Virus record (IMG/VR): IMGVR_UViG_3300021338_000003
Coordinates: 124,001-188,000 of that record
Reading direction: 5' to 3' (one strand)
Length of the DNA: 64,000 nucleotides
The position numbers were made by a program, and so were the translations under genes. A model generated the notes under the pieces. That model ran no database searches. It saw only the letters and a list, made by a program, of their open reading frames with translations, and was not told the DNA's origin. Below are positions 1 to 64,000 of the stretch, piece by piece. Numbering within the stretch: position 1 is the first letter of the stretch; each line of letters starts with the position of its first letter.

Positions 1-1
1 C

Positions 2-592
2 AAAAATCCCACCGCCTTCAAGGATTCCAAATGGTCCAGGTATACCAGTGGGGGTTTCCCCAAATATATGGTAAGATACCGGTCTGGAGGGCTGGATGAG
101 GAAGGGGCTGACTATACTCTAGACCAAGCTTTGACTCTATCTAAGAAGCACACGGCTGCTCTATACTACGCCAAAAGGGCTCAGAACAGAGTCAAGCATT
201 CTGCCAAGAAAATGGCCAGGTATGCCCGAGATGTTGACTTCCTTCAGGAGGCGTATCGCACCAGTATTGCACAAGGCGGAGAACTTTCACTGGCTGAAGG
301 TGATGGCAGTGTGTCACTGGCCGAACACAACAAAGTATTGGCCGAGTTGGACAAGGTTCAGCAAGAGTCTTTGGCGGTTCAAGGCATCAAGGGACCTGAC
401 GGATGGGAGTGGAATTCGGGGTCCTGCATGTGGATCTCTCACAGCGGGCCCTATGTGCTAGCGGTCGCCGCCAGTGGAAGTTGGTTTGTGAGACACCACG
501 CTGAATCCCGCCGGGTTGCCCGGGGCACCTGCGAGTCTCTTCTCGGGCAGTACGGAGCTTTCCATGACTGTAAGGTGGCGGTACCCTCTTAG
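2..592 (+). CDS. hypothetical protein (5' partial; frame open to window start)
   Basis: The frame of ORF 68..592 has no upstream stop back to position 2. Confidence 0.55.
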   Translation, partial: KNPTAFKDSKWSRYTSGGFPKYMVRYRSGGLDEEGADYTLDQALTLSKKHTAALYYAKRAQNRVKHSAKKMARYARDVDFLQEAYRTSIAQGGELSLAEGDGSVSLAEHNKVLAELDKVQQESLAVQGIKGPDGWEWNSGSCMWISHSGPYVLAVAASGSWFVRHHAESRRVARGTCESLLGQYGAFHDCKVAVPS

Positions 593-604
593 GAGATAAC
601 AGCT

Positions 605-928
605 ATGAACGAGTTGTATATCAAGGTTAAGCTCACCGACCTGGTGTTTGACCAGTATGGGTGTGAAATTCTGGACCAGACTATGGATATTGACGCTAAC
701 AATATCCTTGATGTCTGTAGAAACCTGGGTATGGAAACACATCCTGATGGACACAACGAAACACTGATTGGGACCCCCCAACAGATACTGAGGGTCATGA
801 AAGGGCTGGTAGCAGCAATAGAGAAGGCCAGAGAAGACCAAGCAATTGCAGAATTGGCCGCTGTCATTCCCTCTTCTGAGACGCAGGTGGCGTTCTCTGA
901 TAACCACCTTGCTGAGGACCCGTTCTGA
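605..928 (+). CDS. hypothetical protein
   Basis: GGAG RBS upstream; stop overlaps the next start (TGATG). Confidence 0.6.
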   Translation: MNELYIKVKLTDLVFDQYGCEILDQTMDIDANNILDVCRNLGMETHPDGHNETLIGTPQQILRVMKGLVAAIEKAREDQAIAELAAVIPSSETQVAFSDNHLAEDPF

Positions 929-1746
929 TGTGGCACTTCGTTGACCTCTGCTGTGGGTCCGGCGCCATTACGTTGCATCTTCTGGGTGCCCGGAAGGCCA
1001 TTCTACCCTACCAGGGGTCGAAGTGGAAGCTTCGGGGGCATATTGCCTCATACTGTCCGGGAGGGGCACCCCAGACCGTAACCCTAGTGGACCCAAGTCC
1101 CTGGTCCGAAACCCTAGGTGTTGTTATAAACCCCAAGAAGCGAGAACAACTAGTATCGTACCTGGAATGTCTTGCAGCAAAAGACCCCCGGGAAGTGTAC
1201 GACTCTTTGCAGGGCCATTCGGTTCCAGAAGACCTCATTGAAAGGGCTGGTCAACACCTGTTCCTTCAGCGTCTTGCATTTTCTGGGAAAGCGGTAGGGG
1301 TTAACAGAGGCAATTGGAGCAGCCCGGGGTTCAATGGTAGTAGTGCCTATGGTATTCCGGCTACGGATAAGTTTGGGGCCATCAATCCTATGATTCCGTC
1401 CCTCATCAAAACATTGAAGAGTTACAACCTGGAACCCACCCTGGTTAGAACGCGTCGAGGCAGAGCCGCGGTTCCAGAAAAGGTTCCGCCCAACACCTTT
1501 GTGTACATTGACCCTCCATACCAGTTAGCCACACCATACCCGGATGGTTCTCTGGGCCGCGATGAGGTTATCTGGTTGGCTCAACAATGGAGGGAGAGGG
1601 GGGCTAGCGTCCTAATCTCTGAAAGGGAGCCGATTGTCATCCCTGGCGGAGGTTGGTGGGTCAAGAATATTACAGCCGGGCGAGATATTGACTCCCCGTT
1701 CGTCGGAAAGCATAGTGAGTGGCTAACTGGGAGCAACGACTTATGA
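928..1746 (+). CDS. DNA adenine methyltransferase, D12/Dam-like
   Basis: SAM-binding motif FVDLCCGSGA, PYQGSK motif and catalytic FVYIDPPY. Confidence 0.8.
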   Translation: MWHFVDLCCGSGAITLHLLGARKAILPYQGSKWKLRGHIASYCPGGAPQTVTLVDPSPWSETLGVVINPKKREQLVSYLECLAAKDPREVYDSLQGHSVPEDLIERAGQHLFLQRLAFSGKAVGVNRGNWSSPGFNGSSAYGIPATDKFGAINPMIPSLIKTLKSYNLEPTLVRTRRGRAAVPEKVPPNTFVYIDPPYQLATPYPDGSLGRDEVIWLAQQWRERGASVLISEREPIVIPGGGWWVKNITAGRDIDSPFVGKHSEWLTGSNDL

Positions 1747-2003
1747 GTGCCCGAGACTTTGAAAATCTCGTGAGGGCCCCTATGCTGACTCGAAAGGGAA
1801 AGGTAACCATCGTTATCTACACCATCTGCGTCTTGGTGATACTTGTGATGGCTACCAAAAAGGCTGTTGACCATCTTAACACCAAGGCCGGGTTCTATGG
1901 CGCCTGCGTTGAGGTCAATGACCCCTACCGGTCCAAAGTGATTGATGGAACGTGCTTCCGTCGCAGCGAGGATGGGTGGGTTGAAATAAACATTCCCAAA
2001 TAG
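1743..2003 (+). CDS. small membrane protein
   Basis: Single hydrophobic stretch VTIVIYTICVLVILVMA; ATGA overlap with upstream gene. Confidence 0.55.
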   Translation: MSARDFENLVRAPMLTRKGKVTIVIYTICVLVILVMATKKAVDHLNTKAGFYGACVEVNDPYRSKVIDGTCFRRSEDGWVEINIPK

Positions 2004-2012
2004 GAGGACCAC

Positions 2013-2501
2013 ATGGCCTATGAAGACGCTGACCTTTTGAACCATGACATTCGTGAGGGTTTCAACTCTGACTTCATGTCGAAGCTCGTGTATGTTGCTG
2101 CTCCCTTCTCTGCCCCCACCTTGGGAGGTATTGAAGAGAACATCACTACGGCCAAGAAACTTGGCCGTCTGCTGCTCCAGGGTAGCGGGTCGTATCCTGT
2201 TGTGCCCCACGTCATGACCGCGGACATGCTCGATGACAATATTCCTGAAGAACGAGACATTGCCCTTAGGATGACCATGGACGTCATGTTGGCAGTCCAG
2301 AAATCTGATGGATTCATGGTCATCCTTGTCGACAAGGATGGCACCACGAAGAGCCGTGGGGTGGCTGCGGAGATTGCCCGTTGGAAAGAATCTGACCCCG
2401 GCATGGAGAAGATGTTCTTCGTCACTGCGGACGTTCTGGATGGGGTCGAGCCTATGCCTGAACGATTCCTTTCCTGTCCTCAATGTGGATATCCGGATTG
2501 A
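2013..2501 (+). CDS. nucleoside 2-deoxyribosyltransferase-like (DUF4406/DUF1937-type) protein
   Basis: LVYVAAPFS...PVVPH...SRGVAAE pattern; GGAGG RBS. Confidence 0.6.
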   Translation: MAYEDADLLNHDIREGFNSDFMSKLVYVAAPFSAPTLGGIEENITTAKKLGRLLLQGSGSYPVVPHVMTADMLDDNIPEERDIALRMTMDVMLAVQKSDGFMVILVDKDGTTKSRGVAAEIARWKESDPGMEKMFFVTADVLDGVEPMPERFLSCPQCGYPD

Positions 2502-2526
2502 CAGATCGGGGATGCCATGTTAAAAT
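2498..2526 (+). promoter_or_regulatory. sigma70-type promoter, TGCCATGT class
   Basis: TTGACA-17 nt ending TGCCATGT-TAAAAT. Confidence 0.8.
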
Positions 2527-2550
2527 AAAAGTGTACACTAGGAGCACGAC

Positions 2551-3495
2551 ATGTTCGCCATCCCCTTTCTGGTCTTTTCGCTTTTCGGTTGTACGACCCC
2601 GGGTCCCGAGGTCATCACCGTCTACAAGACCGTCGATGGCTTCGTGGATACCGGGTCTATGACGGATACGGAGGTCATAGGCGATGATGACGATGATGTC
2701 CCACGGCCCCTAGGCACGGCTGACACCGGAGATACCGGGTCCGAGCCTATCCCTCTCCCCTGGTGGGAAGAATACCCCTGTGATCTTGGCCCACAGGAAG
2801 AGGCCCCCGAGGAGGAAACCCCCTATTTCTACCCTGTGGCCGTTCGGGTGAACTCCCAGGTGATGCTTTCCGAGGACCTCAACTCTGTTGTCATCGTGGA
2901 TGACAATGAGAACTCCGCTGCCCAGTCCTGGCTGAAGCTCCAGTTCGTCAATCAGGAATACTTCGATTCTGATGGTGAAATTGCCGGTGAGCATTACTCC
3001 AACATGCTCACGGTGCACTATCAATTCACTGAGGCTGGAGTCGAAAATGGGTTTTTGGTGACTCACCCTGCAGGGTCCATCGTCAACTTTGCGTTCCCGA
3101 TGGACCGTCGCTGGTGGGAGCCCAACATCAGCTCCAGCGACGGTATGTCCGAGTACCTTCATCCCGAGTGGGCCGAGGTATTCGACCGGAACATCGATGG
3201 GACTAGGGTGATGGTCGAGATTCACGACTACTTCGACCCGATGTATGGTGAAGAGCTGCTGGAAAACCTTCTGTACATGCCTACTGATTGGCCTGTCATG
3301 GGCACCACTACGTACATCGCCAATGACCCAGCTCCGGGCCTTTCTTGGGAAGATGTGGACCTTGGATTGCAGCAGGAAAATGGGAGTCTACCCATGGACT
3401 TCATCCCCTACAAGACCAACTTCCAGGTTCTGCACTCCCCCGACCCTGGCGTCTGGCATCATGTCTGCGCCTTCTTCAAGGACCAGGAAAAGTGA
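2551..3495 (+). CDS. acidic lipoprotein
   Basis: Signal peptide with lipobox (MFAIPFLVFSLFG-C), DTG repeats, very acidic. Confidence 0.65.
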   Translation: MFAIPFLVFSLFGCTTPGPEVITVYKTVDGFVDTGSMTDTEVIGDDDDDVPRPLGTADTGDTGSEPIPLPWWEEYPCDLGPQEEAPEEETPYFYPVAVRVNSQVMLSEDLNSVVIVDDNENSAAQSWLKLQFVNQEYFDSDGEIAGEHYSNMLTVHYQFTEAGVENGFLVTHPAGSIVNFAFPMDRRWWEPNISSSDGMSEYLHPEWAEVFDRNIDGTRVMVEIHDYFDPMYGEELLENLLYMPTDWPVMGTTTYIANDPAPGLSWEDVDLGLQQENGSLPMDFIPYKTNFQVLHSPDPGVWHHVCAFFKDQEK

Positions 3496-3659
3496 AAGCC
3501 CAGAGCCTGTGGGACTATGTTATGTCCGATGCCAAGGTTCTCAAGGCATACAACGACTTGGTCCAAGAGGAAAAGCGCCTTGAGAAGCGACAAAAGAGGG
3601 TAGAACGTCGCTTCGAGGAGGATGACATTCTTCCTCTTGGACTCAATGGGAGCGAGTGA
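3492..3659 (+). CDS. small hypothetical protein
   Basis: GTGA overlaps at both ends. Confidence 0.45.
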   Translation: MKAQSLWDYVMSDAKVLKAYNDLVQEEKRLEKRQKRVERRFEEDDILPLGLNGSE

Positions 3660-3919
3660 TGACCCCTCTCAGTCAAAGAATGTACGATCTGGCTGCTGAC
3701 CACGAACGAGCTGTCGAACTGTGTGCCGAGGCCGACAAATTCAACAAGCTTACAGAAGACCCTACGGCGTCTACGGGGGCTCAATTGAAGCAGTGGGCCA
3801 AGTGCAACCGGCTCATGAAGGAATGCACTGGGGAAGACCCCCTTGCTTCAAAAATCGCTACTGATGCTGCTACTCTTGCTCACGCTCTACAGAGTTTTCG
3901 AAGGATGCACAACAAATGA
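3656..3919 (+). CDS. hypothetical protein
   Basis: Translationally coupled ORF. Confidence 0.5.
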   Translation: MMTPLSQRMYDLAADHERAVELCAEADKFNKLTEDPTASTGAQLKQWAKCNRLMKECTGEDPLASKIATDAATLAHALQSFRRMHNK

Positions 3920-4051
3920 AGACCGTTGATGATTTCCAGGGATTTCGCCGTGGCGAGTTGGCTGTGACGAACGTTCTCCCCTCTACTCGCCGGTCCTCCT
4001 GGTTTTGGATCCATCTCTTCAGCGTTGAAGAGAAGAGGTTGGCTAGGCTGG

Positions 4052-5617
4052 CTACTCCTTCGACTGAAGCCAGCAATAAGGACCATCCTCCTCGTCGATG
4101 AGATAGGCCATGAGGGTGGGGTCAGTAGTGATGTACCCTTCATGATGGTGGTAACGGTCGATGCCAGCCAAAGAGGGCAAGAGGTGGTGAGTGATGCCAC
4201 CGACCTCTTGTACTTTGTGGTGATGCAGGTGACCACCGAAGAAGATGTGGTGCTTGGTCCTAGACCAAGCGTGGCGAGCCTCCTTGGCCATACACGCTCC
4301 GAGGTCCTTGACCTTGACTCCATCTCCGTGGTTGAATCCGATGAGGGTGTCCCCGAACTCGGTATACACCCGGCTTCGGAAGTCCAGGTGGACAGTTACA
4401 TCCTCGGTGTCCTTGTACCAGGCCGATAGGAAGAGAAGGACAGCACGGCTGTTGTGCTGGTCATGGTTTCCTGCCATCATCCAAATTTCAACTGGGGCCA
4501 CCTGACGCATGAGGTCGATGTGACGGCGCTGGAGATGGCATCCGGTCACCAAGATCTCCGTGGGGGTCCCAATAGTATCCATCACGGTGCCGCGGGTCGT
4601 GGTGTTCGACTGACCATCGATGTGGAAGAAGTCTGACCCTACTGACATGATGATTTTCTTGGGGCGCCCCGGGAATCGAGAGATGAGGTTCTCGGTGTGC
4701 AGGAACAGACGCTCTTCGGCAATATCGAAATTGTACACCTGCTCGGGGCCGACCTCTCCCTCCCATGAGTACATACCCCAGTGGAAGTCGGTGTTGGCTA
4801 CCACGGCCACATAGTCGCTCTGTGGTTTGTCGAGGTCCAGCTTTGGAACTTTCATGGCTCGGACGTGGGTGCCGATTTCCTCAATGAACCGGTTCAGGAC
4901 CACCTCTTCGAATTCCATCCAGTTGTCGGAGTTCTTCTTGGTATCCCTCCATTTGAGCTTCTCGAACTTCTGGTATACAGCCTGACGCTTCATCTGAATG
5001 GCATCTTCGACCATATCCTCTATCGGTCGGCTCTCAAGCTCTTCCTTGCTGAACGGCTCTTTGTCGTGGGTGATTCCGTGAATCCGAAGGTACTCGATGA
5101 GCCAGGGACGAGGTATGTGAAGGTCTCGACAAATCATGTTGATTGTGCTGGGTTGCCCGTCCCAATTGGAGTACATCTGGATGATTTGTCGATGCTTGGT
5201 ACCCGACATCACCATGGGCTTTCCGGAAGATTTGGTGAAGGTGATGTATGTGTCGGTGTCAGCGTTGTAGACGTAATTGGACTCCCATAGCCACTCGGCC
5301 TTCCGTTCGGGCGAGATCTTGGGCGCGGGGTCATCATCTTCTTCAGGCTTGGTCTCAGGGTCTTCTTGACTGGCCTTCTTTCGGCCTCCCTTGTTGCGGG
5401 GTCCTCCCTTGTGTTCTTCGGGTTCTCCCCACCTCTTGCCTACTTTCAACTTTTCTTGAAGTCCGGGCTCTATCATCTCAACCAGCCGGCAGGCCCGGGA
5501 CCAGGAGCAGCCGACCCGGCGTCGGATTTCTGCCATGTGGGGCCTTTCCTTTCGGATCCAATCGCCCCATTTTTCTATCGCCTTTTTGTACCACTCGGTG
5601 TCAATTTTTCCGGGCAT
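4052..5617 (-). CDS. calcineurin-like metallophosphoesterase with N-terminal helical/HTH-like region
   Basis: Full motif set DFHWG, GSDFFH, GNHD, NHGD, GHLHH. Confidence 0.85.
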   Translation of the reverse strand: MPGKIDTEWYKKAIEKWGDWIRKERPHMAEIRRRVGCSWSRACRLVEMIEPGLQEKLKVGKRWGEPEEHKGGPRNKGGRKKASQEDPETKPEEDDDPAPKISPERKAEWLWESNYVYNADTDTYITFTKSSGKPMVMSGTKHRQIIQMYSNWDGQPSTINMICRDLHIPRPWLIEYLRIHGITHDKEPFSKEELESRPIEDMVEDAIQMKRQAVYQKFEKLKWRDTKKNSDNWMEFEEVVLNRFIEEIGTHVRAMKVPKLDLDKPQSDYVAVVANTDFHWGMYSWEGEVGPEQVYNFDIAEERLFLHTENLISRFPGRPKKIIMSVGSDFFHIDGQSNTTTRGTVMDTIGTPTEILVTGCHLQRRHIDLMRQVAPVEIWMMAGNHDQHNSRAVLLFLSAWYKDTEDVTVHLDFRSRVYTEFGDTLIGFNHGDGVKVKDLGACMAKEARHAWSRTKHHIFFGGHLHHHKVQEVGGITHHLLPSLAGIDRYHHHEGYITTDPTLMAYLIDEEDGPYCWLQSKE

Positions 5618-5774
5618 ACAGTCCCTCTCATCTTTGTGTTCCAGGGATGAAGAATGCTCATGTTGTCTCTCTGCCTCCTACCTGATCGGTCCTAAAACAT
5701 TGATCGGAAGCTTGCTTTCTGGCAGCGCATCTATCGCCACCGTTGTTGCTAAGCCTATACCCTTGGAGTTTGGA

Positions 5775-5990
5775 ATGATTCTGCACTTCTACGTTGAGAG
5801 CCTGGAAGACGACCCTCATGACCCTCACACCGACCCGGAGGACAATGAAGTTGTCCTTGCTGCCAGCTGTGGTTCCTTCTCCTACAGCGCCACTGGAGAC
5901 ACGTTCAAGCAAGCGGCGAACAAGCTCCTAGGATACCTCAGGGAAGAATATCCAGGATATCAGGTCCATGTTCACTTCGCTCCGGAGTAG
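5775..5990 (+). CDS. small protein, possibly HicB-like fold
   Basis: SATGDTFKQAANKL resembles the HicB G-x-T-x-E-E-A element; GGAG RBS. Confidence 0.35.
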   Translation: MILHFYVESLEDDPHDPHTDPEDNEVVLAASCGSFSYSATGDTFKQAANKLLGYLREEYPGYQVHVHFAPE

Positions 5991-5995
5991 GGGCT

Positions 5996-6913
5996 ATGGC
6001 CATTGAAAACCATCTGACCGGCCTGTTTGATACCCTGGCACTGCCTCCCCTCCAAGAGTCATACCGTCAGGTAGTAATCGACCAGCTGTACCAAAACATC
6101 AGGATTGCCACCTTTCAGTCGGTGTGTTGGGCATCCAAAGAGAGTCCGGCTCGGGGTCTGTCCAAGCTTGTGGTTTTGCCCGGCGAGGAAAGGTATATGG
6201 CCGAACGTCTGGGCCTGGAAACCACGTTCACTCAACCATATGCCCACCACTGCGTGTTTGGTCGCACCGAATCAAACCCCCGAACTGGAGAGGACGACGA
6301 GGGCGAACCAGTAGTCGAGATAGTCGACACAAGATTCTGTACCATTCCACCTGAGACTCGGCCACTGATGTGTCGCATTTTCCCCTTTGGGATTCAGCGA
6401 ATCGAGGGGGACAAGCGATCCTTCAACATCATCGTTGAAAAGAGTGGGATGAGATTTGTCCAACGGAAGTGGGGCGACGTGTTCATCAACCAAATGCTGC
6501 ATAACGTCGCCCAATTGGGGATGTCTATGTGGGCCTTCCTCGACGACAAATGGTGGGCCTACTACGAATCCGCTTTTTCGGACCGGTGGGAATTTGAAGC
6601 CCTGGTCACTGCCAAATTCGAACTTACAGACGACGCCATCTTCAGCCAAATTCGGGGTGCCCCTCCCGAGATGCGTCGGGAAGTTCTTATCCAGATTGCC
6701 AAACCCGAATGCGAGTTGTGTTCCGGTGAGGGGTGGGCGTTCGTGGATAGAACACCTGACAAGAAAACCCTCCTACCGCCGACCATGAGGCGATTTGACC
6801 TTTGCCCAGATTGTGTTCAGCCAGTTCTGGGACTACGAGTAGGCAACATACTACGAGACCCACGAAATGGCAAAATCCTGGACGCCTCGGGGCGTGAATA
6901 CAGGGGTGATTGA
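5996..6913 (+). CDS. YkgJ/Fe-S cluster-like protein with C-terminal CxxCxGxG zinc finger
   Basis: HHCVF...CTI...RPLMCRIFPF; CELCSGEG...CPDC. Confidence 0.55.
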   Translation: MAIENHLTGLFDTLALPPLQESYRQVVIDQLYQNIRIATFQSVCWASKESPARGLSKLVVLPGEERYMAERLGLETTFTQPYAHHCVFGRTESNPRTGEDDEGEPVVEIVDTRFCTIPPETRPLMCRIFPFGIQRIEGDKRSFNIIVEKSGMRFVQRKWGDVFINQMLHNVAQLGMSMWAFLDDKWWAYYESAFSDRWEFEALVTAKFELTDDAIFSQIRGAPPEMRREVLIQIAKPECELCSGEGWAFVDRTPDKKTLLPPTMRRFDLCPDCVQPVLGLRVGNILRDPRNGKILDASGREYRGD

Positions 6914-7506
6914 TGATTCCGACTGGTTTTTTTGAAGAGGTATATGCTCTCCCGACAGTCACCACAGAAGAGTGTGTGGTCCCCTCATGCTTTCACGAGT
7001 ATCGGGAAGGCGTTGACCACTACAGCCTTGATCGAGTACTCTTGCCTGGTGAGAAAGAGTTTCTCGATACCTTCCAAGGGGAAGACAAGCGCAGTTTTGT
7101 GTTCCGGTCTTACCCCATTCGCGTCCACAAACTTGGGGAACATTCATTGACCGTATGGTCTGCCATCAAATGCCCCCACGCTCCTACCGATATTGACACT
7201 CCCCTCATGGCCCACCGTTTGTGGGTAGGGGCGTGGAAAGCCCTAGTGAACCTGGCCCCAGATGAATGGTGGGACAGCATTGCTCGCACACTCCCTCAAG
7301 GGTATCAGCACCTAGGGGACCTGTTGGACCCCCGGGAGAATGGGGTTCCAAGCCAGTTGCTGGCCAGGGTTGCCGATACCTCCTGTGAGCAGTGCGGTGG
7401 GACGGGGCTTGACCCTGATCGTGGGGTTTGCTCCTGTCTCTCGGAGGACAAGGTTAAGCAGTTGCATGCTATGGTAATGGATGCATCCAACTCTTTCCGG
7501 GTGTAG
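6910..7506 (+). CDS. probable paralog of upstream gene with CxxCxGxG zinc finger
   Basis: Shares GxF(D/E)xxALP start, VLLPGE and F/YPI motifs; CEQCGGTG. Confidence 0.55.
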   Translation: MMIPTGFFEEVYALPTVTTEECVVPSCFHEYREGVDHYSLDRVLLPGEKEFLDTFQGEDKRSFVFRSYPIRVHKLGEHSLTVWSAIKCPHAPTDIDTPLMAHRLWVGAWKALVNLAPDEWWDSIARTLPQGYQHLGDLLDPRENGVPSQLLARVADTSCEQCGGTGLDPDRGVCSCLSEDKVKQLHAMVMDASNSFRV

Positions 7507-7515
7507 AGGTATCCA

Positions 7516-7806
7516 TTGACTGCCGACCTTGTTTTTGGCTCCGTCCACGTGGTCTTTCTAGGCACGAGTGCTCTGACCCTGGAGTTGGGGGAGAAGAAGG
7601 TCATGCCTGTATGGAACAGTGCTTCCGAGTGCTTGGCATGGACTCAGTCCTATTTGGAGTCCCCAGAAGACCAAATGATGTATATCATTCCAATCCCATA
7701 TCCCAAGGGTTTGATGGAGACCATGCAGAAGGCTGGTGCTGACCTCATCATCTTTGACCTTCAAGAGGGTGCTGACCTTCGGGTCGTGCTGGGGGCAGTC
7801 CACTAA
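7516..7806 (+). CDS. hypothetical protein
   Basis: GAGG RBS and TTG start; fills the gap. Confidence 0.5.
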   Translation: MTADLVFGSVHVVFLGTSALTLELGEKKVMPVWNSASECLAWTQSYLESPEDQMMYIIPIPYPKGLMETMQKAGADLIIFDLQEGADLRVVLGAVH

Positions 7807-7859
7807 ATCCTCAGTGTGCGGATGGGTCAGTTGAGGCTGCCGCACAGAGGAAAGAAAAG

Positions 7860-8425
7860 ATGTCCAAGAAGCTTGAAGATGTTCTCGGTCAGATGGACGA
7901 TGTTGCTCTGGTTGCCTTCACCCAGCTGTTGGTGGGAAGAAGGCCGAGGCTTTGGCCAGAGAAGCCAAGAAGCGCATTGCCCCTGGAGAGTTTGAGGTCG
8001 ATACCTCTCTGAGGTTGAACGGCCCCATGACTCTGCGTGCCCCTGGTGAGTACACGCCTACCGCCGATGTCCCTTGGACTTTGGTGGTGACCCTCCTCCT
8101 TCATCGGATGGGGTTCCAGCGTGATGCTGCCGGAGACATTCTGGTCGAGCTTGCCACCAAGGCTCTGGAATTGAGTGGTGACAGTAACCGTGAGAAGCGC
8201 GAGGCCCTGCTGGGTGACTACCTCGTTGAGGTGGAAGCTTGCAAGGATCGCATGAACGACGCAATCGGGAAGCTTCCCAAGAAGACGCGGATGGGTAAGA
8301 CCACCGTGAACTTCGAGATTGCTCCCTTGAAGCAGGCCACCGTCATTGGCGGTGTGTCGGTCTTCGAGGAGACCTCGTTCCCTATCGGTGAGGCTGCTGT
8401 TCGGGACTCCGAAGAGGCGGCCTAG
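7860..8425 (+). pseudogene. hypothetical gene apparently broken by a 1-nt frameshift near 7925
   Basis: RBS and ATG at 7860 (MSKKLEDVLGQMDDVALVAFTQ) read on naturally in the -1 frame (AVGGKKAEALAREAKKR...) into ORF 7952..8425. Confidence 0.5.
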
Positions 8426-8440
8426 GTCACTTGTGTCCTC

Positions 8441-8476
8441 GGCCCCGGGATCGAAAGGTCCCGGGGCCTTTTCTTT
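8441..8476 (+). terminator. intrinsic terminator
   Basis: GGCCCCGGGATC-GAAA-GGTCCCGGGGCC followed by TTTTCTTT. Confidence 0.8.
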
Positions 8477-8490
8477 CCGAGAGGTGTGAT

Positions 8491-8883
8491 ATGAACCGCA
8501 GAGATATGTTGAAGAGCCTGGCTGTTGTTCCCTTTGTGCGTCCGGAGAAGCCGGTCGGCTATGTCAGTGTGTATGATATCGAGGAATTTGTGGCCGATCC
8601 CCAGGCCAACGTTGGTATGCTTCCTATCATCCATAGGCTGTGTCTGTATGACGATCTGGGGGTCCAAATTCCTAGGGCTAGGAGGTTGGACCTAGACACT
8701 ATGACTGCCGAACAGGTGGTGAATATTGTCAAACTGCCCGAGAGTGGTGAGATTAATATCGTGACTCGAACCATTCCTGTGGCTCGGGTGACATTCACTG
8801 TGGTACCCGGAGAAGATATCCCTCCTCATCATCCCAATCTGGAGATGGTATGGCTTGACCTGGAAGGGCCATACAGTGTCTGA
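8491..8883 (+). CDS. hypothetical protein with twin-arginine-like N-terminus
   Basis: GAGGT RBS; MNRRDMLKSL. Confidence 0.55.
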   Translation: MNRRDMLKSLAVVPFVRPEKPVGYVSVYDIEEFVADPQANVGMLPIIHRLCLYDDLGVQIPRARRLDLDTMTAEQVVNIVKLPESGEINIVTRTIPVARVTFTVVPGEDIPPHHPNLEMVWLDLEGPYSV

Positions 8884-9334
8884 CATCGTCAGGGTGGTCC
8901 GCAGAGCATCGGATATGGTGGAGCACGCCCTGCGAGAGGCTCTACCTCGCAATCGGTCCTTTCACTCGGTGATTAGAGACCACCCAGAATATGCCGTGAT
9001 GGTAGATGGCAACCCTCCCATGGAAGGAGGCCGAGTCCAGGTATGGAAGATCGGGGTAGGGCGCATCAAGTCCGGATCTCTTCGCAAATTCATCCATACC
9101 CAATATGAGGATGGTCACGGGAAGTGTCCCCTGTACGACAAGTGCCCGGCTCGGGCTTTGATGTCCGAACAGGACCTCATGAAGGCCGACCTGCTACGGT
9201 GCCGAGTCAGGTGGATGGACGTTTGTGACTGCCCCGAGGGTCCAGCCGAAGATCTTGACTCCCTATCCGAGCTTCCCGAGAGCAGACAAGCTCTATCATA
9301 CAGGGAGGATTTGAGCCCCTGCGACAGTCGGTAA
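8876..9334 (+). CDS. hypothetical Cys-containing protein
   Basis: Coupled ORF with GTG start. Confidence 0.5.
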   Translation: MSDIVRVVRRASDMVEHALREALPRNRSFHSVIRDHPEYAVMVDGNPPMEGGRVQVWKIGVGRIKSGSLRKFIHTQYEDGHGKCPLYDKCPARALMSEQDLMKADLLRCRVRWMDVCDCPEGPAEDLDSLSELPESRQALSYREDLSPCDSR

Positions 9335-9356
9335 GTTGGGTACAATAGGGGGCAGC

Positions 9357-10316
9357 ATGACCAGCAAACCCAAAATCCTAACTCGTGAGCAGGAAAGAGA
9401 AATAACCCTTCGAGCTTGTGACCTGGAAGGTCAGGCTTGGGGTATTCTCAACGAAGTGGTAACCGAGAAGGAAATTGAAGAGATTCGAACAGTCCTCCAC
9501 ATCAAGCCAGGCCGGGTCTACAAGAATAAGGTCACTCGCCTTAAGGTCATGGATTGGGTGTACGAAAATTGGGCCGATCGTTTGGACTTGGCTCGATTCT
9601 TTGGGGTGTGGGGTCAGGCTATGCAAGCCCGGTGGGAATTGGCCTCGGGGTGCTTCCTTCTTGCCTGGAGGCTGGGCCATCAATATGCCAGACATAGAAA
9701 GCATTTTTCGCCTGAGGATGGACAGCAAGAGGCTGTCTTCGGTCTTCTAGATGCTGCACGTCGTTTTGACCCTGACCGCGGCGTAAGATTCTCAACCCAT
9801 GCCAGGTGGTGGATTAAGGCCAGGTTGGTGCGATATGTCAACGAAAAGGACTATTTGATTCACGTTCCGGTCAATGTGTTGGAAATATTTCGCAAGGCAT
9901 ATAATATGATCAATGGGCATGGTTTCAGCCTAGAAGAGGCGTCCGAGATGCTAGGGAAGCCTCCAGAGCGGATTATTTTCTGTATGCAACAGGTGTTTGC
10001 TAACAATAGCATGGAAAGTCTTCACGTCCCTGTTGTGAACGAAAGTGAAAGTGGGGATAACTCCCCCAGAACTCTCGAATGCATTCTGCCCGATGGGAAG
10101 CGTTCACTTGATGACATAGTACTGGACCGGATTCTCCTAGAAAACATTCGGGACTTCCTGGACCAGCTCTCTCCAAGGCAGAGGGATTGTTTTATCTCTA
10201 GGGTGGAAGGCCAAACATTTGCCGAAATCGGAGACCGATATGGTATCTCACGGGAGAGAGCACGTCAAATCGTGAAACTTACCCGAGAGAGTATAGTGGC
10301 CATGGCAGATCGATAG
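9357..10316 (+). CDS. RNA polymerase sigma70-family sigma factor
   Basis: Region 2 GLLDAARRFDPDRGVRFSTHARWWIKA; region 4 HTH TFAEIGDRYGISRERARQI. Confidence 0.9.
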   Translation: MTSKPKILTREQEREITLRACDLEGQAWGILNEVVTEKEIEEIRTVLHIKPGRVYKNKVTRLKVMDWVYENWADRLDLARFFGVWGQAMQARWELASGCFLLAWRLGHQYARHRKHFSPEDGQQEAVFGLLDAARRFDPDRGVRFSTHARWWIKARLVRYVNEKDYLIHVPVNVLEIFRKAYNMINGHGFSLEEASEMLGKPPERIIFCMQQVFANNSMESLHVPVVNESESGDNSPRTLECILPDGKRSLDDIVLDRILLENIRDFLDQLSPRQRDCFISRVEGQTFAEIGDRYGISRERARQIVKLTRESIVAMADR

Positions 10317-10340
10317 TGGAACCAACAAAGGGGGTACCAC

Positions 10341-10715
10341 ATGCCTTTCTCCGAGCCCACTTCAATTACATTTGGCGATGGCGCTGACGCTAGCAGCAGC
10401 ACCGAGCTTGGTGTTCTCACTCTCAACACCGACGGGTCTTTCACGATCCAGAAGAACGGTGCCCTTGTTCAGTCCTTCCTTGCCGATGAGCGTGACCGTC
10501 TGCGGTCTCGCCTGCAGGCGGCCATGGACGAGTACTCCAACTTCGGTACCCCCAGTGAGACTGGAGCCCGCCTGTGGGATGTGTCCGATGATGTTGACGA
10601 TTCGGACCCCAAGAGGGTTCAGCTCAACGAAAATTCTGGAACGATCACCATGTTCCAGAATCTCGGAGTAGAATACCTCATCGCCACCATTGAAGGTCTG
10701 CTCCTTGCTCTGTGA
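10341..10715 (+). CDS. hypothetical protein, possibly virion
   Basis: Clear ORF with RBS; acidic, S/T/G-rich. Confidence 0.6.
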   Translation: MPFSEPTSITFGDGADASSSTELGVLTLNTDGSFTIQKNGALVQSFLADERDRLRSRLQAAMDEYSNFGTPSETGARLWDVSDDVDDSDPKRVQLNENSGTITMFQNLGVEYLIATIEGLLLAL

Positions 10716-10749
10716 GCCTTAGACCACCATTTTCATCGTAAGATACTTG

Positions 10750-10778
10750 TGAGCCCGGGCCATATCGGTCCGGGCTCA
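10750..10778. terminator. hairpin between convergent genes (bidirectional terminator candidate)
   Basis: TGAGCCCGGGCC...GGTCCGGGCTCA inverted repeat. Confidence 0.65.
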
Positions 10779-10785
10779 TTTGTAT

Positions 10786-11631
10786 TCACCTTAGAATGTC
10801 TTCCTTCACCCTGGACAGGAACTCATCTAGAATCATTGCTCTGGACTTGGAGTTATGGTTCCATTGTTGCTGGAGGGTAGCGGAGGTCTGACGGACCAAA
10901 GCATGGAGTCTCTCCATCGGCCCATCGGCCATGGGCTCTTCCTCGGTTTTTTCAGATATCAGGATGCTCGGGACCTGGTGAGAATGCATGCAGTTGCTAG
11001 CATGCTCTCGAAAATCACCTAGGGTGACTTCATTCCGGCCTCCTCCGAAGTCCAGAGGTACCTCACTAATGTTGCTGGGGTCTATCCACCCTTCCCTGTC
11101 CCTGAAGTGTTCTTCTCTACCCAGCCATCGGACAACTTCGAGGATGCGTCGGAGATCGCTGGAGTTATCAACAGACAGGGGTATGGCAATGCCACCTCGA
11201 ATGACTGCCAGGGGGCATCGGGTATCAGCGAAGACGTCCTCCGAGAATACAAGAAAGGTAAGTGGGACCTCCTTGCCCTTGATTTTCACAAGGCGTCTGA
11301 CAGCCAGGAATGGTTCGTGGTGGGCGGGGCCACCTACTAGGCCAACGATGGAGGTGGCCGACGAGACTTCAACGATGGTCTCGTTGACTCGATTCCGCTC
11401 CTCCTCTTCCTGAATCCTTTGCATTTCTAGCACATTGGAGGCGTGAATCACGGCCGCCATTATACGGGTCTGCACCTCAGGTTCAGGGTCTTCTTTGATG
11501 GGCTCTTCGGATGTGGCGGTTGCCTCTCCCCATTCTTTGATCTCGGCCTTGAACTCGGTGTCCAGGTCTTCGTCAAGAGGATTGGAATCGAGGTCCTCAT
11601 CGAGGTCCACGTCTACGGAATTCTTGGGCAC
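10786..11631 (-). CDS. hypothetical protein with acidic N-terminus
   Basis: 281-aa ORF in a - strand operon. Confidence 0.65.
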   Translation of the reverse strand: MPKNSVDVDLDEDLDSNPLDEDLDTEFKAEIKEWGEATATSEEPIKEDPEPEVQTRIMAAVIHASNVLEMQRIQEEEERNRVNETIVEVSSATSIVGLVGGPAHHEPFLAVRRLVKIKGKEVPLTFLVFSEDVFADTRCPLAVIRGGIAIPLSVDNSSDLRRILEVVRWLGREEHFRDREGWIDPSNISEVPLDFGGGRNEVTLGDFREHASNCMHSHQVPSILISEKTEEEPMADGPMERLHALVRQTSATLQQQWNHNSKSRAMILDEFLSRVKEDILR

Positions 11632-11924
11632 GTTTTCTCCGAAATCTGAAGACGCTTCTTGGCCTCGGCCATAGCAGGCAAGAGACCCTCAACATCACCT
11701 TCACTGATGGTACAGGATGTGCTACTCTCACGAATAATCCACTTCCACCGATTGGTTCTGAAGACATGAGACACCTGGGCGTCATAGCCCCCGGAGAGAT
11801 TGGGGTATCGGAAGAAGGGAAGGCCGATATCCCCCTCTTCCATCTCCCATCCGGGCGGTGGGTCTTCAATACCTCGGAGGATATCGTACTCACAAAGAGT
11901 CAGGGCACTCACGTTGCCTCCCAT
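11613..11924 (-). CDS. hypothetical protein
   Basis: Fills the operon gap; start uncertain. Confidence 0.45.
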   Translation of the reverse strand: MGGNVSALTLCEYDILRGIEDPPPGWEMEEGDIGLPFFRYPNLSGGYDAQVSHVFRTNRWKWIIRESSTSCTISEGDVEGLLPAMAEAKKRLQISEKTCPRIP

Positions 11925-12195
11925 AAGTCACAGACCAATCGATCTCCGGCTCCCCTTCTTCAATGATCAGCTTCGCGTGGCGCAAGGCTTCGTCATTGAA
12001 CGGCATGTGAGAGTCTTCAGCCAGCTCATGGAAATTGTTGTGCCGAAGGAAGTGGTTGAAGGCCATGTCGCTGGAGCCTACCCACTTGTCAAACTTGTCG
12101 AACTCTTCGAAGGTGATCGGTGTAAGTTCTGCACGGTCTCCGACTGGGATGCCGAGGTGAGGAACACCATCTGGCCAGACAAGAAATTTGCGCAT
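11890..12195 (-). CDS. hypothetical protein
   Basis: TGATG coupling to thyX. Confidence 0.55.
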   Translation of the reverse strand: MRKFLVWPDGVPHLGIPVGDRAELTPITFEEFDKFDKWVGSSDMAFNHFLRHNNFHELAEDSHMPFNDEALRHAKLIIEEGEPEIDWSVTYGRQRECPDSL

Positions 12196-14429
12196 CAGTG
12201 CTTCCCCTGTTCCGGATCCTGTTCGAACGCCGTGTGGCCAATGTTGAGGTCATTCGTCTGGCTCTCGATACTCTTCATGGCAGTCCGAGCCTGTTCGACG
12301 TACTCGAAGTTGCCTCCAGCAACCCAGCCCCTGAGTTCCATCGCGTAGGTAGCGTGCTGCAGTCCACCCTGACCCTTCATTTGCACCCGGGTGCCCAATG
12401 GGAGGCAGAGCATAGCCGTCCATTGGTTACCCTCAAATAGGTACTTCTCATGCAGCTCGGTGCACATCGCGATGTAACGTTCGACGTTGGCCTTCCCGAA
12501 ATCACTGATCGGGGTATAATGGTGGTCGATTTTGAGCAACCCTCCCGCTGTCTTGTGTCGTTCAGAGCCACGCAGTGGGGTGGGTGACGCATCTCGGACA
12601 ACCCGCAATTGCCAGGGCATCATGGGACGGTGCCGGTGCCAGTCCCGAGCAGCAGCCAGCGAGCAACGAATGGTCACATCCGCCACCCCGTAGTGGTTGA
12701 AGGACGGGTCGAGGTACTGGCGCCGATTGGCCCGGGGGCTCAGATTGTCAGTGCCGACGTACTCTCTTGTGGAGCACACAGTCACCTCGACATCGTCCCC
12801 ATCAGCGGCAACAAAGGCGTCGTACCCAGACTCCCCAGTGTGCATCCCAACCCATCGGTGGAGCATGTTGAGGTGTCCGGGAAGCTTTTGGAACACGGCG
12901 TGTCGTGCCAGAGCCTTCCACATATACCGAGTTGTTTTTTCGGACAGTGTGGACTCCTCTTTCGGACAAGTGCACCTACCATCAGGCATGAGATGCCAGT
13001 GTACCTCACAATCCTTGTGAGGTGGTTGAATGGATGACGGGTCAACCTTAGCCCCCATAGACATCGTCTGCTGAGGTTTGTCAGGGACTATAGGATTGAA
13101 CTTCTTGAAACCCTCCCTGAGTTTCTCGATGGCAGCCCCAGTATAGACAGTACCGTCCCAGGACATCCGACCGGACTGAACCAAGGGGACAGAAAGAGGG
13201 TCTTGGACGTAGGGGTTTTCCGGACTTCCCACCCGGTGGACGTTGGGGGTGTCATCAGGCAACCAACCACCGACGGCTGCTCCTGCGATCGGGGCATTTT
13301 GCGGCTGCCGCTGGTGTGCCCATGCTTCCGGCTCGGATTTTGGAGTCCTGCCGGTCATTGACACATCATGCACTGCCTCACGGAGCCACATGCCTGCCAT
13401 CCCAGGCATGGCCTGCCGGTATGTTTCCTCGATCTCCTCAACGATTTGAAGGGCACTTTCTTGTCCCGAATGGGTAGCCATGTCTCGCATCACCTTGAGC
13501 ACCCGGCCCATGGTGCGGACGTCACCGGCGTGAGCCACCCCAGTCTCGATAGTGCCCGGAAGCGGCCACCGAGCACGGTCGAAGGCGGGACGGAACGCCT
13601 GCGGGTCGTTCATCCAGGGGTACTTCTTGCCGGTGCCAGCGCATACTTCGCACTTCTCGACTTTGCGCGTGTCCTCGAACGTAGCACTCCATCCCGCTCC
13701 GGTTCCCTTGAGATCACGTTTCACGAATTTCTCAATCTTTCCCGACCCGCCGCACTCCAGGCAGTCTGCCCGCAGCTCGACCTTCCACGCCTCGGTCTCG
13801 TGCCAGGCGATCTCCAGGCCGAGCTTGTGCATCTCGATCAGGTCTCTTGTATCCTGGTCGAGCTGCCCGAGGCTGGATTCGGTGATGTCCATGCGGGTGC
13901 CGAGCACACTCTTACAGAAGCGCACTTCGCCCGCCATCGGCCAGTCACGGCGCCACACTGCCCGGGTGCTCATTTCCTGACCGCGCACCAACGGGTTGTC
14001 GAAGGTGAGGTAGGCCAGCCACCACGAGATGTGCTCGATGAACACCACCGGGCGTCCGGTCAGCTCCTTGATCGAGGCATGTCCGTAATCGCCAACGAAA
14101 GTATTGAAGAACTCTTGAATAACCGGATGTAGGGACCCGCTGACCACGTATGAACACAGGTGCTCCTCTGCCGAGTTCATGAACTCGGCATACTGCCCTT
14201 CACGACCTTCGGGTTCGGTACGCAGCACGCTGATGGGAGGATAGCCAGCGTGGGTAGACAACCCGTCGGCGATCTTCTCGACCACTTCGGTATACCGAGC
14301 AAGGATACCGCCCTTCGGCACTCGCGACATCATGGCTGCGAACATAGCGGCAGCCTCGGGGATCACACGATGGTCGAGCCAGCTGCAATGATGGCCGACA
14401 CGGTGAAGATACGTTGGGGTCCAGGTCAT
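12195..14429 (-). CDS. thyX: FAD-dependent thymidylate synthase, tandem two-domain type with insertions
   Basis: YGHASIKE, QEMSTR and FDRARWPLP in the N half; RDWHRHR, LPLGT and YAMELR in the C half. Confidence 0.8.
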   Translation of the reverse strand: MTWTPTYLHRVGHHCSWLDHRVIPEAAAMFAAMMSRVPKGGILARYTEVVEKIADGLSTHAGYPPISVLRTEPEGREGQYAEFMNSAEEHLCSYVVSGSLHPVIQEFFNTFVGDYGHASIKELTGRPVVFIEHISWWLAYLTFDNPLVRGQEMSTRAVWRRDWPMAGEVRFCKSVLGTRMDITESSLGQLDQDTRDLIEMHKLGLEIAWHETEAWKVELRADCLECGGSGKIEKFVKRDLKGTGAGWSATFEDTRKVEKCEVCAGTGKKYPWMNDPQAFRPAFDRARWPLPGTIETGVAHAGDVRTMGRVLKVMRDMATHSGQESALQIVEEIEETYRQAMPGMAGMWLREAVHDVSMTGRTPKSEPEAWAHQRQPQNAPIAGAAVGGWLPDDTPNVHRVGSPENPYVQDPLSVPLVQSGRMSWDGTVYTGAAIEKLREGFKKFNPIVPDKPQQTMSMGAKVDPSSIQPPHKDCEVHWHLMPDGRCTCPKEESTLSEKTTRYMWKALARHAVFQKLPGHLNMLHRWVGMHTGESGYDAFVAADGDDVEVTVCSTREYVGTDNLSPRANRRQYLDPSFNHYGVADVTIRCSLAAARDWHRHRPMMPWQLRVVRDASPTPLRGSERHKTAGGLLKIDHHYTPISDFGKANVERYIAMCTELHEKYLFEGNQWTAMLCLPLGTRVQMKGQGGLQHATYAMELRGWVAGGNFEYVEQARTAMKSIESQTNDLNIGHTAFEQDPEQGKH

Positions 14430-14728
14430 AAGGTTCTTTTCCTCGGAGTTGTGAGAATTCTCTCTTCTTCGGGCTCTACGGAGACGTTTTTCTCGGCAAG
14501 GCCGAGGCCCTCAAATATGGCAATTCTCTGCGGATGTCCCTCGGGGAGCTTTCGAGCCGAATCTTCGAGGGACATGACCCCAAGAACCTCCCCTTCCGGA
14601 AATTCTTTTGTGGGTTCTGCCCGGTACACGAGTCGCTCAATTGCACCGGGTGGGGGTTTACCACCAGGTTTGCAACAATCAACGAGCCAGGGTTGGCCCT
14701 CAGCCATAACCAACCACCTTCCGATCAT
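14426..14728 (-). CDS. hypothetical protein
   Basis: ATGA-coupled ORF. Confidence 0.5.
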   Translation of the reverse strand: MIGRWLVMAEGQPWLVDCCKPGGKPPPGAIERLVYRAEPTKEFPEGEVLGVMSLEDSARKLPEGHPQRIAIFEGLGLAEKNVSVEPEEERILTTPRKRTL

Positions 14729-14934
14729 TTCGGATCCTCCTCAGATGGGGATGGCTTGTTCCAGAACGCTTCTGCACCCGGAATAGCGATGACTGCGGTG
14801 GTCTCGGCGTTGCAGCTGTCACATCTCCAGGTGGCAGTCGGGCTACCGAACAGGAGACCGGTTCTGACCAGGGTGATGGACGGACCGTGGACGGACCGAC
14901 CTTCGATACACTTCTGTGATTGTTGTTTTGACAT
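14725..14934 (-). CDS. small Zn-ribbon-like protein
   Basis: C...H...CDSC; coupled ORF. Confidence 0.45.
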   Translation of the reverse strand: MSKQQSQKCIEGRSVHGPSITLVRTGLLFGSPTATWRCDSCNAETTAVIAIPGAEAFWNKPSPSEEDPK

Positions 14935-14955
14935 TCGGGTCCTCTGGACCCTGGT

Positions 14956-15294
14956 TTACGCAGCCCAGTTGGTGATGCGATCTTCGAACATCCAGATGTC
15001 CCGCAGAGGCACCCCCCATTCCCAGCAAAAGAATGCCAACTGAGCGTCACCCTGGGCCCACTTCTTGATGGCGATGTCCCACCACTGGTCCGAAAGGAAG
15101 GTGAATCCCTCTTCGGCGGCACGTTGGACGTGAAGCGGCGGGATCGGGCGGCCGTCAGGCATTTCGGTCAGGTCCCGACCTTCAGGCTTGGCCTGACCGA
15201 AATGGTGCACCGAGCACTTCTCCCAGGTGTCATAGTCGGTCAGAACGTATCCGGTACCTTTGCAGGGACAGTCACGAGGGTCGATGCGGGTCAT
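14956..15294 (-). CDS. hypothetical protein with CPCKGTG motif
   Basis: AAGGAGGCAATCCAATG leader. Confidence 0.6.
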   Translation of the reverse strand: MTRIDPRDCPCKGTGYVLTDYDTWEKCSVHHFGQAKPEGRDLTEMPDGRPIPPLHVQRAAEEGFTFLSDQWWDIAIKKWAQGDAQLAFFCWEWGVPLRDIWMFEDRITNWAA

Positions 15295-15339
15295 TGGATT
15301 GCCTCCTTATACAAGTATCGTGTGGTACGTCGCTTCTTC

Positions 15340-15588
15340 CTAGTGCAGGAGAGTGTACCCCTGTTCCATGAGAGACTCATCTGCGTCGCTCTTCGTCCAC
15401 GGACGACTGATAGAAACTCGGGCTACCATCCTCCCTGTGATGTTGACCCGCTCGAAGAAGTTTCCAGTCTCGCGCCAAGGGAGGCACATTTTGGAAGCCA
15501 CCGCGATGGTTTCTTCTGCATTGAGGTGAAGGAGACGAGTCAAGGTAGACTTGATTTCGTCGGCACTGGGCTTGGTCTCGTTGGACAT
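15340..15588 (-). CDS. small early-type hypothetical protein
   Basis: AAGGAG RBS directly after promoter. Confidence 0.6.
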   Translation of the reverse strand: MSNETKPSADEIKSTLTRLLHLNAEETIAVASKMCLPWRETGNFFERVNITGRMVARVSISRPWTKSDADESLMEQGYTLLH

Positions 15589-15609
15589 GAAATAACTCCT
15601 TGTACAAGT

Positions 15610-15638
15610 ATTATAACATGGCACGTTGAAGAGTGCAA
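15610..15638 (-). promoter_or_regulatory. sigma70-type promoter, TGCCATGT class
   Basis: TTGCAC-17 nt ending TGCCATGT-TATAAT on the - strand. Confidence 0.8.
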
Positions 15639-15642
15639 GTGC

Positions 15643-15671
15643 TGGACTTAAATCGAGGATCGTGTTAAAAT
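15643..15671 (+). promoter_or_regulatory. divergent promoter for the topoisomerase gene (variant)
   Basis: TGGACT-17 nt ending CGTGT-TAAAAT. Confidence 0.5.
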
Positions 15672-15692
15672 CTCCCCAACTGGAGGGACGCC

Positions 15693-17921
15693 TTGGCTGA
15701 CCAAGAAATCGAATTTGTGACCGCAGAGGACTACACTACATCGGCATACCAAGAGTATGGTATGTACACCCTGGAGGAGCGTGCTATCCCGGCCCTTCAA
15801 GATGGTCTCCTGCCGGTTCAGAGACGTATCCTCTATTCCATGTGGAACCTTGGCCTCAGGACCGATTCCAAGTTCGCCAAGTGCGCCAACATCGTCGGTC
15901 ACACCATGGGTAAGTATCACCCTCACGGCGACCAGGGCATCTATGGTGCGTTGGTCAACATGACCAACCCCGAGATGTCGATCTTCGGTGGTGACCCCCG
16001 GGCCCCGGTGTTTCCCCAGGGAAACTTCGGTATCCCCCGTCCTGGTGAGGGAAAACCGACTCGCTATCCCGCAGCCGCCATGCGCTATACCGAGGCCAAG
16101 CTCTCGAAACTCGGTACGGCTCTCTTTGACTGTCTGGATGTCGCCAAGATGGACGACAACTTTGACGGGTCGACCCAGGAGCCGTGGATCATTCCCTGTC
16201 GGGTCCCCCTTCTTCTGATGCAGGGTTCCTATGGTGTTGCTCTTGGTGCTAACACCATCATTCCGCCCCATCATCCGGTGGAGGTCCTCCGGGCTGCCCG
16301 GCTGCTACTTGATGACCCCGAGGTGTCGGTTCGGAAGCTCATGACCAAGGTGAAGGGACCAGACTATGGGTTCGCCCGGTGCCTTTCCAGCCGAGAAGAT
16401 ATCGCCGAGGTATATACCGCAGGGAAGGGGACTCTCCACTTCCTTTGCGATTACCACATCGAGCGTGGTTCCGACTGCCACGAGTTGGTGGTCACCTCTT
16501 TGGCCCCTGGATTCCTTCTGGCCCAATTCCTCAAGGTGTGCCGACAGCTGGAGAATGAATCGAAGATCGTTGCTTGTAACGATTGTACTGATGCATCGGG
16601 TACCCGGCTCATCATCCAATTCAAGGACCCGGTGGTTGTCGAAGAGCGGATTCTGCCCCGACTTCGAACCCGGGTGTCCTACCAGTGGAATGTCATCGAC
16701 AAGACCTCCGATGGTCGATCCCAGTTCGCTCGCATCAACCTCAAGGAATACCTCGCAGCCTGGGTGGATTATCGCCGTCAAGTCGAAGAGGATGTCCTTC
16801 GACTGATGCGCAAGAAGAAAATTGAGCAATTCCGTCGAGAGACGGCGCGGTTGGCAGGAATTCAGAACATCGATGAGCTTGCCAAGATTCTGGCCAACCC
16901 GAAGCTCTCCGAGGAAGAGAGCAATAAGCTCATCATCGAGAAGGTCAAGATTCGGATGGGGTCCAAGGTAAAGGACCTGGACCAAGAGCAAGTCCAGATG
17001 CTCCTCGACCTCAAGATCCGGTCCCTCCGAGCCCTCAACCTCAAGACTCAGGAAGGGAAGGTCAAGGCAATCTCCAAGGAAATCCGAGAGATTCAGGCCC
17101 ACCTGAAGGACGTCGATGGGTGGCTCCGTCTTCAACTGGAGCAGGCGGAAAAGATCTTCCCGAAGGGCTACAAGCGAGGAATGAAGCTTCTCAATGGTAC
17201 AGAGCCCGAGCTGGAGATGCCCGAGGGGGAGGCCGCCATCGGCTTCTGGAACATCACGGACAAGGGGTTCGTGCGGGACTTCAAGGACCTCCCGCAGCGA
17301 AAGGGCAAGTGGTATGCCGATTCGGTCACGGTCCCGGCTACTGCCAATGTGACCATTGTGGAGTCCTCTGGTAAGGCTCACACATACCAATCGGTGTACC
17401 TGACCCGTGGGTCTCTCGGTCTCAAGTCTCCAGTGGTAGGGTCCACTTCAGACCGGTTCAGCCACCTCATGGTGGTTGACGCCGACGGGTTCGTAGGGGT
17501 CATTGAGAATCCCCCAATCAAGAACCATTCGGTCGTCATGAAGACCGAGAAGGAGCTTGTGCTCGCCCGGGGTGTTAACCTCGATGATGAAATTTTTGTC
17601 ACCAATGGCAAGACGTGGGCTGCCAAGAAGGTCTCGGACATCGGTTCTAAGAGGCCCAACAGCAAGGGTACCCGGTTCTTCCGAGGCAAGGGTGACCTCC
17701 ATTTCTTCGTCATTCCGAGGGGCGGAACTCTAGTCATGAATGGACATGGGCCTATTGCCGATCGGGACCTTGCAGCCAAGTCCCCTTCCCAGATCTTCCC
17801 CTTGGCCCCTAAGGGCAATTGGGTAGTGGACCAGAACAACATCAAGGCAGTGATGACCGCTGGTGAGGCTTCGGCTATTGCCCAAGAGACGGGCATCTTG
17901 TCCGTCGATCGGTTGCGATGA
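15693..17921 (+). CDS. type IIA DNA topoisomerase subunit A (GyrA/ParC)
   Basis: RAIPALQDGLLPVQRRILY, GKYHPHGD and catalytic AAMRYTE; TTG start with GGAGG RBS. Confidence 0.92.
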   Translation: MADQEIEFVTAEDYTTSAYQEYGMYTLEERAIPALQDGLLPVQRRILYSMWNLGLRTDSKFAKCANIVGHTMGKYHPHGDQGIYGALVNMTNPEMSIFGGDPRAPVFPQGNFGIPRPGEGKPTRYPAAAMRYTEAKLSKLGTALFDCLDVAKMDDNFDGSTQEPWIIPCRVPLLLMQGSYGVALGANTIIPPHHPVEVLRAARLLLDDPEVSVRKLMTKVKGPDYGFARCLSSREDIAEVYTAGKGTLHFLCDYHIERGSDCHELVVTSLAPGFLLAQFLKVCRQLENESKIVACNDCTDASGTRLIIQFKDPVVVEERILPRLRTRVSYQWNVIDKTSDGRSQFARINLKEYLAAWVDYRRQVEEDVLRLMRKKKIEQFRRETARLAGIQNIDELAKILANPKLSEEESNKLIIEKVKIRMGSKVKDLDQEQVQMLLDLKIRSLRALNLKTQEGKVKAISKEIREIQAHLKDVDGWLRLQLEQAEKIFPKGYKRGMKLLNGTEPELEMPEGEAAIGFWNITDKGFVRDFKDLPQRKGKWYADSVTVPATANVTIVESSGKAHTYQSVYLTRGSLGLKSPVVGSTSDRFSHLMVVDADGFVGVIENPPIKNHSVVMKTEKELVLARGVNLDDEIFVTNGKTWAAKKVSDIGSKRPNSKGTRFFRGKGDLHFFVIPRGGTLVMNGHGPIADRDLAAKSPSQIFPLAPKGNWVVDQNNIKAVMTAGEASAIAQETGILSVDRLR

Positions 17922-18175
17922 CAAAACTCAAGGTGGCATGGGATGGATACACGGGGTTCGTCCACCATAGTGATAGCAATTTCCGAATTGCTAGACTAGA
18001 TCGGTTGATGTGCATGTTCCCATGCGACAAGCCGGGAAAGAAAATCCCTCTGTCGCAGGGAGGCAAGCTTATCCACAATCTTGAGGTGATATTCTCTGAG
18101 GTTGTACCCGAAGGCCCTCTTGCTGAGGGGGCCCTTGACGGATTCATCTCACGGGGACTCGATTTCTACGACTGA
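17918..18175 (+). CDS. hypothetical protein
   Basis: ATGA coupling. Confidence 0.5.
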   Translation: MTKLKVAWDGYTGFVHHSDSNFRIARLDRLMCMFPCDKPGKKIPLSQGGKLIHNLEVIFSEVVPEGPLAEGALDGFISRGLDFYD

Positions 18176-18334
18176 GTGCGGCAGTCTTATGGTATGACTT
18201 GGGAACCGCTACACCTGGCTCTATCTTGGTTGCCTGCCCTCTACGAGAAGGTGCAGGCTGACCCATTTTGGGGTATGGACCTCTGGGTGCCAGAAGGTGG
18301 TTGGCCCAGTGACCGGAAAAAGTGAGGAGGCACG

Positions 18335-19378
18335 ATGTCTGGCTTCTATTTTCAAGATCGACCCCGTAGTACGGATGAGGCCGCTTCCCAGCAGCCTGGT
18401 GGCCACGAAATCAATATCGTCAAATCCGCCATTCAGAGGTATATTTCCAAGTGGCTACAAGATGGGACACCCCAGAACAGCCTGTTGATTGGGTATGCCC
18501 CTCGTCTGGGGCAATTCTGCACCGGGGCTCGCGACGCTCTATACTTCAACACCGATTTTTCCTGGGACATCGACCAGGATTCAAATGACCGGGAAGTGCA
18601 AGTCGCTCGACTTGTTGAGAGTATGGGGCGCCGGTTTCCGGCTATCCTAATCATTGACGGCGGGTATAGAAACCGAACGGCTGGATTGGGTGATGTCCAG
18701 GCGGCCCGGTCTTATGATTCTCGGTCAATGAACTTTGATGTTGCCGTCGATATGGTTGTCACCCTAGAACTCATGGTCATTTCCGAAACCGAGGCAGTCA
18801 CCAACGACCTCTCTGTCCTCTTGACCACAGTTGTTGGGCCACCCCTTCGTCGCTTTGGGGGTGGCAACCTCATCTGTTCCGAGGATCCCAACAACCATTG
18901 GCAAATCACCCTACCCCTTGAGAACAGCATGTCTGCCATCTCCAAGGAATCCATGGGTGATGACCCCCAGAACAGGCTCTACGTAGCCTCTACGAGCATC
19001 GAGGTGATGTATGATGGGGTTTCGGCCTTGGGACGCGAATTTGCGGTCCGGAGAGGTACCGGAGGGCTCCAGACGGAGGGTGGACACTCCATCACCATCA
19101 CTGCAGACGACACCAGTGGACCCGATATTTCCTTTGCGGTGCCGGAGTCTGTTCGTTCTGGTCGCCCTGTGTACGTCCCCCTCATTCTGACTGATAGCGC
19201 CGTTGAAATTCTGCTTCGACCTCACTGGAGGTTGTATGTGTCCGATTATCGTGTTTTCACATATGACCCTTCCACTTTCACTCTCTACCCAAAGGCCCCT
19301 GGGACTGCCACTCTGGTAATCCAAAACCGTAATGACAAGAGTACGGTTCTTGAACAGGAGATCACGGTTACACCATGA
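18335..19378 (+). CDS. probable tail completion/neck protein with C-terminal Ig-like strand pattern
   Basis: RRFPAILI motif typical of tail terminator-like proteins; lies upstream of sheath; GAGGAGG RBS. Confidence 0.5.
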   Translation: MSGFYFQDRPRSTDEAASQQPGGHEINIVKSAIQRYISKWLQDGTPQNSLLIGYAPRLGQFCTGARDALYFNTDFSWDIDQDSNDREVQVARLVESMGRRFPAILIIDGGYRNRTAGLGDVQAARSYDSRSMNFDVAVDMVVTLELMVISETEAVTNDLSVLLTTVVGPPLRRFGGGNLICSEDPNNHWQITLPLENSMSAISKESMGDDPQNRLYVASTSIEVMYDGVSALGREFAVRRGTGGLQTEGGHSITITADDTSGPDISFAVPESVRSGRPVYVPLILTDSAVEILLRPHWRLYVSDYRVFTYDPSTFTLYPKAPGTATLVIQNRNDKSTVLEQEITVTP

Positions 19379-19809
19379 GCACTACTATCCGATGGGTCAA
19401 GCTTTCCGAGGGCGGTGAGGTTCCGCGACATTCTCATGCCGGCGATGCTGGGTACGACCTTGTGGTCTCCCGGGATACAGTCATCCCTCCTCACACTTTC
19501 GTTGATGTCCATACTGATATTGCTGTGATTTGGCCGGATGGTATGTGGGGCCGCATCACTGGCCGTTCGTCGACCCTTCGAAAGAAGGGGCTTCTGGTGT
19601 CCGAGGGCATCATTGACAATGAGTACACCGGGGAGCTTTTCACCGGTGTATATAACCTCGGTGACCAGGAAGTGGTCATCAAGAAGGGCGAGAGGGTGGC
19701 TCAACTCATCCCCCACATGCTTATTGGCCTTGAGTGGACCGAGATCCAAGCAGAAGAGATCCCTGATACGAAACGGGGATCCGGAGGCTTTGGGTCCACC
19801 GGCAAGTAG
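19375..19809 (+). CDS. dut: trimeric dUTPase
   Basis: AGYDL, GRSS, GIIDNEYTGE, ERVAQL, RGSGGFGSTG. Confidence 0.95.
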   Translation: MSTTIRWVKLSEGGEVPRHSHAGDAGYDLVVSRDTVIPPHTFVDVHTDIAVIWPDGMWGRITGRSSTLRKKGLLVSEGIIDNEYTGELFTGVYNLGDQEVVIKKGERVAQLIPHMLIGLEWTEIQAEEIPDTKRGSGGFGSTGK

Positions 19810-19862
19810 AAATTCCGACGCGGCCAGTTTTCCCTTGAATCCGAAGTTCAAGGGAATTGACT

Positions 19863-20138
19863 ATGTCCCGCGTCATCAGCACGACGGCTTACGTCACCGA
19901 TACTGACTCCCTCGTGGGTGAGGAGTACACCATCGGTGAATCCGTCTATCTGAACATCGAAGACCTGAAGGTTACGAACACCGTCGGTGATGGTGTGACG
20001 GATATCGGTGTCATTGGCGAAGTGGTCGAAGCCCCTGTCCTCACGGATGACCCTCTACCACGGATGGTGGTGCGCTTGAGTGTCGCGGCTGAACTTCTTA
20101 GCCCAGTGAAGCGCCTCCTCCAATCCGTAGACCTCTGA
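19863..20138 (+). CDS. hypothetical protein, possibly virion
   Basis: ORF immediately before sheath. Confidence 0.55.
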   Translation: MSRVISTTAYVTDTDSLVGEEYTIGESVYLNIEDLKVTNTVGDGVTDIGVIGEVVEAPVLTDDPLPRMVVRLSVAAELLSPVKRLLQSVDL

Positions 20139-20161
20139 CCTTCTTTTCCTTGGAGTAACCA

Positions 20162-23100
20162 ATGTCTTTTGGCGAAACCAGCGAGTACGTGCGAATTGGC
20201 GCGTACATCGGACAGGTAATTAGCCCTGTCGCCGCCGTCATCTCCGGCTTTCCGCGTCTTCCGGCCATTGTGGCCAAGGGGTCCCGGCTTGCCCGTTACC
20301 GCAACTCGGAAATTGTCCGAGCCAAGGTGGAGGATGAGACTCTCACTTTCACGGGTGCAGGCCCCTACACGGCTCCGCTCAACTATCAGGCGGATGGTAT
20401 CAAGGCCAACACGGTCCTGGTGGCTGATGGTGTGGTCCAGCTCGAAGATCGCTACCTTTTCACCACCACCATTGAGGCCAACGACACCATTACGATTCCG
20501 ACCCAGTACTACGACGCGACGGCTACCTACGTCATCACGTATCAGTCTGTCGATCGGGACGTGTTGGACCCCCTCCCCTTCCAGGATCTTCGCAACATCG
20601 AGCGGATGGGCCGGAGCGTCGATTCCTCGACGTATACCGAGTTCACTGACTTCATCGTCCCGGTGACTGTCGGGTCCGTGACTTCGGACGCCGGTAATGG
20701 CCATCTGACTGGAGAGGCTGCTGGTGCTACTGCCTACGCCACCGAGATCGAGACTGATGGAACCATAGCTGGGTTCGATGCCTTCGCGCGTCTAGCCGGA
20801 CCCACTACCGTCGAAAACGACCTCATCCTGCGCATGACCGCCGACCTGGATGGTTCGGCGGTAACTGTGACCACTGTGGCTGGTGGGACCGAGGGGATTG
20901 TCGAAAACACCTCGACCCGGGTAGTGACCATCACCTATGTGACCGCAACTTCTACTGTGGACACCCTTATCGCGACCATCAACACGGCTGCTTCAGGGCT
21001 CACTTTGGTAGAATCCGCTGGTCGGGTTCCTCCGGGTGGTATCTTTGTGGCTTCCACCTGGTCGACCCCAGCACAAGACCAAACAGTCTATGCCACTCAG
21101 GTCGATCCTGATGTTGGCAACTCCGCCAACCTTGGTGCTGTGGCCCTGTCTCCCAACTCCTCGTACAGCCACCCTTATGACCGTTCATACCAGATTGAGG
21201 TCGTTACCACGGGCGACATCACGACCGCAGAGTTTATTTGGTCGTCTACTCCGATCAGCGGTGGAAACACCTCTACCCACCACAATCCCCACCCGAGCTT
21301 GGTGTCTGACGCCAACTTCCAGAACCTCATAACCGGTCTATCGGCCAACGATGAGGATGTGGTGCTGGAGTATGGTATCCAGGTCCGGTTCAACGACCTG
21401 TCCGACCAATTCACCAGTGGTGATATCTTCACTTTCGTCGCCCGTGGCCCCGGTCTCATAGAGATGGATGGACGCCACTCCAATACGAATCAGTTCGCCG
21501 AGTTCACCACTCCAGTCGAGACGTACGACGCTGGCACCCTGGGTGTTCTGTCCATCTCCTCGGACATCTCGGATTACACTGGGACGTATAACCGGCGCTA
21601 CAAGGTTGTTGTATCTGCCGTTGTGGCCAGCACTTCGGCCGCCCTGCGGTGGACGGCGGTTGGTGACGATGGTATTGCTTCTGGGTCCAATCTCACAGTC
21701 ACCGACGGTGGTACCCTGACCCTCGACGAGGGTGTGACGGTGGATATGGATATCAGCGCTGGTGATATGACCGTCGGTGATACCTTCACCTTCGAGGTCA
21801 ATGCTGCCCGGGTGATCCCGAACATCAAGGATGACCGCACGTATACGGCGGAGGTCTCGACCGCTGTTGCGAACAACGTGGCCTTTGTCTACTTCACCGA
21901 CACCCCCGAGGGTGGTATTGGGTCGTTCACCGCTACGGCTGCCGATTCAGCCATTGAGTTCGATGGTAACCTGACCGCCCACGTTCGGAATATCGCCCTT
22001 CCTCGGTACGATGCCAGCGATGAGTTCACCTGGTCCCTGGCCCTTGATGACGTTGTCGACTGGTCTCTGATTCGTCGAGTGTCCGAGACCATCGAGGCCG
22101 GTGACATCATCCATGATATGCTGGGCCGGGTCACTGGCACCCCGGATACGTACTACGCCATCCTGAACAACGCTCCATCATCTTTGGTGTCGGTGCTGGA
22201 TGGGTCTTCGAACTCCGTGGCCACGACCATTGTGACTTCTGGTAGCGAGAACACCCGGTATATCTCCTTCGGCAGCACCGACCCAGGCGTCGATCTCACG
22301 GTCACGTACGAGTTCCGGGGCCTGGAGCCTGAGCCGGGTGACACGTACCGCCTCACCGCCCTCTATCTCCGGGGTGATGAACTCTACAATACCCCGATCC
22401 TGGTGACGTCTGAGGCCGACGGTCTGGCACTGGTGGAGCCCTTGGGCACTGCCAACCACCTGGGTATGGGCCACTCCATAACTTGGGGCAGCTACGACCC
22501 GGTTGGTGTCTACTACGTTCAGGTCAAGGATGCTGACGACGACGGTGTATACCAGGACTCGGACTACGAGACGGCCATCTCTGGGACGGAGGGTACTACC
22601 GACATCACGGACCTCGTGGTCCTGGATGCTTGGGGTACCATGGGCGCCCAGCTGACCCACTTGGACACTATGGCGGACCCGCTTGTCGGCCAGCCTCGCC
22701 TGGGATGGTTTGGCGCTCCTCGGAACACCGCTGTGGGGGATGTCAACACGACGGGCTCGCTCATTCAGACGGCCCGTGAGACCCTTGCAGTGTACGGGGC
22801 CAGCCCGGCTCATGGTACCCGGATTCTCGTGGCTCCGACTACGTGCAACTTCACCGTGGTGTTCACGGATGGATCCCCCAACGCCGATGTCGACCTGGAT
22901 GGATCCTTCGTCGCCCTGGCCATGTGCATGCAGTACGCCTCCTTCAGCAACCCGAGCCAGACGGCTTTGGAGCGCAACCTCACGGCCTTCAATACGATCG
23001 AGACCTTCTCCGAAGAGGAGATCAAGCAGCTAGGTGCTGCCCAGATCAACTTCCTTGATTTCATCGGTAATGGCATCTATGAGTGGAAGGAAGATGTGAC

Positions 23101-23497
23101 TACGGACGCGACCGGAACGGCGAATGCCCCGGACGAGTTCCGCATTATCTCGGCCATGACCCAGAAGGTGTACATCAATCGTCGACTCCAGGCGGCTATC
23201 AACGCGGCCGTCATCTCCCTGGTTCCCGATTCCCCGGAAGCCGGGCTGGAGGTCCTGCGCAACACGTGCGTCAATGTGATCCGTCAGGATATCGACGACA
23301 AGAACATCGCTGAATATCAGAACGACGACGGATCGGTGCGCCGGATGCTTCCGAACCAGGACATCATCGTCTACCGTGACCGGACTCGGTCCACCGTCTA
23401 TCGTTTCTTCGTGGGTTACTTCCTGAAGTACCCGGTGAAGCGAGTGTTTGGTCTGGCGTTGACCGACAGCAACAACTTCGGGTCCAACATCAGCTGA
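20162..23497 (+). CDS. contractile tail sheath protein with inserted beta-rich domains
   Basis: 1111 aa; N-terminal YVRIGAYI; sheath-like C-terminal core (DGSFVALA, EDVTT, YFLKYPVKR); T/S/D/G-rich inserts. Confidence 0.8.
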   Translation: MSFGETSEYVRIGAYIGQVISPVAAVISGFPRLPAIVAKGSRLARYRNSEIVRAKVEDETLTFTGAGPYTAPLNYQADGIKANTVLVADGVVQLEDRYLFTTTIEANDTITIPTQYYDATATYVITYQSVDRDVLDPLPFQDLRNIERMGRSVDSSTYTEFTDFIVPVTVGSVTSDAGNGHLTGEAAGATAYATEIETDGTIAGFDAFARLAGPTTVENDLILRMTADLDGSAVTVTTVAGGTEGIVENTSTRVVTITYVTATSTVDTLIATINTAASGLTLVESAGRVPPGGIFVASTWSTPAQDQTVYATQVDPDVGNSANLGAVALSPNSSYSHPYDRSYQIEVVTTGDITTAEFIWSSTPISGGNTSTHHNPHPSLVSDANFQNLITGLSANDEDVVLEYGIQVRFNDLSDQFTSGDIFTFVARGPGLIEMDGRHSNTNQFAEFTTPVETYDAGTLGVLSISSDISDYTGTYNRRYKVVVSAVVASTSAALRWTAVGDDGIASGSNLTVTDGGTLTLDEGVTVDMDISAGDMTVGDTFTFEVNAARVIPNIKDDRTYTAEVSTAVANNVAFVYFTDTPEGGIGSFTATAADSAIEFDGNLTAHVRNIALPRYDASDEFTWSLALDDVVDWSLIRRVSETIEAGDIIHDMLGRVTGTPDTYYAILNNAPSSLVSVLDGSSNSVATTIVTSGSENTRYISFGSTDPGVDLTVTYEFRGLEPEPGDTYRLTALYLRGDELYNTPILVTSEADGLALVEPLGTANHLGMGHSITWGSYDPVGVYYVQVKDADDDGVYQDSDYETAISGTEGTTDITDLVVLDAWGTMGAQLTHLDTMADPLVGQPRLGWFGAPRNTAVGDVNTTGSLIQTARETLAVYGASPAHGTRILVAPTTCNFTVVFTDGSPNADVDLDGSFVALAMCMQYASFSNPSQTALERNLTAFNTIETFSEEEIKQLGAAQINFLDFIGNGIYEWKEDVTTDATGTANAPDEFRIISAMTQKVYINRRLQAAINAAVISLVPDSPEAGLEVLRNTCVNVIRQDIDDKNIAEYQNDDGSVRRMLPNQDIIVYRDRTRSTVYRFFVGYFLKYPVKRVFGLALTDSNNFGSNIS

Positions 23498-23520
23498 CCC
23501 GGAATCAGTTCAAGATTGAC

Positions 23521-23553
23521 AGAGGGGCCACCGGATGTTACGGTGGCCCCTCT
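23521..23553 (+). terminator. stem-loop after sheath gene
   Basis: AGAGGGGCCACCG...CGGTGGCCCCTCT perfect inverted repeat. Confidence 0.65.
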
Positions 23554-23571
23554 CAGTATCGGGGCTTTCCT

Positions 23572-24510
23572 GTGAACAAGATCCGCCAGCATGTCATTCG
23601 GGCCGAGTCCAATTGGGTTGCCGTTGACACCCGAAAATGGTTAGGAAATTCTACCCAGTGGAGAGCGGAAGAAGTTGCAAAATTCTTCCGAGAATTTGTT
23701 GGTATTGAGTCTCTTGATGAGGACACCGGAACCTTCATTTTCGTAGTGGACGAAAATGAAGAACGTGACCTCCTTGAAGCCATGGAGGACTACGTACCAG
23801 TTGAATTGTCGGTAAATCCGGACATCGTTGCAAATGTATGTCACGGATGGCAGGAGATAGCAGCCTCGGCGAAAGACATGTTGAAATCCGAGGTTAAGGA
23901 AGCTGCCAAGCAAATCTTGCAACTCGTCAAGACCCTCGCAAAAAGGGAAGAAGTATATGTTGTACGTAGAAACCGACGATTTCTACGTCTCATCATCAAC
24001 TTCCACGACATTCCCGATTTTGGGGAACAGGTCCAGGGGATTCTCGACCGAGTTCGAGGGAAAGACTTGACTATTTCCACGGACATTTTTGTGAAGAACT
24101 TTGATGGTCTGTCTTGGCCCCCCAAGGCTGATACTGTGAGAAGTTTTCTCAAATCCCAAGACATTCAGTTCGACGAGTACACCGATGACCACCCGGATGA
24201 GGGATTTGACACCAGATATCCGTTCTGGAGAATTCCAGTCAGGGACGCTCACAAGTACAAGGACCTCTCCAAAACATGGATAGGCGGTTCTATATACGTC
24301 CAACGGTTCTCGGGTCGATTGGTTGACATTCTCAATGCAGAATTCGGAAGGGAACCCTTCGATTTCGAAGAACACCTAGAGAAGGTCAGAACGCTTTTCG
24401 GACAGCGTTTTGGAATCTTTGAGTTTCGAAATGGGGAAATCCTTGTCAATAAGGACACATACGATTTTGATGCGCTGGTTACTGAACACCTTCGGCGGAT
24501 GAGACAATGA
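23572..24510 (+). CDS. hypothetical protein, paralog A
   Basis: Shares FFREFVGI, ERDLLEAMEDY, NFHDIPD and KYKDLSK blocks with 24507..25652. Confidence 0.7.
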   Translation: MNKIRQHVIRAESNWVAVDTRKWLGNSTQWRAEEVAKFFREFVGIESLDEDTGTFIFVVDENEERDLLEAMEDYVPVELSVNPDIVANVCHGWQEIAASAKDMLKSEVKEAAKQILQLVKTLAKREEVYVVRRNRRFLRLIINFHDIPDFGEQVQGILDRVRGKDLTISTDIFVKNFDGLSWPPKADTVRSFLKSQDIQFDEYTDDHPDEGFDTRYPFWRIPVRDAHKYKDLSKTWIGGSIYVQRFSGRLVDILNAEFGREPFDFEEHLEKVRTLFGQRFGIFEFRNGEILVNKDTYDFDALVTEHLRRMRQ

Positions 24511-25652
24511 ATAAGGTCAAAAAAGCCATTCTCCGAGCCTCCTTGGAGGGTGAAAAGACAGAAGTCCCCCTTGGTCGGTGGAGTTATCACATCGGAAATG
24601 GTGGCACTGCCGAATTCTTTCGGGAGCATGTAGGGATTACCTCTGCAGAACCCGCCCCACATCACGGTGGGACAATCACTGTCGATTCCACGGACGAACG
24701 TGACGCCTTGGAAGCCATGGAAGACTATGCTGTTTTCCGCCTCAGCACGGGAAGGTACGAAAAAGAGTGGAGTCTGACTGACACAGAGCGCAGAAATTAT
24801 CTGAAGGTACCATCAGATTTGTTTCCGGACGAAGTTGAGGAAGTATACATTCGCACTGTAGAATGGGTAGACCATCGTTTGGATAAGTTGGACGCGTTCA
24901 GGGTCACCTGGGGAAGTAGTAAGTGGGTCAAATATGTCAGCGGGAAAACCTGTGACATCGTTGTCAACATCCATGACATTCAAGACCTCATCGGGGAATT
25001 GCAGGGTATCATCAACGAAGTCCGAGGCAAGGATAAGACCCTGACTCTACAAAAGATTAAGAGGGCATTCTCTCTGCACAATGGCCCCTATGACAACAAT
25101 GTTGTCCGGTTCTTTGATACAACAGGCATACAAGCCACAAAATATGACCTCGGATCCGGTCCGAAAGGTACAGTGTGGCGGGTTCCTCCTCGGGACTACA
25201 AAAAGTATCGAGATTTGACGAAGTCTCTAGAGGCCCACTACATTGGAGTTGGTAACACCAATGACCCTCTTGGGGCAGAATTTGACCGGCTGTTCCAAAG
25301 GGTTACTGACCACCCAAGCCGCCAAATGATGATGGTCCATGCTATCATCGGCAAGGGGTGGCCAGGGGTCTGGCTGATGAACCGGGACGAGGTACTAGTC
25401 GACCCCAATATATTCGACTTTGAAGGTCTAGCTGAGGAATACCTCAAGATGGCCGAGGTATACGTGACCCCCGAGATGTTGGAGTTGCAGAACCTGGTCG
25501 AATCACACCCCCAGATGGAGTTTGAGAAGTATCAGGGCAACCGGTTCATTTCGGTCAGGGACGGTGGTATAGAGGTATTTCGCATTATGGTTGGGAACAA
25601 AGCCCGGTTGGTGACGTCCATGCTCGAAGAATTCATGAGGGAATACTTCTAA
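24507..25652 (+). CDS. hypothetical protein, paralog B
   Basis: FFREHVGI, ERDALEAMEDY, NIHDIQD, KYRDLTK. Confidence 0.7.
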   Translation: MNKVKKAILRASLEGEKTEVPLGRWSYHIGNGGTAEFFREHVGITSAEPAPHHGGTITVDSTDERDALEAMEDYAVFRLSTGRYEKEWSLTDTERRNYLKVPSDLFPDEVEEVYIRTVEWVDHRLDKLDAFRVTWGSSKWVKYVSGKTCDIVVNIHDIQDLIGELQGIINEVRGKDKTLTLQKIKRAFSLHNGPYDNNVVRFFDTTGIQATKYDLGSGPKGTVWRVPPRDYKKYRDLTKSLEAHYIGVGNTNDPLGAEFDRLFQRVTDHPSRQMMMVHAIIGKGWPGVWLMNRDEVLVDPNIFDFEGLAEEYLKMAEVYVTPEMLELQNLVESHPQMEFEKYQGNRFISVRDGGIEVFRIMVGNKARLVTSMLEEFMREYF

Positions 25653-25679
25653 ACACAACCTCCAGTATAGGAGGTTGTT

Positions 25680-26237
25680 ATGACTCTGTGGGATGACCCG
25701 AAAGTTGCCCCTCCCTTCGTTGATGGAAAGTTTCCGGAAACATTCGACGAAGCTCTCAAAAGACTCGATGAAGTCAACAGGATGCATTCGGACTTTCAGG
25801 TCCTTGTGGATGAGGTTCTTCTCAGGAGCGGCTTGAAAACCGAGGGGGAATCTGTCATTGACTTCATTGCAAGGATTTTCAGCGACTATGAAGCTCTTTT
25901 GAGCAAGCACCAAAGACTCCAAGACCGTTTGGATCGGGTCATTACAGCGGTCACAGCAGTGGGTGGGCAGTTGGTGCGGGATGCAGTCACCGAGGCACTT
26001 CCTGACCCGGAGTTGGTGGTTCCCAAGAAAGCCGGACTGTATATGGGCACGGTCGATGAAGCGCTGTGTATATGCAAGGTCGCTCCTCGAATCGGCGGAG
26101 AAGAGCTTGTTGTTTTGGGTCTGGTATCTATCGACCCGGATGTACACACGCGCATGGTTACCAACCACATCCCTTTGTCGGATGTGAAATGGTCATACGA
26201 CCCTGAAACCGACCTTCCGATCGTGGCTTGGGGGTAG
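25680..26237 (+). CDS. hypothetical coiled-coil protein
   Basis: GGAGG RBS inside a hairpin. Confidence 0.65.
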   Translation: MTLWDDPKVAPPFVDGKFPETFDEALKRLDEVNRMHSDFQVLVDEVLLRSGLKTEGESVIDFIARIFSDYEALLSKHQRLQDRLDRVITAVTAVGGQLVRDAVTEALPDPELVVPKKAGLYMGTVDEALCICKVAPRIGGEELVVLGLVSIDPDVHTRMVTNHIPLSDVKWSYDPETDLPIVAWG

Positions 26238-26265
26238 CCTGACGATCTCTCTGCGATCCTCCCAC

Positions 26266-26294
26266 TTGCATGCCTTGGCAAGGCATGCTAAAAT
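26266..26294 (+). promoter_or_regulatory. sigma70-type promoter with palindromic spacer
   Basis: TTGCAT-17 nt-TAAAAT; GCATGCCTTG-G-CAAGGCATGC inverted repeat at 26268-26288. Confidence 0.65.
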
Positions 26295-26428
26295 ACAAGT
26301 GGTCGAGGGACTTAGTCAAGGCCACTGTTCTTAATACTCGGTGAAACGGGGGATCCCTCCTCCCGAAGTAACCACCCTCCTTTTGGGGCCTTTTGCCGTG
26401 TGCTGAAGGCCCTTATTGGTATTTGACT

Positions 26429-27298
26429 ATGTTCACCGAATCAGAGCACATCGCCACCTACATTGCCACCTATGGACATATGGTCAATGACCCTCTCTAC
26501 AAGGATGTCATTGTTACCCGACAACATCACGCGTTCCTGGTGGAGAGATGGCGTCTCAACTCTGGGATCAATGGCGGTCACGGGACTGGGTGTAGCAAAG
26601 AGGATTGGAAACGGGCCCACCGGGAGGACCCAACTCTCCGGAAGCATGTCCGGAAGGTCCGGAAGATTCGGAAGATGGCCGACAAGAAGGGAATGGACTC
26701 AATTTCGTTCCTTCGTTGGCGCCAATTCCGATTCATGAGAAAAAAGGCGCTCCAAAGGGTCAAAGATGAATCCGGTCCAGTCAACCTCACATTCAAGGGG
26801 TGTGTCTACTCCTGCGAGTTCCAGGGGTTCGATAGAAATCATCGCTTCGCATTCGAAGTGATTGACGTTGTGGGTATTGACCGCATCCCGACCCACGGCT
26901 ACGGACTGGGATTCTCCGGGGTCCTCCACAAGGGGAGGGAATTGGGGTTTTCTGTGCCCAAGGTTTTCAACTCCCTAGTCCGACGGCCTACCATCATTTG
27001 GCAGACCCTGGAAGAGTCTTTGGACTCCGCAGTGATTGGTGTCCGCCAGCGCATCAAGTCTCACGCAGAGTTCAGCGACCGCACAGCCAACGCCCATCAG
27101 AAGGGTGCCCTCCATTGGCTGATGGCTTTTCAGGACGAGTGGGGTTCTAGTCACGGTGAGGATTTTGAAAAATCCCTCAAGATATATGTCGATGCATTCC
27201 AGTCTGCATTTGAATATCAAGCCCATGTAATGGGTAAAATGGAATGCTCCGACCACAACCATCAGAGCATCCCAAAGGCTCAAAATCAGGAGAGATAG
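26429..27298 (+). CDS. hypothetical basic protein
   Basis: Long ORF; start uncertain. Confidence 0.6.
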   Translation: MFTESEHIATYIATYGHMVNDPLYKDVIVTRQHHAFLVERWRLNSGINGGHGTGCSKEDWKRAHREDPTLRKHVRKVRKIRKMADKKGMDSISFLRWRQFRFMRKKALQRVKDESGPVNLTFKGCVYSCEFQGFDRNHRFAFEVIDVVGIDRIPTHGYGLGFSGVLHKGRELGFSVPKVFNSLVRRPTIIWQTLEESLDSAVIGVRQRIKSHAEFSDRTANAHQKGALHWLMAFQDEWGSSHGEDFEKSLKIYVDAFQSAFEYQAHVMGKMECSDHNHQSIPKAQNQER

Positions 27299-27302
27299 CA
27301 AA

Positions 27303-28052
27303 ATGCCCAAGCTCTACGAAATCGTCGCCATCCGCAAGGGTGTCAAGCAGCGTGCCTACACGGCCCTTACCCAGGTGCACCGTGATTCCGAGCGGGAAGG
27401 GGCCTACAAGGGTCTCCGCCGGGTGTACACCAAGGCTTTCGAGGATGGAATGGACCTTCCTCCTGAAAACCAGAAGGTGTCCCTCAAGGCTACGGATATC
27501 ATCGACCAGACCCGTGACATTCTTACGGAACAGTGGGACATCGAAGCCAGCCAGGAGTATGGCAACCAGTCGGCCCGTGCCGATGTTGTCCTTCCGAACG
27601 GGGATGTTCTACTCAGTGACGTTCCTGTGACATTCCTTCTCCATATGGAGAAGCAGATGTCTGACCTTCGCACCAAGGTATCGGTTCTTCCCACCCTCCC
27701 AACCGACGCGGATTGGAAATGGGCCGAAAACCAAGGATATTGGCAGTCCGAGCCGGTCAAGAGCGCTCGTACCTCCACATATGATGACCATCAGGTGATC
27801 GTCCCTCCTACCGACCACCACCCAGCTCAGGTGGCCGCGGTGAAGAAGAGCCGGCTCGAAGGACACTGGGAGACCACCCACCTCAACGGAAGTCTCAGCG
27901 TCCCCCAGAAGCGGGAGCTGCTTGACCGTATCGATGAGGTTCGGGACGCCATCAAGCAGGCTCGTACCCGAGCCAATGATACGGCGGTGGAGAAGCAGTA
28001 CGTCGCTGCTACCCTCCTCAACCATATTTTCGACCGCTTCGACCGCCGTTAG
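27303..28052 (+). CDS. conserved hypothetical protein (MxKLxxIxAxxKGVK-type family)
   Basis: VPVTFLLHMEKQ...LPTL...W...GxWxTxxLxG pattern; GGAG RBS. Confidence 0.7.
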   Translation: MPKLYEIVAIRKGVKQRAYTALTQVHRDSEREGAYKGLRRVYTKAFEDGMDLPPENQKVSLKATDIIDQTRDILTEQWDIEASQEYGNQSARADVVLPNGDVLLSDVPVTFLLHMEKQMSDLRTKVSVLPTLPTDADWKWAENQGYWQSEPVKSARTSTYDDHQVIVPPTDHHPAQVAAVKKSRLEGHWETTHLNGSLSVPQKRELLDRIDEVRDAIKQARTRANDTAVEKQYVAATLLNHIFDRFDRR

Positions 28053-28061
28053 GAGAATCTG

Positions 28062-28679
28062 ATGCCCCTTCTTCACTATTATATCGACCCTGCCCTCGAA
28101 ATCCGGGGGTTCACCGCACAGTGCATCGAGGCTGACATCGTTAGTCAGGGCTCGACCGAAGAAGGGGCAGTGGCTAGTCTCCAAGCTGCTCTATCCCTCT
28201 ACTTCAGTGAGATGGAGGATGCACAGGACATGGTGCGTTTGGTCAAGACCACCGCTACCGTATGTGCCTTGGAGGACGGCCGCTTTGTGGTCAATCATGG
28301 TGGGGAGTGGGTCAATGGGGCCTTCGAGTCCAAGCGAGCGGCTATGGTTGCCGCCAATGTATATCCGCCTGATGATATCACTGAATTGTGGCACAGGAAA
28401 CTGGATAATATCCGAGAGGCAGTAATCACCGAGCGAGACATCAATGCTCTAGGAACTCGATACTTCGAAACCTTCGAGCCTACCGAAACTCGGTTGTCCA
28501 TTGAGTTTGATTGCGTAGAGCAAGCGAACGCATTCAAGTCTTGGCTCTGCAACTCGGGGGAACAGCAATTCTGGAAGCACTGCGAAATCCACATGGACGA
28601 CCCACTCATCCCGTATCACACGGACTACCACGGTGACCCCAACACCGTATTGTTCTCCGCAGAACCAGTCAAGGAATAG
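28062..28679 (+). CDS. protein with N-terminal HicB-like domain
   Basis: FTAQCIEADIVSQGSTEEGAVASLQAALSLY. Confidence 0.55.
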   Translation: MPLLHYYIDPALEIRGFTAQCIEADIVSQGSTEEGAVASLQAALSLYFSEMEDAQDMVRLVKTTATVCALEDGRFVVNHGGEWVNGAFESKRAAMVAANVYPPDDITELWHRKLDNIREAVITERDINALGTRYFETFEPTETRLSIEFDCVEQANAFKSWLCNSGEQQFWKHCEIHMDDPLIPYHTDYHGDPNTVLFSAEPVKE

Positions 28680-28773
28680 AAGATGGCCCCCATTGTTTGG
28701 TCTCTGCACCCGGCGTCAGAACTCCCCACCATCGGACCAGACGTGTAGGCAGCTCCAACGCAGGAGTTGTTTC

Positions 28774-29994
28774 ATGAATGTCCTACGTATGGTCGTAGCC
28801 GCCTTTGAGAGCGTCCGGCCCAACGACATAGTGACTGTATACCACGGCACGTCTCTATCCCGGGTTCTCGAACTCATCAACGGGTTTGATGCCAACCGTG
28901 AGGTCAAACGAGAATACGGAGGACCCAGGCACAAGGGATTGTTTGTCAGTCCCGACCCCGAGTTGGCCTCTAGGTTTGCCCACTACGGAGAAGTGGTCCT
29001 AGAAATCAAAGTTCGTGCCAAGAACCTCCATGGGACGGATTACTCCGGTCGAAGTCTTCAAGAGCAGGGTGCAGACGGCACTTGGATAGAAGAGAAGTAT
29101 CCAGACTCGTTCCGCCCCTACCTCACATATACCATGAACCAAAGTCACGAGCCCCAGGCGTTGCTTCGTGGCCTGGTTCGCCCCCGTCAAATCACTCGGG
29201 TTCGATACAAGCCCTTCAACGGGCAACCCCAGTGGTATACTCGCAAGGAGTTCCTTAACCTTGGGTTGACCACGAAAGGTATGAATGGGGCGTATGGGCC
29301 TGACCATGACGTCAAGGACGTCGGTTGGGATCTTTCCAGTCCCAAGTACACCCTAGACGAATACATCAAACTCCTATCCTCTGCCCTGAATGTCAGTGAG
29401 GACCGTATCCGTCGATCTTTTGATCTCATGGCCAAGATGGGCCGTTTTGAGCATATTGAAGAACTCGCTCATGATGCCGGTATGGGTCCCACCGCGCGCA
29501 AGAAGTTCATGGACCTGGTGAGAGACGGCACCATGGTCACGGCGGCTTCTCGAAAGTTTTCATACACTGGGTATAGGTGCCCTAATGTCCATTCCGAGCT
29601 GGTAGACTGGTCCACCGAGGCTTGGTGGTATGAAGTCCCCGTGGAAGAGATCGACTGGGAGGATTTTAAGGATCATGTAGACCTTCAACCCCATGAGGTG
29701 TCAGGGTCCGAGTTCCTTCCTTGGAAGGAGGGGTGGGAGGACTGGGAAGACTTCTTGGGTCGCGAGGCTGATTGGTCCGAATCCTTCTATCGGGGCTTGC
29801 TCCCTTCGGGCCGTCCCTTCTTTGTATGGACGGCTTCAGGCGTCGAACATTGGTACACGGAAAGTGGGGACATGGACCCTGAATACGAGGCTCAAATTCT
29901 GCTGTCCGCATATGACGAGCTTCAACAGATCGAAGAAGATGGTGAGGATATCGACCTAGATGTAGTGCGTCGGGTCATACGCAATCACCGCTAG
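28774..29994 (+). CDS. ADP-ribosyltransferase-like domain plus second acidic domain
   Basis: VYHGTS...GF...GLFVSPDPELASRFA...VVLEIKV; start reassigned to ATG 28774 with GGAG RBS. Confidence 0.65.
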   Translation: MNVLRMVVAAFESVRPNDIVTVYHGTSLSRVLELINGFDANREVKREYGGPRHKGLFVSPDPELASRFAHYGEVVLEIKVRAKNLHGTDYSGRSLQEQGADGTWIEEKYPDSFRPYLTYTMNQSHEPQALLRGLVRPRQITRVRYKPFNGQPQWYTRKEFLNLGLTTKGMNGAYGPDHDVKDVGWDLSSPKYTLDEYIKLLSSALNVSEDRIRRSFDLMAKMGRFEHIEELAHDAGMGPTARKKFMDLVRDGTMVTAASRKFSYTGYRCPNVHSELVDWSTEAWWYEVPVEEIDWEDFKDHVDLQPHEVSGSEFLPWKEGWEDWEDFLGREADWSESFYRGLLPSGRPFFVWTASGVEHWYTESGDMDPEYEAQILLSAYDELQQIEEDGEDIDLDVVRRVIRNHR

Positions 29995-29996
29995 AA

Positions 29997-30025
29997 TTGT
30001 CACCCTACATATGCCATGTTAAAAT
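29997..30025 (+). promoter_or_regulatory. sigma70-type promoter, TGCCATGT class
   Basis: TTGTCA-17 nt ending TGCCATGT-TAAAAT. Confidence 0.75.
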
Positions 30026-30047
30026 GGGGCACACCCTGGAGTTCAAA

Positions 30048-30425
30048 ATGAACAAGATGGACGAAGTCATCGCGAAATACACCACCAACGATGAGGTCAC
30101 TGCGTCTAGGGGCATGAATCCCAAGCAGGTTCGAGTCCTTGAAAAGTGGCTCAAGAGTATGGACCCGATGGAGGCTATCCAGGAGCTGGGCTTCCACAAC
30201 GAAGTCGACAACATGGTCGAGGCTACGGGATTGAAGCTGGTGTCTATCTCCGTCACCGGCGCCGACGAGGAACTCATGGAGATCGAGGTCAAGGCCACAT
30301 TCTCCTTCGAAACTCTCGAAGTGAACATCGGAATGGCCATGGACGGAAAGATGGAGGTGGAGGGCGTGACTCTGGTGGCGGAGGAAAACCCCGAACTCTA
30401 TCGGGACTTGATGGCTGTTGCCTGA
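30048..30425 (+). CDS. acidic hypothetical protein
   Basis: GGAG RBS; ATG 30048. Confidence 0.65.
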   Translation: MNKMDEVIAKYTTNDEVTASRGMNPKQVRVLEKWLKSMDPMEAIQELGFHNEVDNMVEATGLKLVSISVTGADEELMEIEVKATFSFETLEVNIGMAMDGKMEVEGVTLVAEENPELYRDLMAVA

Positions 30426-30458
30426 GCCCTAAAAAACGCTTACCGGGTTCTCCCGGTT

Positions 30459-30776
30459 GGAGGAAGTTGAAGTATAGAGTGAAGTTGAGGTTCAAAAATC
30501 CCTGGCGTCTGGGCCACGAGGCCCATGGAGGTTCGAATCCTTCCCTGCCCATTCTGGGGGCAGGTGGCGAAACGGTAGACGCGGATGTCAGGTATTAGTG
30601 AGACTTTTCCTCCTCAAACTTAGAACATCTCCCTGTGGTTGAGGTCTCAGCTGCTAGGGTCGCCCGTTTGGAAGACATAGGTTCGAATCCTATACCCCCC
30701 ATTCACCCTGCGGGGGGTTGGTATAGCGGTAGTACGTCCTCTCTTAGGCTCTGACTCTGGCTTAAACGTCGTCCTC
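30459..30776 (+). ncRNA. structured RNA with two circularly permuted tRNA-like modules (YrlA/Y-RNA-like)
   Basis: Twice: T arm (GG-TTCGAAT-CC), 7-bp acceptor-like stem closed by a loop, then D arm; no anticodon loop; ends partly complementary. Confidence 0.75.
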
Positions 30777-30796
30777 GACATAAATCGCAGAAACCT

Positions 30797-30827
30797 GGCC
30801 CCGTTCATCGGTATAGTGGACGGGGCC
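30797..30827 (+). terminator. stem-loop 3' of the ncRNA
   Basis: GGCCCCGTTCAT...GTGGACGGGGCC; no U tract. Confidence 0.5.
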
Positions 30828-30847
30828 GCTGCGTATTTGGAGGTCCT

Positions 30848-31375
30848 ATGTCGGAGTTCATGATACCCATGCAGGGTGATGTGGTGACATACCCTGATGG
30901 TGAGAGGGTGATCATCCAGTGCGTATCTTCTCGCACCGAACAACGATGGGAGGCAGGGGAGGATTACAAATGGTATAGAGTCATCAGCGCCTGGATATTT
31001 GAAGACGATGAAGACTTCTCGGCCCCACAATTGCGTGTGAGATTCCAATTCAAGTTCTACCTCGGGAGGGGGACCGCCCAATACCTTCACAACCATGGTT
31101 ATAGTCACGAGGTTGGAGGTGTCATTCTCGTTGACAAGTCTGACACCTATCCTCCAGAGGGTGGGTCTGTATGGAGGGATGGAGAGTTGAAGGTGTTGCC
31201 TGACCCGCTTCATTGGACCATATGGAGCGACCTAATGATGGACTCTCCTATCGGATGCACCACCGGGGCCTCCTCATCGGAAGACGCCGTTCAATACGCC
31301 GTTCCTAAGGAGGAATGGGACACTCACCACTCTATGGCGACTGACCCCAAGAAATGCAAATTTTGTCAGGGCTAG
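30848..31375 (+). CDS. hypothetical protein
   Basis: GGAGG RBS. Confidence 0.6.
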   Translation: MSEFMIPMQGDVVTYPDGERVIIQCVSSRTEQRWEAGEDYKWYRVISAWIFEDDEDFSAPQLRVRFQFKFYLGRGTAQYLHNHGYSHEVGGVILVDKSDTYPPEGGSVWRDGELKVLPDPLHWTIWSDLMMDSPIGCTTGASSSEDAVQYAVPKEEWDTHHSMATDPKKCKFCQG

Positions 31376-31911
31376 GCGGTCAGCTCGCTGTATGCCTTGG
31401 CACTGATGCGCTTACCGTTCAGCTCGATGCGGGCGGGCCATTGGTTGTAGAGCTTGCCCAGCTTGGAGACGTTGAGGATGCAGTCCTGGCGGATGGTGAC
31501 CTTATCCCCGCAGCGCTTGCCCCGGAGGACGAAGCGGCTACTCGAAGCGAAGCTCAGTTGGACGTCCTCCAGATCTCCGACCTTGGAGAGGACCTTGGCC
31601 ACCAGGGAGTCCACGGTATCCTGCACATAGCGCTCGGCCGCCTTGTCGAGGCGCGCCATGTCGAACTCGGCTTCGAATCCATTGATCTCCCGGGGCATGT
31701 TGCTTCCCTTGTGGTCGAGGAAAGACCGAATTTGGTGGTAGGCACCATAGTCGGGGCTGTTACCAGCCCGACGAAGCTCGCCGATGGTCTTGCCGTAGCG
31801 ACGGGTGAGGCGCGCCAGCTGCATGCTCATGAAGTTGATGAAGCTCTTCTTCATCTCGTCGCGATGGGGGGCGAAGGCGGCGGCGATGGCGGTCTCGGTG
31901 AGCTGGGGCAT
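31372..31911 (-). CDS. early-type hypothetical protein
   Basis: Own promoter, AAGGAG RBS, G/C-ending codons. Confidence 0.7.
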   Translation of the reverse strand: MPQLTETAIAAAFAPHRDEMKKSFINFMSMQLARLTRRYGKTIGELRRAGNSPDYGAYHQIRSFLDHKGSNMPREINGFEAEFDMARLDKAAERYVQDTVDSLVAKVLSKVGDLEDVQLSFASSSRFVLRGKRCGDKVTIRQDCILNVSKLGKLYNQWPARIELNGKRISAKAYSELTA

Positions 31912-31935
31912 TTTGTTCTCTCCTTGCTATACCCT

Positions 31936-31964
31936 ATTATAACATGGCACGTTGGGGTATGCAA
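31936..31964 (-). promoter_or_regulatory. sigma70-type promoter, TGCCATGT class
   Basis: TTGCAT-17 nt ending TGCCATGT-TATAAT on the - strand. Confidence 0.8.
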
Positions 31965-32076
31965 GAGTGAGAGGATCGTTTCTATGATGCCATGTTGAAA
32001 TGAGCAAACAACACCCGGAGGCCCCTTGTCCGTTCCCTCCTTTTCCTGATGTAATAAGGTATATAGGGAGGTCATC

Positions 32077-32766
32077 TTGTCCAGAAATCGCACCGGTCGC
32101 ATCACCATCACCAAGGAAGTTTTCATCCCTCGTAACATCACCGTGGCTGTATCCGGTGGCGTTGATTCGATGGCGGTGTTGGACTTCTTGAATCGAAATC
32201 ACCACGTAACGGCCGCGCACTTCAACCATGGTACCGCTCATGCCTTGGATGCCGAACTCTTGGTGACCAAATTCTGCAAGGATAGGAGTATCCCCCTGGT
32301 CAAGGGACATATGGGGGATGCCAAGAAGCCCCCTGGCCGATCGCCTCAGGATTTTTTCCGAGAACATCGCTATGCCTTCCTTGATCGGTTCTCTGAGACG
32401 GTCATCACTGGACACCATTTGGACGATGTCGTAGAAACTTGGATTTTCTCCAGTCTCCGTGGGCAGTCCAAAATCATCCCTCATATTAGAGGCAATGTGC
32501 TTCGGCCCTTTTTGTCCACCAGGAAGAGTGACTTTGAATACTGGTGTGTCAATCATGATGTCCCGTGGGTCGAGGACCCCTCGAATGCATCCACGGAGTA
32601 TGACAGGGGCTACGTGCGTCATGAGCTTGTTCCGAAGGCACTTCGGATTAACCCCGGTATCCATAAGACCCTCCGCCGAAAGGTAGAAGAGAGTGTTCGT
32701 CCTACCTCAGCAGGTTTGGGGTATACCGGAGTTCTCGATGAACCGCATCCGACAGACCATTGTTGA
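32077..32766 (+). CDS. tilS: tRNA(Ile)-lysidine synthetase, minimal catalytic-domain form
   Basis: PP-loop AVSGGVDSM, HFNHG, TGHHLDDVVET, DPSN...RGYVRHELVP. Confidence 0.88.
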   Translation: MSRNRTGRITITKEVFIPRNITVAVSGGVDSMAVLDFLNRNHHVTAAHFNHGTAHALDAELLVTKFCKDRSIPLVKGHMGDAKKPPGRSPQDFFREHRYAFLDRFSETVITGHHLDDVVETWIFSSLRGQSKIIPHIRGNVLRPFLSTRKSDFEYWCVNHDVPWVEDPSNASTEYDRGYVRHELVPKALRINPGIHKTLRRKVEESVRPTSAGLGYTGVLDEPHPTDHC

Positions 32767-33457
32767 AGCTGCTCGCGCCATCCACGTAGACCGTCGGATA
32801 GTCGAAGAGGTCATCGACCAACTTGGTCGGGACATGGCTCGAAAATTTGGTCCGAAGGTTTCCCCAGGCTACAACCGTAACCCGGTATCAATGCAGACCA
32901 TCACCTTGAAGAACGTGAGAGGTGAAGAGGTCGCAGTAGACGTCGGGTTCACTACCCAAGCTTCCCCAGCTGGGGATTTCGCCCTCGGTGGAGGTATGGG
33001 CTATTACAAGCAGGGCCCCAAGAGGGGTCAGCCCGTGGTGGTCATCAACTTGAATGGCAAATACCCTCATGAGAGCTTCATGAAGGGTGTTGGGAGGCAG
33101 GACGTTGTTCAAGTTCTATTCCACGAATTGACTCATTCAGTTGATGTAGGCAAAGCCACATACAAAGCCAAGAACAAGTCTGGACTACCCTCGTCCCGAG
33201 ACCTCAACCTGGATGAATATTATAATGACCCTCGTGAGGTACGCGCTTTCATGCGAGAGTTGTTCGAAACCATTGCTCCCAGTGTCCGAAAGGTCATGGA
33301 CACATCTTTGGGTGGTCAATGGGGTCTGAATGGTACCATATCTCGTCAGTTGAAAAGCCTGACCGAGTGGCCCGTCATGGTCAAGTATCTGACCTCTTCG
33401 AACAGAAATAGGATACTCAAGGGTTTAGTGACCATGTTCCAAGACGAGGGACTGTAA
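32738..33457 (+). CDS. zincin-like metallopeptidase domain protein
   Basis: LFHELTH (HExxH) and YYNDPREVRAF; ATG 32738 with GGAG RBS. Confidence 0.7.
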   Translation: MNRIRQTIVEAARAIHVDRRIVEEVIDQLGRDMARKFGPKVSPGYNRNPVSMQTITLKNVRGEEVAVDVGFTTQASPAGDFALGGGMGYYKQGPKRGQPVVVINLNGKYPHESFMKGVGRQDVVQVLFHELTHSVDVGKATYKAKNKSGLPSSRDLNLDEYYNDPREVRAFMRELFETIAPSVRKVMDTSLGGQWGLNGTISRQLKSLTEWPVMVKYLTSSNRNRILKGLVTMFQDEGL

Positions 33458-33471
33458 AACGCATTTGTTGA

Positions 33472-33546
33472 GGGTCTCTAGCTCAATTGGTTGGTAGCAT
33501 TCGGCTCATACCCGAACGGTTCTGGGTTCAAGTCCCAGGGGACCCA
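33472..33546 (+). tRNA. tRNA with CAT anticodon (Ile2 or Met)
   Basis: Cloverleaf GGGTCTC/GGGACCC, anticodon arm TTCGG-CTCATAC-CCGAA, T arm CTGGG-TTCAAGT-CCCAG; no CCA. Confidence 0.88.
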
Positions 33547-33550
33547 TCAC

Positions 33551-33611
33551 ATATCCTGCAGTGAGTGTCCTTCACCCCATCAGTCGCTTGTCTGCACTCA
33601 CTGCAGGATAT
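33551..33611. repeat. perfect 17-bp inverted repeat between two tRNA genes
   Basis: ATATCCTGCAGTGAGTG / CACTCACTGCAGGATAT with a 27-nt loop. Confidence 0.85.
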
Positions 33612-33619
33612 TTGTTTTT

Positions 33620-33701
33620 GGGGTTGTGACGGAATTGGTAGACGACTCCCGCTCAAAATGGGAGGCCGAAAGGCGTGAGGGTTCGAATCCCTCCTTCCCC
33701 A
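33620..33701 (+). tRNA. tRNA-Leu(CAA)
   Basis: GGAATTGGTAGAC D arm, CTCAAAA loop, long variable arm, GAGGG-TTCGAAT-CCCTC; two T-T mismatches in acceptor stem. Confidence 0.85.
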
Positions 33702-33717
33702 CTTTCAGGAGACCGCC

Positions 33718-34413
33718 GTGAGAACGAAGAGCCTTGATGAGAGGAAGCTCGATCGGGCTATCGAGATCGCCGAGCAACTCGCTGCGGAACCTGTTGAAAA
33801 CCCGGCGTATACAGACGCATGGAAGAAGACGGCAAGTTCCTGGCGCTGCGCGCGTGGACTCGGAGAGTTCGAAAAAGGTGTCAAAATGGCCACGGACCGT
33901 TTTCGCAAGCTCTTTGTCGAGTGCTCTGACTTCTCGGAGGCAAAAGAACCATTTGGTGATGGGCCATGGAGAAGGCAGGCCACGAAGTTCAAATCCTTCC
34001 TCGATGAGGTTGAGAATATGAACAATGACTCTCATGACGCTGCCTTTGGGCCTGGTCACCTGGTCCCGGGATTCAAAGCATCATCAGTGGATGAGATTGT
34101 AGAACGCATGAGACGGGCAAAGGCTCGGCTATCTCGGGTAGGGCACCGAGAGGATACGAAGCCATCGTTGCGTCGTATCCGGGCTATGTACCCGCCCACA
34201 AACGACCAGATCATGAGCTTGTTCCTCGAAACTTCCTCCTCCGAAAAGGAAGCCGCTATCGGTAGGGCCTGTGATTGGTGTTCCAGTGCGTTCGATACTC
34301 TTTCCGACCGGTCGTTGGCAAATGAATGGGCAAAATGTGCCGCATTTGTGTCATCAATTCGGGACGCATACATTCGCGGTCGGTTGGACCAAGAAGCAGA
34401 AAGGAATAATTAA
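33718..34413 (+). CDS. hypothetical protein
   Basis: AGGAG RBS, GTG start. Confidence 0.6.
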   Translation: MRTKSLDERKLDRAIEIAEQLAAEPVENPAYTDAWKKTASSWRCARGLGEFEKGVKMATDRFRKLFVECSDFSEAKEPFGDGPWRRQATKFKSFLDEVENMNNDSHDAAFGPGHLVPGFKASSVDEIVERMRRAKARLSRVGHREDTKPSLRRIRAMYPPTNDQIMSLFLETSSSEKEAAIGRACDWCSSAFDTLSDRSLANEWAKCAAFVSSIRDAYIRGRLDQEAERNN

Positions 34414-34418
34414 CTGCT

Positions 34419-34503
34419 GGAAGTGTGACCGAGTGGCTTAAGGTAGCGGTCTTGAAAACCGCCGCGTTTCAAAGCGCCGTGGGTTCGAATCCCACCACTT
34501 CCG
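34419..34503 (+). tRNA. tRNA-Ser(TGA)
   Basis: GGAAGTG/CACTTCC acceptor, CTTGAAA loop, long variable arm. Confidence 0.92.
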
Positions 34504-34509
34504 TTTCAA

Positions 34510-34583
34510 TGGGGTGTCGCCAAGCTGGTTAAGGCATCGGTTTTTGGCACCGATATGCGAAGGTTCGAATCCTTCCACCCCAA
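34510..34583 (+). tRNA. tRNA-Gln(TTG)
   Basis: TGGGGTG/CACCCCA acceptor, TCGGT-TTTTGGC-ACCGA anticodon arm. Confidence 0.9.
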
Positions 34584-34662
34584 CTCTTCACTTGGATATG
34601 CATATGACCCCCTATCAACTCGCACTGCGCCGATATTTCACTTCCATTTTCGGAGGAATATC

Positions 34663-34944
34663 GTGCCACACATCAACCACTCCCGAGGGGAGACTCGCGA
34701 ATTTGTGTTTCGCAAGCGAAAGACTGGCAAGAAATACAGGCAGGGGCGCCGCCGCAAGAATGGCAAGCGCTACCAAGTAGCAAGGTTGGTATTCAGAGCC
34801 TGGTGTCCTTGTTGTATGGTGCCACTTGACAGAAGCAAGTACTGGGGACGGTACGTAAACAGGATCGAAAGAGAAGCGGCTCGAAAGGAAATCCAGAACG
34901 TGCTTCACGAGATGGATGGGGTTACGGCTCTGTTTCTTGATTAG
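34663..34944 (+). CDS. small basic hypothetical protein
   Basis: GGAGG RBS before GTG 34663. Confidence 0.55.
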   Translation: MPHINHSRGETREFVFRKRKTGKKYRQGRRRKNGKRYQVARLVFRAWCPCCMVPLDRSKYWGRYVNRIEREAARKEIQNVLHEMDGVTALFLD

Positions 34945-34955
34945 GAGGAAGTCTC

Positions 34956-35291
34956 ATGTCCATATCAGAACTCCTGGAGCCGTCAGAAATCCTGGAAGAA
35001 GAGGTTGCAGCCTTCGGGGATGACTGGATGCTTCCAGAAGGTATACGTGTCAAATACTCGGATGCATATGTAGTCGCTCGTTACGAAGACACATCAGGAT
35101 CTCTGATCGAAGTAACACGTGAAGCAATGCCCGCAGTGTTCTACTGTGTATCCTACCGAGGGTTTGAGATTGGGTTTGATTCTGGAACAGATGCAGCACA
35201 ATATGCCGCAGCAGTAGCGAAGTCCCTTATGTTTGGGGCGACTATCTCTAAAAATGAATCAGGTGTCCATGAATACGAAAGTGGGGGTTAG
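34956..35291 (+). CDS. hypothetical protein
   Basis: AGGAGG RBS. Confidence 0.6.
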   Translation: MSISELLEPSEILEEEVAAFGDDWMLPEGIRVKYSDAYVVARYEDTSGSLIEVTREAMPAVFYCVSYRGFEIGFDSGTDAAQYAAAVAKSLMFGATISKNESGVHEYESGG

Positions 35292-35293
35292 TC

Positions 35294-35587
35294 ATGATAT
35301 GCGTTTCTTGCGGACAGGAAACCAAGGGCACTGATCTCTGTGAGCCTGAGTGCGCAGTGAAGGTCGAGGGTAGCACTCTGTGGGAACCCAAGTGGGCCCC
35401 GGTGGGCGGAGGCAAATTCCTCCTGTCTACCGAGGATCGTCTTGCGTTGCGCAACGCACCACCTCCGCCTAACCGGTATGGGTGGTGCGTTTTTCTTGCT
35501 TCTGAGAAGACCGTCCCCGCCGAGGCCAACGCCCGATGGGTGTCGCTGAACGATACGGACGAGATGATCCGACAAGGATCGTCATAA
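35294..35587 (+). CDS. hypothetical protein with N-terminal Cys cluster
   Basis: CVSC...CEPEC. Confidence 0.5.
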   Translation: MICVSCGQETKGTDLCEPECAVKVEGSTLWEPKWAPVGGGKFLLSTEDRLALRNAPPPPNRYGWCVFLASEKTVPAEANARWVSLNDTDEMIRQGSS

Positions 35588-35598
35588 CGATCCTAGGC

Positions 35599-35652
35599 TT
35601 GACATTTCTCGGATGTCGTGCTATAATACTTGTATCGATGGTCATTGAAAAC
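35599..35652 (+). promoter_or_regulatory. consensus sigma70 promoter plus boxA-like element heading the tRNA/ncRNA unit
   Basis: TTGACA(35599)-17 nt-TATAAT(35622); GGTCATTGAAAAC at 35640-35652. Confidence 0.8.
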
Positions 35653-35702
35653 ACAATACGGATTTCGGAAGCCGGGGAAAGGACACCCCGGCATTGCGAG
35701 AA

Positions 35703-35775
<73 letters not shown>

Positions 35776-35784
35776 TTTTCACAT

Positions 35785-35858
35785 GGGTTTGTAGCTCAGC
35801 TGGATAGAGCATCGGCCTTCTAAGCCGGCGGTCGTGGGTTCGAATCCCGCCAGACCCA
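35785..35858 (+). tRNA. tRNA-Arg(TCT)
   Basis: GGGTTTG/CAGACCC acceptor, CTTCTAA loop. Confidence 0.92.
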
Positions 35859-35869
35859 TCTTTTTCTTT

Positions 35870-36175
35870 CGAGGCGCTAGGCCCTGTCCCGAGAATGCCG
35901 GGACCACCTAGGTGCGGCGCTCAAACCTCGAAAGGGGCGCGGTCACGAGGCGTTACACGTGACTAGGGTAGGGTGTGGTAGCCCCTACTTCGTCCAGAAA
36001 TCTGAAAGGTGATGTACACACCCGGAGGTGGGAGGACGTTCGGTCAGATCAACCGCCGAATTACAATTAAACACCAGAGGTCAGCTGCGGGGCCTCGAAT
36101 TTGGTCGAAAGACTACAACAAGAGCGGCAGCAGTCAAGTGAACTCGGAGGCATCCGAGGAACCTGCTTGGCATTC
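35870..36175 (+). ncRNA. candidate ~300-nt structured RNA
   Basis: Consecutive hairpins with three GNRA tetraloops; flanked by T-rich spacers; no credible ORF. Confidence 0.5.
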
Positions 36176-36195
36176 TTTTTCGATTTTTTGCAAAC

Positions 36196-36293
36196 GCTCC
36201 CAGCAGGGCGACCGTGGGTCGGATGGACAGTCCGCCCCTCCTCGGATCGTTCCTACTCGCCGGCCCTAAGTCGGTGCAACCCCTGCTGGGGGT
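36196..36293 (+). ncRNA. candidate ~100-nt structured RNA or domain
   Basis: 13-bp closing stem GCTCCCAGCAGGG / CCCTGCTGGGGGT. Confidence 0.45.
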
Positions 36294-36299
36294 CATCTT

Positions 36300-37420
36300 G
36301 GGTCTACCGACGTTCTAGTCCGTAGGCTTTCGCTCCGAAGGTGATGCTGCATCGGCTACCCTAATCTTCGGCGAATATAGGGAAACAGACTGCTAGATGG
36401 TGCGGTTCAATGAGAACCCCCATTGAAGTCATCGATAACCTGCCCGGCCAGTTAGGGAAGCGATGGTTGCGATTGAGGTTGAGATTGGTAATGCAATGCT
36501 ATCCACGCGCCGAGGTGCCTTCTAGGGTAGCATTCCCCTCAATCGCTTTCTTTTCGGGAGTCTATTGGAAGTCTCCCGTTTGTGGAATATGTGCTGGAAT
36601 GCTGTCCCTGGGCGCAGCACATATGTGATGTCAGGGAAACCTAGAGCTGGTGACAAAATGCGATGACATACTCATAAGGCTGGCTCCGGCCTTATACCAA
36701 AAGTCTGAAACTTTCAGACAGGGCACACATATCCGACTCAAGTGTTGCCGAGTACCAGTCCTGCTCGAAGCATCAAGGATACCGCCCCCTCTGGACTGGG
36801 AGGTGGGTGTTGAGTTCGAATCTCTTTTGGGTCATTGAGGGGTTATCTGGTGTTCCACCTCCCGGGGTGACCCCTCAAAATAAGTAGGGAATAGGAACGT
36901 AGAAGGCGCGGGCGCACGTGTCCTTTGAAGTCATCGATAACCCCCGTAGACGCTGAAGCCATTTGGTGAATGCCGAGGGAATAAGCGATGGCACTTAATC
37001 TTGCGGACTGGGACGACGCAGGGGTGCTGTTCATTCAGGCCACACTCTAGGGTGTAGGAGAGTTTGAACAGCAAAACCAGTCCCCGAAGCCGCCAGCCCC
37101 TATATATTAGGAGGGGACGGAACTGGGGCAAGACCTCCTGAAGTGGGGCAGGGTTAGCCGGACTACCTTCGAAGATACCCGGAAATCGTGCAATGAGGAC
37201 TCGTGTGGGCCTGTCAAAATTTTGACAGGGAAAGCATCGGAGCGTAAGCTTTGGGACAGAAATGTCCGGGGACCCAAATATAAGACGCGTAGCCAATGAC
37301 GCGACCATCGAATTCTGGCATTCCTGAACTCATCAGGAATTAGTCCAAGGCTATAACCGGACAGTGAAAAAGAACATGAGCGGATGGGAACGTTAGACCC
37401 CGGAAGGGAACGTTAGACCC
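36300..37420 (+). ncRNA. candidate ~1.1-kb ornate ncRNA (GOLLD/ROOL-like context)
   Basis: Terminal helix GGGTCTA(CCG)ACGTTC / GAACGTTAGACCC; many 8-10 bp stems; internally duplicated motif block; no credible ORF. Confidence 0.65.
37381..37420 (+). repeat. 20-bp tandem duplication
   Basis: CGGATGGGAACGTTAGACCC followed by CGGAAGGGAACGTTAGACCC. Confidence 0.9.
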
Positions 37421-37515
37421 GGCTTTTCAGCAAATCACCAGCAAAATATGCGGTTTCGACCGTTTTGTCGCTACCATGGTGACAGAGAGTATGGCTAGAC
37501 TCTCACCATGCACAT

Positions 37516-37579
37516 AAACGGCCGCTTCCCGAGGCATTCCTTCTTGTCATGCCTTCTTAGTCTTGGGAAGCGGCCGTTT
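37516..37579. terminator. long hairpin between the ncRNA unit and the convergent ART gene
   Basis: AAACGGCCGCTTCCCGAG / CTTGGGAAGCGGCCGTTT. Confidence 0.6.
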
Positions 37580-37691
37580 CTGTATTTGACGTTTCTGCCC
37601 CTTGGGCAGACGATTCTGCCACCACATATTGATGGTGGTGACGTCTCCCGGGCAGGATATATCCGCGTGTGCCCTGACGATGGCCTCTTTC

Positions 37692-38825
37692 TCACGATCG
37701 TTGTACATGGTCTAGCACCACTCGGCGCACCGAGCTTGAGATGGATTTGAGAAGACGAGTCATTTCGTTTGCTATCTCGTCTATCTCCTTGCGAGTCTTA
37801 ACTCCGGGCTGATTTAGGGTCTGGTATCTGGCCCCGAAAGTGTCCTGAAGACCCTCTTTGTACCTCTTTTGGATAGCGGGGGAGGCATACTTGGTAAGAC
37901 CATGGAGAGATCCCTGGCCATAGAACGTCAAGTGGCTATTGGGGTGAGCTTTGATGGTCTCTATGGTATCATCAACAAGGTCTCCTATCGGTTTGGTGAA
38001 CTTTCGTATCCTGGGGTCCGACCGAACGTCTGAAGGAGTCCCGAAGAACCCCGCTGCCACCAGTCCAAGCATGGTGGACAAATGCACTTGGACTTCGACC
38101 CCTCCATCCCATTGGGTTACGGATTTGACTACATATGGTTTCCCGATTTTGTCTCTATTGGACCATACCTGGCCCATAAGGTATCGGGTATCCGAGTTCA
38201 ATTCAGATTCGTGCATGTTAGCAATATATTGGAAAAGACCGCCCGTCTCGTACCCTTCGATGTTTTGGCCCCTCCTGATGAGGTCCTCCCACTCATTGTC
38301 TTCAATCAGACCTCTAATTACCTCGTTGACATCCTTCCCGTGAAGCATATCCCGGAAGCGGCGGATGACTTTGACTACCTCAACCCTCATCTTTCCAGGT
38401 AGGGCTAGGATTTCGTTCTCTGCCGCATACCGGGTCTTGGTGACGTCAATACCCTCCTTGAGGACAGTGCGAAGAATGACCCCACCTTCCCCTAGAAGGA
38501 TTTCTCCTGGGTTGTCAGATATCAGCTTCGCCAGCTGCCTTGTGATGTTGAAAGCTGGAACCGTGGTGGCAAATTGAAACGCCGTTTCGATGTGGGGGCT
38601 CCACGAGGTCAAAGAATCCGAAGAAATAATACCATTCTGGATTTTGGACAGGAACTCCTGAAGTTTTTCCTCGGTGTCGAAACGAAGCCCTCGGAATACC
38701 TCTTTGGACCCTCTAAGAGGGTATCGCGAGACAAGGCTGTCTCGATAAGAAGTAGGGACTGGTCCTTCACCCCGAACATAGTAGAACAATGCCCGGTCAT
38801 CAGGGTCGAGGTCGTAGGGGTCCAT
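37692..38825 (-). CDS. ADP-ribosyltransferase, R-S-E type (Alt/Mod/VIP2-like)
   Basis: VFRGL...LTSWS...AFQFA...GVIL...ENEILALPG. Confidence 0.7.
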   Translation of the reverse strand: MDPYDLDPDDRALFYYVRGEGPVPTSYRDSLVSRYPLRGSKEVFRGLRFDTEEKLQEFLSKIQNGIISSDSLTSWSPHIETAFQFATTVPAFNITRQLAKLISDNPGEILLGEGGVILRTVLKEGIDVTKTRYAAENEILALPGKMRVEVVKVIRRFRDMLHGKDVNEVIRGLIEDNEWEDLIRRGQNIEGYETGGLFQYIANMHESELNSDTRYLMGQVWSNRDKIGKPYVVKSVTQWDGGVEVQVHLSTMLGLVAAGFFGTPSDVRSDPRIRKFTKPIGDLVDDTIETIKAHPNSHLTFYGQGSLHGLTKYASPAIQKRYKEGLQDTFGARYQTLNQPGVKTRKEIDEIANEMTRLLKSISSSVRRVVLDHVQRS

Positions 38826-38851
38826 GTTTTCTCCAAGTGAAAGGATCCTAC

Positions 38852-38880
38852 TTGCACCATATGGCGTGCCATGTTAAAAT
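38852..38880 (+). promoter_or_regulatory. sigma70-type promoter, TGCCATGT class
   Basis: TTGCAC-17 nt ending TGCCATGT-TAAAAT. Confidence 0.8.
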
Positions 38881-38902
38881 GATTTTACAAGGAGGCAATC
38901 CG

Positions 38903-39502
38903 ATGTCTGAGATCACCCCAAACCTGAAGCTCGCCCTCTCCCTTCCCCGCAGTGCGGACCACTCGATTCGGATGCCCAAGGGCATGGACATGACCCCCGG
39001 ACAGTGGGTCGATGAGGCCGGTGGGTCCTTCACCGCTGAGGAGATGCAGACCTTCGTGAACGAATGGTACCCCACGAACGACGGAGTCGAGTTCGACGAC
39101 GCCCGGTCTCGCTACAAGACCAACAACCAGCGTCGCTTCGTCGAGGACGCCTTGGCAATCCGCAAGGAGCGGGACAAGGCTCTCACCGTTGCTGCCCAGG
39201 AGCGGGAAGTCCAGGTCACCAAGGACATCTTCTCCGAGATGATGGGCGCCTTTGGGAGGGTCTGCGAGATCATGCAGCAGAATATCCCCGAGGATGAGAA
39301 GGGGTCCGAGATCGGATACATCATCCACGTAGCCAGTGGGCTGCTGGACATCCAGACCGAGAAGGGTGACTACGATGAGGAGTACAACTGCGTCACCGGA
39401 GGATTCTACCCCTACCCCAAGGTGAACATCACCAACAACCTGGCCTGGTGCATCAAGACCAGCATCAAGGCCATCGACCTCGTGACGGACAAGGGGGAGT
39501 GA
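38903..39502 (+). CDS. early-type hypothetical protein
   Basis: AAGGAGGCAATCCGATG leader; G/C-ending codons. Confidence 0.7.
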   Translation: MSEITPNLKLALSLPRSADHSIRMPKGMDMTPGQWVDEAGGSFTAEEMQTFVNEWYPTNDGVEFDDARSRYKTNNQRRFVEDALAIRKERDKALTVAAQEREVQVTKDIFSEMMGAFGRVCEIMQQNIPEDEKGSEIGYIIHVASGLLDIQTEKGDYDEEYNCVTGGFYPYPKVNITNNLAWCIKTSIKAIDLVTDKGE

Positions 39503-40110
39503 TGCCAAAGCTGAGGGTCATAAACAAGGGGCATCTTCACGACCACCGTTGGGTCGTCTCGGGAGGATCTTGGCACCGCTCGGAAATCAATAGATACGTG
39601 TCCACCGAGTGGATGCTCGAATTCATCGCCAGTGAAAAGAACGGCGCAAGAGTTCACACTGTATTCATAGACCCCACTTGTAGTCATCCTCCCAAGAAGA
39701 CTCATGTTAATGTGTGCACCAACAACTCCGAAGGTGTTTTCGAAAATCGATATGTAGTTGCTTTCAACTCCTATCTCGACGCTAGGGATTTCGCCGTCAA
39801 GGCCACGAAGTTGATGGATACCGAGGTTCCATGGTTTGACTATGTTGGAGAGTTTTTGGAGGATGATGGAGACGGGGTTGACCCTAGCGCGATTTTCGAG
39901 TGCCACAATTTCAGGGGTGCTCTATCAGATTTGGACCCGGATATCTTGGTGGTGGCCAACTCGGGGTCTTTGGGGGAAATTCCTGCCTACCCCGAAAATG
40001 TGGAGTGGGTCTTCGCTCGATGGACCGAGGGGACCGAGGGGTTTATTATCCGACACACCGGGTCGTGGCCCCTGTTCGTCTCCCGATTCCATAAACTCGA
40101 CTTTTTCTAG
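39502..40110 (+). CDS. hypothetical protein
   Basis: TGATG coupling. Confidence 0.6.
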   Translation: MPKLRVINKGHLHDHRWVVSGGSWHRSEINRYVSTEWMLEFIASEKNGARVHTVFIDPTCSHPPKKTHVNVCTNNSEGVFENRYVVAFNSYLDARDFAVKATKLMDTEVPWFDYVGEFLEDDGDGVDPSAIFECHNFRGALSDLDPDILVVANSGSLGEIPAYPENVEWVFARWTEGTEGFIIRHTGSWPLFVSRFHKLDFF

Positions 40111-40120
40111 GAGAGAACCG

Positions 40121-40501
40121 ATGCGCTACGAAGAAGAGGCCCAAGTGTTTGCCTGGAGTAGCATTCTATATCTGGCCACCATGGTCATCTTGGCCCTGGG
40201 CCTGATACTCGCAACCGCGACATGGCTCGGTGCCCTACCCTGGATGCTGGACGCCGAGAGAGAGGCTGCGGTTCATAGTCACCAATTCGTTGCTTCTCGG
40301 CAGGCCGCCTTGGTCGAATACTCCGCAGCATACCGGAAGCTCGACGTTCGCATCATCGAGGCCGAGGGTAATGACCGAATGGTTGATGCCCTTGTCCTTC
40401 AGCGGGATACCTTGATCGACAACATGAAGAGGGAGGCTGCCTCTCTCAACCCTGAGGACATCCCCAAGGATGCCCGAACCATTCTGGAGAACAACCAATG
40501 A
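40121..40501 (+). CDS. membrane-anchored coiled-coil protein
   Basis: N-terminal TM segment; AGGAG RBS. Confidence 0.6.
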   Translation: MRYEEEAQVFAWSSILYLATMVILALGLILATATWLGALPWMLDAEREAAVHSHQFVASRQAALVEYSAAYRKLDVRIIEAEGNDRMVDALVLQRDTLIDNMKREAASLNPEDIPKDARTILENNQ

Positions 40502-41043
40502 ACCTTCGCATTCTGGCCCTGGCTTCCTTCCTCCCCATCCTGGTCGCCGCCGAAGGATGTGAAAACCCGGATGCCGCGGACCGACATCGAGTCAACTCGC
40601 AGCAAGAGCAGTATTCTGTGGCCCAGCCCATTCCATCTTTCGACTTCTCGCTGGAACGCCAGGTGGCCATCCAGTTGTACGAAGCTCGTAACCACGAGGT
40701 AGCCACGCACACGGTATGGCGTGGGGATACCTCGGTTATCGAGGGGGACTGTCCATCGATCGGTTATCCGCTGCCCTATGACGTGCAGTTGACCAACCCT
40801 CTCAAGAGGGCATACAACGGCGCGTCTGTGGCAATCGAACAGGCTGAGCCCAACGGGCTGTACAGCAGCAAGAACAGTGTCGCCACCTGGGTACGATGCG
40901 TGATCGATGGGCGCCAGGTGCCCGTCTACGTGGAGGGAAAGGTCACCGCCTACCCCCTCCCTGTTGAGGTTGACTACGATACCAATCGTGTGGTTCCTCT
41001 CGACGGCAAGCCCAGCAAGCTCCTCATCCTCGGAAAGAAGTGA
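40498..41043 (+). CDS. exported/lipoprotein-like conserved hypothetical protein
   Basis: Signal peptide ending AAEG-C; QPIPSFDFSLER and QAEPNGLY motifs. Confidence 0.65.
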   Translation: MNLRILALASFLPILVAAEGCENPDAADRHRVNSQQEQYSVAQPIPSFDFSLERQVAIQLYEARNHEVATHTVWRGDTSVIEGDCPSIGYPLPYDVQLTNPLKRAYNGASVAIEQAEPNGLYSSKNSVATWVRCVIDGRQVPVYVEGKVTAYPLPVEVDYDTNRVVPLDGKPSKLLILGKK

Positions 41044-41345
41044 TGGAAATCGTCACTGTCCAGTCTTTCGACAAGGAGGGGGTGGCATCCCGCCCTCCCA
41101 AGGAAGAGAAGCTTTCCGAACTTCTCCTGTACTACGACCGTTTCAACAGCAGCTTTGGTGTCCGGAAGATCAGTGCCATCGAACGTGGTCGCTATGAGGA
41201 TGGCAAGGAAGTGTTTCGCGTCAAGTATGAGTTTCGCATCAGTGGCTCTCGGGCAGGCTACGATGCCATCACCGGTAGTCACTCTGCACTGACCGAGGTG
41301 TACCACAAGATCTCCAGCATTCTAGACAGGGAGGGACGAGCATGA
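41040..41345 (+). CDS. hypothetical protein
   Basis: Coupled ORF. Confidence 0.55.
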   Translation: MMEIVTVQSFDKEGVASRPPKEEKLSELLLYYDRFNSSFGVRKISAIERGRYEDGKEVFRVKYEFRISGSRAGYDAITGSHSALTEVYHKISSILDREGRA

Positions 41346-41626
41346 AGAGCACCAAAGATACTATGGATACCCTGTTCCGATGTATGGGATATCAGGGAGC
41401 CCGAGGGTGCGACATCGGCATCGTCGCTATGATGGCGAAGGTCGATCCTGACAAGGCCCTCGACGATGCTGACGACCGGAAGGTCGTGTCCGATGTCCTG
41501 GCCAACTTTGTGTGGGACCACTGGCTCGGAGAGCCCGAGGTCCCCACTCTGGAGACGGTCCGCCAGGATGTCCTCCTCTTCATCTCGGGGGACCTCCCTG
41601 ATGCCCAGGCCGCGGAGGCAACATGA
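41342..41626 (+). CDS. hypothetical protein
   Basis: ATGA coupling. Confidence 0.55.
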   Translation: MKSTKDTMDTLFRCMGYQGARGCDIGIVAMMAKVDPDKALDDADDRKVVSDVLANFVWDHWLGEPEVPTLETVRQDVLLFISGDLPDAQAAEAT

Positions 41627-42114
41627 GTGACCGACCCAAGGCCCCTATGGTCATCGCGACCGAAAGATTGGTGAAGGACTGGTGCGGACCAGTCCTTCTG
41701 ACGCACCATCTACACGCTGCGGTATACATGGACGACTATGTGTACAAGCATGATGGTCGTAGTAGCCTTGAAGGAGCACTAGTCTATTACGGCAGTAGCA
41801 AACCAACCGTCATTTTCCTTGACCTCCGCATCCCTGAGGCTCGGTGGCGTTTTTGCGACGTGACGTGGGGTAGTCCCGCGGCCGAGGTGGTTGCCATGAA
41901 CACTGGGAGTCGTTCAGAGCCTCTTGTGGTTTCGTTGCATGTTGGAGGCAAGTGCGTGGCGTCTTCATCCCATAGCGTAGTGGTCGGCCACGGAAACCGC
42001 CGTCTCTACGTCCCGAAGCTGGCTTCGCTCCCCGACGAGAATACACTGGCGTGGGCCATTTGGGAGACGTCCCAAGTTATGGGTGTGAGAAAGTTGTGGA
42101 TGGAGGATCCATGA
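41623..42114 (+). CDS. hypothetical protein
   Basis: ATGA coupling; GGAGG RBS. Confidence 0.55.
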   Translation: MSDRPKAPMVIATERLVKDWCGPVLLTHHLHAAVYMDDYVYKHDGRSSLEGALVYYGSSKPTVIFLDLRIPEARWRFCDVTWGSPAAEVVAMNTGSRSEPLVVSLHVGGKCVASSSHSVVVGHGNRRLYVPKLASLPDENTLAWAIWETSQVMGVRKLWMEDP

Positions 42115-42250
42115 TCGAACAGCTCTGGTTTGACTTCTGGGGAGAAACCTTCGGATCTCTCATCTTATCTGGTGGGGCCGCCTTCGTATGTGGGTGGGTG
42201 TTTCACTACGCTCACACTCCATCCCTAAAATCCAAGCACAATGACAACTG

Positions 42251-42559
42251 ATGGTGCGCCTCTCAAATACCGATCTCAGCCCAGAAGTTGAGTGGGAGGA
42301 ATCAGGGACCGAATATGTTGGGCCTGTAACCTCGGCACCCAAAGAGGTCCAAGACGCGTACTACCTCGACTGCAAAATCCGTCGATCCAAAGGTTGCAGC
42401 CTCGAAGAGATGGAACGGATCCTCTTCGAGAATGGCGTGTGTATCAGTGACGACATGCGGTTGATTGGATTCCATGGAAAGAGCAACGAAGAACTGGAGC
42501 CTTGGCAGCTGGAAGCGGTGGTATGTCTCGTAGCCACAGGCGTACTCAGGAGAAAGTGA
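42251..42559 (+). CDS. hypothetical protein
   Basis: TGATG coupling after a small TM ORF at 42111..42251. Confidence 0.5.
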   Translation: MVRLSNTDLSPEVEWEESGTEYVGPVTSAPKEVQDAYYLDCKIRRSKGCSLEEMERILFENGVCISDDMRLIGFHGKSNEELEPWQLEAVVCLVATGVLRRK

Positions 42560-42994
42560 TGCCCCGATGTGCTGATTGCATCCACCTCACACTTCGTCCC
42601 GAACTTCCTCAGAATGACTGTGATGTTATCGAGGAAGGAGGTGATGACGATACTGATAATTGGGTATGGGAACATTGGGGCGGTGACGACGTTGACCAGG
42701 ACCCTATCTGCCCTCGATTTGCACGTCGGAGCGAAGAGAGGTAAAATAGGGGTTTTGGGGGTGCATTATGGATAAGGCTCAAGTCAACGCCATCTTTGCT
42801 TCTTACCGCTGGGGACACATCACGTGGGAGCAGGTCAAGCAAAAGCTCGGGGACCGGGCAGAGGCTGAAGCCAAGAAGCGTGGCATATCAGCCCCCGAAA
42901 AGCTGGACAAGCTCAACAAGTAGACATTCGGACAGGCCCTTCCCTGGCAACTTTTCAGGGAAGGGCTCATTTGTATTCGCACCCCGAGAGAATA

Positions 42995-45900
42995 ATGACC
43001 GACGAAATTTTGGGCAAGTATTTCGTGTGTTTGATGCCTCCCAAGATGGCAGAGATACACCAACGCATCCGTCGTGACCTCGAAAAGAAGTTCGGGGAGC
43101 CTATCGACCATTCGGGACCCCCTCATGTGACCGTGAAGTACATCGGGCCCGTGACTCGTGGTGACCATGATGCCCTCTTGGGCAACGTGATGACTCGTTT
43201 TGCTCTCAGGAGTCATCGCAGCCCCTTCCACCTTCGGATTACTGGCATAGACTCTTTCGACCGTATCGAAGGCGGCGGAACACCCCTCTTCCTTCGTGTC
43301 GAGTGTCCCGAGCTTCATGACTTTCGGAAAGAGATGAACGAGGGATGGGACCCCTTCTCGCAACCTGAGAAATTTCCAGACTTTAAGCCCCACATGACCC
43401 TAGGGTATATCAACCGGGACCTGACTTCTGAGGAGAAGGAGTGGCTGGCCAAATATGAGGTCAAACTCACCTCTATCTGTCCTACCGTGGTCCTGACCCG
43501 AAACGCTTATGAAAACGTTCTCGTTCTCAACCTTTCGAATGACCTGACGGCCGCCACTCTAGAGGACTTCAATAAGGCCCCGGACGCGGAGGCCGGAGAG
43601 GACCCTGTCATTCACGAGGTGGCCATCATCCCCCTGCATGAGCGCACCGATGATAACCCAGCCTGGAAGGCTATCGTCGAGGCAGCGTTGGCAAAAACCC
43701 GTTGGTACCACATTCGCTCTAGCGATGCCCGAGGTCTCCACGACCAATGGACCAAACTCTATGGTGAAGGCCCCAACCCCTTCGACCCCCTTTCTAACGT
43801 AGACAAAAATACGGCCTATCTGGCCGGATTTGATGAAGATGACAAGCTCGTTGTCGGTGGAATAGTGCAGGGTGTCTCTTGGGATGGTGACCGTGGGATA
43901 TACGTTCACTACATCGAATCCAAGACCTCCTTCGCTGTGGCTAAACTCATCCAGGATTGGCAGAGAGAGTATGACTTCATCACGGCGGACCTGGAAAACA
44001 AGGGTCTACGACGCCTAGCCTATCGAGCCGGGTTCAAAGAATACGACAAGGGCGTGTACCTTTGGCACCGAGGTACTCCGGGTCCTATTCTGATGTCCTG
44101 GGTTGGTGATAGCACCCTCATGGACCCCTCGAAGTTGACAGCACTTACGAGGGCTCAAGCTCTAACCGCTCGATGGATTGAGGACTCTCAAGTTAAGTCC
44201 GTACCTGTTCACTCCTGGGGGTGGATTGGTGCCGATGGTTCTATAGCCTACGGCACTGGGGACAATGACTATCACGCCCAGCATGCCTTCAGAAAGGTCA
44301 AGGAAGAATACCCATCTGATTTCCGAACTCTTCCAGGGCTGAAGTATTTCACCCAAGCCAGAAACATAGAAGAGGCAGAACGAGCCATTAACAAAGCTCT
44401 TGAGAATGACCCTGATCCATTTGCAGCTGAGGACCTTTTCACGGACCTCATCAGTGAAGCATCAGGCATTCTATTTGGTCATGGCTGGATTCGAGTTACT
44501 CATCCAAATCCTGGCCAATTTGGGTTCAACGGTCTATCTTGGGAGGATGCGTCTGACCGGGCCAAAGAGACCATTCTTGCATACCTGGCCACCTCCACCA
44601 AGCAGTGGAACCTAGACCCAGAGAGTGCTATAGTCTGGATTGACTTCAGCCTAGAAGCCCAAGGCAAGTATACCATGGCCGAGTTCATCGACCGCTTCTA
44701 TGGCCGAAAAGAGGTTGATGAGTTCTTCGGGATTATCATGGCCCGGTCTGACCTCTCCCCGACCTCTGAGGACTACGCGGAGTTCAAGGAGAGCCATGGT
44801 CCTAACCCCGGGTGCTCTCTAGGCCGGGACAAAGATGGGTATTACGTCTACACTCACCGGGGCCGATCGCCCTCCTATAGCAGTCCTGGCGCCATCCCAG
44901 CCTCGAAAGTCAAGCAAATCGAGCGCACAGGTAGTGCTATAGAGGCCAGTACCAAACGCCGATTTTTCCATGGTACCAGCACCGCCTTCCTAGACTCCAT
45001 CAAGCGTGAAGGTCTTAAGGCTACCCCTCCCCAACGGGTATGGGAAGGCAGCCTAGAAGCCATGGATGGATACGTCTACCTGACCACCAGCCTTTGGACT
45101 GCTACCGACCACGCTATGACTGCCTCCCGAAAGTTTCCCGGCGAGAAACTCATTCTCGTGGTCGAATTGGACCGAGATGACCCCCGTATCTTCGCCGACG
45201 AAGACCTCGTTCCCAAGGTATACGGACGCATTGTAGAGCAATGGATGCATCTGGTCCCGAGGCAGGAGCGGATGGAGCTTCACGAGCTTTGGGAGTTGGT
45301 CCATGGTCACCCTCCTGATCCTATCGGGACCAACTCCAGAGAGCACGCCGAGCTTCTGGCCAAGATTGGCGAAGGAATCGGGGACCGCAATGACCATTCC
45401 TTGGGTGGCCTACTCAAAAGGTTTGTCAATCGGGACAACCTCACTATTCCCCGGTTTGCCAAGCTCTACTTCGAAGAGACCGACTCCTCCGACTACCCTC
45501 GGTTCATCAAGTCTGTCACCGAGCGTCTGAACCGAGACATGACCAAATATCTCAAGCACATCGGAATGACCCGATTCATTGACCCTGATAGGGTCGTTGA
45601 TTTCTTGATGAGTTCGACCATCGATGACCTGGACAATGCCTCCAATGAAAGCCAGGGCAACCGGGCTCGATGGTTCGTTCAGCATCGAGACGAATTGGCC
45701 CGAGAGTGGCCCGAATGGTTTGGCCCCGAGGCTGGAATGCTGTCTGGTGAGATGCCAACAGTCGCTGTTCGTGATGACGTCAAGCCCGACGAATACTGGG
45801 TTATTCGGGGCTCATTGCGTGATGTGAAGCGCTATGACGACCTGGAGAATCGAGGAGAGCGTGTTGCTGGTGTTCTGACTGCCTCGACCAAGTGGGATGA

Positions 45901-46459
45901 CGGCATCCTCCTCCATGGGACCGACAAGAAATTCGACCGCTTCAAGGCCGGCGCCTATTGGCGCGGTCACAGCGAGGAAGGCCATGGCCTAATATACTTC
46001 TCGGACCCCAACCGCCGGCCCGGCAGGAAGACCCAGGCCGAACACATCGCCGAGGCTCGGGGATGGTTGGCTGTGGTCCGTTTCGATGAGGCCCGTTCCA
46101 AGCCCTTCCAGCCGACCATCGACGACCAGGCGGCAGACATCGTGAGGGAGGCCGCCAAGCACGAGTGGGTGCAGGCCAGCAATGAGCGGCTCCGCCAGGC
46201 CCTGGGCAACCATATTCCCTATGAGTGGGCCTTCATCATCGCCAAACTCGCCATTCCGAAGGGCTACAACACCTTCAAGTTCTGGGAGCCGTCTGTCCAC
46301 GAATATAGCATCGCCATATCGGATCCGGACCTAGTGGAAATCGTCGAATGGCAGCCCCGAGGCCGGAATGCCATCATGATCGGAAAAATGGTGACAGAGG
46401 AAGTCGAGTTCTGGAAGGCAATTCAAGAGAGAATCGCTGCGAAGCGAGGGGAGTCCTGA
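42995..46459 (+). CDS. polyvalent multidomain protein: 2H phosphoesterase, GNAT-like, GWxxxxG domain, small THR domain, two ART-like domains
   Basis: PHVT and PHMT (2H); FFHGTS...GL...VYLT...DED; LLHGTDKKFDRF...IYFS. Confidence 0.75.
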   Translation: MTDEILGKYFVCLMPPKMAEIHQRIRRDLEKKFGEPIDHSGPPHVTVKYIGPVTRGDHDALLGNVMTRFALRSHRSPFHLRITGIDSFDRIEGGGTPLFLRVECPELHDFRKEMNEGWDPFSQPEKFPDFKPHMTLGYINRDLTSEEKEWLAKYEVKLTSICPTVVLTRNAYENVLVLNLSNDLTAATLEDFNKAPDAEAGEDPVIHEVAIIPLHERTDDNPAWKAIVEAALAKTRWYHIRSSDARGLHDQWTKLYGEGPNPFDPLSNVDKNTAYLAGFDEDDKLVVGGIVQGVSWDGDRGIYVHYIESKTSFAVAKLIQDWQREYDFITADLENKGLRRLAYRAGFKEYDKGVYLWHRGTPGPILMSWVGDSTLMDPSKLTALTRAQALTARWIEDSQVKSVPVHSWGWIGADGSIAYGTGDNDYHAQHAFRKVKEEYPSDFRTLPGLKYFTQARNIEEAERAINKALENDPDPFAAEDLFTDLISEASGILFGHGWIRVTHPNPGQFGFNGLSWEDASDRAKETILAYLATSTKQWNLDPESAIVWIDFSLEAQGKYTMAEFIDRFYGRKEVDEFFGIIMARSDLSPTSEDYAEFKESHGPNPGCSLGRDKDGYYVYTHRGRSPSYSSPGAIPASKVKQIERTGSAIEASTKRRFFHGTSTAFLDSIKREGLKATPPQRVWEGSLEAMDGYVYLTTSLWTATDHAMTASRKFPGEKLILVVELDRDDPRIFADEDLVPKVYGRIVEQWMHLVPRQERMELHELWELVHGHPPDPIGTNSREHAELLAKIGEGIGDRNDHSLGGLLKRFVNRDNLTIPRFAKLYFEETDSSDYPRFIKSVTERLNRDMTKYLKHIGMTRFIDPDRVVDFLMSSTIDDLDNASNESQGNRARWFVQHRDELAREWPEWFGPEAGMLSGEMPTVAVRDDVKPDEYWVIRGSLRDVKRYDDLENRGERVAGVLTASTKWDDGILLHGTDKKFDRFKAGAYWRGHSEEGHGLIYFSDPNRRPGRKTQAEHIAEARGWLAVVRFDEARSKPFQPTIDDQAADIVREAAKHEWVQASNERLRQALGNHIPYEWAFIIAKLAIPKGYNTFKFWEPSVHEYSIAISDPDLVEIVEWQPRGRNAIMIGKMVTEEVEFWKAIQERIAAKRGES

Positions 46460-49400
46460 TGCCCATTACCGCCTACCACTGTGGTCCCCATATCGAACGG
46501 TTCACCCTAGACCGTGTCGGAACCGGAGAGGGTAACATGGCCCTCGGTCCCGGGGTGTACTTTGCCACCAATCCCCACATCGCCCGACGATACTGCAAGT
46601 ATCATGACAACGCCGAATTGACCGTTGTGGAAATAGACGACCGGGGCCTGTACGAGAGTCGGAGTGGCAATCCCGAGCACCTCAAGAAGGGCCTGATAGA
46701 ATTGGCCCGAATGCTCGCTGCTCAAAAAGGCATGACCTCTCTTCCGATGGGTAATACCCTCAAACATGGTCCGGGGTCAGTAGGGGATATCTTCCGAGCT
46801 GTGGGACCCAGGTCCGGTCGGAAGCTCATGTCTACGATCGGCATCACTGGGCTCTTGGAACGCATGCCTGGTTCTAATGGCATCGAAATAGCGGTCTACG
46901 ACCTATCCATTATCCGGATTGTGGATAGAATTGCTCCGGGGTCAATCGAGGCAGCGGCTCCCAAATATAGTCCTCTTCGTGAACTTCAGCCGGGCGAACC
47001 CAAAACGTATGACCTTCACGCATACCATGCCACTAGTACCGACAATTGGCTGCCCATTCGACGCAAGGGTCTAGTGCCCGGGGCATCGAAGCCAGCAGGC
47101 CAGGACTGGATGGGCCGGTGGTCTGGAAAGGCCATATACTTCCACCAAGAGTTTCCAGACCATGAACTGGATAACGCTCATGATGGAGAGAACTTCTGGA
47201 CTATCGTTCTCGAATACCGATTCAGTGAACATGCCGATCGAGTTGTTCCTGATGAAGAATGGGGTAGCATGCACATGACCCCCGAGGCTATAAGGACCAA
47301 AGCCCCGATTGCGGTCGGAAACCGTATACCTTCTACTGACCTTGTAGCCATCCATCTCCCTGATTTGCCTTCAGCCCGAGAGTGGGCCCGAGAAAATGCC
47401 CGGGGCAAGAAGGTTGTATTTCACAAAGATGGAATTCATGCATCGACCGACTACAGCCGAGGCACTGGGTACGATTCGGTTGACGGGTATGAATACCTCA
47501 TCAAAGGTGAGAAAGACGATGGGCTAGAGAGGGCCAGGAAGTGGGGTCTGTCCGACTCCCAATACAAGGTCCAGGAATGTGGTGATGGTCCCCAGTTGGT
47601 CTTGGTGAATGGGGCCATTGACGACTTGGACTGGTTCACCTCCAAGCACAATGAAGAGCTTTTCTACCGCCACCCAGACAATCCTGATCAAGATTGGGTC
47701 CCTTTGTCCCGACACTTCGGCAAGTCAGTAGAAGCCGTCTGGGACGAGCACAAATACCACTCCTGGGCCTGGGTCAGTCCGAAGGGTGAGCTTATCGAGA
47801 TGGAGAACAGAGAAGACCATCGACAATGGGCTCGGGAATATCTGGAGAAAAATGAGGGCAAGTATGCCGGCCCTTGGGAAGCCCACCAAATTCTCCGCGA
47901 GGAAGGGTGGACGGCCATGACCACCCCATTCATCTTCAATGGGCCTGGAGAGGAGCCATGGGACCTCCCTCAGGCGGCCCTTAACACCATCATCGAGACA
48001 GCAATCGAGTATTCCATCGAACTTGGTGCTGACCCCGAGGATATAGACCAGCTTGGTGGGTACATACAGTGGGAAGGCCGGAATGGTCGACTGGAATCGA
48101 TGTCTCTGGCCGATTTCGTGGCCAAATATGGTGGCCGCAAATGGGAGGATAAGCTCTTCAGTGGTATGATGGAGCGCCTTGGTGCCGTTCGAGTTCCAGA
48201 CCTCAAAATAACAAAGAAAGAACTTACTATGATGGGCACGGCTTTCTATGCGTGGGATGGAGACCTCAAAATCGGGTCTTTGCACATCACCCATCCCTTT
48301 GGGCCCGAGGACCGTCGATTCCAATACCTGTCACGGGGGTGTGAGGTCGAGTTTCAAAAACTCCGGGACTCCATGGGTGCCGACTTGAAGCTTTGCCTAG
48401 TAATCTCGTCTGAGGTTTCTAAGGCATATCGAGGAATGGGAGTAGGAGGGAAGCTCTATCGGGAAGCCCTGGACTGGTGCCGCAAAGAAGGAGCAGCCCT
48501 TGGTCCCGACAAGTGTGGCGCAGGGGGACATACCTCAGACGATGCTTTGAAGGTATGGGAATCCCTGAAGAGGGAGTTTCCACATGTCGGGGAGATCATT
48601 GCCGAGGATGAAGGTGAAGACGAGGACTCGGGGTCTAGCACCCAGCGCAACTCCGACCCTCTTCCCTCCGAGTTCCGGGACTACATGAAGGAAAAGGGCA
48701 AGGCATTCACCAGCCCCAAGAGTGGCAACAAGGTCCTCTTCGATTCTCTCCCCTGGGAAGAGCAGCTGAAGCACTACGAGAAGTGGAAGCGGGAGCATGA
48801 CGACGGCCGTGACCATGCTCGGGATGAGGCCGAGGATGAAGAGGCCGAGCATGACGCTGATCTGGCCAACTCCGACAAGAACTTCGAGACCTCCCAAGAA
48901 CGCAAGATGGAGGAGGAGAAGGCTCGGGATAAGGCTGAAAGGGGAGACCCCAAAGATCCCTCGGTGCCCCCAAAGGATAAGCCTCGCCAAATCCTTCCTA
49001 ACGGAGAGCCTGCGGCTACCGGGAACAACCTTCACCCGGACACCCAGGTATCATTCACCGACGTTGCCAATGAGATTGGATGGTCGGACGACGACAAGCG
49101 GGAGTTCCAAGAGGAAATCTTCAAGAAGGAGGCCAAGGAGGTTGATAGTCATGCCTCCAACTTCCGGACTAACCGGGAACGGTATGGCATCGGTATGGCT
49201 ATTCTGATGTTCTTCATGGACCTTGGGGTGTCGGCCCATAATAAGGTCCGGGATTTCGCCAAGGACACCCTGGAGCACATCAAGAAGGACATCGGCCAGA
49301 CCAAGGATGAGGCAGGCCAGGCAGTCGATGAAGCCAACCAACTCAAGCAAGAAGTCATCGACCACTACACGACCGTCCTGAAGGAGGGACCCTCGAAAGC

Positions 49401-50064
49401 GGCCCGAAAGATGGAAGAGAAGGTGGAGGGGTCCTATGATATCATTAACCACTGTCCCCACTGTCAGGGTATCCTTCACGACGGCCCGAGATGGTATCTG
49501 ACTTGTCCTACTCCTGAATGTGGCTACTGTGTGTGCTTCCCCGGGTTCAAAGATATCAAGGGTATTGGCCTACCCGGCCCATGTGAGAGACTCCCAGGCA
49601 CGTTCACTTGGACCCCCATCCCCAAAGATGACCCCCGACTTATCCAGCATCAGGAAAAGGTTAGGCAGAACCTGGACTATTTCAAGACCAAGTTTGGGAT
49701 TGAAGGGTCTACTAATATCAAGGACTGGGTGATAGACCATGGGCCCGAGTTCACTCTCTACCGAGAGGTGATCCTGGAAGACCACGAGGACCTCGATATA
49801 TCCAAGCTCGGCCAATTCTGGACCCCTGACTTCAAGAAGGCTCACAGTCCTTTTGCCCGGGTTGATAGTAAGGTAGGCAAGCCTTGGGTTCTCAAGGTCA
49901 TTGTTCAGGAGGATGACATCGATATGCCTGGGACTATCGCCGCTCTTCGTCGTCATCCTGGGGAGGCGGAGATACGCCTCATCAGAGGTCGAAGGTTGAC
50001 CAACATCCAAGTTCTAGATAGGGAAGGAAACGAGGTCACCACCATCCCTAGAGGAATCGTGTAA
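46459..50064 (+). CDS. polyvalent multidomain protein: two N-terminal ART-like domains, WVSPKG domain, GNAT, Zn ribbon, C-terminal R-S-E-like ART
   Basis: AYHCG...GTGEG...GPGVYFA; AYHATS...GL...IYF...PDEE; VSKAYRGMGVGGKLY; CPHC...CPTPEC; LYRE...LGQFWT...EAEIRL; TGATG coupling fixes the start. Confidence 0.75.
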   Translation: MPITAYHCGPHIERFTLDRVGTGEGNMALGPGVYFATNPHIARRYCKYHDNAELTVVEIDDRGLYESRSGNPEHLKKGLIELARMLAAQKGMTSLPMGNTLKHGPGSVGDIFRAVGPRSGRKLMSTIGITGLLERMPGSNGIEIAVYDLSIIRIVDRIAPGSIEAAAPKYSPLRELQPGEPKTYDLHAYHATSTDNWLPIRRKGLVPGASKPAGQDWMGRWSGKAIYFHQEFPDHELDNAHDGENFWTIVLEYRFSEHADRVVPDEEWGSMHMTPEAIRTKAPIAVGNRIPSTDLVAIHLPDLPSAREWARENARGKKVVFHKDGIHASTDYSRGTGYDSVDGYEYLIKGEKDDGLERARKWGLSDSQYKVQECGDGPQLVLVNGAIDDLDWFTSKHNEELFYRHPDNPDQDWVPLSRHFGKSVEAVWDEHKYHSWAWVSPKGELIEMENREDHRQWAREYLEKNEGKYAGPWEAHQILREEGWTAMTTPFIFNGPGEEPWDLPQAALNTIIETAIEYSIELGADPEDIDQLGGYIQWEGRNGRLESMSLADFVAKYGGRKWEDKLFSGMMERLGAVRVPDLKITKKELTMMGTAFYAWDGDLKIGSLHITHPFGPEDRRFQYLSRGCEVEFQKLRDSMGADLKLCLVISSEVSKAYRGMGVGGKLYREALDWCRKEGAALGPDKCGAGGHTSDDALKVWESLKREFPHVGEIIAEDEGEDEDSGSSTQRNSDPLPSEFRDYMKEKGKAFTSPKSGNKVLFDSLPWEEQLKHYEKWKREHDDGRDHARDEAEDEEAEHDADLANSDKNFETSQERKMEEEKARDKAERGDPKDPSVPPKDKPRQILPNGEPAATGNNLHPDTQVSFTDVANEIGWSDDDKREFQEEIFKKEAKEVDSHASNFRTNRERYGIGMAILMFFMDLGVSAHNKVRDFAKDTLEHIKKDIGQTKDEAGQAVDEANQLKQEVIDHYTTVLKEGPSKAARKMEEKVEGSYDIINHCPHCQGILHDGPRWYLTCPTPECGYCVCFPGFKDIKGIGLPGPCERLPGTFTWTPIPKDDPRLIQHQEKVRQNLDYFKTKFGIEGSTNIKDWVIDHGPEFTLYREVILEDHEDLDISKLGQFWTPDFKKAHSPFARVDSKVGKPWVLKVIVQEDDIDMPGTIAALRRHPGEAEIRLIRGRRLTNIQVLDREGNEVTTIPRGIV

Positions 50065-50065
50065 A

Positions 50066-50095
50066 CTTCACGCCCAGGCAGGAGCGGGCGTGAAG
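50066..50095 (+). terminator. stem-loop after the polyprotein genes
   Basis: CTTCACGCCC...GGGCGTGAAG. Confidence 0.6.
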
Positions 50096-50187
50096 CTATC
50101 ACCCAAGTGGCAAGAATCTCTGCTTTCCAAACAATCCAGAATTCAGCCTACCGAAAACCACATCTTCGGCTTGGTAGGGTCCTGGAC

Positions 50188-50216
50188 TTGCACCCTCTTG
50201 TGTGCCATGTTATAAT
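50188..50216 (+). promoter_or_regulatory. sigma70-type promoter, TGCCATGT class
   Basis: TTGCAC-17 nt ending TGCCATGT-TATAAT. Confidence 0.8.
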
Positions 50217-50237
50217 AGTTATACAAGAGAGGACAAC

Positions 50238-50486
50238 ATGGCCGCCAAGATTCCTACTGATACCCTTTTCGCCGCCACCTACATCGATCAGGAGGGTATC
50301 CACCGCACCTGGACCGGTGGTCTGTCCTGGGCCGACGCCCACAAGGAGGACAGCGACCTCCGTGACGCCGAGCCCGATGCTCGGGGCTACGAGGTGGTAC
50401 CCCAGGTGGTGGCCGATGCCCGCCAGGGCCGGGCCGAGGGCAAGACCTTCAATGTTGAAGTTCAGGTTGGCTGGCGTCAGTTCTGA
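50238..50486 (+). CDS. small early-type hypothetical protein
   Basis: GAGG RBS directly after promoter. Confidence 0.65.
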   Translation: MAAKIPTDTLFAATYIDQEGIHRTWTGGLSWADAHKEDSDLRDAEPDARGYEVVPQVVADARQGRAEGKTFNVEVQVGWRQF

Positions 50487-50501
50487 GCAAAGGAGGTTTC
50501 T

Positions 50502-50843
50502 ATGAACCCGATCGAAGCAGTTGTCAGCAAGCACTCCGTCCAGGCCAAGTCATGGAACGAGGATGACATCGAGGGCTACGCCAACGAGACTCTTCTCCTG
50601 GACGGCACCAACAGTGAGGTCGAGGACCTCTTCAACATCCTTAAGACGCCTCGGAAGGCATGCGCTTACGTCAACGTTGATGGTAAGGATTTCATCGCCT
50701 GGTGCGAGTCAGAGATTGACGAACCCGAGATGATGAAGGCCATCATCTTCAAATACTGCGAAATTAACCTTGACAAGCGCTGTCGTAGTGTCGAAGTTAT
50801 CGAACTGGTCATTACCGGTCGTCCTATGTTCGAGATGGCCTGA
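50502..50843 (+). CDS. hypothetical protein
   Basis: AAGGAGG RBS. Confidence 0.65.
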   Translation: MNPIEAVVSKHSVQAKSWNEDDIEGYANETLLLDGTNSEVEDLFNILKTPRKACAYVNVDGKDFIAWCESEIDEPEMMKAIIFKYCEINLDKRCRSVEVIELVITGRPMFEMA

Positions 50844-50867
50844 GATTCAGAGACCTGGTAAGGTATT

Positions 50868-50901
50868 AGGCGGTGATACCAGTTGGAAGGTATCACCGCC
50901 T
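50868..50901 (+). terminator. stem-loop
   Basis: AGGCGGTGATACC...GGTATCACCGCCT. Confidence 0.6.
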
Positions 50902-50925
50902 CATCTGTATTTGGGGGACACCATC

Positions 50926-51918
50926 GTGTCGAACAGCATCCGCAAAGCCATCGCAGACCACATCAACCTGGAGGATGGTCCTATTGATTTGGGGTGGGTT
51001 CACGGCCTCCCTCAGGGCATCACAGTCTATAAGAAAATGAATGTTCTTCACGACGTCGGGGAGATTGCTCTAGGCGGCTTGGACGGTGAGTGGCTCCTCG
51101 ATCGTGAATACACCGAGGGTGTCAAGGATCGACGAAGCACTCAAAAATCCATCACCATTGAAGCCCAAGCTCTGAAGCGAGACATCGACTTCAGGGGTAC
51201 AGCGAGAATGGCCCACAAATATCCCAAGGCACGAGGTGTGATGCTTCGCCGAGGGGCCAGAGTTCATGTGGTTGGATTCTGGGAGCGTGGCGAGTGGATG
51301 GACATCAAGAAGTGGGGCCGTGTAGCCTCGGTGTCCATTCTGGCTGCGGACGAATTGGAGTCCTGGGAGAAGAAGGCCGACGTCGTCTCCAACATTATGG
51401 GTGGGTCGGCTCAGGTGTGGGGTCCTGATGCCCTTCTATTGTCCCTGACCGGACCCGGGGTCAACCTCCATTTCACCCAATCCGGCGATGTTATGACCAT
51501 GGAACTCGGGGCTCTGGGTAATTACGAGGACCTAGCCCAGTGGATTTCTGTCTCCCTACCTCCCGAAGCCCTCAAGGGACGTAAGCCCAGCCAAGAATAC
51601 GAAGAGGCAGAAAACAAGAAGAAGTACCTCCACGAAGTCCTTCTTGATGGTCTCCGCAAGGCCGGGATGCGGGTGAAGATGGAAGGCCATCGTATCTCCG
51701 TGGGCGGGTTTGCGGACATCGTGGAAGTCCTCACCTTCATGTGGGATGAGGAAGCCTCTCAAGCCATCATCGATTACTTCGGCCGTCGTCCCGAGGGGGA
51801 GATCATCGAGACCGACCATGCTGCATCTGCCGAGAAGGGAGAGGATGGGGAGACCACGGAGGACGAGGAGGACGGGGAACTGTCCGAAGAAGAGTTGGAC
51901 GCCCTCGAATCCGCCTAG
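50926..51918 (+). CDS. two-domain protein; N domain resembles a degenerate copy of the C-terminal ART-like domain of 46459..50064
   Basis: ITVYK...LDGEW...RDIDFRGT aligns by eye with FTLYR...LGQFW...DDIDMPGT. Confidence 0.55.
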   Translation: MSNSIRKAIADHINLEDGPIDLGWVHGLPQGITVYKKMNVLHDVGEIALGGLDGEWLLDREYTEGVKDRRSTQKSITIEAQALKRDIDFRGTARMAHKYPKARGVMLRRGARVHVVGFWERGEWMDIKKWGRVASVSILAADELESWEKKADVVSNIMGGSAQVWGPDALLLSLTGPGVNLHFTQSGDVMTMELGALGNYEDLAQWISVSLPPEALKGRKPSQEYEEAENKKKYLHEVLLDGLRKAGMRVKMEGHRISVGGFADIVEVLTFMWDEEASQAIIDYFGRRPEGEIIETDHAASAEKGEDGETTEDEEDGELSEEELDALESA

Positions 51919-51959
51919 CCCAAGCAGTTACCAAACGTACACCTTCATAGAGGTTCTTC

Positions 51960-52907
51960 ATGAACACGCTTCGCAATGTTGTTCTGGTCGCCAACGATGG
52001 CGAAGACACGCTCCCCAAGGAATTCAACCTTGAGAATCCTGCTCGTATGGCGGCCATTGCCATGGGTATGGTGTCCGTGGCTACCGCCATGGCCTCGGGC
52101 GTGATGCTCATGTACCCCGAGGAGATTCAGGGTGCCACCCGTGTTATGATTCGTAAGATGCAGCGCCTGGAGCGAAAGTTCCGCCAGACTCCTTATTTCG
52201 CAGAAAGCAAGGCGTTCGTTAAGCGAATTCAGAACATCTTCTCTCGTAGTCGAGACCCCCGCCTCGAAGTCCCTACCGAGGTAACCTCGGCTGCTAACAT
52301 AGAGGATGCCGAAATCCGCCTAGCTTTCGGCGGTTATGACCGCGAAGTCAGTAAGACAAGAATCAAGGTGGCCCTTCGTGTTCTTCAAGTGGCTGTGGGC
52401 CTCTTGACTGTGGCTGTCTCCTTGTTCCGTACTCTTTCCTCTTGGGAGGATGACCCGGGTATGGTGGCTTTGTATGAGGACACCAAGGGCATTGTGACCT
52501 CTGCTGGTGCCGCCGGTTACCGGGGTACCGCCCAGCGCATCATGAACATGGCTGTCTACCGAACCGTTCGCAACACGACCCAGATTGGGGGCCTTCTACC
52601 CCGCTCCGGAAAGGATATCATTCCTCGCACCGCCAGCACCAACCTGGACCGGCGAATAAGCGGACCTCGGGAATTGATGCGGGCTGTCCAGTTCGAGAAT
52701 TTTGAGGAGGATGAGGAGGGAGACCATTCACTTCATCTAGATGCCGGGCTGTGGGTTGACATCGCGCAGGGTGGACTTAAGGTTCAGGTCCATAACTCTG
52801 TTACTGACGAAACGCGAGAACTCGCGTTTCCCTTCACAGCAGGAGATTTGGTCGAAGCCATCGATGAAGTCTGGTATCATGAGCCTGGTGAGTCCTACAT
52901 TGCCTAG
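51960..52907 (+). CDS. hypothetical protein with two hydrophobic helices, possibly virion-internal
   Basis: Long ORF; MNTLRNVVLVA N-terminus. Confidence 0.65.
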   Translation: MNTLRNVVLVANDGEDTLPKEFNLENPARMAAIAMGMVSVATAMASGVMLMYPEEIQGATRVMIRKMQRLERKFRQTPYFAESKAFVKRIQNIFSRSRDPRLEVPTEVTSAANIEDAEIRLAFGGYDREVSKTRIKVALRVLQVAVGLLTVAVSLFRTLSSWEDDPGMVALYEDTKGIVTSAGAAGYRGTAQRIMNMAVYRTVRNTTQIGGLLPRSGKDIIPRTASTNLDRRISGPRELMRAVQFENFEEDEEGDHSLHLDAGLWVDIAQGGLKVQVHNSVTDETRELAFPFTAGDLVEAIDEVWYHEPGESYIA

Positions 52908-53172
52908 AAACAAAAAGAAGAGAGATAAGAAAACACGGACCACTAACCCCAAAATTCGAACTTCAGTGGTCCGCATGTTTAACGCTGATGGCCCTGACAA
53001 GACATTCGCCCATGAGGTTGCATTCCTTGAAGAACGGTGCTGCGACCGCGAAGTGGGTGAAGATGAGGACGAAATCATCCCCTTGGTTCAAACCTTCTTG
53101 AGAAACCACACTCGGTCTGCGGAACACAAACAGGCCGAGCAGTCTATCAAGGACGTCCTGGGTATCGGATAG
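52900..53172 (+). CDS. hypothetical protein
   Basis: TTG start overlapping the upstream stop region. Confidence 0.45.
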   Translation: MPRNKKKRDKKTRTTNPKIRTSVVRMFNADGPDKTFAHEVAFLEERCCDREVGEDEDEIIPLVQTFLRNHTRSAEHKQAEQSIKDVLGIG

Positions 53173-53221
53173 ATTTCTCATATGGAAGGGGGGCCGTTCC
53201 CTCTACATATGAGGAGGAAGT

Positions 53222-53806
53222 ATGCCACATCCAGGCACAGTGACACTCGGCCCTGGCATCGGTGCCCCATCCAACGACTTCGGGGTCCGTGTCTTCGCCT
53301 TGTACGACAACAACCGTACCAACGCTCCCCAGACGTTCCATGGCGTGTCCATTGGCGCTGCTCGTGAGGATGCTGGTGGTCTTGCGGGTGGTCAGGTCCT
53401 GCCTGTTGGTCGTGTAACCAACTGGACGGCCCAGGGATACCAGCGGGATGCCACGCACACCTACGAGCTTTCTGCAGCCACGACTGGAAAGGCTGTGGAC
53501 CTTACTCCGGGTCGGAACACCCAGTACAGTGCCAGCATGACTCGTGTTGAGCTGTGGGGCAACGAGCTAGAGGTGGCTCTCGGGCTCACCGATGCTGATG
53601 AGGTCTTTGAGGACCTTGCCGATCAGGACCGCTCATTCCAGTGTGATGAGACCCTGATGCGCCACACCACCCTGTATCGTCATTGGGTGTACCGTGGCTG
53701 CTGGCTCACCTCGATGAACGTCAATGGCTTCGAGGCCGAGGCTGGTGACATGCGTGTCATCCGTCAGGCCGAGCTGATGTACGTCCGTCGGGAGCGTCGG
53801 GTCTGA
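53222..53806 (+). CDS. tail tube protein
   Basis: VGRV...YEL...VDLTPG...TRVELW...DLADQDRSF...YRGCWLTS: myovirus tube pattern. Confidence 0.75.
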   Translation: MPHPGTVTLGPGIGAPSNDFGVRVFALYDNNRTNAPQTFHGVSIGAAREDAGGLAGGQVLPVGRVTNWTAQGYQRDATHTYELSAATTGKAVDLTPGRNTQYSASMTRVELWGNELEVALGLTDADEVFEDLADQDRSFQCDETLMRHTTLYRHWVYRGCWLTSMNVNGFEAEAGDMRVIRQAELMYVRRERRV

Positions 53807-53830
53807 CAGCTCACAGTAGATGTCGACCTC

Positions 53831-53858
53831 GGGGCGCGGCGTTAACGCCGCGCCCTTT
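53831..53858 (+). terminator. intrinsic terminator
   Basis: GGGCGCGGCG-TTAA-CGCCGCGCCC followed by TTT. Confidence 0.75.
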
Positions 53859-53890
53859 GTGTATCCCAGATCCGCCCCAAAGGGGGTGTT

Positions 53891-54193
53891 GTGAGCGAGT
53901 TCGACCCCAAGAATGGGCGAATGATGGTTAAGCACTGGGAAACCCCCGACTTCCCTGTGTCCAGGTGTGTACAGTGTACCACTCCCATTCTGTGCAGCAA
54001 AAAAGATCGATGCATCCTCAGTGGGTCTTCTGATGACGCCGAGGTGTGGCTGTCAGTCCAACAAGCCCAAAAATATGCTATGGTATCCATTCAAGAAGAC
54101 AGGGCCCTTCGGAAGGAAAAACGATATAGGATCTACGCCATACTCCTAGTAATAGCAGCCCTTCTGCTTCTTGGACTAATTTGCCTCGGTTAA
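53891..54193 (+). CDS. small protein with Cys cluster and C-terminal TM
   Basis: CVQC...C...C; hydrophobic C-terminus. Confidence 0.5.
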   Translation: MSEFDPKNGRMMVKHWETPDFPVSRCVQCTTPILCSKKDRCILSGSSDDAEVWLSVQQAQKYAMVSIQEDRALRKEKRYRIYAILLVIAALLLLGLICLG

Positions 54194-55024
54194 GAAATCC
54201 CAAGACTCGATTCGAGTCTGAATGGCCTTAGGCAACAAAGGCCAAAAGGCATGATTATCTCGCACCTTCCTGGGCAGAGTAGGGGAGATTCTATATTGTT
54301 CCAGTATCACCGGCTTAGCCTCTTTGAGGAAAATTTCCGAGGCAACCCTGTAGGCAGCATCAGCCCGCCCCGGCAAGACATCAGCCCGCACACCGATTAA
54401 GCGGCAATTGTGCAGGATGTTGTATCTGAACATCGTTTCAAACGAAACGCCCAACTTAGCCAATAGCACCTTTTCGGAAGCTCGGAGCTTTCCGCCCACT
54501 AGGATGACCGGGCATCGAATGAATCCGAATGGCTCGTCGTCGGGGAGGGTTCGAGAATCAAACCTCCCCGACGCCAAAATGGGTTCCCATTGCTTTTCCT
54601 TTTCTTCTTCGGTGTCAATGGTTGTAGCCCGTTCTGGGGTGGCAACCCTGGTGGGCATAGGATTGAGAACCATCTGGGCCGCCAGCTTGAGCTTCGAATC
54701 CCACCCCCGGGCTTCGCGCAACTCCTTCTTACGCTTCCGATGGTCTTCCTCTGGGCCGATCTCTATTGAACCCCTGTGGATACTCCGGGACAGCTCGTTG
54801 AGGTCCTTGGCCCATAGGGAGCGCTCCATGGGGTGTAGAGGACTCACCAGGGAGGTTAGTGATCTCCTTCGAAGACCCAAAATACGAATGGCATCCTTTT
54901 CCAAGCCGGCCTGGCGGGCAATGTATGCCGCAAATCCCAAGGTCTGGTTGACCCGCAGGATGTTAGGGTCATCGACGTCTAGAAGGACAGAGGAGAGAAG
55001 CCGACTTATTTCTTCTGAAACCAT
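54176..55024 (-). CDS. hypothetical protein
   Basis: Start reassigned to ATG 55024 (AAGGA RBS), avoiding overlap with the divergent gene. Confidence 0.6.
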   Translation of the reverse strand: MVSEEISRLLSSVLLDVDDPNILRVNQTLGFAAYIARQAGLEKDAIRILGLRRRSLTSLVSPLHPMERSLWAKDLNELSRSIHRGSIEIGPEEDHRKRKKELREARGWDSKLKLAAQMVLNPMPTRVATPERATTIDTEEEKEKQWEPILASGRFDSRTLPDDEPFGFIRCPVILVGGKLRASEKVLLAKLGVSFETMFRYNILHNCRLIGVRADVLPGRADAAYRVASEIFLKEAKPVILEQYRISPTLPRKVRDNHAFWPLLPKAIQTRIESWDFLTEAN

Positions 55025-55078
55025 GTTATCCTTTACGCTGAAGCTTCGACGTGCTATAATGACCGGCTGGAGGTTAGT

Positions 55079-55576
55079 GTGGACATCGAAATAGCTAGGA
55101 AAGCCATTGAGGAGGATGGCCGTAGGCTTATCCTCAGCCAGTGTGGAGAAAAAGCCCAGGCAGCCTACGAAAAGAACCCGACCATGGTGTTCAGCCCTCC
55201 CTTCTCCCTCCCAGAGAGGACATTCTGGCCCGTCAGACTCGGGGTCATTATTACCAAGATGACAGGAACCAACTTCATCCATGAAGGTGCCCACTTCGTT
55301 CCGGGCCCCAAGCCATTAGGCCGATTCTTTGGCACCAAGTATGACTGTGTGGTGGCCTTCAAGGCATACAAAAAATATACCAAGCTCATCATGAGGATGA
55401 GTGAGCATGGCCATACTCCATTGTCCATGGTCTACGAATTCGGGGCGATCTTTTCCACCGTCCAACGAAGCACCCGAGACGACTGCAGATCTGTCATGAG
55501 CCGATTTAGCAAGGCAAACGTCGGTATGTATTACGCTTTGAAGGCAGAGGAAGATGCGAAGAAATCAAAGAGATAA
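55079..55576 (+). CDS. hypothetical protein
   Basis: GGAGG RBS; TTTACG-17-TATAAT promoter candidate at 55032-55060. Confidence 0.6.
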   Translation: MDIEIARKAIEEDGRRLILSQCGEKAQAAYEKNPTMVFSPPFSLPERTFWPVRLGVIITKMTGTNFIHEGAHFVPGPKPLGRFFGTKYDCVVAFKAYKKYTKLIMRMSEHGHTPLSMVYEFGAIFSTVQRSTRDDCRSVMSRFSKANVGMYYALKAEEDAKKSKR

Positions 55577-55799
55577 CACCCTGGATATCGGCTTTGTTCA
55601 ATTCTGGTTCCTTTTTCTTCCTGGGCTCCTAACTTCCATCTTCATCGGTATCTTTGCCCTGTTCTTCTATACCCCCGAAGAGGCCCCCGAAGACCAGTGC
55701 CGGGTTGCTTGCAAGGGTCTAGAAAGCATGGTTTTGGTGGACATCTGCCACTGTCGCCATGGCCCTTTTTGGACCCCTACTCCCGTAAATCCAAAGTGA
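55554..55799 (+). CDS. small membrane protein
   Basis: TM segment plus CxxxC...CHC. Confidence 0.45.
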   Translation: MRRNQRDNTLDIGFVQFWFLFLPGLLTSIFIGIFALFFYTPEEAPEDQCRVACKGLESMVLVDICHCRHGPFWTPTPVNPK

Positions 55800-55814
55800 A
55801 CGTGGAGTACCGAC

Positions 55815-56483
55815 ATGGGCCTGAAAGAAGACTTCCTTGAATCCTTTGGTCTGATCAATAAGAATAAGACCCACGAGACTTCTGCCATGCGGGTGGGAAA
55901 CAAGGAGTGGTCGTTCACCCTTCGTAAAGTAAACTCGACTGATGATGCTGTCTGGATCCTTCAGCATTCCAGCCTTCATGGTGTCACCGGGTCCATTCCT
56001 AACCAAATATCCAACGACCTCTTGATCTCTAGGGCTACGGTGGCTTTGGCTATTTCGAGGGTCAACGGGGTTCCGGTATTCCAGTCCTTCGCGGCCGATA
56101 AGTTCAAGCCTGAAGACCTCGTTGGGATTGATGACCTTGACTACCCCCCGGTTAGGGTCCGATATATCGCGGCCGAAGAGGTCCTGAGCGTCATCAAGGC
56201 TCTCGACGAGCATTCCATCGTGGACTTCCTGCAGGGAGAGTATGATACTGCCTTCCCTGGTGACGACATCCTGTACCCCGGCGATAATGAGGTCCAACAG
56301 CCCAAGACGTTTGTGTGTATTGAATGTCTACACGAGATGCACGTATCGGGTGAAGACCTCCAAAACCCTCGGGTCAAGGAAAAGCTCGAAAATGACGAAG
56401 GGCTATCCTGTCACCTGTGCGGCAGCACATGCAAGCCCAAAGGGGATGGGGATGACAAGGAAGGTGACTCCCCTTTGGGGTGA
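55815..56483 (+). CDS. probable tail assembly chaperone (gpG-like) with Zn ribbon
   Basis: TVALAISRVNGVPV; located between tube and tape measure; ends at slippery C CCT TTG. Confidence 0.6.
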   Translation: MGLKEDFLESFGLINKNKTHETSAMRVGNKEWSFTLRKVNSTDDAVWILQHSSLHGVTGSIPNQISNDLLISRATVALAISRVNGVPVFQSFAADKFKPEDLVGIDDLDYPPVRVRYIAAEEVLSVIKALDEHSIVDFLQGEYDTAFPGDDILYPGDNEVQQPKTFVCIECLHEMHVSGEDLQNPRVKEKLENDEGLSCHLCGSTCKPKGDGDDKEGDSPLG

Positions 56484-57163
56484 GGTGGAGGAAGGCCATT
56501 CAAGACGAGCCTATCCTCGGTAGCCTAGCCTACGTTATTCCTCGTATGGGTTTGAGCCTCTCTGACGCTCGGGAGTTGGCCAAAGACCCAATTATGTTGA
56601 GTTTCTACTACTACGCAGCCCGAGATCAAGAGTCTTCGGACCGTGAGTGGCTAGAAACTTCCCTTGGTATTCGCGTAACAGCGGAATCCATCGAATCGTG
56701 GATCGCTGAGGGTAAGCCCAAAAAGAAGGGCGGAAAGCTCCCCTCTGTGTACTGGTTGCCCTTCCTGGCCCAAATGAAGGACATCAAATACTACAAGGAA
56801 GTCGCCAAGATGGTGTCCTCGAAGGATGGCAAGAGCCTGGAAGGGCCGCCTGAGGTGGCTATGGGATCGTACAAGCCTCAGAAGGGCGAAAAGATTATTT
56901 CCCTTTCCGAGGCCCCGAAGGGTGCTTGGATGGAACACCTCAAGAAGACCGGGGTGTATGACCCGAAGGTGTTCAAGGAGGTCGAGGAGCACGTCAAGAA
57001 GAGTGAAGAGAAACGTGCCTTCGAGGAGGGTGATGGGGTTGACTGGGACCAAGCGGCAGAGGACAAAAACCTCACCGACGCCACCAAGGAAGAGCACATC
57101 GAAAAGCTCCAACAGGCAGGTATCGTAGCACCCACAAAGCAAGATGAGAAAGATATTGAGTAA
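56480..57163 (+). CDS. probable frameshift extension of the chaperone (gpT-like)
   Basis: In the -1 frame immediately after the heptamer at 56471-56477. Confidence 0.55.
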   Translation: MRWRKAIQDEPILGSLAYVIPRMGLSLSDARELAKDPIMLSFYYYAARDQESSDREWLETSLGIRVTAESIESWIAEGKPKKKGGKLPSVYWLPFLAQMKDIKYYKEVAKMVSSKDGKSLEGPPEVAMGSYKPQKGEKIISLSEAPKGAWMEHLKKTGVYDPKVFKEVEEHVKKSEEKRAFEEGDGVDWDQAAEDKNLTDATKEEHIEKLQQAGIVAPTKQDEKDIE

Positions 57164-57226
57164 ACGATCGAAAAATTCCGAACTTCCCTTGTCGATGTTA
57201 TGATCAGGATGCACAGGAGGTGCACA

Positions 57227-57391
57227 ATGATGACTGAATTCGATTTGGATGTCCTCGACCGTGTGGTCACGCTTTTGGACCTTGCCGACCCCAAGGACTT
57301 TGAGGCCCAGGGACTCGACAAGGCTGAAACTGTGAAGTTTCTGACCGACCTTCACAAGAAATTCAGCAAGGGAAGTAAGGATCGCGATTGA
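57227..57391 (+). CDS. small hypothetical protein
   Basis: AGGAGGT RBS. Confidence 0.55.
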   Translation: MMTEFDLDVLDRVVTLLDLADPKDFEAQGLDKAETVKFLTDLHKKFSKGSKDRD

Positions 57392-57400
57392 GGATCGCGC

Positions 57401-57429
57401 TTGCCACCTTTAACGTGCCATGTTATAAT
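57401..57429 (+). promoter_or_regulatory. sigma70-type promoter, TGCCATGT class
   Basis: TTGCCA-17 nt ending TGCCATGT-TATAAT. Confidence 0.8.
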
Positions 57430-57450
57430 ACTGGTATAGGAGGCAATCCA

Positions 57451-57735
57451 ATGACCAACACCGACACCATCACCCCCTTTGGCCCCGAATATGACAAGAA
57501 CGAGAGTAAGCGCCGCAATGCTACCCTCGAAAACACTTGCGTCTGTTGTGGGCGTCGGGCCGGTGGCCCCAAGGGGTGGTGGGCCCTGGTCGTGGACGGT
57601 GGTGCCAAGTTCGGCGATCCCTCAAAGGAGAATGAGGACGAGCCCGGGTTCATGGGCTACTACCCCATCGGTAGTACCTGTAAGAAGAGCCTCCCGGAGG
57701 GCTGGGCAGTCAAGACCTCCGACCTCGGGTGGTAG
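57451..57735 (+). CDS. small early-type Zn-binding hypothetical protein
   Basis: AGGAGGCAATCCAATG leader; CVCCGR...PIGSTC. Confidence 0.65.
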   Translation: MTNTDTITPFGPEYDKNESKRRNATLENTCVCCGRRAGGPKGWWALVVDGGAKFGDPSKENEDEPGFMGYYPIGSTCKKSLPEGWAVKTSDLGW

Positions 57736-57739
57736 AGAG

Positions 57740-57773
57740 GTAGGACCGGGGGTGATGTCACCTCCGGTCCTAC
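57740..57773 (+). terminator. stem-loop between cassettes
   Basis: GTAGGACCGGGGGTGA...TCACCTCCGGTCCTAC. Confidence 0.65.
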
Positions 57774-57775
57774 AC

Positions 57776-57804
57776 TTGCGCCTAATCAGATGCCATGTTA
57801 AAAT
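57776..57804 (+). promoter_or_regulatory. sigma70-type promoter, TGCCATGT class
   Basis: TTGCGC-17 nt ending TGCCATGT-TAAAAT. Confidence 0.75.
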
Positions 57805-57822
57805 GGTACAGGAAGGCAACAA

Positions 57823-58158
57823 ATGATGACTACCACCGTGACCCTCAATGAACTCGCAGCTGCCGTGTGGGGCTGCAAGGGGTGTAGGCTGACCCCTGAC
57901 GATGCTGTTCTTACCACGAAGGGGTGGGTGTACCCAGACCCGAGTGGTCCAGTGAAGGGTGCTGACCGCTACACCAACACACCGATTCATGGGTGGAAGG
58001 TTCGCATGCCCACTGGTGCCGAGGAGGTCACGGTGACCCGACGTCCCGATGGGAATGGTGTGACTCTCACCGGGGAGTCGTGGATTCTCGACCGCACTGG
58101 CCACCAACTCACCGGACGTGATGGTAAGGCCGCGACCAGCCTACTCCAGGGAGGCTGA
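57823..58158 (+). CDS. early-type hypothetical protein
   Basis: RBS directly after promoter. Confidence 0.6.
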   Translation: MMTTTVTLNELAAAVWGCKGCRLTPDDAVLTTKGWVYPDPSGPVKGADRYTNTPIHGWKVRMPTGAEEVTVTRRPDGNGVTLTGESWILDRTGHQLTGRDGKAATSLLQGG

Positions 58159-58159
58159 A

Positions 58160-58393
58160 ATGGCCGACCACTACATTATCAATGTCCATATTCGGTTCTC
58201 GAACGGAGTGACCCAGAAGGACGTTCGAATTCCCTTTCTGGTAGGGGCCATTCCCACCGTCGGTGATCGAATCAACATCCCTCTCGACGATGGGGGATTC
58301 GTCAACTGTGTGGTTCGCCAGAGGACCTTCACACTCGTCAAGAAGAACAGCGGCACATACCCCTACCGTCATCAAATCACCCTCACCTGCTGA
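58160..58393 (+). CDS. small hypothetical protein
   Basis: GGAGG RBS. Confidence 0.55.
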   Translation: MADHYIINVHIRFSNGVTQKDVRIPFLVGAIPTVGDRINIPLDDGGFVNCVVRQRTFTLVKKNSGTYPYRHQITLTC

Positions 58394-58408
58394 ACACCGG
58401 AGTACAAA

Positions 58409-59518
58409 GTGATCCTCTCCCCTACCCCATTTTTCACCCCAACGCCCGCCTTTTTGTCTTGGATGGCAGACCATTATGGTGAAGATCCAATCATCGATGC
58501 CGGGTGTGGGTATGGAAACTTCGTCGAGGACATGCTCCTAAATGGTTGCTCTGGCGCCTTCGGCCTCGACCTGGTTCCAGAAAAGTTGGACCAGGCTCTT
58601 ACCCGCCATCCCCATGCGGTCGCCCGGCTCCTTCTAGGGGACACTCGCAACCACGAAATCATGAACGTGCCAAATGCAGTTATTGTGTTTGCTCGGCCCT
58701 GTCACGATGCGTCGTGGATTTGTGATACTTACGAGCATGCCAAGAAGTCCGCAAAGACGTTCCTGTATATTTCGAAGCCCGGAAACGAGGTCGATGATCT
58801 CGAAGGCTTCGAACGGCGCCAGGTCGCGTGGGATATTGAGGTCGGCCAAGAGGGTGAGATCGCCTGGGAGTTCCGAAAGATCCCGGAGGACTGCGGCCGG
58901 TCCATGGCCGATTGGTGCCTGATCGATTTCCACGAAGGAACCGGTGAACATGGAACCACGAAGCGAGTGTGGGTCCGAGACGGGCGTCCTGGAGGAGTGT
59001 GGTATTGGGGTTGGGGTCCGTCCTACACAACGTGCAACGGCGAAGATGTTATTGCAAAGGCCCGGATTGCCGATGACTGGCTCAACTGGTCTGCGACAAC
59101 AACTTACCAACACTGGGCCAAGAGGGTTGATGACGAAACCCTCGACAACGGGTGGGTTAGCCCAGAGGGGCGACTCTACCGTTGCTCCTATTGGGAGCAC
59201 GATTCACTCGTCTACGGATATCTTTGTCGACTTCCGGAGCTTGACGGAATTGACAAGCGCCAACTCGAAAAGGCCGGTTGGTGCAAGTTGCAGCGAGCGT
59301 CTCCAGGGGAGAGGCACCTGTTTGTCATGGGCTTCGACCGAAAGATGAACGACCTCCCTATGACAAAGGAACAGGTAGCGACTCTCGTGAAGGCTGGATT
59401 CACTCCTCCGACGTATATGCTGGAAGAGGCGGAGGGTGACTGGAGCGAACTCATCGCAAAGCTCGATGATGGGGAGTTCGGTGGAATTGACCTCAACACT
59501 CCTAACACCCTTTCTTGA
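58409..59518 (+). CDS. class I SAM-dependent methyltransferase fused to a GWVSPEG domain
   Basis: IIDAGCGYG, GLDL, GD, ARPCH; C-terminal GWVSPEG...YWEHD...AGW. Confidence 0.65.
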   Translation: MILSPTPFFTPTPAFLSWMADHYGEDPIIDAGCGYGNFVEDMLLNGCSGAFGLDLVPEKLDQALTRHPHAVARLLLGDTRNHEIMNVPNAVIVFARPCHDASWICDTYEHAKKSAKTFLYISKPGNEVDDLEGFERRQVAWDIEVGQEGEIAWEFRKIPEDCGRSMADWCLIDFHEGTGEHGTTKRVWVRDGRPGGVWYWGWGPSYTTCNGEDVIAKARIADDWLNWSATTTYQHWAKRVDDETLDNGWVSPEGRLYRCSYWEHDSLVYGYLCRLPELDGIDKRQLEKAGWCKLQRASPGERHLFVMGFDRKMNDLPMTKEQVATLVKAGFTPPTYMLEEAEGDWSELIAKLDDGEFGGIDLNTPNTLS

Positions 59519-59532
59519 TAGGACGAGAGACC

Positions 59533-60285
59533 ATGCCTGTAATTGACATCGATAAGTATGCAAAAACCAACAATACGGATTTTGCAAAAGCTCTCAACTG
59601 GTTCTTCATTCGCGAATCCTATGGTTTTGGGGTGGTGTATCGCAAGTGGCTCATCAGTGACGATACTGTCATCGTAGTACCATGGTCCGAGGGCAGACCT
59701 TCTATGGCCGGTGACGATACCGAATTTGAGGTTCAGTTCCATTCTGACGACGAGGTGCCCATGGACAGTCCCCTACAGGAGGCTGTGACACATGCAGAGC
59801 ATGAATTGCTCCGTCGAATTCGTATAGGGCTCCCCATCCAAAAGGCAAAGAAACGTCTCGAATCAGCATACGACGCTTTCGATGACACCATCAACCAAGT
59901 TTTCTCGCCTATGACGAAGAAGGTCCCTACACCCAGGCGCTATTCATTCAAGGTCGGAGACTCCATTGAAATCGGAGGAGTCTCAATGTCCGTTGATTCC
60001 ATCAGCGGCGATGCTGTCACTTTCACATGTGTAGGAACCGAATCGAGCAACAGGGTATTTGATACTCGCAAGCATCAGTGGACCATTCGGTCTGCTCTCG
60101 GCATGTACATGAGCCAAACCCGCAAGGATATGGAAGGGTTCCAGCTGCTCGGAGCTATGAATCCTACCAAGGAAGACCTGGAAGCCCGGGAAATCCTCGT
60201 CAACGCCAAGAGGGAAGAACTTCGAGCTGCCGCCAAGGTCATCTCCGACCTGGATGCGGCCATCTACCAGGAGACGGACCGATGA
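59533..60285 (+). CDS. hypothetical protein
   Basis: Long ORF in operon. Confidence 0.6.
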   Translation: MPVIDIDKYAKTNNTDFAKALNWFFIRESYGFGVVYRKWLISDDTVIVVPWSEGRPSMAGDDTEFEVQFHSDDEVPMDSPLQEAVTHAEHELLRRIRIGLPIQKAKKRLESAYDAFDDTINQVFSPMTKKVPTPRRYSFKVGDSIEIGGVSMSVDSISGDAVTFTCVGTESSNRVFDTRKHQWTIRSALGMYMSQTRKDMEGFQLLGAMNPTKEDLEAREILVNAKREELRAAAKVISDLDAAIYQETDR

Positions 60286-60572
60286 CTACCGAACAGTTGT
60301 ACGAAAACCTCCGCAAGGACTACGAAAAGCTCGTGAATGAGCACCTCACGATGCACAACGCGGTCAAATCCCTCATCAGGAATGCAGGTCACGACCGCGC
60401 AGTGAAGGCCATGCAGGATCAGGTGGAGAACCTCCGCGAAGCATCCCAGAAGGCTCGTGCTACCGCCGATTCTCTGGACCGTGAGGCCGAATGGTTGCAA
60501 AAGGGTATCGATTCTCTGATGGCCGAGGATGACCTTTCTCTCTCCGAAGTTCTGAAGTCGAAGACGGACTGA
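60282..60572 (+). CDS. coiled-coil hypothetical protein
   Basis: AGGAG RBS; ATGA coupling. Confidence 0.6.
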   Translation: MTTEQLYENLRKDYEKLVNEHLTMHNAVKSLIRNAGHDRAVKAMQDQVENLREASQKARATADSLDREAEWLQKGIDSLMAEDDLSLSEVLKSKTD

Positions 60573-60577
60573 ACATC

Positions 60578-61210
60578 ATGCCCAAGATCGCCAACACAAG
60601 CCTCCTGGTCATGCGTCCACACGGGCACAAGGGCCGTTCCGGTGTCCACGTGGACGTCTACCCCGTTCATCAGGACAGTGACTGGCATGACCTGCTTCTT
60701 ACGGTTCCTCGGGAGCATCGACCTGTCAGGCAGAGTGTGTACGAGGACGGAACCATCCCTAACCCGGTCCCCCTGCATTGGTGTCACGTCTGTGACTGCT
60801 GGGCCCTCAAGAAGGACCACGGCGACGATCATCCCCGGGACCGGTACCCCCAAATCGGAGACACCTGGGAAGTCATTCACGACAAGGTGTGGATCCCTGC
60901 CCACCACAACGTGTCAATCGATGAGACCATCGATTGGGCCAACGACCATCGGGTAGAGACGGTCAAGAAGCGCCTTCGCTACACTGCCACTGGCATCAAA
61001 AATGACCCCGGGATGGACCCCTTCGAGTTTGAGGGTCGTCAGTATGGTGGACACCCACCGCAAACGACCATCCTCTACACTCTTGAGTACGTCGGGCACT
61101 GGCCCGATAAGAGGTACCGAACCTCCCATCACCAGGAGCCAATTGAGGTTTGGCGTGAGATCACCAGCACTTCCAACTTCGTGGAACCACCAACTGGACG
61201 AGGCATCTGA
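60578..61210 (+). CDS. His-rich hypothetical protein
   Basis: HWCHVCDCW...DH. Confidence 0.6.
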   Translation: MPKIANTSLLVMRPHGHKGRSGVHVDVYPVHQDSDWHDLLLTVPREHRPVRQSVYEDGTIPNPVPLHWCHVCDCWALKKDHGDDHPRDRYPQIGDTWEVIHDKVWIPAHHNVSIDETIDWANDHRVETVKKRLRYTATGIKNDPGMDPFEFEGRQYGGHPPQTTILYTLEYVGHWPDKRYRTSHHQEPIEVWREITSTSNFVEPPTGRGI

Positions 61211-61674
61211 TGGAATTGGAACACCTACAACACCTGATTCTAGCCCTCGGGTTCGACCGTGACCATAACGCCAAGTGGAACCGCCTCACGGTCGAGGGGC
61301 AACCAGAGGTATACGAACTGATTCTGCCCACGGAGCGGGCGGCCATTCAATTTGGTCCCCTCGACGGTGACCACCACACCGTCAAGGAGCTGGATGGGGT
61401 CTCTGACCTTGCCAAGGCACTAGAGATTACGTGTGAGGCCATGAAGTTCCAACGCCGTATCGACGTGGAGATTCACTCTCTCACACGTGGCCTTGCTATG
61501 CCCGTGGACGACGAGGCTGCTGAAGCTATGGCTACCAGAGGATTGGCTATCTGGACCCGGATGGCCTCGCCGACCCAGACTGGCCGCATGCGATTAACGG
61601 CCCAGGGTGAACTGAGGATGAAGGAGACAGCAAACCGCTGCAGGGTCAAGCACTGCCCCTGTCACCTCATGTAG
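61210..61674 (+). CDS. hypothetical protein
   Basis: TGATG coupling. Confidence 0.6.
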   Translation: MELEHLQHLILALGFDRDHNAKWNRLTVEGQPEVYELILPTERAAIQFGPLDGDHHTVKELDGVSDLAKALEITCEAMKFQRRIDVEIHSLTRGLAMPVDDEAAEAMATRGLAIWTRMASPTQTGRMRLTAQGELRMKETANRCRVKHCPCHLM

Positions 61675-61679
61675 GGACC

Positions 61680-61994
61680 TTATTTGGCCTTCTTCTGCTC
61701 TTCGAAGTCTTCATATCGTTCGATGGCTTCTATGGCCTTCTTCACCGCCTCGGGATTTGGCTTCTTAATTGCCGTATCCGAGATAACTGGAGTGAGGTCT
61801 ACGATCTCTACCTTGAGGGGAGGAAGTTCAACAGTATCCTCATCGGCTGGGGCACACACTGGCACGTAAGCCTCAGGACAGGACAAGACGATCTTGCTCT
61901 CAGCGGGGTCATGAGCCATGGCCCCTTGGGTGGTCACCATAGCGCAACGGGCAGTGAGAATTAGGGCAAGAAGACCAAAATAAGCGCGGTTCAT
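61680..61994 (-). CDS. exported small protein
   Basis: N-terminal hydrophobic signal with Cys; Pro-rich. Confidence 0.5.
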   Translation of the reverse strand: MNRAYFGLLALILTARCAMVTTQGAMAHDPAESKIVLSCPEAYVPVCAPADEDTVELPPLKVEIVDLTPVISDTAIKKPNPEAVKKAIEAIERYEDFEEQKKAK

Positions 61995-61997
61995 TGT

Positions 61998-62201
61998 TCA
62001 CTCACACTCGGCGAGGGCGTCTTTGCACGCATCCTTCGCCTCGGTTAAAAGTTCAAGACGCGCCTTGGCATCGGCCAACTCAATCATGCACTGTTGGGCG
62101 TCGGGGGTTGTGATAGTAACGTAGCCTGCGGAGGCTGCGGTCAAGATAGCGATCACCGCGAAAACGCTGGATATCGCTTTTGTTGAGTTGATTTCGGGCA
62201 T
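61998..62201 (-). CDS. small TM plus coiled-coil protein
   Basis: GGAGG RBS; TM segment followed by helical segment. Confidence 0.55.
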   Translation of the reverse strand: MPEINSTKAISSVFAVIAILTAASAGYVTITTPDAQQCMIELADAKARLELLTEAKDACKDALAECE

Positions 62202-62238
62202 ATTTTCCTCCGTACAGCTTGAGGTCGGAGGCTACTTC

Positions 62239-64000
62239 ATGGCCACTGACCGTGGAAACTCGATACAAAGAACGCTTAATAGGATCCTAGGCCGTCGGGT
62301 CGAGCTTCTACAAAAGCAAGCTGCTGCCGAAAAGAAGGTGGCTGAATCAGTCGGAGATGTGGCCAACGCCCAGAAGGGTGTCAACGATGCCCTCGCTGAG
62401 GGCACGAAGAGTACTGAGAAGGCCATCGATGCCCACAAGAGGTACGCTAGGTCGGCCAAGGACATCGTGCAGTCCCAAGGCCGTATCCGTTCGCTTATGG
62501 CCGAGACGAAGGAAATCGTCAAAGATACAGCCAAGACGTATGGCCGGGACATGGTGGCCGGCATATCCGCTGCTGCGCTGGCCAACAAAGCATACCAGGA
62601 CTCCGTGACCGCCACATCCAAGTCGACCCGCCAGTGGCTGTCTACTAGCCAACGGATCGATGACATCTCCTTCTCTTTTGATGCCATCACCAAGCGGGCC
62701 ATGCAATACCAAAAGGTCCAGATGGGTAATACCCGGGTGGCCTACGAGTTTGGTGCCACGGTCCAGGAGGTGACAAACATCTCGGATAAGTGGATTCAGA
62801 CACTCCGTTACAACGAGGTTACGGATGTCTCTCAAAAGAGCCTAGAGAAGCTCACCGAGCAGACTCTCCTCTATTCCCGAGTACTGGGCACTGATGCCAA
62901 TCGTCTGCAGGAAGAAGCAGCCCAACGGATGTTCAAATATGGTGAGAGCCACGACGAAGCTCTCACCAATATCGTCCGTGTCCGTCATCAGGTAGTGGCT
63001 CTCAATGACGACCTCCGGGACCTCTTTCCGAACCAAGCAGCCATCTTTGATGACGATTTTCAAAACCGCCTCGATGCTGTAGCCAAGGGAACCAAGGGAT
63101 ATACCCAGGACCTCGGCAACATGTCGGCCGCCCTATCTGTTGCCATCGAGCGCGGACAAAAGATGGGGATGACATACAACCAGTCCATGGATGCGGCCGA
63201 GAAGTTCGCGAACTTCCTGTCCGGGAACAACCTCGACCAACGTACCCAGACTATGGTGGGCCTGGATCTCTTGGAAAAGTTCCAAGAGAATATAGGCCCT
63301 GGCGGTAAGATATCCGAGGACTATCTTGCCCAATTCAATCCACAAATCCAATCCCAATTGCAAATGATTGCTCAGGCCCGCCAACGAGGTCAGGTAGACA
63401 CTATTGTAGCCCGACGCCTACAGTCTACCCTGGCTTCCACTGAACAAGGCATGGGGGCCCAACTGGACCTTCTGCAAAACCTTGCCGGCCGCGGAGGTGA
63501 TGTTGCTCACATCCTACAGCGCATGGGCATGGATGAAATGGAGGCATATACTGTTTCAGATCTCCTGGCTTCTGGTGGTGGTCGTGAAGAATTGATGGGC
63601 GCCATCAGAAGGAGCCGAGGCGCTGCCAGCAATCAAGCTCGAACGGCCGGAGGGGAAGATGCTATGCGTCGAATGTCCCTAGGCCACCAGGGTGCTGTCG
63701 GGACATTGGCCGCCGAGGCTGTTACTGGCCGCAACGTGGGACGCGATGCGGGCCAGTATATGGCCTATTTGGAGGACTCCCGGGTGACCGGAGCCGCTGC
63801 CGGAGGTATTGCCGCTTTTGGCATCGCCGGCCGTCTATATGATGCCTACAAAAAGGGCGGAGTATCGGGGGCCATGGGCGAAATTCCAGGGGCACTATCC
63901 GAGCAGGCTGGTGTGGGCGGCGGAGCGGGTGATACATATGGCGGGGGCAGCGGGGCTGCTGGTGCCATCCCCGCAGACAACGATATGGCCAATGCTGTGG
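62239..64000 (+). CDS. probable tail tape measure protein (3' partial; absent from the ORF track because no stop falls in the window)
   Basis: GGAGG RBS; MATDRGNSIQRTLNRILGRRVELLQKQAAAEKK...; frame open to the window end; A/G/Q-rich and helical. Confidence 0.7.
   Translation, partial: MATDRGNSIQRTLNRILGRRVELLQKQAAAEKKVAESVGDVANAQKGVNDALAEGTKSTEKAIDAHKRYARSAKDIVQSQGRIRSLMAETKEIVKDTAKTYGRDMVAGISAAALANKAYQDSVTATSKSTRQWLSTSQRIDDISFSFDAITKRAMQYQKVQMGNTRVAYEFGATVQEVTNISDKWIQTLRYNEVTDVSQKSLEKLTEQTLLYSRVLGTDANRLQEEAAQRMFKYGESHDEALTNIVRVRHQVVALNDDLRDLFPNQAAIFDDDFQNRLDAVAKGTKGYTQDLGNMSAALSVAIERGQKMGMTYNQSMDAAEKFANFLSGNNLDQRTQTMVGLDLLEKFQENIGPGGKISEDYLAQFNPQIQSQLQMIAQARQRGQVDTIVARRLQSTLASTEQGMGAQLDLLQNLAGRGGDVAHILQRMGMDEMEAYTVSDLLASGGGREELMGAIRRSRGAASNQARTAGGEDAMRRMSLGHQGAVGTLAAEAVTGRNVGRDAGQYMAYLEDSRVTGAAAGGIAAFGIAGRLYDAYKKGGVSGAMGEIPGALSEQAGVGGGAGDTYGGGSGAAGAIPADNDMANAV

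What the first reader, a model, noticed from the sequence alone, without database searches (positions are those of the whole stretch)
36300..37420. Candidate ~1.1-kb ornate ncRNA with a duplicated core and long-range pairing
Seen: (a) The 5' end GGGTCTA(CCG)ACGTTC (36300-36315) is complementary to GAACGTTAGACCC, present twice in tandem at 37388-37400 and 37408-37420. (b) A collinear motif block repeats with ~500-nt spacing: TAGGGAA (36378/36885), TAGAwGGyGCGG (36394/36900), identical TTGAAGTCATCGATAACC (36423/36925), AAGCGATGG (36458/36983; CGATG pairs with CATCG) and TCTAGGGT (36521/37046), with variable stems between. (c) Loop sequence GTGCCTTCTA (36515-36524) of unit 1 is complementary to TAGAAGGCGC (36900-36909) of unit 2. 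(d) There are several 10-bp stems, e.g. GCGATTGAGG/CCTCAATCGC and ATATGTGCTG/CAGCACATAT. Established: GOLLD and ROOL are large phage-associated RNAs often next to tRNAs, typically about 600-800 nt. Inference: an enlarged member of those classes or a new giant RNA with covalently duplicated domains, possibly self-assembling.
Basis: partly seen in the sequence, partly recalled or inferred. Interest (0 to 1): 0.85.

Follow-up and report, generated by a model that had tools for sequence, protein, structure and literature searches.

The report
Orphan giant phage RNA candidate
A 1.8-kb gene-free stretch of an uncultured 251-kb phage, lying behind two tRNA genes and a self-cleaving ribozyme, looks like a very large folded RNA of a new type, but no relative was found anywhere, so its structure and function remain unproven.

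Summary
The region is real non-coding sequence. All six frames carry all three stop codons, the period-3 signal is the lowest in the window, and the JGI gene caller calls nothing there.

A consensus sigma-70 promoter (35599-35627) drives tRNA-Lys, tRNA-Arg and a twister-sister ribozyme (35869-35933). That ribozyme should cut at 35922/35923. About 1.65 kb of ORF-free sequence then runs to a 22-bp hairpin (37512-37583).

- **Supported:** the duplicated motif block (identical 18-mer plus three collinear motifs) is significant. So is the enrichment of 9-10-bp hairpins.
- **Corrected:** The best long-range pairing is 36298-36338 with 37237-37277 (0/200 shuffles), enclosing a 980-nt core.
- **Rejected:** Rfam gives no GOLLD, ROOL, OLE or HEARO hit even at E<=10.
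- **Not obtainable:** I found no homologue in viral, metagenome, genome or GenBank phage collections, and the five assemblies of this phage are identical. Covariation could not be tested.

Best reading (confidence about 0.5): a new, orphan, large structured phage RNA occupying the same tRNA-island niche as GOLLD and ROOL. It is released by the ribozyme and built partly from two paralogous modules. Self-assembly is speculation.

The parts
35599..35627 (+). Consensus sigma-70-type promoter (TTGACA, 17 nt, TATAAT, with TG) upstream of the tRNA-ribozyme-RNA unit
   Evidence: 12 of 12 matches; sequence
35703..35775 (+). tRNA-Lys (UUU)
35784..35860 (+). tRNA-Arg (UCU)
35869..35933 (+). Twister-sister self-cleaving ribozyme. 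Predicted cut between C35922 and A35923, which would give the downstream RNA a 5'-OH end
   Evidence: RF02681, 38.7 bits (gathering 34), E 5.5e-5 in the window. L1 strands GCUAG/GCUCA match the conserved G5-G9 and G59-A63 of PMC5660989
35923..36162 (+). 5' leader of short local hairpins, ORF-free. Inferred to belong to the same transcript
   Evidence: No Rfam hit
36196..36293 (+). Hairpin domain closed by a 13-bp stem (ensemble p 0.98)
   Evidence: (I7)
36298..36338 (+). 5' arm of the long-range closing helix I1
   Evidence: 30 Watson-Crick pairs, 4 G-U on the + strand, 1 A-C
36376..36546 (+). Module 1. Motifs: A at 36378, B at 36394, C (18-mer) at 36423-36440, D at 36458, E at 36521. Helix Ha is 36396-400/36420-24. 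Ten-bp stems are 36469-78/36537-46 and 36495-504/36525-34
36587..36830 (+). Central hairpins between the modules: 36587-96/36615-24, 36674-95, 36703-19, 36783-809
36883..37085 (+). Module 2. Motifs: A at 36885, B at 36900, C (18-mer) at 36925-36942, D at 36983, E at 37046. Helix Ha is 36902-06/36922-26. Helix Hb is 36930-36/36986-92. Further stem 37025-33/37065-73
37237..37277 (+). 3' arm of the long-range closing helix I1
37381..37420 (+). Tandem 20-mer, two copies. The AACGUU cores can pair with each other
   Evidence: (D2)
37512..37583 (.). 22-bp hairpin (91% complementary) between the RNA and the convergent 377-aa gene. Probably a bidirectional terminator; the U-tail is weak
   Evidence: I2; z about -6; p 0.88

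Best explanation
The stretch 35861-37691 of this 251-kb uncultured phage encodes no protein.

Shown: the non-coding status, the upstream elements, the I1 pairing potential and the duplicated motif block.

Inferred: the stretch is transcribed on the + strand from the consensus promoter at 35599-35627, as the tail of a tRNA-Lys / tRNA-Arg operon. The twister-sister ribozyme cuts the transcript between C35922 and A35923. The downstream RNA of about 1.3-1.7 kb is thereby freed with a defined 5'-hydroxyl end. It ends at or near the hairpin 37512-37583. Its core is a 980-nt domain closed by a 31-bp interrupted helix (36298-36338 with 37237-37277). This core is packed with 9-14-bp hairpins. It contains two paralogous modules of about 170-200 nt that keep the same five motifs in the same order.

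Speculative: the RNA acts as a large architectural RNA during infection, as GOLLD and ROOL do from the same tRNA-island niche. The two modules could give an internal pseudo-dimer. The AUCGAU and AACGUU palindromes could offer sites for module-module or molecule-molecule contacts.
For: - **Non-coding:** all three stop codons occur in all six frames. The period-3 signal is 1.1-1.4, against 3.2-31 in every other 1.5-kb bin. No gene is called between 35587 and 37547 in the JGI or ENA annotations. The small ORFs have no Pfam or PHROG match.
- **Transcription context, all on one strand:** promoter, two tRNAs, twister-sister above gathering score, catalytic-loop residues in place, terminal hairpin.
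- **Structure:** I1 is the top inverted repeat of the region (0/200 shuffles; 0/100), with 4 G-U against 1 A-C. There are nine perfect local stems against about 2 per 2 kb elsewhere. The 980-nt core folds at z -4.1 to -5.5, the lowest of 16 segments tested.
- **Selection:** the 18-mer is identical in both modules while the flanks have diverged to noise. Collinear motifs occur in 1/300 shuffles. The only variable pair of helix Ha changes U-A to A-U.
- **Niche:** GOLLD and ROOL are phage RNAs 'often near tRNA islands' (PMC12286853).
Against: - **No homologue:** covariation is therefore untested.
- **No expression data.**
- **Weak thermodynamic evidence:** local 200-nt z-scores are modest. Two coding controls reach z -4.3 and -4.6. 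The minus strand folds equally well relative to its own shuffles, so the strand is inferred from context only.
- **Unsettled module fold:** thermodynamics gives motif D different partners in the two modules.
- **Not conserved in the nearest relative:** in the only related phage contig found, tRNA-Arg(UCU) is followed by about 360 nt of unrelated non-coding DNA, not by this RNA.
- **Possible early stop:** a weak hairpin plus U-run at 36154-36190 could end transcription before the core.
- **DNA-level alternative:** palindromic cores (ATCGAT, AACGTT) also fit protein-binding DNA sites.
Confidence: 0.5

Rival explanations
1. The region yields several independent small or medium RNAs rather than one giant molecule. 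These could be a roughly 250-nt leader RNA ending at the U-run near 36190 and two paralogous module RNAs.
For: A weak terminator-like site lies at 36154-36179. The modules are separable hairpin clusters. Most predicted helices are local.
Against: No promoter-like site lies inside 35860-37690, and no copy of the phage's own promoter motif lies there on the + strand. The significant helix I1 spans both modules. The U-run 36173-82 is predicted to pair with an A-run at 37365-74 (p 0.89).
Confidence: 0.15
2. This is a DNA-level element: a regulatory, replication or partition region. Its repeats would be protein-binding sites. These are two near-palindromic 18-mers 502 bp apart, and three copies of a 13-15-mer (two direct, one inverted).
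For: The repeats have palindromic cores, ATCGAT and AACGTT. The z-score is symmetric between strands.
Against: There is no GC-skew inflection and no AT-rich stretch. There are only two or three copies of each site. Conservation extends over five collinear motifs spanning about 150 nt with variable spacers, which is unlike an operator. A compensatory change occurs in helix Ha. The 15-mer is not reused elsewhere in 64 kb.
Confidence: 0.15
3. This is non-functional spacer: read-through tail of the tRNA operon or fully decayed genes. Its repeats and stems would be chance or neutral leftovers.
For: It is an orphan, with no homologue. It is absent at the syntenic spot of the nearest relative. Thermodynamic scores overlap with the coding controls.
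Against: A 20-of-21 identical core sits in flanks that have diverged to noise, which requires selection. I1 and the hairpin excess exceed shuffles. AGGGAA is strongly over-represented (7 against 0.59 expected). The five assemblies are identical, but that says nothing on constraint.
Confidence: 0.12
4. This is a non-autonomous mobile element (MITE-like), 36298-37277, bounded by 41-bp imperfect terminal inverted repeats and inserted next to a tRNA gene.
For: The 41-nt inverted repeat at the ends of a 980-bp ORF-less segment. tRNA genes are common insertion sites.
Against: It is single-copy. The 18-mer core occurs nowhere else in IMG/VR, 241 million metagenome records or GTDB genomes. No target-site duplication is visible at 36290-97 / 37278-85. 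No transposase lies nearby. The G-U bias in the arms favours RNA pairing.
Confidence: 0.05

Closest known systems
GOLLD RNA (Rfam RF01998)
   Same: A large (>800 nt) ornate non-coding RNA of phages and prophages, often beside tRNA islands (PMC12286853). Here a gene-free region of at least 1 kb, rich in hairpins, follows tRNA genes on the same strand in a phage.
   Different: No covariance-model match even at E<=10. No sign of the conserved GOLLD 3' domain. This RNA is larger, carries an internal duplication, and is preceded by a twister-sister ribozyme. It has no family, whereas GOLLD has many homologues.
ROOL RNA (Rfam RF03087)
   Same: A phage or prophage large structured RNA near tRNA islands with unknown function. 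It is held together by kissing loops and A-minor contacts.
   Different: No covariance-model match. This RNA is about twice the size. Multimerisation is untested here.
Theta (minimal HDV-like) ribozymes next to phage tRNAs (PMC10879173)
   Same: A small self-cleaving ribozyme placed directly downstream of a phage tRNA gene in the same transcript.
   Different: A different ribozyme class (twister-sister). HDV-like ribozymes cut at their own 5' end and so trim the tRNA trailer. Twister-sister cuts in the 3' strand of loop L1 (C62-A63), so here it mainly defines the 5' end of the downstream RNA.
Twister-sister ribozyme family (RF02681), for the flanking element only
   Same: Score above the gathering threshold. 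P1, the L1 loop strands and the SL4 loop G, A, G and C residues are conserved.
   Different: One stem-loop of the consensus is deleted. A7 is U, which is tolerated per PMC5660989. The SL4 U30-A34 pair is swapped to A-U. Activity is untested.

Membership tests
GOLLD (RF01998) | Significant match to the family covariance model (conserved 3' domain) | tested here: not met
   No hit at gathering threshold or at E<=10 on 2.5-kb and 1.3-kb slices
GOLLD (RF01998) | Phage or prophage location near a tRNA island | tested here: met
   Six tRNAs at 33472-35860 on the same strand, in a 251-kb viral contig
ROOL (RF03087) | Significant match to the family covariance model | tested here: not met
ROOL (RF03087) | RNA-only multimeric nanocage | not testable with these tools
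   Needs mass photometry or cryo-EM of the transcript
OLE, HEARO, raiA, group I/II introns, RNase P, tmRNA and the other Rfam 15 families | Match to the covariance model | tested here: not met
   The only hits in 35500-38000 are two tRNAs, twister-sister and chance-level hits with E>0.01
Twister-sister ribozyme (flanking element) | Covariance-model score at or above the gathering threshold | tested here: met
   38.7 bits against 34
Twister-sister ribozyme (flanking element) | Conserved L1 residues C6, A8, G9 and G59, C60, U61, C62, A63 | tested here: met
   GCUAG at 35875-79 and GCUCA at 35919-23. Only the non-conserved A7 is changed
Twister-sister ribozyme (flanking element) | Site-specific self-cleavage | not testable with these tools
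   Needs in-vitro transcription and a cleavage assay
Structured ncRNA in general | Covariation supporting helices across homologues | not testable with these tools
   No homologue in any collection. The only comparison is module 1 against module 2: one compensatory pair in Ha, and one G-U to G-C change in Hb
MITE / non-autonomous transposon | Multiple copies sharing terminal inverted repeats, plus a target-site duplication | tested here: not met
   Inverted repeats are present, but the element is single-copy everywhere searched and has no flanking duplication

The most novel reading that the evidence does not exclude
This is a third, unrelated class of giant phage tRNA-island RNA. It would be a molecule of more than 1 kb, cut free from a tRNA operon by a twister-sister ribozyme. 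Its two paralogous modules would make it an internal pseudo-dimer that assembles, alone or as multimers, into an RNA-only particle, in the manner of GOLLD and ROOL nanocages.
Probability: 0.12. Interest if true: 0.9.

Novelty: new variant of a known kind. Interest (0 to 1): 0.55.

Why it matters
Only a handful of bacterial and phage RNAs longer than 500 nt are known to be elaborately folded. Two of them, GOLLD and ROOL, sit in phage tRNA islands, have recently been shown to build RNA-only cages, and still have no known function.

A further, unrelated and larger RNA in the same niche would suggest that the niche, rather than one fold, is what phages select for. It would also add two features not described for GOLLD or ROOL in the sources read here: a ribozyme-defined 5' end and a covalent duplication of a module. 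Both give direct experimental handles, namely a cleavage assay, module-swap constructs and oligomer measurements.

Because the phage is uncultured and the RNA is an orphan, its present value is as a well-delimited candidate for in-vitro work and for covariance-model mining. It is not an established RNA class.

Tried and rejected
- **Rfam membership:** gathering-threshold and permissive scans gave nothing beyond the tRNAs and twister-sister.
- **Coding explanations:** stop-codon census including single-codon recoding, period-3 signal, and Pfam and PHROG searches on nine small ORFs. All were negative.
- **Homologue search by DNA:**
  - blastn 'distant' against 50,697 phage records found nothing.
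  - The exact 18-mer in IMG/VR, JGI metagenomes and GTDB genomes gave only the source contig plus chance hits, checked with nhmmer.
  - A 15-mer and three gapped motif patterns in IMG/VR gave chance hits only.
  - The best-looking hit, L245/L274, lies antisense to a coding sequence.
- **Homologue search by synteny:**
  - The 377-aa neighbour has two distant relatives without synteny.
  - The 231-aa neighbour has none.
  - The 406-aa protein belongs to a widespread domain family, so it is not informative.
  - I walked the related contig ZHAN22-2 scaffold_37 to its tRNA-Met / tRNA-Arg(UCU) region. No similar RNA follows.
- **Population variation:** five assemblies of the phage are 100% identical.
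- **tRNA-like element inside the RNA:** only a poor ARAGORN call at an 80% threshold, which I rejected.
- **CsrA-sponge idea:** GGA density equals the window background (24.4 against 22.8 per kb), so I rejected it.
- **Replication origin:** no skew inflection.
- **Helix 36163-82/37365-83:** not significant against shuffles.

Full report
**Origin and setting.** The window is part of one viral contig, IMGVR_UViG_3300021338_000003 (also Ga0213839_1000090), 250,817 bp long. The same phage was assembled, base for base, from a Logan run and from three ENA assemblies. One of those is a 250,597-bp contig. Most of its proteins have no Pfam or PHROG family. The nearest GenBank phages are very distant: about 27% identity over part of one protein, to Ralstonia phage RsoM2USA and Virus Rctr197k. 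This is a sparsely sampled jumbo-phage lineage.

**Is it non-coding?** Yes.
- Between the end of tRNA-Arg (35860) and the stop of the convergent 377-aa gene (37692), every one of the six frames carries TAA, TAG and TGA several times. Reassignment of a single stop codon therefore cannot open a frame.
- The period-3 Fourier signal is 1.1-1.4, which is noise level. Every other 1.5-kb bin of the window gives 3.2-31. This also argues against a recently decayed gene.
- The JGI and ENA gene calls leave 35587-37547 empty.
- Nine small ORFs in the region match no Pfam or PHROG family at a meaningful level.

**What flanks it.**
- A perfect sigma-70-type promoter lies at 35599-35627: TTGACA, 17 nt with TG, TATAAT.
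- It is followed on the + strand by tRNA-Lys(UUU) at 35703-35775 and tRNA-Arg(UCU) at 35784-35860.
- Nine nucleotides later comes a twister-sister ribozyme at 35869-35933. It scores 38.7 bits against a gathering score of 34, with E 5.5e-5 for the whole window.
- The two strands of its catalytic loop L1 read GCUAG and GCUCA. These match the conserved G5-C6-A7-A8-G9 and G59-C60-U61-C62-A63 of the crystal structure paper. Only A7 differs, and that paper reports A7 as non-conserved and replaceable by U (PMC5660989).
- Cleavage in that family is at C62-A63, which here is C35922/A35923. The cut lies near the 3' end of the ribozyme. The ribozyme therefore stays on the tRNA side, and the downstream RNA starts at 35923 with a 5'-hydroxyl.
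- No promoter-like site, and no + strand copy of the phage's own promoter motif, lies inside the region.
- The first strong terminator-like structure is the 22-bp hairpin at 37512-37583. It faces the convergent 377-aa gene.
- A weak hairpin plus U-run at 36154-36190 could stop some transcripts. In the full-length fold, however, that U-run pairs with an A-run at 37365-74 (p 0.89).

- (a) The complementarity of 36300-36315 to the tandem 13-mers exists. The same 5' bases have a much better partner, though. The arms 36298-36338 and 37237-37277 (I1) form 30 Watson-Crick and 4 G-U pairs over 41 positions. I1 is the highest-scoring inverted repeat in the whole 1678-nt region, at 19 against 11.8+-1.2 in 200 shuffles, none of which reach it.
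- (b) The duplication is real. The 18-mer occurs at 36423 and 36925 and nowhere else in 64 kb, even with three mismatches. Motifs A, D and E add six shared 7-mers at offsets 507-525, against a mean of 0.59 in shuffles; 1 of 300 shuffles reaches six. Between the motifs the sequences no longer align. This is the pattern expected of an old duplication under selection at a few positions.
- (c) The 10-bp complementarity between the module-1 loop and motif B of module 2 is present. It is only weakly favoured (p 0.14), and a match of this kind is expected by chance in 1.1 kb.
- (d) Stable hairpins are enriched: nine perfect stems of >=9 bp in 36001-38000, against about two per 2 kb elsewhere.

**Module anatomy.** Both modules can form helix Ha, between motif B and the start of motif C. 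The pairing is GAUGG/CCAUU in module 1 and GAAGG/CCUUU in module 2. The single variable pair changes U-A to A-U, and a different small hairpin sits at the tip of each. Both can also form helix Hb, between GUCAUCG of motif C and CGAUGGY of motif D. Each module additionally has a second possible partner for D upstream (CAUYG plus CCCUNN). The energy model chooses that upstream partner in module 1 and Hb in module 2. The fold of the module is therefore not settled. One compensatory pair between two paralogues is weak evidence, with a likelihood ratio of about 3.

**Thermodynamics.** The 980-nt I1-closed core folds at -378 kcal/mol, with z -4.1 from 20 shuffles and -5.5 from 12 shuffles. It is the lowest of 16 equal-sized segments of the window. 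Two coding controls nevertheless reach -4.3 and -4.6. The minus strand scores z -4.3. Folding energy therefore supports structure only mildly and cannot assign the strand. The strand call rests on the promoter, the tRNAs, the ribozyme and a 4:1 excess of G-U over A-C in I1.

**Known families.** cmscan against all 4227 Rfam 15 families returned no large-RNA family. This covers GOLLD, ROOL, OLE, HEARO, raiA, introns, RNase P and tmRNA. The scans used the gathering threshold on the window and E<=10 on slices of 2.5, 1.3 and 0.4 kb. Membership in GOLLD or ROOL is thus tested and not met. The resemblance is one of niche and kind. Both are large phage RNAs 'often near tRNA islands', of unknown function, now known to form RNA-only cages (PMC12286853). 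A self-cleaving ribozyme directly after a phage tRNA has a precedent in the HDV-like theta ribozymes (PMC10879173). Those cut at their 5' end and serve the tRNA. The twister-sister geometry here serves the downstream RNA.

**Search for relatives.** This was the main effort, and it failed.
- DNA searches found only the source contig. They comprised blastn against GenBank phages, the exact 18-mer in IMG/VR, 241 million metagenome records and GTDB genomes, and a 15-mer plus three gapped motif patterns in IMG/VR.
- Every other hit failed nhmmer and inspection.
- Neighbouring proteins have two, zero or non-syntenic relatives.
- One truly related phage contig shares several genes. I walked it to its tRNA-Met / tRNA-Arg(UCU) region. 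There the tRNA-Arg is followed by a 107-nt tRNA-like gene and about 360 nt of unrelated non-coding DNA.

The RNA is therefore an orphan, it is not conserved at the syntenic spot of its nearest known relative, and covariation cannot be assessed.

**Alternatives.**
- A DNA-level role is possible. The repeats have palindromic cores (ATCGAT, AACGTT) and the z-score is symmetric between strands. Against it, there is no skew inflection or AT-rich unwinding region, copy numbers are low, and the conserved unit spans five motifs with variable spacers.
- A MITE bounded by I1 is contradicted by its single-copy status and the absence of a target duplication.
- Pure junk is contradicted by the 20-of-21 conserved core in diverged flanks, by I1, and by the strong excess of AGGGAA (7 against 0.59 expected, p 3e-6).
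- Several smaller RNAs instead of one large RNA cannot be excluded.

**Verdict.** 'New giant structured RNA' remains the best reading at about even odds. Its boundaries should be corrected to roughly 35923-37590, with a 36298-37277 core, a corrected closing helix, and a ribozyme-defined 5' end. How it works beyond release by the ribozyme is inference by analogy. Self-assembly is speculation that the palindromic motifs make testable.

Noticed in passing
window 35869-35933 (+): Twister-sister self-cleaving ribozyme 9 nt downstream of tRNA-Arg. Predicted cut at 35922/35923.
   Followed up: yes
window 2513, 30012, 31988, 38867, 50203, 57416, 57791 (+); 15610, 31936 (-): A recurrent promoter-like motif: TTGCAC, a 17-nt spacer ending GTGCCATGT, then TAAAAT or TATAAT. 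There are 16 matches at <=3 mismatches against 2.9 expected. It is probably the phage's own class of sigma-70-type promoters. The tRNA/RNA unit uses a different, consensus promoter.
   Followed up: partly
window 30527-30565 and 30674-30727 (+): Two T-arm-plus-hairpin elements resembling the 3' part of a tRNA or of two-piece tmRNA. They give partial cyano_tmRNA hits at E 0.054 and 6.8e-4. They are not called as tRNAs at default settings. ARAGORN at 80% threshold gives a tRNA-Phe(aaa)-like call at 30460-30551.
   Followed up: partly
window 42971-46459 (+): A 1162-aa ORF with an N-terminal 2H phosphoesterase / 2'-5' RNA ligase (LigT-like) domain, E 3.7e-13. It is an RNA-end-processing enzyme encoded 5 kb from a ribozyme that makes 2',3'-cyclic phosphate and 5'-OH ends. 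Any link is speculative.
   Followed up: no
window 35923-37600 (+): AGGGAA is the most over-represented hexamer, with 7 copies against 0.59 expected. TAGGG occurs 7 times against 1.27 expected. Three of the AGGGAA copies lie in the duplicated motifs. Overall GGA density is at background, so this is not a CsrA-sponge pattern.
   Followed up: partly
window 37600-37691: Beyond the terminal hairpin, three stretches of 10-13 nt are complementary to 36435-47, 36586-97 and 36717-28. The top-3 score is 31 against 25.9+-2.1, reached by 7 of 300 shuffles. Four control segments are not enriched. The RNA may extend past 37583, or this is chance.
   Followed up: partly
window 37692-38825 (-): A lone minus-strand 377-aa gene, convergent with the RNA, with no Pfam or PHROG family. 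It has only two homologues (48% and 42% identity) among 5.8 billion proteins.
   Followed up: partly
window 33551-33611 and 35400-35600 (+): A 17-bp perfect hairpin lies in the spacer between tRNA-Met and tRNA-Leu. An unusually stable fold (z -5.5) lies inside the called 97-aa ORF just upstream of the promoter.
   Followed up: no
L224 11836-12390 (ENA ZHAN22-2 scaffold_37): In the only related phage contig, tRNA-Arg(UCU) is followed by a 107-nt tRNA-like gene with a long insertion (33 bits) and about 360 nt of hairpin-rich non-coding DNA. That DNA is unrelated in sequence to the window RNA.
   Followed up: partly

What the first reader, a model, noticed from the sequence alone, without database searches (positions are those of the whole stretch)
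42995..50064. Two coupled ~1200-aa polyproteins with a recurring [ILV]-x-[AG] motif at domain junctions
Seen, protein 1: 2H domain, DLTA/A, GNAT-like, ALTA/R, GW domain, IIMA/R, THR mini-domain, AIEA/S, ART, VLTA/S, ART. Protein 2: ART, SIEA/A, ART, GIHA/S, unknown, SVEA/V, WVSPKG domain, RLGA/V, GNAT, EIIA/E, acidic/helical region, KVEG/S, Zn ribbon, GIEG/S, ART. The same motif separates domains in 28774 (MVTA/AS) and 50926 (SILA/A) and ends the shared N-terminal peptides. Established: polyvalent phage proteins exist, and T4/phiKZ prohead proteases cut head proteins at short Glu-ending motifs. Inference: about 14 effector modules are packaged as concatemers and cut into separate enzymes by an Ala/Gly-specific head protease before injection. 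Domain boundaries were judged by eye and the motif is short.
Basis: partly seen in the sequence, partly recalled or inferred. Interest (0 to 1): 0.8.

Follow-up and report, generated by a model that had tools for sequence, protein, structure and literature searches.

The report
Phage effector polyproteins with Ala-ending cut sites
Two adjacent genes of a 250-kb uncultured jumbo phage each string six to eight enzyme modules together, and the short alanine-ending motif at the joints also marks the capsid, scaffold and protease proteins, so the phage's head protease probably cuts the strings into separate enzymes.

Summary
Window 42995-46459 (1154 aa) and 46459-50064 (1201 aa) are intact, overlapping (TGATG) genes of a ~250-kb metagenomic jumbo phage. 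Its head genes place it near the PaBG/RSL1/Yoloswag group.

Both proteins are polyvalent multi-module proteins: a 2H phosphoesterase, four ART-superfamily modules, a GNAT and several unknown modules.

The loose motif [ILV]-x-[AG] occurs 62 times in the two proteins, so alone it proves nothing. However, nine junctions defined only by homology lie a mean of 2.6 residues from a motif copy. None of 20,000 circular shifts did as well.

At the same junctions in distant relatives, the Ala before the cut is the main feature kept.

The same ending closes an N-terminal leader on at least seven unrelated proteins (P = 2e-7). The motif is most enriched in the scaffold-like protein. It sits at an invariant GE[IL]NA site in 88 of 88 capsid-protein homologues, and at the border of the head protease's own N-terminal part.

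A head maturation protease gene is present (phrog_18299; best fold match T4 gp21).

Protein 1 has no leader, the Gly sites stand alone, and one claimed ART was not confirmed.

This is a new variant of known kinds.

The parts
42995..46459 (+). Protein 1, a 1154-aa polyvalent protein with six segments: 1-186 2H phosphoesterase; 187-392 unknown; 393-583 'GW' domain; 584-651 small domain; 652-963 Tpt1/KptA-like ART plus helical extension; 964-1154 ART-like 'LHGT' module.
46459..50064 (+). Protein 2, a 1201-aa polyvalent protein with eight segments: 1-165 ART-like; 166-328 Tpt1-like ART; 329-426 unknown; 427-576 'WVSPKG' domain (paralogue of P1 393-583); 577-715 GNAT; 716-991 acidic/helical; 992-1083 Cys-rich, Zn-ribbon-like by eye; 1084-1201 unknown (homologous to the first domain of gene 50926). 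The start overlaps the protein 1 stop (TGATG).
43544..43552 (+). Junction motif L-T-A (P1 residues 184-186, DLTA/A), after the 2H domain.
   Evidence: 2H homology ends at or before residue 178. The boundary is not sharp.
44162..44170 (+). Junction motif L-T-A (P1 390-392, ALTA/R). A second LTA lies at 381-383.
   Evidence: By analogy with the RTA/ units before the SW.WI.P.G domains in P0004.
44735..44743 (+). Junction motif I-M-A (P1 581-583, IIMA/R).
   Evidence: Seven homologues start at 583/584, and P0071 repeats end at 584-585. The paralogue alignment ends 1 residue before.
44939..44947 (+). Junction motif I-E-A (P1 649-651, AIEA/S).
   Evidence: Many hits end at 646 and many start at 650-653. 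Ala is conserved in 9 of 9 close homologues, at N-termini or internal junctions.
45875..45883 (+). Junction motif L-T-A (P1 961-963, RVAGVLTA/S).
   Evidence: Hits end at 957-961 and start at 962-970. Relatives have SRTA/K, GITA/S and AKTA/G at the same place.
46945..46953 (+). Junction motif I-E-A (P2 163-165, SIEA/A).
   Evidence: L003 homology ends at 158. The RSL1 ORF117 match starts at 166, after LQTTA/A.
47434..47442 (+). Junction motif I-H-A (P2 326-328, GIHA/S).
   Evidence: P0013 homology ends at 326 and RSL1 at 323.
47728..47736 (+). Junction motif V-E-A (P2 424-426, SVEA/V).
   Evidence: Eight alignments start at 432-435.
48178..48186 (+). Junction motif L-G-A (P2 574-576, RLGA/V).
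   Evidence: Alignments end at 567-588, mode 575. P0004 has KVRA/N, TRTA/G and KTMA/Y at the equivalent ends.
48595..48603 (+). Junction motif I-I-A (P2 713-715, EIIA/E).
   Evidence: GNAT homology ends at 716 and P0020 homology starts at 720. L003 has DVIA/V.
49423..49431 (+). Proposed junction V-E-G (P2 989-991, KVEG/S). Gly stands before the cut.
   Evidence: only. The boundary was not defined independently.
49699..49707 (+). Proposed junction I-E-G (P2 1081-1083, GIEG/S). Gly stands before the cut.
   Evidence: Homology to gene 50926 starts at P2 1086, and there directly after that gene's 10-aa leader.
23572..24510 (+). Leader-bearing protein, MNKIRQHVIRA/E (312 aa). Paralogue of the next gene.
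24507..25652 (+). Leader-bearing protein, MNKVKKAILRA/S (381 aa).
28774..29994 (+). Leader-bearing protein, MNVLRMVVAA/F, with a YHGTS ART-like start and an internal MVTA/A (406 aa).
   Evidence: Its domains were not tested further.
32738..33457 (+). Leader-bearing protein, MNRIRQTIVEA/A, with an HELTH (zincin-like) motif. Homologous to the middle module of polyprotein P0002.
   Evidence: No Pfam hit.
50502..50843 (+). Leader-bearing protein, MNPIEAVVSKHSVQA/K (113 aa).
50926..51918 (+). Protein with the 10-aa leader (V)SNSIRKAIA/D. Its first domain is homologous to P2 1084-1201.
   Evidence: gene call of 330 aa
51960..52907 (+). Leader-bearing protein, MNTLRNVVLVA/N (315 aa).

Best explanation
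Proteins 1 and 2 are polyvalent effector proteins of a jumbo phage: strings of host-modifying enzyme modules (2H phosphoesterase, several ADP-ribosyltransferase-superfamily modules, an acetyltransferase and unknown domains).

Each module is preceded by a short site of the form hydrophobic-x-Ala (P3-P2-P1), usually I/L/V, then T/E/N, then A, often followed by Ser. The phage's serine head-maturation protease (contig 208637-209503, outside the window) recognises this same site in the capsid protein propeptide (GEINA/S), the scaffold, its own N-terminal part, and the ~10-15-residue leaders of a dozen internal proteins.

Inferred sequence of events: the polyproteins are built into the prohead, the protease cuts them at the joints into about 14 separate modules, and these are ejected with the DNA.

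Shown: the module identities, the homology-defined boundaries, the position and conservation of the motif, the presence of the protease, and the motif in head proteins.

Inferred: packaging, cleavage, ejection, and the role of the leaders as capsid-targeting peptides (by analogy with the T4 CTS).
For: (1) Nine homology-defined junctions lie a mean of 2.6 residues from a motif copy. None of 20,000 circular shifts matched this.

(2) At orthologous junctions in relatives with 30-50% identity the flanks vary but Ala before the cut is kept. For the 652 module it is kept in 9 of 9 close homologues, whether N-terminal or internal. The 2038-aa polyprotein P0004 has VKTA/S, GITA/S, TRTA/H, SRTA/S, SRTA/A, TRTA/G, KTMA/Y and KVRA/N at its module borders.

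(3) The same modules occur in other orders, or as single genes whose N-terminal extension ends in the site. Examples are P0005, P0007, P0011 and RSL1 ORF117 (LQTTA/ASKYPP, next to the portal gene). A second leader type, RVAxRYxxA, is N-terminal in P0005, P0009 and P0011 and internal, directly before a module, in P0002, P0008, P0010 and P0012.

(4) The leader M[NS]x[ILV][RKE]...h-x-A occurs in 7 of 110 proteins, P 2e-7. More leaders lie in the head module.

(5) Head protease phrog_18299 E 3e-44, capsid protein phrog_2522 and portal phrog_16240 are present. GE[ILVY]NA is invariant in 88 of 88 capsid-protein homologues, between a variable N-terminal part and the conserved body, and also in RSL1 and PaBG.

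(6) The scaffold-like protein is the most motif-enriched of 110 proteins (11 against 2.5, P 7e-5). Across 28 scaffold homologues [ILV][TEN]A is 2.0-fold and [ILVRK]TA 2.7-fold over shuffles, while controls stay near 1.

(7) The protease family has invariant His132 and Ser201 and a conserved h-x-A/[SG] before the catalytic body. The best fold match of the AF2 model is T4 gp21.

(8) Precedent. T4 Alt and the internal proteins have a CTS and L/I-x-E cleavage (PMC9026906). Herpesvirus assemblin sites are YLQA-T and VQA-S (PMC4498786). PaBG virion proteins, including the capsid protein, are processed (PMC7412058).
Against: - There are no virion or proteomic data for this phage.
- Protein 1 starts directly with its 2H domain and has no leader. 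Protein 2 has only MPITA/Y.
- About 50 further [ILV].[AG] copies lie inside modules, so accessibility or further determinants must be assumed.
- Junctions in relatives prefer R/K at P3, whereas the capsid site is always E-[IL]-N-A, so no single rule is established.
- The conserved Ala could belong to the module itself: P0003 and P0006 start MRLA/TT and MRTA/TT, with only four residues upstream.
- Gly before the cut is seen only twice.
- In SPN3US all mapped substrate cleavages remove N-terminal propeptides rather than separate functional modules (PMC10052503).
- The fold match of the protease to gp21 is weak (E 0.03, TM 0.29/0.46).
Confidence: 0.6

Rival explanations
1. The proteins are cut at these joints, but by another enzyme. 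It could be a co-packaged zincin-like metallopeptidase (window 32738-33457 with HELTH; contig 207735-208181 with HEVCH), as proposed in general for polyvalent proteins, or a host protease.
For: HExxH modules sit inside related polyproteins (P0002, P0008, P0012). In this phage they are encoded as separate, leader-bearing genes. Iyer et al. 2017 predict that embedded peptidases release the modules (PMC5512222).
Against: The conserved determinants lie on the non-prime side (P3 and P1) while P1' varies (A, R, S, V, E, K, T, Y). This fits assemblin/gp21-type serine proteases better than zincins (inference). The same site is invariant in the capsid protein, enriched in the scaffold and present in the protease itself, all of which are classic substrates of the head protease. 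Neither HExxH protein reached any Pfam peptidase family. A signal-peptidase-type A-x-A reading fails because the leaders are short, charged and lack a hydrophobic core.
Confidence: 0.12
2. The proteins stay whole. The Ala-ending motif at the joints is a fossil of gene fusion, each module having once been a stand-alone gene with a leader, or is simply a favoured linker or N-cap sequence.
For: Modules do occur as single genes with leaders in relatives. N4 vRNAP and some conjugative polyvalent proteins are transferred unprocessed (PMC5512222). The Ala could be part of the module (P0003 and P0006).
Against: A fossil should decay. Instead the Ala is kept at junctions across relatives whose linkers are otherwise unalignable. 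It is also kept at junctions before unrelated module types (2H, ART, GW, GNAT, acidic). The leader element RVAxRYxxA is maintained internally.
Confidence: 0.18
3. The motif at the joints is chance, produced by judging boundaries by eye with a degenerate tripeptide.
For: The motif occurs 62 times in 2355 residues.
Against: The circular-shift test on boundaries taken from homology alone gave 0 of 20,000. The motif is conserved across phages. The leader statistics give P 2e-7.
Confidence: 0.03

Closest known systems
Polyvalent proteins of phages and conjugative elements (Iyer, Burroughs, Anand, de Souza, Aravind 2017, PMC5512222)
   Same: Large phage proteins that join 2-15 conflict-related domains (ART, 2H, GNAT; InPase and MPTase nearby). 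They are predicted to be packaged and injected, with mosaic shuffling of modules between relatives.
   Different: That work proposes release by embedded peptidases (zincin MPTase, a C-terminal assemblin-like domain). Proteins 1 and 2 have no peptidase module. Their joints carry the recognition site of a separately encoded head protease. No junction motif was described there, in the parts read.
T4 internal proteins and Alt: capsid targeting sequence plus gp21 cleavage at L/I-x-E (PMC9026906)
   Same: A ~10-residue N-terminal peptide is shared by unrelated packaged proteins and ends in the head-protease site, with the determinants at P3 and P1. Alt is a packaged, ejected ART. The scaffold is cut many times, and the protease has sites in itself.
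   Different: P1 is Ala here, not Glu. The sites are also internal and separate whole modules. The protease is only distantly related (weak fold match). The targeting function of the leaders was not tested.
phiKZ gp175 and SPN3US gp245 prohead proteases and ejection proteins (PMC10052503, PMC5694885)
   Same: Jumbo phages with many internal or ejected head proteins, processed at a three-residue motif (A/S/G-x-E).
   Different: A different lineage (PaBG/RSL1-like head genes) and a different motif. In SPN3US all mapped substrate cleavages remove N-terminal propeptides, whereas here the cuts would release about 14 functional modules.
Herpesvirus assemblin maturation and release sites (e.g. PrV YLQA-T and VQA-S, PMC4498786)
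   Same: A capsid-maturation serine protease that cuts after Ala with a hydrophobic residue at P3 and often Ser after the cut. The capsid site here, E-I-N-A/S, has the same form.
   Different: No sequence relationship was shown, and the catalytic residues here appear to be His/Ser plus an acidic or Ser partner. The resemblance in specificity is an analogy, not a tested membership.
PaBG / Lu11 / RSL1 / Yoloswag-type jumbo phages
   Same: Protease (30-38% identity), capsid protein (25-30%) and the gene order protease-scaffold-capsid. DNA polymerase A has an N-terminal UDG, which PMC7412058 reports for PaBG and its group. PaBG virion proteins are known to be processed (PMC7412058).
   Different: There is no nucleotide similarity to any GenBank phage. 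Protein 1 has no tblastn match among 50,697 phage records. Cleavage sites in that group have not been mapped in the papers read.

Membership tests
Polyvalent proteins (Iyer et al. 2017) | One polypeptide with several unrelated conflict-type domains. | tested here: met
   2H; Tpt1-like ART; ART-like LHGT fold; GNAT; and domains with homologues in other multi-module proteins of 600-2500 aa.
Polyvalent proteins (Iyer et al. 2017) | Encoded by a phage with a portal-terminase packaging system. | tested here: met
   Terminase, portal, protease and capsid protein lie on the same 250,817-bp contig.
Polyvalent proteins (Iyer et al. 2017) | Mosaic recombination of the same modules in relatives. | tested here: met
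   P0002, P0004, P0013 and L003_971 hold the same modules in other orders and numbers.
Polyvalent proteins (Iyer et al. 2017) | Delivered into the host with the DNA. | not testable with these tools
   No virion data. The only hint is the Foldseek hit of the LHGT module to a cyanophage pre-ejectosome chain, 9k3a_B.
Substrates of a prohead (head maturation) protease | A prohead protease gene in the genome. | tested here: met
   L009:14353-15219; phrog_18299 E 3.4e-44; tblastn to annotated head maturation proteases; invariant His132 and Ser201; best fold hit T4 gp21, weak.
Substrates of a prohead (head maturation) protease | The same short site in bona fide head substrates (capsid propeptide, scaffold, protease). 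| tested here: met
   GE[IL]NA in 88 of 88 capsid-protein homologues; scaffold enrichment; protease N-terminal border. That these are cleavage sites is itself inferred.
Substrates of a prohead (head maturation) protease | Cleavage observed at the site. | not testable with these tools
   Needs virion mass spectrometry or an in vitro assay. PaBG shows processing without mapped sites (PMC7412058).
T4-type capsid targeting sequence | A short N-terminal peptide shared by unrelated internal proteins and ending in the protease site. | tested here: met
   7 of 110 proteins against 0.41 expected, P 2e-7; all end in h-x-A at residue 9-15. Further leaders lie in the head module.
T4-type capsid targeting sequence | Present on the two polyproteins themselves. 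| tested here: not met
   Protein 1 begins MTDEILGKYF, directly in the 2H domain. Protein 2 has only MPITA/Y.
   Met for P1 652-963, P1 964-1154, P2 1-165 and P2 166-328. Not met for P2 1084-1201. Catalytic activity was not tested.
Herpesvirus assemblin-like specificity | Cleavage after Ala with a hydrophobic P3. | tested here: inconclusive
   The form of the motif agrees (PMC4498786). Relatives use R/K at P3 at junctions. No cleavage data.

The most novel reading that the evidence does not exclude
A whole lineage of jumbo phages (PaBG/RSL1/Yoloswag-like and many uncultured relatives) has a head protease that cuts after Ala at x-[T/E/N]-A. The lineage would use this site as a universal cassette border. 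Any enzyme module preceded by a ~10-residue leader or a joint ending in this site is loaded into the head and released as a free enzyme. Polyproteins of up to about 3000 aa would then be fused cassettes cut in trans: a DNA-phage counterpart of RNA-virus polyproteins. The invariant GE[IL]NA of the capsid protein would be the ancestral site.
Probability: 0.4. Interest if true: 0.8.

Novelty: new variant of a known kind. Interest (0 to 1): 0.7.

Why it matters
If true, the borders of packaged effector modules in a large, mostly uncultured group of jumbo phages could be read directly from sequence.

That would do three things:
- Turn giant 'hypothetical' proteins into lists of separate injected enzymes: ARTs, a 2H phosphoesterase that could degrade cyclic-nucleotide defence signals, and acetyltransferases.
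- Define the so far unmapped specificity of the head protease of the PaBG/RSL1 group.
- Supply a leader-plus-site tag for loading foreign proteins into such capsids, as the T4 CTS does.

It would also show that phage polyvalent proteins can be processed in trans by the capsid protease rather than by embedded peptidases.

Tried and rejected
- **Searches that found nothing.** Megablast of the region and tblastn of protein 1 against 50,697 phage records gave no match. The word-indexed homologue search found one relative for protein 1 and none for protein 2.
- **Unusable alignment.** A single MAFFT alignment of protein 1 with 137 domain fragments (A1) piled unrelated fragments onto residues 580-750. 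It was not used.
- **ESM Atlas.** Look-alikes for P1 393-583 and 584-651 scored 0.57-0.67, which says nothing.
- **PDB sequence searches.** Empty for the LHGT family, the small domain, the protease and the capsid protein.
- **De novo tripeptide enrichment in scaffolds.** Dominated by conserved blocks and acidic runs. Replaced by targeted patterns with shuffles and controls.
- **Literature.** A string search for the predicted mature capsid N-termini found nothing relevant.
- **Signal peptidase I (A-x-A rule).** Considered and rejected because the leaders are short, charged and lack a hydrophobic core.
- **Frameshift or readthrough fusion of the two genes.** Not pursued. The TGATG overlap with a good Shine-Dalgarno sequence is ordinary translational coupling.

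Full report
**What is there.** The window is positions 124001-188000 of a 250,817-bp viral contig (IMGVR_UViG_3300021338_000003 = JGI Ga0213839_1000090). A 250,597-bp twin assembled elsewhere starts at another point, which suggests a complete, permuted genome.

Protein 1 (42995-46459, 1154 aa) and protein 2 (46459-50064, 1201 aa) are intact. They overlap as TGATG, with GAGGGGAG upstream of the second start, and a hairpin follows the second stop. No GenBank phage is similar at the DNA level, and most neighbouring genes match no PHROG or Pfam family.

**Modules.**
- Pfam finds a 2H phosphoesterase at P1 16-147 and a weak GNAT at P2 649-679.
- A phmmer scan of protein 1 against 1.84 billion representatives gave 262 hits that fall into discrete blocks: 2H (10-178); a small domain (584-646; 62 hits, most ending at their own C-terminus); a 310-residue module (650/651-957/961); and a 160-residue module (962/966-1117/1125).
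- A profile of the 652-963 family hits Tpt1/KptA RNA 2'-phosphotransferases (E 4.6e-5) and, weakly, PARPs.
- The 964-1154 family folds confidently (pLDDT 91.5). Its best structural matches are 6kyf, listed as an anti-CRISPR protein (the ART AcrIF11, from my own knowledge), a cyanophage pre-ejectosome chain, MbcT and NatT.
- hhalign links P2 1-165 to the 964-1154 family (84%) and P2 166-328 to the Tpt1-like family (92%).
- P2 1084-1201 matches neither. Its only relative is the first domain of gene 50926.
- P1 393-583 and P2 427-576 are paralogues of a domain repeated three to four times in P0004 and P0071.
- 'GNAT-like' for P1 187-392 could not be confirmed.

**Is the motif more than chance?** The loose tripeptide occurs 37 and 25 times in the two proteins, so its mere presence near a boundary means little.

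I therefore took boundaries only from where independent homologies start and stop. In protein 1 the markers are 583, 646|651 and 957|964. In protein 2 they are 158|166, 326, 435, 575, 716|720 and 1086. The nine markers lie 0-8 residues (mean 2.6) from a motif copy, and none of 20,000 circular shifts of the motif positions did as well.

**Relatives.**
- At the position of P1 Ala651, nine of nine close homologues have Ala. The upstream residues may be a 4-residue start (MRLA/TT), a 14-18-residue N-terminal peptide, or an internal joint of a polyprotein.
- Before the 964 module, relatives have SRTA/K, AKTA/G and GITA/S.
- The 2038-aa polyprotein P0004 has [RK]-T-A or h-x-A at eight module borders.
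- A related 5.9-kb contig (L003) carries a 647-aa gene followed by a 971-aa gene with the same modules in another arrangement, and with GRTA/G, YRTA/Q, GKTA/S, KITA/Y, IVEA/T and DVIA/V.
- A ~9-residue element, RVAxRYxxA, is N-terminal in three single-module proteins (P0005, P0009, P0011) and internal, directly before a module, in four polyproteins.
- Ralstonia phage RSL1 ORF117 is a stand-alone homologue (49% identity) of P2 166-323. Its 75-residue N-terminal part ends LQTTA/ASKYPP, and the gene lies next to the one annotated as head-tail connector.

Modules are thus units that exist alone or fused, and the unit border carries an Ala-ending site.

**Leaders.** Seven of 110 proteins in 100 kb of the contig start M[NS]x[ILV][RKE], against 0.41 expected (P 2e-7). 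All seven reach h-x-A at residue 9-15. Variants (MSIKKVIEKYETTA/S, MSIKEVIAKYKVTA/S, (V)TIRHIIREQMEIEA/A...MDAITA/S) sit on proteins of the head module. Protein 1 has no such leader and protein 2 has only MPITA/Y.

**Head genes.** Walking the contig found:
- the large terminase with intein(s);
- the portal (phrog_16240, 2e-100);
- an InPase with a leader;
- the head maturation protease (288 aa, phrog_18299, 3.4e-44);
- an acidic 713-aa scaffold-like protein;
- the major head protein (phrog_2522, 7e-35).

The PHROG profile aligns from residue 64 of the capsid protein, just before GEINA70/S71.

In 88 of 88 homologues (29-65% identity), G-E-[ILVY]-N-A is invariant between a variable 31-95-residue N-terminal part and the conserved body. 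RSL1 and PaBG have it too.

The scaffold-like protein is the most [ILV][TEN]A-rich of the 110 proteins (11 against 2.5, P 7e-5), and protein 1 is second. In 28 scaffold homologues from 56 related loci, [ILV][TEN]A is 2.0-fold and [ILVRK]TA 2.7-fold above shuffles. The reversed pattern and the Gly and Ser variants stay near or below 1. These sequences are related, so the counts are not independent.

The protease alignment (27 sequences) has invariant His132, Ser201, Glu251 and Ser253, a Cys cluster, and a conserved h-x-A/[SG] where the variable N-terminal part meets the catalytic body. Its AF2 model (pLDDT 79) finds T4 gp21 as best, though weak, match.

**Mechanism.** The simplest reading joins these facts. 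One serine head protease recognises x-x-Ala, with hydrophobic or basic P3 and polar P2. It matures the capsid protein, digests the scaffold, trims itself, removes the leaders of internal proteins, and cuts the two polyproteins into about 14 pieces inside the prohead. The pieces then leave with the DNA.

This copies the logic of T4: the CTS, L/I-x-E, and the packaged ART Alt (PMC9026906). It also matches phiKZ and SPN3US (A/S/G-x-E, PMC10052503), but with Ala at P1. That is the form of herpesvirus assemblin sites such as VQA-S (PMC4498786). In PaBG, a phage with the same head genes, the capsid protein and several virion proteins are known to be processed, but the sites were not mapped (PMC7412058).

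Packaging, cleavage and ejection of proteins 1 and 2 are inferred, not shown.

**Rivals.**
- *Cutting by zincin-like HExxH proteins.* These occur as modules in related polyproteins and as leader-bearing genes here, as proposed in general for polyvalent proteins (PMC5512222). It is less likely because the site also marks the capsid protein, the scaffold and the protease, and because the conserved positions lie before the cut.
- *No cutting at all (fusion fossils).* This fits the module-plus-leader history. It does not explain why the Ala is kept in otherwise unalignable linkers.
- *Chance.* Excluded.

**Novelty.** Polyvalent proteins and head-protease processing are both known. New here are three things: joints of polyvalent proteins that carry the site of a trans-acting head protease; the Ala-type specificity, with its invariant GE[IL]NA capsid site across a large jumbo-phage lineage; and a leader family analogous to the T4 CTS. 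I found no description of these in the papers read.

Noticed in passing
window 37692-38825 (-): A 377-aa protein with R-S-E type ART-like motifs (FRGLRF, SLTSWS, ENEILALPG). It lies on the opposite strand, has no leader, and has no Pfam or PHROG hit.
   Followed up: no
L009:19795-20976 (contig 214079-215260, outside the window): The major capsid protein family has an invariant G-E-[IL]-N-A pentapeptide in 88 of 88 homologues, also in RSL1 ORF136 and PaBG gp80. It is probably the maturation cleavage site of this jumbo-phage lineage.
   Followed up: yes
L009:1315-5226 (contig 195599-199510): The large terminase subunit is 1303 aa and carries intein sequence (Pfam Intein_splicing). The portal of relative L014 (850 aa) may carry one too.
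   Followed up: no
L009:14353-15219: The head protease family has a conserved Cys cluster (C211, C214, C223) inserted after the catalytic Ser. This suggests a metal-binding insertion, which as far as I know T4 gp21 lacks.
   Followed up: partly
L015:18940-26117 (contig of P0004, NCBI GCA_040384045.1): A second polyprotein, of 3005 aa, lies close downstream of the 2038-aa one. Like protein 1, it begins with a 2H domain.
   Followed up: no
window 50066-50098: An inverted repeat, CTTCACGCC-N11-GGCGTGAAG, lies directly after the stop of protein 2. It is a likely transcription terminator for the two-gene unit.
   Followed up: no
L006:3781-6837 (contig 118708-121764): [quoted passage not shown] PMC7412058 reports this fusion for PaBG and its relatives, which supports the placement of this phage near that group.
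   Followed up: partly
window 44744-44947 (P1 584-651): The small domain (consensus DKDGYYVYTHRxRSxSY...IP) is very common at the C-terminus of short phage proteins: 62 of the 150 best hits, also phrog_3666. It has no known structure or function. Here it is internal, which is unusual.
   Followed up: partly
window 27303-28052: A 249-aa protein matches Pfam DUF7873 over its full length (E 1e-71). It is one of the few neighbours that belongs to a described family.
   Followed up: no
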